A stretch of 14,421 bases of DNA from contig BAAFSQ010000249.1 in assembly GCA_054661495.1 (NCBI GenBank), positions 1 to 14,421 on the forward strand, in the 5' to 3' direction. Within the stretch, counting starts at the first letter, position 1. Each line of letters opens with the position of its first letter. Under the pieces are notes generated by a model, which had not been told where the DNA came from, searched no databases, and saw only the letters and a list, made by a program, of their open reading frames with translations. Of this stretch, positions 1 to 14,421 are shown piece after piece. The position numbers and the translations under genes were made by a program. This DNA is from Zygophlyctis sp. KS116. Its lineage: Eukaryota > Fungi > Chytridiomycota.

Positions 1-125
1 CTTTAACTAGACTTAACTTAAAGCCTTAGAGTAGCTTTAACTGTAAATCGAATCTTCAAGTAGATTTACTATCGGACAACTGTAGAAACAGACGGTTCAA
101 GTCCTAACTTTAAACACTTTATAGA

Positions 126-935
126 ATGAAGTCGGAAATCCTGATTGGATCGTTTAGTGTTTTGAATGCTCTATTGGCTAATAAAAGAAGAATTATTAAA
201 GTATTGATCGCTGAAAATCTAGTAAAAACCCCAAAAATTAATCAAATTATTCAAGTTTCTCAAGATAAAAGTGTTGCATTAGAGACGAAATCTTCAAAAT
301 TCATGGATAAATTTGCCAATGATCTTCATCATCAAGGAATAATATGTCTTGCATCACCGCTATCTCTAGAATCACTGCGAGGTTTCACTAGTATTAACGA
401 TCAGGGAGAATATTGTGGAATGTTGAATTCAAATCTAAATTTAAATTTTAAAAAGAAATCAAGAGCTCCGTTATGGATCGGCTTAGAAGAAATTGTAGAT
501 CCAAGGAATTTAGGTGCAATTATTAGATCTTGTTATTATTTTGGAGTTGATGGTATAATTACAACTAGTAGGAATTCAGCTCCTATAAATGCAACAGTGT
601 CTAAAAGTAGTGCAGGTGCAGTAGAACTCATGCAACTTTATACAAGTTTTAATTTATCAAAGTTTTTAAGAGTTTCTAAAGAGAATGGATGGAATATATT
701 TGGAACTAATTTAAGTGCGTCGTCAACAGATATAAGAGAATTTAAAAGTCTAGGAGGAAATGGTAGTATATTAGTTTTTGGAAATGAAGGCGAAGGATTA
801 TCAGGATCTATTTCCAAGATTTGTAATCAGCATTTGATGATTAAAGGGGATCAAGTGAATCCAGAATTAGTAGATTCATTAAATGTTGGGGTATCAGCAG
901 GAATATTAATGCATGAATTTATTTCAAGAATTTAA
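126..935 (+). CDS. MRM1: SpoU/TrmH-family rRNA 2'-O-methyltransferase, MRM1/Pet56-like (probably mitochondrial); 5' end may extend upstream
   Basis: SpoU motifs DPRNLGAIIRS, LVFGNEGEG and VDSLNVGVSAGILMHE are present, plus the N-terminal substrate-binding HQG motif. A possible upstream exon 30-94 joined by a 30-nt intron 95-124 (GTTCAA...CTAAC...TATAG) is in frame with the ATG at 126. Confidence 0.85.
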   Translation: MKSEILIGSFSVLNALLANKRRIIKVLIAENLVKTPKINQIIQVSQDKSVALETKSSKFMDKFANDLHHQGIICLASPLSLESLRGFTSINDQGEYCGMLNSNLNLNFKKKSRAPLWIGLEEIVDPRNLGAIIRSCYYFGVDGIITTSRNSAPINATVSKSSAGAVELMQLYTSFNLSKFLRVSKENGWNIFGTNLSASSTDIREFKSLGGNGSILVFGNEGEGLSGSISKICNQHLMIKGDQVNPELVDSLNVGVSAGILMHEFISRI

Positions 936-1021
936 TAGTAAATTACATTTTATAGTTTTGACTCTTGACGGTCCATACAACTAGACACTGTCTCTCACCT
1001 TGCACTTAAGATCAAAAAAAA

Positions 1022-2781
1022 ATGATGCAACCGCAAATAATCATTTTGAAGGAAGGAACAGACACTTCTCAAGGAAAGGGACAGCTTCTCTCAAATATTT
1101 CTGCATGCGAGACTATCGCAGACGTTGTCCGAACGACTCTAGGGCCACGGGGAATGGATAAGTTGATGGTGGATTCAAAAGGAGATGTAACAATTTCAAA
1201 TGATGGCGCAACTATACTCAAATTGCTAGATGTTGTACATCCTGCTGGTAAAGCTTTGGTAGATGTTTCTCGGGCCCAGGATGCAGAGGTGATTTGTACA
1301 ATTTAATCTTTTAGGTCGGAGATGGTACAACATCAGTAACTCTAGTCTCTGCAGAACTGTTAAAGCAAGTTAAACAGTTTGTTGAAGATGGTGTTTCTCC
1401 CCAAATTATAATGAAAGGATTTAGAAAAGGTTGTGATTTAGTAATTTTATTTTTAATTTTTAATATTAGGCTGTGAATAAAATTAAAGAAATTGCAGTCA
1501 CTATTGAAAAATCCAATGAAAAGGAATTTAGAAGTCTTTTGGAAAAATGTGCTGCAACTGCAATGTCTTCAAAATTGATTCATTCTCATAAAGACTTTTT
1601 CACAAAAATGGTTGTAGATGCTGTAATGTCTTTAGATCAAGAAGAACTAAATGAAAACTTGATTGGGATTAAAAAGGTTGCTGGAGGTGCAATGGAAGAC
1701 TCTTTGTTAGTTGCTGGTGTTGCTTTTAAAAAGACTTTCTCTTATGCTGGGTTTGAACAACAACCAAAAAGTTTTAAAAATCCAAAGATTCTTTCATTGA
1801 ATGTAGAATTAGAATTAAAGGCAGAAAGAGATAATGCAGAAGTTCGTATTGAACATGTAGATGTATGCTTGAAAACTTTTTTTTATAATGATTTAGGATT
1901 ATCAGTCTATTGTTGATGCAGAATGGTCAATCATTTATGATAAACTTGAAAAAATTGTTGCGACTGGTGCAAAGGTGGTCTTATCTAAACTTCCTATTGG
2001 AGATTTAGCTACCCAATATTTTGCTGATAGAGATATTTTCTGTGCTGGTCGAGTGGCTTCAGGTGATCTTAATAGAGTGGTAAAGGCTGTTGGAGGTGCT
2101 GTTCAAACGTCTGTAAATGATATTGAAGAAAAACACTTGGGACGTTGTGAATCATTTGAGGAAATTCAAATAGGAAGTGATCGTTACAATCTTTTTGTGG
2201 GATGTCCAATCGCTAAAACATGTACTCTAGTGCTACGTGGTGGAGCTGAACAATTTATTGCTGAAGTGGAACGCTCCCTTCATGATGCAATCATGATTGT
2301 ACGACGTGCAATCAAAAACAAGACTGTTGTCGCTGGTGGTGGAGCCACTGAAATGGTTTTATCTAGCTATCTCCGTCAGCACTCTCGAACTATTGAAGGA
2401 AAACAGCAAATGATTATTGCAGCAATGGCAAAAGCTTTAGAGATTATTCCTCGTCAACTTTGTGATAATGCTGGTTTTGACGCAACAGATATTCTCAATC
2501 AACTCCGTCAAAAGCACTCCAAAGGTATAATTTGAATTTTTTAAACAAAAGGGTTTAACTGGTATGGTGTCGATATGGAATCGGAATCAATTGCAGATAA
2601 TTTTGAAAAGTTTGTCTGGGAGCCTGCGCTCGTTAAAAGTAATTGTATCTCTGCAGCTACAGAAGCAGCCTGCTTGATTCTATCTGTTGATGAAACTGTC
2701 CGTAATGCGCAGGCTGATAAGCCTGACATGGGAATGCCTCGTGGACGTGGAAGAGGAGGTCGTGGAAGAGGTCGTAGATAA
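1022..2781 (+). CDS. CCT7: T-complex protein 1 subunit eta (CCT/TRiC chaperonin), 547 aa, 5 exons
   Basis: Exons 1022-1288, 1315-1440, 1470-1862, 1897-2524 and 2552-2781 total 1644 nt. GT-AG introns are 26, 29, 34 and 27 nt. Splicing restores [22 protein letters not shown] and WYGVD. Motifs TLGPRGMDK and [15 protein letters not shown] and the RG-rich tail match the eta subunit. Confidence 0.96.
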
Positions 2782-2985
2782 AAAAGACTGTAAAAGAAAA
2801 ACTAATTCTTTCAAAACTTTTTATTGAGAAAATGCAACCCCCTACTAATCTAAAGATATATTCACTACGATAACCTAGAATATAAATCAAAAAAATGACT
2901 TACCGTGCTATTGGAATAGCACACCGCAAGCTGGTCACCTTTATGGGACCAGGCCACTTCGAAAACACCACCATTACCTGCATCA
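1389..2985 (+). repeat. Tandem segmental duplication, copy 1 (about 1597 bp)
   Basis: Matches 3032-4628 at a constant offset of 1643, with identical ORF translations. The only internal difference I noticed by eye is T1431 vs A3074 (synonymous Gly). Confidence 0.97.
2845..2985 (-). pseudogene. Orphan 3' fragment of the TBL1/SIF2-like gene (last exon, last intron, part of penultimate exon)
   Basis: Copy of 4488-4628. It encodes [27 protein letters not shown]|VIVVNISLD* with the intron at 2875-2903 and has no upstream gene body. Confidence 0.88.
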
Positions 2986-3038
2986 CAGTTTTTAATTAGA
3001 TAGGTATCGGGATAATAGAAATCCTACATTTTGGTGTT
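2985..3038 (+). repeat. 54-nt templated insertion at the duplication junction, copied from CYC8 intron 3/exon 4
   Basis: ACAGTTTTTAATTAGATAGGTATCGGGATAATAGAAATCCTACATTTTGGTGTT is identical to 7573-7626, in the same orientation. Confidence 0.97.
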
Positions 3039-4424
3039 TCTCCCCAAATTATAATGAAAGGATTTAGAAAAGGATGTGATTTAGTAATTTTATTTTTAAT
3101 TTTTAATATTAGGCTGTGAATAAAATTAAAGAAATTGCAGTCACTATTGAAAAATCCAATGAAAAGGAATTTAGAAGTCTTTTGGAAAAATGTGCTGCAA
3201 CTGCAATGTCTTCAAAATTGATTCATTCTCATAAAGACTTTTTCACAAAAATGGTTGTAGATGCTGTAATGTCTTTAGATCAAGAAGAACTAAATGAAAA
3301 CTTGATTGGGATTAAAAAGGTTGCTGGAGGTGCAATGGAAGACTCTTTGTTAGTTGCTGGTGTTGCTTTTAAAAAGACTTTCTCTTATGCTGGGTTTGAA
3401 CAACAACCAAAAAGTTTTAAAAATCCAAAGATTCTTTCATTGAATGTAGAATTAGAATTAAAGGCAGAAAGAGATAATGCAGAAGTTCGTATTGAACATG
3501 TAGATGTATGCTTGAAAACTTTTTTTTATAATGATTTAGGATTATCAGTCTATTGTTGATGCAGAATGGTCAATCATTTATGATAAACTTGAAAAAATTG
3601 TTGCGACTGGTGCAAAGGTGGTCTTATCTAAACTTCCTATTGGAGATTTAGCTACCCAATATTTTGCTGATAGAGATATTTTCTGTGCTGGTCGAGTGGC
3701 TTCAGGTGATCTTAATAGAGTGGTAAAGGCTGTTGGAGGTGCTGTTCAAACGTCTGTAAATGATATTGAAGAAAAACACTTGGGACGTTGTGAATCATTT
3801 GAGGAAATTCAAATAGGAAGTGATCGTTACAATCTTTTTGTGGGATGTCCAATCGCTAAAACATGTACTCTAGTGCTACGTGGTGGAGCTGAACAATTTA
3901 TTGCTGAAGTGGAACGCTCCCTTCATGATGCAATCATGATTGTACGACGTGCAATCAAAAACAAGACTGTTGTCGCTGGTGGTGGAGCCACTGAAATGGT
4001 TTTATCTAGCTATCTCCGTCAGCACTCTCGAACTATTGAAGGAAAACAGCAAATGATTATTGCAGCAATGGCAAAAGCTTTAGAGATTATTCCTCGTCAA
4101 CTTTGTGATAATGCTGGTTTTGACGCAACAGATATTCTCAATCAACTCCGTCAAAAGCACTCCAAAGGTATAATTTGAATTTTTTAAACAAAAGGGTTTA
4201 ACTGGTATGGTGTCGATATGGAATCGGAATCAATTGCAGATAATTTTGAAAAGTTTGTCTGGGAGCCTGCGCTCGTTAAAAGTAATTGTATCTCTGCAGC
4301 TACAGAAGCAGCCTGCTTGATTCTATCTGTTGATGAAACTGTCCGTAATGCGCAGGCTGATAAGCCTGACATGGGAATGCCTCGTGGACGTGGAAGAGGA
4401 GGTCGTGGAAGAGGTCGTAGATAA
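3032..4424 (+). pseudogene. CCT7: 5'-truncated duplicate of CCT7, lacking the promoter, exon 1 and most of exon 2
   Basis: It starts within exon 2 at GVSPQIIMK and lacks the LGPRG and GDGTT nucleotide-binding motifs. Introns are at 3084-3112, 3506-3539 and 4168-4194. The first in-frame ATG is at 3054 (equivalent to Met122). Confidence 0.88.
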
Positions 4425-4628
4425 AAAAGACTGTAAAAGAAAAACTAATTCTTTCAAAACTTTTTATTGAGAAAATGCAACCCCCTACTAATCTAAAGAT
4501 ATATTCACTACGATAACCTAGAATATAAATCAAAAAAATGACTTACCGTGCTATTGGAATAGCACACCGCAAGCTGGTCACCTTTATGGGACCAGGCCAC
4601 TTCGAAAACACCACCATTACCTGCATCA
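3032..4628 (+). repeat. Tandem segmental duplication, copy 2
   Basis: Matches 1389-2985. It continues without a break into the intact TBL1/SIF2-like gene. Confidence 0.97.
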
Positions 4629-6233
4629 TAGTTTTTAACAATAGAGCCATCCTAAGTCTAAGTAAAAGATAATCTACCTTTATATTTCGAATTATAAACT
4701 TTTGATCAAATGATCCACTGGCTAAATATAGAGAATCTGGACTAAAGGCGACAGTATAAACAGCTTCTTGATGGTCTTGGAATTTATAGATACAGCAGCC
4801 AGCTAAAACATCAAATACTCTTACAGTGAAATCAAAGGATCCACTAAATGTTTAAGTCTAAAGATAATTCTTACGAGGCAATCAATTTCTTATCCGAATG
4901 GGGTGGGTTCCAACGAATTGTATAAATTTCTTTTTCGTGCCCAGTTAAATCGCACTTTGGATCTTCCGAATCCATTGTCCAAACCTTGACTGTATAATCA
5001 TCAGAGCAAGAAGCCAAGTACACGCCAGAAGGATCCCATCTTATAGCATTAACTTCCCCTTTATGTCCTGAAAACTGTTGAAGTGGTGCTAAAGAACCTA
5101 ATTGACATACAAATATTTGTTTATCATTTGAACATGTAGCAAATGTAATATCATCCCTCCAATCTACATCTAAACAAGGAGCTGAATGAAACTCAAATTG
5201 TTGCCTTACTTCACCAGAGGAAGGATCCCATACTATAGCAGTCTTGTCTACACTACCTGTAAGAAGAACATCCCCTTTTTTATTCCATTTTACAGCAAAT
5301 ATCGGCCCAGTATGTTTTTTGAGAATAGTCTTCATTTTCCCTAATTTTCAATATTATTAAAGTCTTACCTTGAATCGTCCAAATCCTAGCAATCCCATCA
5401 TATGAACCAGTAGCCAGCACTTGACCAGTTGGATGCCAATCTAAAGTTGTAACATCTTTAGTATCAGACTCTGAAGCATGTTGTAGTACTATTGGAGGAG
5501 CTTTAGAATCATTTATAGACCATATTCTTGCAGTCCCATCTCCTGACCTAAACCTTGAGATAAAGTAAAAATACCCAGTAGCAATCCATTCATCATCTCT
5601 ATTCCAAGCACAAGTAAAAACCTCTGCCGAATGACCATGATAACTAACCCAGTCTGATTTTTCCTGTATTATAATTGGAGAATCCATGTCCATACTATCC
5701 TTGCCATCTTCTTGTAAAGCACTATTTGCCATGACAGTGTTTGCCATGAGAGTATTTTCCATGACAGTGTTTTCCATGACAGTATTTGCCATGACAGTAT
5801 TTTCAAGAGTAGCTGGAACTAGCGGTACAAAAGCATTTGAAGGACTATCAAAACCTTGCCCATCAAGAGTTGGAAGAGTCTTTTTGTCCGGAATATGAAA
5901 TGTTTCCTGAAATTCCTCTTCTTCAACTCGTTGATTTTCAAGTATTTCACTTGGATCTGGATAAATTTGACATTCATGCGCCCCCAATAGTGTGAATGGA
6001 GCCAAACATTTTACAATATTACCTTGCGGCGAGACATGTGCTTCCAAAGACATATACAATAAACCCTTTTGTAGTATTCTTATTAAAAAACCTGGACCCA
6101 CTTGTGATCCCTTTATATCAGATTTTAGAATCCCAGACTCGTTTGCAAAAGAGAAACTAGAATGAGAGAACCCAGACTCTGTCAGATAGCGATAAATCAA
6201 ATAATTTATCTCATCAGAAGTGAGATTTGTCAT
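4488..6233 (-). CDS. SIF2: TBL1/TBL1XR1/Sif2-like LisH + WD40 corepressor subunit, about 534 aa, 6 exons
   Basis: The N-terminal LisH sequence [26 protein letters not shown] and WD40 repeats ([40 protein letters not shown]) are typical of TBL1. Introns 5574-5548 (27 nt), 5368-5341 (28), 4874-4844 (31), 4677-4652 (26) and 4546-4518 (29) give a 1605-nt CDS ending in TAG. The ATG is at 6233. Confidence 0.92.
5723..5812 (-). repeat. Coding 15-nt minisatellite (5 units plus 1 degenerate), encoding (E/A)NT(V/L)M pentapeptides in the LisH-WD40 linker
   Basis: On the + strand: tatttgccatgacag tgtttgccatgagag tattttccatgacag tgttttccatgacag tatttgccatgacag tattttcaagagtag. Confidence 0.93.
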
Positions 6234-6492
6234 TTCCTGCACCCTACCCTGCGCCACGTTTTAAGAATTTTACAAGAGAATTTTAACCCTCTAAAGTAAC
6301 CCTCTGAAAAAATTATAAACCTGTCGTGCGCTAATTTTAATAAAGAATTCCCTTCCTAACCTTGCATTTTTGAGTTTTGAGTCCATTTTTCCTAGTGTGT
6401 CCAGGTCCAGTCCTTTCAAAGCAAATAGTAAATTGAGAAAATTGAGCAACAAAATTTTAAATTTAAAAATTCTTTTGAAAAAAAAAAAAAAA
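6234..6492. promoter_or_regulatory. Putative bidirectional promoter between the TBL1/SIF2-like and CYC8-like genes
   Basis: 259 bp lie between the divergent ATGs. TAACCCTCT occurs twice (6284-6292, 6297-6305), and an A15 tract (6478-6492) directly precedes the CYC8 ATG. Confidence 0.6.
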
Positions 6493-8107
6493 ATGTCAAA
6501 AGCAGAATTAACAAAACTGACTCAATTGAATGAAAGTACTTGGATAAAACTAGGGAATTTAGCAAGTGAACTCTTGCCTTTTGAAAAAACTGTAAACTGT
6601 TATGAAATGGCTCTTCGTAGCTCTCCATTCTCAACTGATGCATTGAATGGATTGGCAACTTGTTATAGGAATCACGAACTCTATGGACAGGCTGCAGATA
6701 TATATCAAAGGTAAATATTATATTTTTCTACTTTTCTACTATTTCTACTATTTCTCTACTATTTCTCTAAATTCTAAATAAAATTATTTAGCGAAATTAT
6801 AGAAAATTAGAGGAAATTATTTAGCGAAATTATAGAGAAAATTAGAGAAAAATTATAGAGAAACTAATGCACTAGACTCATCAATTTACTTCCTCATAGT
6901 GGTGATACTTGGGGTGCGCTAGGTCATTGTTATTTAATGATGGATGAATTACAAAAAGCTTATTCTGCTTATCAACAGGCTCTATACTATTTAAAAAATC
7001 CTAGAGAACCGAAATTATGGTATGGAATAGGGATACTATATGATAGATATGGGTCTTTTGAGCATGCGGAAGAGGCTTTATGCGCAGTTTTACAAATGGA
7101 TCCGCATTTTGAAAAAGCAAATGAAATTTATTTTAGATTGGGAATTATTTCAAAACAACAAGGGAAATTTGAAACTGCTATAGAATGTTTCGAGTATATA
7201 TTAAATAATCCTCCTCCGCCATTAACAAGGAATGATGTCTACTTTCAGCTTGGTAAGAATAGGAAGGGATTCTAATGGATAGGTCATGTATATGAACAAC
7301 AATCTCAATCAGAAAAATCAAAAAATATATATGAATCTATTTTAAAGGAAAATCCTAATCATTCAAAGGTTTTGCAACAATTAGGTTGGTTATATCAAGA
7401 TACTAAAACAAACTTTCATGATGCAGAAAAGGCTATAAGTTTGTTACTAAAGTCTTTGGAAGTGGATGGAAAGGATGCTCAGTCTTGGTATTTGTTGGGA
7501 AGATGTTATATGCATCAACAAAAATATAATGAGGCGTATGATGCTTATCAACAAGCAGTGTATTTAAATTTTACAGTTTTTAATTAGATAGGTATCGGGA
7601 TAATAGAAATCCTACATTTTGGTGTTCAATTGGTGTTTTATATTACCAAATTAATCAATTTTCAGATGCTTTAGATGCATATGGACGTGCTCTTAGATTA
7701 AATCCTTATATTAGTGAAGTTTGGTAATCTATAAATTCTCTTATGATAGGTATGATTTAGGAACTTTATATGAATCTTGTAATAATCAAATCCCAGATGC
7801 AATTGATGCTTATTCTCGTGCACTTGAATTGGATCCTAATAATGCACAAATAAAGCAAAGACTGACTGCTCTTAGACAATCTCAAACTGCTACAAGTGTA
7901 AACTCTTCCACACCTTCTTCATCTGGAATTGCTTCTAGTAATATTCCTTCTACTCAGCAGCTACAGCGACTTTCTGTAGGCCTACCTCAAGTTGGAACAC
8001 CAAACTTGAATCCAACTCCAATTCCTAGTATGGACGCTGGTAAATCTAACCCAGACACGATTCCCAGGATTCAAAAGCCTTTAGATAATTCATCTCATCT
8101 AAAATAG
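6493..8107 (+). CDS. CYC8: Cyc8/Ssn6-like TPR general transcriptional corepressor, about 453 aa, 5 exons
   Basis: Splicing introns 6711-6875 (165 nt), 7253-7282 (30), 7560-7591 (32) and 7724-7749 (26) gives a 1362-nt CDS. It carries Ssn6 hallmark sequences WGALGHCYLMMDELQKAYSAYQQAL, PKLWYGIGILYDRYGS, AYQQAVYRDNRNPTFWCSIGVLYYQINQ and SEVWYDLGTLYESCNNQ. Confidence 0.94.
6711..6875 (+). other. 165-nt intron 1 of CYC8, filled by an imperfect fold-back of complementary simple repeats
   Basis: GTAAAT donor, ACTAAT branch site at 6863-6868 and CTAG acceptor. The left arm is (TTTCT[CT]ACTA)n-like and the right arm (TAGAGAAAAT)n-like. The centre is CTAAATA-aaat-TATTTAG at 6774-6791. Confidence 0.85.
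7573..7626 (+). repeat. Donor sequence of the 54-nt junction insert
   Basis: Identical to 2985-3038. Here it is integral to the CYC8 gene (acceptor site plus YRDNRNPTFWC), so this is the original copy. Confidence 0.95.
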
Positions 8108-8112
8108 ACGAT

Positions 8113-8733
8113 TTATTCTTTAACAACTCCAACTTGAGCAGCCCTCAGAACTCTTCCAACAATTTTGAATCCTGTTTTTTGAACTGCAAAAATAGTTCCT
8201 GGTTCTTTTCCTGGCATTTGAGCTTGAAAGAGAGCAGAATGATAATTAGGATCAAACTTTTCTCCAATTGGATCATGTTCTTCAATTCCAAACTTTTTCA
8301 ATGTATGATGTAATTCATTTCTAGTCAATTGCACTCCAGTGTATAAATCCTTTAATGCCTTGTTTGACGATCCCTCTGATCTTTCAGCTTCTGGCACAGA
8401 CTTTAACGCCATTGTAAGAAAATCCGATGTATCTAATAAATCCTTTGCAAACTTTTGAATAGAATATGCTGCAGTATCATCAATTTCTCTTTGAGATCTT
8501 TGACGAATATTTTCAGCATCAGCCAATGCTCTTCTATATAAATCTTGTAAAATCTTTATTTGCTTTTCCTTTTCTTCCAGTAATTTGATTGGATCAGACT
8601 CTTCCTTTACTTCCTGAGCTTTTGATTCAGTATTTTCTGAATTTGGAGGAGGAGAGCTAGCAGATTGAAGGCGGTATGACTGATGCATGAATGCATTCCG
8701 AGGCACAAGGCGCAAACGACAGATTCTGTTCAT
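8113..8733 (-). CDS. MGE1: Mitochondrial GrpE nucleotide exchange factor, 206 aa, intronless
   Basis: GrpE motifs RALADAENIRQR, IQKFAKDLL, GEKFDPNYHSALFQ and GRVLRAAQVGV are present. The Arg-rich, acid-free N-terminus resembles a mitochondrial presequence. Confidence 0.95.
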   Translation of the reverse strand: MNRICRLRLVPRNAFMHQSYRLQSASSPPPNSENTESKAQEVKEESDPIKLLEEKEKQIKILQDLYRRALADAENIRQRSQREIDDTAAYSIQKFAKDLLDTSDFLTMALKSVPEAERSEGSSNKALKDLYTGVQLTRNELHHTLKKFGIEEHDPIGEKFDPNYHSALFQAQMPGKEPGTIFAVQKTGFKIVGRVLRAAQVGVVKE

Positions 8734-8762
8734 AAAAAAACTAACCTCGGCCTAGCACACTA
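8734..8762. promoter_or_regulatory. 29-bp spacer between the divergent start codons of MGE1 and MSF1
   Basis: The sequence is AAAAAAACTAACCTCGGCCTAGCACACTA. Promoter function is inferred from gene geometry only. Confidence 0.5.
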
Positions 8763-10094
8763 ATGAAACCAAAGTCTTGTACAATCATTCTACGATGCAT
8801 GAGTAATGCAGCTATAAAGGAAAATATTTTGATGAAATTTAAATCGGATTCAATGACTAATGTTCCTGAATCTATTTTATCAAAAACAAGGATTCGGTTG
8901 CACAATATTCCGAATTCTCCGCTCTGCATACTCAAAGAGAAAATTCAGAATTGGTTTGATAAGAGTGAAGAGGGGATTTATGAAAAAGTGTCAATGAAAA
9001 GTCCAATCGTCTCAATCAGAGATAATTTTGATGCTCTATTAATTCCTAAAAATCATATTTCTAGATCTAGATCTGATACATATTATATAAATTCTGATCA
9101 TGTTTTAAGGACTCATACATCTGCACATCAGTCAAGTTTACTATCGAGTAAAAGTTCAATGGGATATCTTGTGACCGCTGATGTTTATAGGAGAGATGAA
9201 ATAGATGCTACTCATTATCCAGTGTTTCATCAAATGGAAGGAATAAGGTACAGTTTCTTGAATGATTTGATTTTTCGCAAATTTAGTACTAACGGAAAAA
9301 GGTTGTTTTCAAGAAATGAATTGGAATTAGAAAAAATGACTCCAAAGATTAATGCACTTGCTGTAAAGAATTCTAGTATACAGGTAACAGATACGGAACT
9401 TTCTACTGAAAATGGATATCAATCGGGTCATTTGGTTTTAGAACAACCAGTGGTTACTAAACATTTAAAGAATCATTTGGAGGGTCTTTTTGCTCATCTT
9501 TTTCAGAGTGACAAGCAAGATTCTCCTCTTAAAATGAGATGGATTGAAGGGTATTTTCCTTTTACTCAGCCGAGTTGGGAATTGGAAGTTGAATTCAGAG
9601 GGAAATGGTTAGAAGTTTGTGGATGTGGAATGATTCAACAAAAGATATTAGAGTCTACTGGGAATCATGATCAAGTTGGTTGGGCGTTTGGTTTGGGCCT
9701 AGAACGGATTGCAATGGTTCTTTTTGATATTCCAGATATCAGACTTTTTTGGTCAAATGATGATAGATTTGTGTCGCAATTTGAATCTGGAAAGATTTCA
9801 AAGTTTGTTCCTTTTTCAAAGTATCCTTCTTGTTACAAGGATATAAGTTTTTGGTGTGACAAATCTTTTCATGATAATGATTTTTCTCAGATTATACGTG
9901 ATGTTGCAGAGGATTTAGCAGAATCTGTCTCGCTGATTGATACCTTTGTTCATCCAAAATCAGGAAAAACAAGCAAATGTTATAGAATTCAATATAGATC
10001 CTTTGAAAGGACTCTTGCGAATGATGAAGTGGATAAGCTACATGAAAATGTCGGGAAAATGCTAGTTAAAGTTTGGAATGTTGAAATACGCTAA
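8763..10094 (+). CDS. MSF1: Mitochondrial phenylalanyl-tRNA synthetase (monomeric, with C-terminal anticodon-binding domain), about 425 aa after splicing
   Basis: Motifs LRTHTSAHQ, DVYRRDEIDATHYPVFHQMEG, YFPFTQPSWELE, GWAFGLGLERIAM and a C-terminal FDX-ACB domain are present. A probable in-frame 54-nt intron at 9248-9301 (GTACAG...TACTAAC...AAAG) is read through by the ORF track. Confidence 0.95.
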   Translation: MKPKSCTIILRCMSNAAIKENILMKFKSDSMTNVPESILSKTRIRLHNIPNSPLCILKEKIQNWFDKSEEGIYEKVSMKSPIVSIRDNFDALLIPKNHISRSRSDTYYINSDHVLRTHTSAHQSSLLSSKSSMGYLVTADVYRRDEIDATHYPVFHQMEGIRYSFLNDLIFRKFSTNGKRLFSRNELELEKMTPKINALAVKNSSIQVTDTELSTENGYQSGHLVLEQPVVTKHLKNHLEGLFAHLFQSDKQDSPLKMRWIEGYFPFTQPSWELEVEFRGKWLEVCGCGMIQQKILESTGNHDQVGWAFGLGLERIAMVLFDIPDIRLFWSNDDRFVSQFESGKISKFVPFSKYPSCYKDISFWCDKSFHDNDFSQIIRDVAEDLAESVSLIDTFVHPKSGKTSKCYRIQYRSFERTLANDEVDKLHENVGKMLVKVWNVEIR

Positions 10095-10112
10095 AACTAA
10101 TCAAAAATTCTT

Positions 10113-11570
10113 TTATAACAATCTATCTTTTGGTTCTTTCCAAGGCTCCCCTTTCAATTAATTTTTGTAAAATCTTAATTACCTAGAGCTTCAAAGACTT
10201 CCATTTCCGTTTTACTGGCAATTCTATTTACAGAGCCATCATGTTCTACTAAGAACAACCCATGTTGACTTAATTTCATTCCTTTAGCCTTTGCCGATTG
10301 CCGTAAACGACGATTAAACAAGTCATTTCCAGTCCATTGAATCAATGTAGATCCCAGTTCATCAATGGGAACTATGACAATATCTATTCTTCGCCATAAT
10401 GATCCTGGAACATTCAACTTACAAAGTCCTTTATAAAGGTCATGATCGATAGAGAGGTCTGTAAGATGTATCATCTCCATGCCAAATTCTTCTATTTTCT
10501 GTAAAATCAGCTTCATTGAGTGACCAGATGACCATTTTGAATCCGAATGCGTGACTTTGATTTAGTTTAACCTCTTACTAACAAAATCCGCATCTCCAAA
10601 TTCAGACTCTTCTTTTCTAAAAGATCCCGCCATGAAAACCAAAAATCCAGAATCTACTTTTTTGATTGCGTCCGAAACTATTTTATGGATTTGAATCATT
10701 TCTTCGCACCCAATTTTTGTATTAATATCAGAGTAATACTTTAAACCAATCTTCTGATCATGAGTCAACTGCTCCTCATGCTTTTGCACATCCTCTAAAC
10801 TTCTCCAACCCATTTTATACCACTTACTGGCAATTGCATCACCCACACCATATATCCCCTTGAATAAATTAACTACTCTGTCAATCTCTTCAATATTTGG
10901 AATAGCTAATTTTCCTGATTTTAATATTTCGTCAATCTATATAATGTAAATTGGCAATACATACCTTTTCAGCAATCGATTTCCCAACATGTGGCAGCGT
11001 TTGTGCTTGTTTTCCAGACGTTATAATCTGATTTGAATCTATAATACTCTGTATAGCTTTTCTATAAGCCAAAACTTTAAATTTATCCTTTTTTAGTTTA
11101 TGATAATTCATGCGATTCACTAATTCTTGAATCAGTAAATCATTTGATTTAATAAGTGGTTCCTCCTGCATTCCTGAACCAGTTTTTGAATCTTGTTGGC
11201 GTTCTATAATATTAATAAGGGATCAAATATAAATCCTCTGGATGTTATACTTGATGAGAAACATCATTACTTTTAGCAGGTGAAATTACACGATTTACCG
11301 GCATCAATCGCCCATTCTCAATGCAGTCATCAATCCATCTGATATCAACCCAGTTCAAGTTATGATTGAATTTAACGGGAAGACCATTCTTTGATCTTGT
11401 ATTTGCACTTAGTACATAATCAACGTCATCTGAATATTGATCAACGATGGTGCCACCTTTTGTTAGAAAATTTCCTTACCAAAAGAGGACCATTTCTGAC
11501 TTAATAACTCTAGAAACTTTGACTCTATACTAGGCGATATCCATAGCTTTAATTTACTGAATAATGGCAT
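10113..11570 (-). CDS. Family X DNA polymerase (Pol4/lambda/mu-like) with N-terminal BRCT domain, about 427 aa, 6 exons
   Basis: ATG at 11570. Introns are 11479-11457 (23 nt), 11270-11204 (67, donor uncertain), 10964-10937 (28), 10578-10555 (24) and 10182-10151 (32). Motifs include BRCT (FGGTIV...WIDDCIENGRL), 8-kDa/HhH (AYRKAI, LPHVGKSIAEKI, IYGVG), catalytic GDADF and RRIDI, WTGN..FNR.LR, LSQHGL, and C-terminal EPKDR. Confidence 0.9.
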
Positions 11571-11773
11571 TGGAATGTACTAAAAAGTCTCTACTAAAGT
11601 TGGCCCGTTATAAGCTCGCAAAGTTAAACGATAAACACGAGCAGGCTCCTGTACAACAAGAACAAAAGCCGATGGACTTGGCAAGTATACAAAAGGATGG
11701 AGAAGAAAATATAGATTTGGATGATATTACTGCTTTTCTTGAAAATGATGTTGCATTGGATCCATGCTTATAG
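11564..11773 (+). CDS. Hypothetical 69-aa protein (basic N-terminal half, acidic C-terminal half)
   Basis: It is an ATG-TAG ORF filling an otherwise empty gap in a genome with tiny spacers, and the composition is protein-like. I recognise no family. It overlaps the PolX start by 7 nt. Confidence 0.4.
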   Translation: MALECTKKSLLKLARYKLAKLNDKHEQAPVQQEQKPMDLASIQKDGEENIDLDDITAFLENDVALDPCL

Positions 11774-11829
11774 AATTGCCGGAAGCTTCAAATTTGAATT
11801 TTTGAATGCGACAATTCATGGACAAACGA

Positions 11830-11861
11830 TGGAACAATAGCGGAACAACAGTGGAACAATA
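11830..11861 (+). repeat. Three tandem 11-nt units (YGGAACAAYAG) upstream of the helicase
   Basis: TGGAACAATAG CGGAACAACAG TGGAACAATA. Confidence 0.75.
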
Positions 11862-11938
11862 TGGGATGATCAGCATTCATGTATATAGAATATTTTAATT
11901 AGTAGCAGTAAAACTTGTTTTTTAAATCAAAGTAGAAA

Positions 11939-14126
11939 ATGGCTCCGGCTCTGAATGATCTTTTGAAACAATTAAGTCTTAAAAACAATACAAGACAATC
12001 GGATAATCACAGAGGTAGCTTAAATGGACTCAGATTACCTTCATTATCTTGCTTAACAGATCTTGATAATGGTCTCATGACTGTAAAATCTATGCCAAAA
12101 CCAAAAGAAATACCTCTGGTTTTTCATTCCTTAGAGCATTATATGGTTGTAATGCATGGAAATATAGAAGCTGAATATTATGAGGCAGTAAGTAATGCAA
12201 TTTCGGTTGCAAATTCACAGGAAGATTGTTGGCATTATTTTTCACAGAATAAGGAAGGTAACATGATAGTTCCGGACTTGAGAGCTGGAGCAAAGGATGG
12301 TAAAGCAGACGCTCAAAATGTTGAAAAGGAGTCTTGGACAAATCATATTATTCAAATTCAAGGGAGTATGGATTTATTGTTTGTTAAATACTTTAATGTT
12401 GAGACTGGTGAAGTTATTTTGCCGATTTCTGCTCTCACTGAAGAAGGACAAGTTCGTAGTTTGGGATATATTGGGAGTCATTTGTTACAATTTTCAAGCG
12501 TTTCCAGACTGACACTTTCGACATTGGTAAAAATGGTCTTGAATCCAAGCGTCTGTGAAGATTTAAAATGTGGGGATTCATATTTCCCCATCAGGGGAGA
12601 AGATTTGAAGGACCAGGAAACTCCCATCAATGATTCACAAGTAGAGGCCTTGTTGTCATTAAAAGGGGGCTTAGAAGTTATTCATGGACCTCCAGGAACT
12701 GGAAAGTCAACGACCATTTGGCATATAGTAAACTCTCTATTACTTCCAGGTATTTTGAATTTTACTAACCTATTCAGGATCTCAGTGTCTTATTACATGC
12801 TGTCGAAATCAGGCTGTTGAGGCCGTTATTGATAAAGTATCTTGTTTTGGTGCACTAGTGTTTGGAAATGATGATCGACTAGGACCAAAAGGGAAAATGA
12901 ATACACTTACAGGTCATTTGAAGCGTGACTCAGAAGTGTTATTTTGGGATCGTATTGGAAATATTTTATCCAGATTTCTCGAAAAATTCGATCGGATTGA
13001 ATCGCAATTATGGAGAGATCTCCGAATTTCTTATCAAGGCATTGCAAATCTGCAGAAAAATGGTAAAAAAACCGTGGAAGGTTCAAATGGTGCTCAATTA
13101 TGGTTTGATGCTCTAAAGAAGATTTTACCAGATATAGCTATGAGACTTCGACTATCTCCTGCTGAATTAAAGTTTTACAACATAGTGAAAAGAAAGTTGC
13201 GTGGATGGAAAGCTTTAGTTTCAAATATTGCTACTCATGTGCATTCTTTAAGAAAAACGCACATTCTTTCTCAAACTAGACTATATTTGTGCACTATAGA
13301 CTCTACTAGCAGAATGGCCAAGGCTCTTGCAGAACATGAAGTTGATTTGAAATTGGATACATGCATTGTTGATGAAGCTGGATGTGTTTTGGAAGTGTCT
13401 ATCCCTATACTGTTACGCTTTTGTCCAAATAATTTGCTTTTAATTGGTGATCATAAACAGCTTCAACCTTTTTCATCTGTTCAGGTTGATCAGCACCGAG
13501 TCACAAATCATACTCGAAGTCTTCTTGAAAGAGCTGTACTATGTGGAGTTAAGGCCAAAACGCTAACTATGCAGTACCGAATGCACCCTTCAATCTGTTC
13601 AATTGTCTCTGATTTATTTTATGAAAATCAGTTAACTACTAGCTCATCTATAGTGCGAGATAACAAGAATCCTTGTATTTGGTTTGATGGCCACTTTCAA
13701 GAGACTAAGCATGTTCGACGTGGCTATTCCAATTCTCTTGAGGCTGAAAAAGTTTTGGAGCTTGTAAAGATTTTGATTGAATCCAATCCAAAATCTACAA
13801 TATTCGTGATTACTTTCTACAATAAGCAGAGATTAGAAATTATGAAATTATTGGAGCGAGATGCATCCATTAAGAGTGAAATGAACAAGGATTTAATATC
13901 AGTCTTATCAGTTGACAAATGTCAAGGATCTGAAGCAGACTATGTGATATTATCAACTGTGCGCAGCTCTGGTGTAACAAAATTTCTCCAAGACAAAAGA
14001 CGAGTCTGTGTAGCATTGTCGCGAGCTAAACAAGGAATGTGGATTGTTGGAAATCATCAAAATTTTATGCTAAGAGGGGGATCAATGTGGAAGAAAATTA
14101 CAAATCATTTCACAAAGTTTGAATAG
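11939..14126 (+). CDS. Upf1/Sen1-like superfamily 1B helicase (DNA2/NAM7 family, AAA_11 + AAA_12), about 719 aa, 2 exons
   Basis: A 28-nt intron at 12750-12777 (GTATTT...TACTAAC...CAG) joins the two ORFs. Motifs: Q motif INDSQ, Walker A HGPPGTGKST, Ia CCRNQAV, II VDEAG, III IGDHKQLQP, QYRMHPSI, ITFYNKQ, SVDKCQGSE and RRVCVALSRAK. Confidence 0.92.
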
Positions 14127-14421
14127 GAAATTTTAATAGTCTAGAAATTGTTTTCGTTTCAATCATTTTTGACGATCCTCTATTCAATAATCCCAATTGA
14201 GATAAAAATGGTTCAAAGTATTTCTATTGGGGCATCACTGCCAATATATGGCACACCTGTCTTTGATAAGCATTCATCTTCTCTTCAATGATGTATGAAT
14301 GCCCATTTCGAGGGTCTTTATAAATGGTACCAACTGGAAGTCTATGATAAACTCATCCAAATTGATGCAATAATTCTTAAATAAATCCAGTCCAGTTTAA
14401 TATACAAGTTTTCTTAACATC

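Follow-up and report, generated by a model that had tools for sequence, protein, structure and literature searches.

How did a gene-dense chytrid genome come to carry 1.6 kb of coding DNA twice, with the two copies joined by a short piece of a third gene, and did this happen in a living cell or during the handling of its DNA? The question is raised by a single contig (C249) of the 12.73-Mb Zygophlyctis sp. KS116 assembly, which comprises 1175 contigs. This contig was analyzed in its entirety, and its 14,421 nt, with a G+C content of about 35%, are referred to below as the window. The locus represents one structural variant of a well-described class and carries a known kind of scar. Based on the sequence comparisons described here, we assign a probability of roughly 0.6 to the reading that the nuclear genome truly contains a young tandem duplication at this place, probably polymorphic rather than fixed.

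The window contains a compact series of genes with very short introns:

126-935, forward strand: SpoU-type rRNA methyltransferase gene
1022-2781, forward strand: intact CCT-eta (TCP-1 eta) gene, identified by its open reading frames and the Pfam domain Cpn60_TCP1
4488-6257, reverse strand: intact TBL1/SIF2-like LisH-WD40 gene, identified by its open reading frames and Pfam matches (stop codon at 4488-4490)
about 6490-8107, forward strand: TPR gene, with Pfam TPR matches on the exons flanking the donor sequence described below
downstream of the TPR gene: GrpE gene, followed by the gene for mitochondrial PheRS
about 10175-11171, reverse strand: Pol X polymerase gene, recognized by the Pfam labels of matching gene calls in two related contigs (L035 and L036, see below)
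last in the gene order, following mitochondrial PheRS together with Pol X: helicase gene
1445-1473, 4518-4546, 4652-4677 and 7560-7591: spliceosomal introns of 26-32 nt with GT...AG ends

The homologs of the first duplicated gene carry the source name "T-complex protein 1 subunit eta", and those of its convergent neighbor are named "transducin (beta)-like 1". The TPR gene looks Ssn6/Cyc8-like when judged by eye, and the Pol X gene, which adjoins the gene for mitochondrial PheRS, encodes HHH_8, DNA_pol_lambd_f, palm and thumb domains. In a protein word search with the exons, the nearest named protein came from Nowakowskiella. Within the TBL1-like gene, six tandem 15-nt units (5723-5812) encode repeats of pentapeptides.

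The duplication proposed in the first-pass annotation was recovered, with two copies in direct orientation:

1389-2995, forward strand: copy D1, 1607 nt (99.876% identity in a self-BLAST comparison)
3032-4638, forward strand: copy D2, 1607 nt, direct repeat of D1

The copies are offset by 1643 nt, a repeat period that is made up of the 1607 bp of duplicated sequence and 36 bp of filler, and they differ at two positions only, namely T at 1431 versus A at 3074 and C at 2986 versus T at 4629. D1 extends from the middle of exon 2 of the CCT-eta gene to its stop codon (2779-2781) and, after a spacer of 63 nt, continues into a fragment from the 3' part of the TBL1-like gene. D2 starts with a 5'-truncated CCT-eta gene that lacks exon 1, and at its other side the TBL1-like gene has an intact 3' end. 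The two genes are convergent, with 63 nt separating their stop codons in D2 (4422-4424 and 4488-4490), and the end of the duplication at 4638 cuts a Val codon in the penultimate exon of the TBL1-like gene. The whole CCT-eta gene, whose first 367 nt lie outside the duplication, is thus composed of the left flank and D1, and the whole TBL1-like gene, up to about 6257, of D2 and the right flank. Since both genes retain one whole copy, the duplication should be neutral and cost the organism nothing. For users of the assembly, this layout means that neither the truncated CCT-eta sequence (3032-4424) nor the TBL1-like fragment (2845-2995) should be annotated as a gene. We also considered an in-frame fusion across the junction but rejected it, because the donor and CCT reading frames differ by one and the minus strand of the filler contains stop codons. 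At its beginning (3054-3119), the truncated CCT-eta sequence has a natural in-frame Met, that of ...IIMKGFRKG; if transcribed, it could encode a CCT-eta shortened at the N terminus by about 125 residues, among them the GDGTT nucleotide-binding motif.

The junction between the two copies can be broken down into a filler, its donor and two short homologies:

2985-3038, forward strand: junction, an exact 54-nt copy of 7573-7626
2996-3031, forward strand: 36-nt filler core found only in the donor, delimited by sequence comparison
3032-3038, forward strand: right microhomology TGGTGTT, identical at 7 of 7 positions to the end of the donor (7620-7626) and to the start of the duplication (1389-1395)
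2985-2995, forward strand: left imperfect microhomology, matching the end of the duplication (4628-4638) at 10 of 11 positions, with the donor's C at 2986
7573-7626, forward strand: donor within the TPR gene, consisting of the last 19 nt of the 32-nt intron 7560-7591 and 35 nt at the start of the exon that follows

The identity of junction and donor, claimed at first sight of the sequence, extends over all 54 positions, and the two terminal homologies described at that stage, TGGTGTT on the right and ACAGTTTTTAA (2985-2995 = 7573-7583) versus ATAGTTTTTAA (4628-4638) on the left, were likewise reproduced. As the copied stretch includes intron sequence, the template must have been DNA rather than spliced RNA. 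Measured from the donor, the two breakpoints are 2.9 and 4.6 kb away.

The combination of homologies that flanks the donor lies far beyond chance expectation. For this comparison, we reconstructed the unduplicated sequence of 12,778 nt and considered 25,404 candidate positions on both strands. A match of at least 10 of 11 positions to the end of the duplication occurs at four of these positions, one of which is that end itself, and a 7/7 match to its start occurs at six, again including the start itself. Only a single position among the 25,404 has both flanking homologies, and this position is the real donor. In the 12.7-Mb assembly, moreover, the junction stretch matches four places only, all of them on C249, so that the filler does not represent a repeat family; its sole other copy is the donor, and it belongs neither to a dispersed repeat nor to the tip of an element.

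To place the event in time, the window can be compared with a small set of related public contigs:

L036: ENA lake-metagenome scaffold of 14.9 kb, 96-98% identical to the window, with the same gene order and the segment in single copy (arrangement A-D-B)
L006: relative with about 84% identity, also single-copy
L035: Logan contig from SRR35554702, 99.9% identical to 6480-14299, with one SNP and one small indel
L007: ENA contig of 608 nt, 100% identical to 1301-1834, spanning the left boundary of the segment in its normal arrangement

The segment is present only once in both L036 and L006, which indicates that the duplication is specific to the lineage of the window and younger than the split of about 2-4% between the strains. 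The filler points in the same direction: the junction agrees with the window's own donor at 54 of 54 positions but with the donor of L036 at only 50 (four differences), as expected if it was copied recently and from the lineage's own gene. The initial description of the event as very recent is therefore softened to an origin after the 2-4% strain split, with a duplication that is probably polymorphic.

The same strain, or near strains, is represented in several lake samples labelled METAG, and no independent contig with the junction was found among records that may leave out the window's own genome. A degenerate pattern of the duplication start, used to look for the junction in metagenome DNA, detected only the 84% relative; the exact junction pattern was not found among genome contigs, and neither was the 34-aa open reading frame that crosses the junction in an exact look-up. 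Protein word searches with three exons retrieved the relatives together with L006, L007 and L035-L038, all of which lack the junction. L035 runs continuously through the donor. In Logan contigs, any 31-mer is represented once, and repeats in the graph are left unresolved (bioRxiv 10.1101/2024.07.30.605881). Had the 54-mer been present twice at comparable depth, L035 should have been interrupted at the donor, which suggests that the junction is absent from SRR35554702 or forms a minor branch there.

The related contigs also reveal the polarity of the two mismatches between the copies. At the first site (2986/4629), both the 97% identical strain and the 84% relative have a T at the position homologous to 4629, so that the C in the junction was copied from the donor, in line with the earlier proposal that the junction retains the donor's base. 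The second site shows the opposite relationship between the copies:

1431, forward strand: T in the functional CCT-eta gene, a derived base that makes a synonymous codon (GGT); its partner 3074 has the ancestral A (GGA)

The ancestral A is shared by L036 and four relatives with about 84% identity, and the T recurs in L007, an independent contig of the same strain. The second copy, which is linked to the junction, is consequently neither a fresh nor a pristine replica of the first copy in its present form. Two scenarios could account for this pattern: the T may have arisen in the functional copy once the duplication existed, or the duplication may have arisen on another haplotype or in another strain, so that the contig would be a composite. 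Error-prone synthesis at the junction was also considered as the source of this mismatch and rejected, because the base linked to the junction is the ancestral one.

The location of the two mismatches calls for caution, as both lie within 50 nt of the junction, which is the picture expected from an assembler that walks a single collapsed node twice. A short-read assembler separates only those differences that fall within a k-mer of a branch, so that the identity of the copies in their interior says little about their age. The existence of "two copies" and their identity is thus partly a statement of the assembler. Taken further, this consideration leads to the idea that the junction is real but its tandem layout is not, with a 1643-bp circle or a dispersed patchwork copy having been threaded by the assembler into the chromosomal sequence as a loop. 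In a de Bruijn graph, the same loop would result from a tandem duplication, from a circle or from a short dispersed patchwork, the differences between the copies are confined to the 50 nt next to the junction, as if one node had been traversed twice, and on other contigs pieces of the CCT gene are fused to foreign DNA. However, no additional breakpoint was seen within the duplicated segment on C249, and the ends of the segment were found on no other contig of the assembly. In addition, a tandem duplication is the simplest path through such a graph and has a checked parallel in the same genome, the GCH1 duplication on contig C261 (see below). We therefore regard a misplaced circle or patchwork copy as quite improbable.

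An assembler would not be misled by homologies as short as 7-11 nt, which implies that reads spanning the junction must exist. Such reads could also stem from a chimera formed in vitro, if phi29 polymerase during whole-genome amplification, or a PCR polymerase, had switched templates twice on products that were branched or incomplete and the chimeric molecule had then been amplified and assembled. The chimeras produced by multiple displacement amplification (MDA) are intramolecular and short-range, and more than 70% of them are primed on 2-21 nt of complementarity (PMC1855051), which fits the 7 and 11 nt and the distance of about 3 kb observed here. Chytrid genomes of similar size have been obtained by single-cell MDA (PMC13391722). 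The 99.9% identical strain represented by L035 either lacks the junction or has it as a minor form, and no independent contig carrying it was found. On the other hand, inversion together with a deletion characterizes more than 85% of MDA chimeras (PMC1855051), whereas both switches at this locus are direct, with all three segments on the same strand and a net gain of DNA. Consistent with this difference, a 200-kb sample of the assembly contained no inverted near-identical repeats.

The bases at the two informative sites would also fit poorly with an amplification artefact. Phi29 polymerase has a strong proofreading exonuclease. Retention of the donor's C requires extension from a 3' G.T mispair, which this exonuclease should remove. 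Furthermore, the copy linked to the junction carries the ancestral A rather than the T of the dominant template, a discrepancy that would be decisive with regard to an MDA chimera solely for a clonal, haploid template and that loses its force for a heterozygous diploid or a mixture of strains. Finally, the strain occurs in samples that are labelled as plain metagenomes. Together, these considerations make an origin in vitro unlikely, and the balance leans toward a real event that is polymorphic rather than fixed.

Starting from a real duplication, we infer from its anatomy a cellular origin as well as a plausible order and direction of the switches and a set of candidate enzymes. The structure would be explained by a single event, during repair or replication, in which microhomology primed a change of template twice. 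The 3' end of a minus strand that copies the segment leftwards would leave its template at 1389, and the complement of TGGTGTT at its end would pair with 7620-7626 (7 bp), about 4.6 kb away in the unduplicated sequence. The TPR gene would then be copied for 43-47 nt before the strand detaches again and lands on ATAGTTTTTAA at 4628-4638. This second pairing would include one G.T mispair, located at the last or second-last base of the 3' end, and would be followed by extension or joining. The switching may have been replicative (MMBIR/FoSTeS), or it may reflect the end joining of over-extended ends after failed SDSA, in which case two 3' tails, each extended on the sister chromatid, would be joined and the T.G heteroduplex would segregate to C in half of the cases. 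In a fungus without Pol theta, the candidate enzymes would be Pol delta, Pol zeta or Pol X.

The direction of synthesis is suggested by the donor's C. Its presence in the product implies that the filler was made before the landing on ATAGTTTTTAA, i.e. as a minus strand; a plus strand switching first would have kept its own T. This reasoning applies to the replicative and the end-joining mode alike. The suggestion that minus-strand synthesis was primed at TGGTGTT thus appears reasonable now that the outgroups identify the C as the donor's base. We consider this direction favored rather than proven, because mismatch repair in a transient heteroduplex could give the same C. The retained C would further mean that the mispair was extended rather than proofread, and extension from a mispaired end is the behavior of a polymerase without proofreading activity.

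The first-pass annotation had left open whether the junction arose by FoSTeS/MMBIR or by polymerase-mediated end joining. Two template switches are supported by the homology at both ends, whereas Pol theta, the polymerase that this second option brings to mind, is a poor candidate. In animals and plants, templated insertions at junctions are considered the "smoking gun" of Pol theta (PMC12426944), and this enzyme can make use of mismatched microhomology (PMC13015775). However, Pol theta typically relies on minimal base pairing and takes as its template the sequence directly next to the break (PMC12426944). Compared with a priming homology of about 1-4 nt expected for this enzyme, the present locus has 7 and 11 nt, and its template is at a distance of 2.9 and 4.6 kb. 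In the fungi examined to date, a HelQ-like helicase that lacks the polymerase domain is the most that is present (PMC8469720). Consistent with this, a search of the whole 12.7-Mb assembly, which is incomplete, for family-A polymerases (PF00476) identified one locus only, the mitochondrial Pol gamma, recognizable by its DNApol_Exo domain and its similarity to the solved DNA polymerase gamma chain 9c51_A (E=4.8e-161). A helicase fused to a family-A polymerase, the arrangement typical of POLQ, was likewise not found in this incomplete assembly; the accompanying search for POLQ_helical was run without a positive control. Ku is represented at two loci, B-family polymerases at four and Y-family polymerases at three, as assigned at the family level. 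An origin of the junction by Pol theta-mediated end joining thus appears highly improbable.

Among the known systems close to the structure observed are the templated insertions associated with MMBIR (MMB-TI), covered by the Hastings/Lupski model and by data from yeast and human cells (PMC8421209). They involve a short insert whose template lies nearby on the same chromosome, microhomology or microhomeology with one mismatch at each switch, a return to the origin, a gain in copy number and tolerance of a mispaired 3' end. The locus shows an insert identical to a template on the same chromosome (54/54, with a unique 36-nt core) as well as perfect microhomology at one switch (7/7) and microhomeology with one mismatch at the other (10/11). 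Imperfect microhomology, including even an unmatched 3'-most base, is tolerated during the formation of such insertions (PMC8421209). There are differences in scale, as the templates in the yeast assay are located within about 100 bp (PMC8421209) rather than 2.9 and 4.6 kb away, and the homologies of 7 and 11 nt are long ones within the 2-12 bp reported for this process (PMC8421209).

The size and layout of the duplication are reminiscent of the small tandem duplications that result from failed SDSA in C. elegans helq-1 mutants. Those duplications span 0.1-10 kb (median about 1 kb), and their junctions show microhomology and in some cases a templated insert (PMC8654963). The 1.6-kb size, the direct tandem arrangement and the combination of microhomology with a templated insert are common to both. 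However, the joining step in the worm depends on Pol theta, which seems to be missing here, and the homologies at the present junction are longer and more similar to those in yeast. In that organism, microhomology-mediated end joining (MMEJ) uses 6-20 nt of microhomology and employs Pol lambda/Pol4 together with Pol delta (PMC12426944). The homologies of 7 and 11 nt fit this range, and the assembly contains Pol X, Ku, B-family and Y-family polymerases. Classical yeast MMEJ differs in that it yields deletions, and templated filler from a kilobase-distant site is not its usual product. The chimeras described by Lasken and Stockwell (2007, PMC1855051) share with the locus their local, intramolecular nature and the 2-21 nt of priming complementarity but not its direct switches, its retained mispaired base or its allele that differs from the main template.

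Two pieces of background bear on these comparisons. The BRCA1-type tandem duplications found in tumours are grouped with the failed-SDSA duplications. As for the replicative mode, Sakofsky et al. reportedly found in 2015 that MMBIR depends on Pol zeta/Rev1 and Pol32.

A parallel within the same genome is found in the region of GCH1 (C261:10906-13155), where two 1044-nt copies with 100% identity flank a filler of 162 nt. As in the window, long and near-perfect copies of host DNA bracket the filler, and the neighboring genes are whole. The fillers are of different origin, though: that at GCH1 belongs to a dispersed repeat family with at least 15 copies of 76-93% identity and a conserved end (...AACYGTTACAA), whereas the filler in the window is unique and local, with its donor on the same contig. 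The sequence CTGCATCA precedes the filler in both places and was therefore considered as a shared breakpoint motif; given that it rests on two cases with different kinds of filler, it is probably a coincidence.

Should the event be real, it would provide a fully readable natural example of a templated duplication with two switches in an early-diverging fungus that apparently lacks Pol theta, and templated filler alone could then not be taken as proof of Pol theta activity. It would also illustrate a way in which extra DNA can be added between convergent genes of a gene-dense genome while both genes stay intact, and it may explain the long duplications of flanking sequence that occur beside insertions in the same genome. 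It is tempting to go one step further and speculate that this Pol theta-less chytrid has an active copy-and-switch repair, in which over-extended ends are often joined via homologies of 7-11 nt and any template touched in the process can serve as filler, and which also generates gene-sparing copy-filler-copy insertions that contain element tips or cargo genes. We consider this generalization possible but doubtful. If the same route does produce both kinds of filler, the locus would represent its clean case, with the donor, both homologies and the direction of synthesis readable on one contig.

A scan of the genome for similar duplications, recommended at the outset, was limited to 200 kb and returned one other near-identical pair, which is not of the templated-junction type but represents old tandem paralogs. 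These paralogs (C4:25627-32335) have a period of about 3.5 kb and have in part diverged to 72-94% identity. A stretch of 1120 nt (27736-28855 = 31216-32335) is nevertheless 100% identical between them, as a result of either gene conversion or assembly collapse.

Unusual joins were also noted in two environmental contigs that contain parts of the CCT-eta gene. L007 (ENA ERZ28594211, KAVA23-1_SAMEA14109795 scaffold_323193) switches, after the equivalent of window position 1834 in exon 3 of CCT-eta, to 74 nt of AT-rich DNA (535-608). In L038 (ENA ERZ19401448, GROS21-1_SAMEA9561015 scaffold_70124), a breakpoint in the same gene corresponds to window position 2445/2446. The first 920 nt of this contig represent the CCT-eta gene of the 97% strain (L036 3799-4718, 100% identity), and the remaining 1015 nt (921-1935) are unrelated DNA with a G+C content of 32%, into which the open reading frame runs on for 198 aa, followed by another open reading frame of 111 aa. 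The tails of both contigs had no match in the assembly or the retrieved loci and contained no Pfam domain. These joins reflect either recurrent rearrangement at this gene pair or a high frequency of chimeric contigs.

A last observation concerns the right-hand end of the window. Three independent assemblies of the locus end within about 150 nt of each other (window 14270-14421, L035 7799-7827 and the end of L036), and L035 carries an indel variant at 14277-14285 that is 6 nt longer. The sequence that follows this common contig end is probably a repeat or polymorphic.

What the first reader, a model, noticed from the sequence alone, without database searches (positions are those of the whole stretch)
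6711..6875. The only long intron folds back on itself, leaving an effective length of about 24 nt, the size of the tiny introns
Seen in sequence: after 12 nt of donor region (6711-6722) there is a G-free arm of TTTCTA/TTTCTCTA repeats (6723-6780). A perfect 7-bp apex (CTAAATA/TATTTAG) follows, then a nearly C-free arm of TAGAAAA/TAGAGAAA repeats (6785-6863). This arm stops exactly at the branch site, leaving 12 nt (CTAATGCACTAG). The right arm has an internal duplication (6781-6812 and 6814-6847). Inference: a spliceosome tuned to a donor-to-branch distance typical of 23-34-nt introns may tolerate long introns only when co-expanding complementary repeats loop out the excess. Structure-shortened introns are known in yeast and from complementary repeats in fish introns, but I do not know of this as a rule in a tiny-intron fungus. 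A decayed foldback element is an alternative. This is a single example.
Basis: partly seen in the sequence, partly recalled or inferred. Interest (0 to 1): 0.78.

Follow-up and report, generated by a model that had tools for sequence, protein, structure and literature searches.

The report
Fold-back long intron in tiny-intron chytrid
In a freshwater chytrid fungus whose introns are mostly about 28 bases long, one intron is 165 bases (27 in a close relative) and is filled by two oppositely oriented repeats predicted to fold back and likely keep it short enough to splice, a trick already proposed for Giardia-like protists and yeast.

Summary
The 165-nt intron (6711-6875) in an SSN6/CYC8-like gene is real by homology; no RNA covers it. 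The arms are as described. The host is a chytrid: 17 of 20 modelled introns are 23-34 nt. A close relative (L001) has a 27-nt intron at the same site, so this one likely expanded. Near-identical haplotypes in public DNA runs carry different arrays that still look complementary. Folding is only modestly above chance (z about -2). The predicted effective length is 26-28 nt, but shuffles that keep each arm's composition give 30-33 nt, so that match is weak evidence. 'Only long intron' is wrong: a 54-nt intron (no significant fold) and a candidate 67-nt intron with a significant 15-bp hairpin (18 of 2000 shuffles) also occur. The latter is independent support for the rule. The hypothesis is already published for diplomonads and Trichomonas (PMC6679479), yeast zipper stems and fish repeats; my searches found no chytrid case. 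The scan noted a related fold-back in another fungal genome (e1-7704857). Verdict: a new, lineage-specific variant of a known kind; function untested.

The parts
6493..6710 (+). Exon 1 of SSN6/CYC8-like TPR gene (ATG at 6493)
   Evidence: (TPR matches); the gene name is recalled from likeness to fungal Ssn6/Cyc8, no call names it
6711..6875 (+). 165-nt phase-2 GT-AG intron; orthologue in L001 is 27 nt (L001:1802-1828)
6711..6722 (+). 5' splice site and AT-rich spacer; holds the only GT of the intron
6723..6780 (+). Left arm: G-free tandem array, 8-11 nt units around the core TTTCTCTA; no AG before position +81; 10 nt shorter in run X3
6774..6791 (+). 7-bp inverted repeat with 4-nt loop (apex); not kept in X4/X6 haplotypes
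6785..6863 (+). Right arm: nearly C-free array whose reverse complement has the same core; 33-nt period duplication; 11 decoy AGs with predicted pairing 0.73-0.99 at 37 C
6864..6875 (+). Predicted branch motif (CTAAT, branch A 6867, 8 nt before the end) and TAG acceptor
   Evidence: branch point inferred from consensus only
6876..7252 (+). Exon 2 (TPR repeats); followed by introns of 30, 32 and 26 nt (7253-7282, 7560-7591, 7724-7749)
   Evidence: a 26-nt gap at 7723 in one RNA contig of run X24, depth 2
11204..11270 (-). Second long intron candidate (67 nt, shortest frame-restoring choice) in a BRCT-PolX gene; 15-bp hairpin at about 11255-11222 that covers a decoy donor (11250) and decoy AGs at +21, +33, +35
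   Evidence: boundaries inferred, no RNA or homologue check
9248..9301 (+). 54-nt in-frame intron in mitochondrial PheRS gene; weak 6-bp hairpin, no better than shuffles

Best explanation
A tiny intron of about 27 nt likely expanded in this chytrid lineage into two oppositely oriented AT-rich repeat arrays that are predicted to pair, which would loop out about 140 nt and likely lets a spliceosome tuned to 23-34-nt introns still remove it. Shown: intron position and size, the 27-nt orthologue, the arm composition, variation among haplotypes. Inferred: one short unit (core TTTCTCTA) came to lie in both orientations, probably by a template switch or fold-back during replication (mechanism class in PMC8794818, abstract); each arm then grew or shrank by slippage on its own. 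Because the arms are built of short repeats they can pair in many registers, so unequal arms do not matter. Pairing would bring the donor within about 15-20 nt of the branch site and bury the 11 decoy AGs of the right arm. Selection would act as a filter (expansions that do not fold back or that create a GT or an early AG are lost) rather than as lockstep co-expansion. That splicing depends on the fold is untested.
For: Orthologue 27 nt, with neighbouring L001 introns of 25 and 25 nt. Median of 17 tiny introns in the window 28 nt. Effective length 26-28 nt and unchanged in an X3-like haplotype. Orientation controls: native -26.7 kcal/mol, right arm reversed -15.7, complemented -1.3, one-type arrays 0 to -2.4 with effective lengths 51-150. 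Random pairs of tandem arrays reach 28 nt or less in 26 of 400 trials. Constrained MFE beaten by 3 of 150 whole-intron shuffles at 37 C and 7 of 150 at 20 C. X4 and X6 have near-identical exons but another right-arm array, which by eye holds a perfect 13-nt complement of window 6761-6773 (their own left arm has 2 unplaced differences in that stretch). No internal GT (0.0007 of mononucleotide shuffles, inflated because repeats are not independent). Independent second case: 67-nt candidate, 18 of 2000 shuffles and 3 of 370 background tiles as stable, flanks 15 + 18 nt. Precedent: PMC6679479, PMC12350175, PMC4691745.
Against: No RNA evidence for this intron or its structure (no spliced protein found). 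Stability is modest: z -1.76 unconstrained; against arm-wise dinucleotide shuffles z -1.66 and -1.29, with 43-45 of 150 shuffles as short. Shared 6- to 8-mers between arms do not exceed that null (326-705 of 2000). 61 of 400 random array pairs fold as stably and 89 of 400 reach 34 nt or less. The 54-nt intron folds worse than most shuffles (182 of 200). With flanking exons the donor and part of the branch motif are themselves predicted to pair. Yeast modelling requires at least 42 linker nt and a stem ending 20 nt or more from the branch point (PMC12350175, methods passage); this stem ends within a few nt, so it must breathe or this spliceosome must differ. Direction of change rests on two lineages only.
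Confidence: 0.55

Rival explanations
1. Neutral by-product. The spliceosome handles 50-170-nt introns without help. A chance inverted copy plus slippage made two complementary microsatellite-like arms, and the fold has no role in splicing.
For: Arms change independently and quickly. Folding only about 2 SD above shuffles, and about 10% of background tiles do as well. The 54-nt intron lacks significant structure. Short end-to-end distance is generic for folded RNA (PMC3017586, abstract). Template switching can make and keep stems without selection (PMC8794818, abstract).
Against: A second, non-repetitive long intron candidate has a significant hairpin. Different arrays in X4/X6 still look complementary. 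One-sided expansion, the simpler mutational outcome, is not what is seen.
Confidence: 0.27
2. Signal avoidance and masking rather than a length ruler. The G-free left arm avoids an early AG, the right arm avoids GT, and pairing matters mainly because it hides decoy splice sites.
For: First internal AG at +81, no internal GT, 11 decoy AGs paired 0.73-0.99; none of them restores the frame. Where the left arm's CTAC units would call for a donor-like GTAG, the right arm has ATAG or TTAG (decomposition). The 67-nt hairpin covers a decoy donor and a decoy AG at +33.
Against: No AG in the first 40 nt is unremarkable (0.23 of shuffles). Avoidance alone does not need C in the left arm opposite G in the right. 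It overlaps with the best explanation and is hard to separate from it.
Confidence: 0.11
3. Decayed foldback or MITE-like element, or an introner-like element, inserted into or creating the intron.
For: Overall inverted-repeat layout; foldback elements with tandem sub-repeats in their arms exist (recalled). The intron position was not seen in 72 other loci (some may be transcripts).
Against: The site holds an ordinary 27-nt intron in L001, so the long form did not create the intron. No target-site duplication or terminal inverted repeat is evident. Arms are 70-86% complementary low-complexity arrays that differ between haplotypes. No second copy in 706 kb searched, of which only about 17 kb is from this clade, which is a weak test.
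Confidence: 0.06
4. Not one intron: two tiny introns around a small or poison exon, a nested intron, an intronic ncRNA, or an amplification artefact.
For: An earlier scan note describes such a case in another fungus (e1-7704857). The window holds an assembly chimera elsewhere.
Against: No internal GT; first AG at +81; only GC dinucleotides at 6791, 6824, 6869 in poor context. No Rfam match at E up to 1. One X3 contig spans the whole stretch with a variant array, and X4/X6 carry related arrays.
Confidence: 0.01

Closest known systems
Structure-shortened long cis-introns of Giardia lamblia, Spironucleus spp. and Trichomonas vaginalis (PMC6679479; restated in PMC11760441)
   Same: Short uniform intron mode, with rare long introns predicted to fold so that the single-stranded length falls to the short mode (35-45 nt in Giardia, 25-44 nt in Trichomonas). 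Prediction only, as here.
   Different: Those are intron-poor metamonads with fixed branch-to-acceptor spacing and strong motifs. This is an intron-rich chytrid with weak branch motifs, repeat-built arms, a 27-nt orthologue in a close relative and array turnover among haplotypes.
Saccharomyces zipper stems (PMC12350175)
   Same: Fungal intronic stems that shorten the donor-to-branch distance; poorly conserved in sequence between species.
   Different: [quoted passage not shown] Here the linker is about 15-20 nt and nothing is probed.
Teleost (AC)m-(GT)n introns (PMC4691745)
   Same: Complementary simple-repeat expansions at opposite ends of an intron bridge it.
   Different: Dinucleotide repeats, one shared motif in about 10% of zebrafish genes, tied to U2AF2 independence and shown by experiment. 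Here 8-11-nt units fill the whole intron at a single locus.
Hypoxylaceae internally symmetrical (stw)introns and fungal introner-like elements (PMC8469720)
   Same: Fungal introns with inverted repeats that may form double-stranded RNA.
   Different: Those are multi-copy families at new gene positions with 45-55-nt terminal inverted repeats. Here the site predates the expansion and no copies are known.
Microsporidian long Poly-A/S23 introns (PMC6349667)
   Same: Rare long introns with a predicted stem-loop amid short introns in a fungal relative.
   Different: Those are sequence-conserved across species with an extended branch point and a possible RNA function. This one is hypervariable, has an ordinary branch motif and is absent as a long form in L001.

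Membership tests
Structure-shortened long introns (metamonad type) | Most introns uniformly short | tested here: met
   17 of 20 modelled introns 23-34 nt, median 28; one 26-nt gap seen in an RNA contig
Structure-shortened long introns (metamonad type) | Long introns predicted to fold to a single-stranded length near the short mode | tested here: met
   Effective medians 26-28, 35 and 29 nt for the 165-, 67- and 54-nt introns
Structure-shortened long introns (metamonad type) | Folding exceeds chance across the long class | tested here: inconclusive
   1 clear (18 of 2000), 1 marginal (10 of 200), 1 negative (182 of 200); no genome held
Structure-shortened long introns (metamonad type) | Splicing depends on the stem | not testable with these tools
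   Needs reporter assays
Saccharomyces zipper stem | Stem of 6 bp or more between donor and branch point | tested here: met
   About 45 expected left-right pairs, predicted only
Saccharomyces zipper stem | Linker 42-85 nt, stem ending 20 nt or more from the branch point | tested here: not met
   Effective whole-intron length 26-28 nt; definition from PMC12350175
Teleost (AC)m-(GT)n introns | AC repeats at the 5' end and GT repeats at the 3' end | tested here: not met
   Units are 8-11 nt; no internal GT
Introner-like element, MITE or foldback element | Multiple dispersed copies | tested here: inconclusive
   No blastn hit in 706 kb, only about 17 kb of it from this clade
Introner-like element, MITE or foldback element | Creates a new intron position (introner) or shows terminal inverted repeats with a target-site duplication (MITE) | tested here: not met
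   27-nt intron at the same site in L001; no such ends by inspection
Stwintron or two tiny introns around an exon | Internal donor and acceptor | tested here: not met
   No internal GT; first AG at +81
Intronic snoRNA or other Rfam family | Match to a covariance model | tested here: not met
   0 matches at E up to 1 for 6600-7000

The most novel reading that the evidence does not exclude
This uncultured chytrid lineage has a spliceosome with a hard ruler of about 23-35 nt: every intron that outgrows it survives only by folding back, whether through a compact hairpin (67-nt intron) or through fast-evolving complementary repeat arrays (165-nt intron) that turn over within populations while staying paired. 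It would be an intron-rich fungus in which the rule can be tested on many introns and caught evolving from a 27-nt ancestor.
Probability: 0.35. Interest if true: 0.68.

Novelty: new variant of a known kind. Interest (0 to 1): 0.45.

Why it matters
The claim that RNA folding lets short-intron spliceosomes accept long introns rests, outside yeast and fish, on predictions for a few introns in intron-poor protists. An intron-rich chytrid with a 28-nt mode gives many test cases in one genome. This locus also supplies a before-and-after pair (27 vs 165 nt) and natural alleles with different arrays, so one can ask whether pairing is kept by selection or merely made by replication errors. It also matters for annotation: gene finders tuned to tiny introns would break such genes. 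If the genome-wide test fails, it is an ordinary polymorphic repeat expansion.

Tried and rejected
No whole genome is held, so the genome-wide test and the search for dispersed copies remain open. RNA runs X17, X22, X23, X24 gave one short contig each, none over the long intron; lack of cover says nothing. A search with exon 1 for longer, spliced proteins found none among 32 candidates (weak). Prokaryote genome contigs gave 2 loci, neither of this clade; viral contigs gave none. Earlier-findings look-ups by place and by sequence were empty. A 47-nt intron reading in the PolX gene was dropped because it does not restore the frame; a 20-nt reading of a TBL1-like intron was replaced by 26 nt. A 12-of-13 likeness between the L001 intron and the end of the left arm is chance-level (768 of 2000 shuffles), so no relic of the ancestral intron is claimed. 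k-mer sharing between arms is not above an arm-wise dinucleotide null. A MAFFT alignment of window and L001 across the intron misplaced the gap and was not used. The human PheRS alignment did not resolve the 54-nt intron; fungal homologues did. The CCT7 tree is the quick tree only; it places the window among chytrids with no supported sister. Full sequences of the X4 and X6 introns were not available, so their folds were not computed. Small-share runs were not used as evidence of habitat. Paper searches for a chytrid or fungal tiny-intron case listed none; only titles and abstract starts of those listings were seen, and subscription journals are missing.

Full report
Setting. The window is gene-dense, about 34% GC eukaryotic DNA. 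CCT7 and mitochondrial PheRS have their best named matches among Chytridiomycota (85-87% and 50-56%); a quick CCT7 tree of 61 rows puts the window among chytrids with no supported sister. The two other runs holding over 90% of the words are freshwater metagenomes; X1 and X2 may be the source of the window. No whole genome is held. I modelled 20 introns in six genes by reading frame: 17 are 23-34 nt (median 28), the others 54, 67 and 165 nt. I did not model the last gene of the window or the 5' end of the PolX gene. One 26-nt intron appears as a gap in an RNA contig (run X24, depth 2).

The intron. The gene starting at 6493 encodes a 453-residue TPR protein like fungal Ssn6/Cyc8 (name recalled). 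Read-through stops at the donor. Of four frame-restoring choices, 6711-6875 is the one that keeps the repeat intact, and the spliced protein aligns without a gap over the junction in 72 of 74 loci that span it, of 80 tested. No RNA contig covers it, so the boundaries rest on homology. The left arm and the reverse complement of the right arm both break into units around the core TTTCTCTA. The right arm has a 33-nt period duplication.

Is the fold more than chance? Modestly. Unconstrained MFE is -27.1 kcal/mol, z -1.76, 10 of 200 shuffles as good, and the MFE structure is 0.13% of the ensemble; 14 of 146 background tiles reach that z. With splice signals held open, 3 of 150 (37 C) and 7 of 150 (20 C) whole-intron shuffles fold as well; the effective length has a median of 28 and 26 nt against 37 and 34 for the shuffles. 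Shuffling each arm separately keeps most of the effect (medians 30-33 nt; 43-45 of 150 dinucleotide shuffles as short), so the information lies in the opposed composition of the arms, not in an exact register. That opposed composition is unusual (8 of 1394 overlapping tiles) and is what makes the fold: reversing the right arm costs 11 kcal/mol, complementing it abolishes folding, and one-type arrays stay 51-150 nt long. Random pairs of tandem arrays reach 28 nt or less in 26 of 400 trials and fold as stably in 61 of 400. Folded RNA ends are generically close (PMC3017586, abstract), so the match to the tiny-intron size is weak evidence by itself.

History. L001, a relative with the same head-to-head TBL1-like neighbour (94% protein identity in exon 2; exon DNA 74% and 84% identical), has a 27-nt intron at the identical site and 25-nt introns at the next two. 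Expansion in the window's lineage is the simpler reading, but two lineages do not prove direction. Public DNA contigs show the array varies among near-identical genomes. X2 matches the window. X3 lacks 8 + 2 nt of the left arm only; a model of it folds to the same effective length. X4 and X6 have exons at 99% or more but a rearranged left arm and another right-arm array without the 7-bp apex; by eye the first 30 loose letters of each hold a perfect 13-nt complement of window 6761-6773, with the caveat that their own left arm has two unplaced differences there and that these contigs have depth 2-4. So the arms are not co-expanding in lockstep, yet the two-armed complementary layout persists. 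This also rules out an amplification artefact for this intron.

Other long introns. The 54-nt PheRS intron is an exact 18-codon insertion absent from 8 of 8 non-conspecific homologues covering the site; it has only a 6-bp predicted hairpin, no better than shuffles (173 of 300 constrained; 182 of 200 unconstrained). In the BRCT-PolX gene the shortest single intron that restores the frame is 67 nt (11270-11204, minus strand; 21 longer options exist). It contains a 15-bp hairpin: 0 of 200 constrained shuffles at 37 C, 18 of 2000 unconstrained, 3 of 370 background tiles as extreme, leaving 15 + 18 unpaired nt and covering a decoy donor and decoy acceptors. Of the two introns picked by length alone, one supports the rule and one does not test positive.

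Decoy sites. The 165-nt intron has no internal GT and no AG before +81; its 11 internal AGs all lie in the right arm, none restores the frame, and each is predicted paired at 0.73-0.99. This excludes the two-tiny-introns layout suggested by an earlier scan note on another genome (e1-7704857) and adds masking as a second possible role. Against the model, with flanking exons the donor and part of the branch motif are also predicted to pair, and yeast modelling would not allow a stem this close to the branch point (PMC12350175, passages), though a 28-nt intron breaks those limits as well.

Mechanism. Most likely (0.55) a permissive fold-back: an inverted copy of a short unit arose, plausibly by template switching (PMC8794818, abstract and opening), both arrays drifted by slippage, and forms that still collapse to the tiny-intron distance and add no usable splice site were tolerated. 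Rivals: neutral by-product (0.27), masking without a ruler (0.11), decayed mobile element (0.06), other architecture (0.01).

What is known. PMC6679479 (passages of abstract, results, discussion and methods) states the same hypothesis for Giardia, Spironucleus and Trichomonas; PMC11760441 (passages) and PMC10711314 (passages) discuss it. Yeast zipper stems are probed in vivo (PMC12350175, passages). Complementary repeat expansions bridge fish introns (PMC4691745, abstract and introduction). Symmetric fungal introns spread as families (PMC8469720, abstract). Microsporidian long introns are conserved (PMC6349667, passages). PMC13644364 (passages) lists lineages with introns under about 30 nt as ciliates, microsporidia, dicyemids and myxobolids; the passages I saw name no chytrid. 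Four searches listed no chytrid case; I saw listings only, opened no supplements, and subscription papers are missing. The finding works like the metamonad system, fails the published definitions of a zipper stem, a fish repeat intron and an introner, and differs by lineage, by repeat-built arms and by visible recent turnover. Interest 0.45: the principle is known and the statistics here are modest, but the locus and organism make the rule testable.

Noticed in passing
window:11204-11270 (minus strand): Candidate 67-nt intron in a BRCT-PolX gene with a near-perfect 15-bp hairpin that hides a decoy donor and a would-be 33-nt decoy intron; second case of a folded long intron in the window.
   Followed up: partly
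window:9248-9301: 54-nt stop-free in-frame intron in mitochondrial PheRS with a full TACTAAC branch motif; ORF callers read through it (P0121 keeps the 18 extra residues).
   Followed up: yes
window:2985-4638: 1607-nt near-exact duplicate (99.9%) of 1389-2995 (most of CCT7 and the TBL1-like 3' end) at 3032-4638, joined through a 54-nt piece identical to 7573-7626 of the SSN6-like gene; most likely an amplification or assembly chimera.
   Followed up: partly
window, 17 introns: An intron-rich chytrid with a 23-34-nt intron mode, weak branch motifs and several AAG acceptors (2551, 9301, 11457, 10555, 10151); my paper searches listed no chytrid with such tiny introns.
   Followed up: partly
window:5574-5548 and 5368-5341 (minus) vs L001:600-900: Two TBL1-like gene introns of the window (27 and 28 nt) appear absent from L001 by inspection: recent intron gain or loss between close relatives.
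   Followed up: no
window:5723-5802: 15-nt coding tandem repeat (5.3 copies) in the TBL1-like gene linker, not evident in L001; another sign of lineage-specific slippage.
   Followed up: no
window:6872 (run X4): A C>G difference in one low-depth contig would create a tandem CAG-TAG acceptor at the end of the long intron, in frame.
   Followed up: no
window:6478-6493: Run of 16 A directly upstream of and including the start of the SSN6-like start codon.
   Followed up: no
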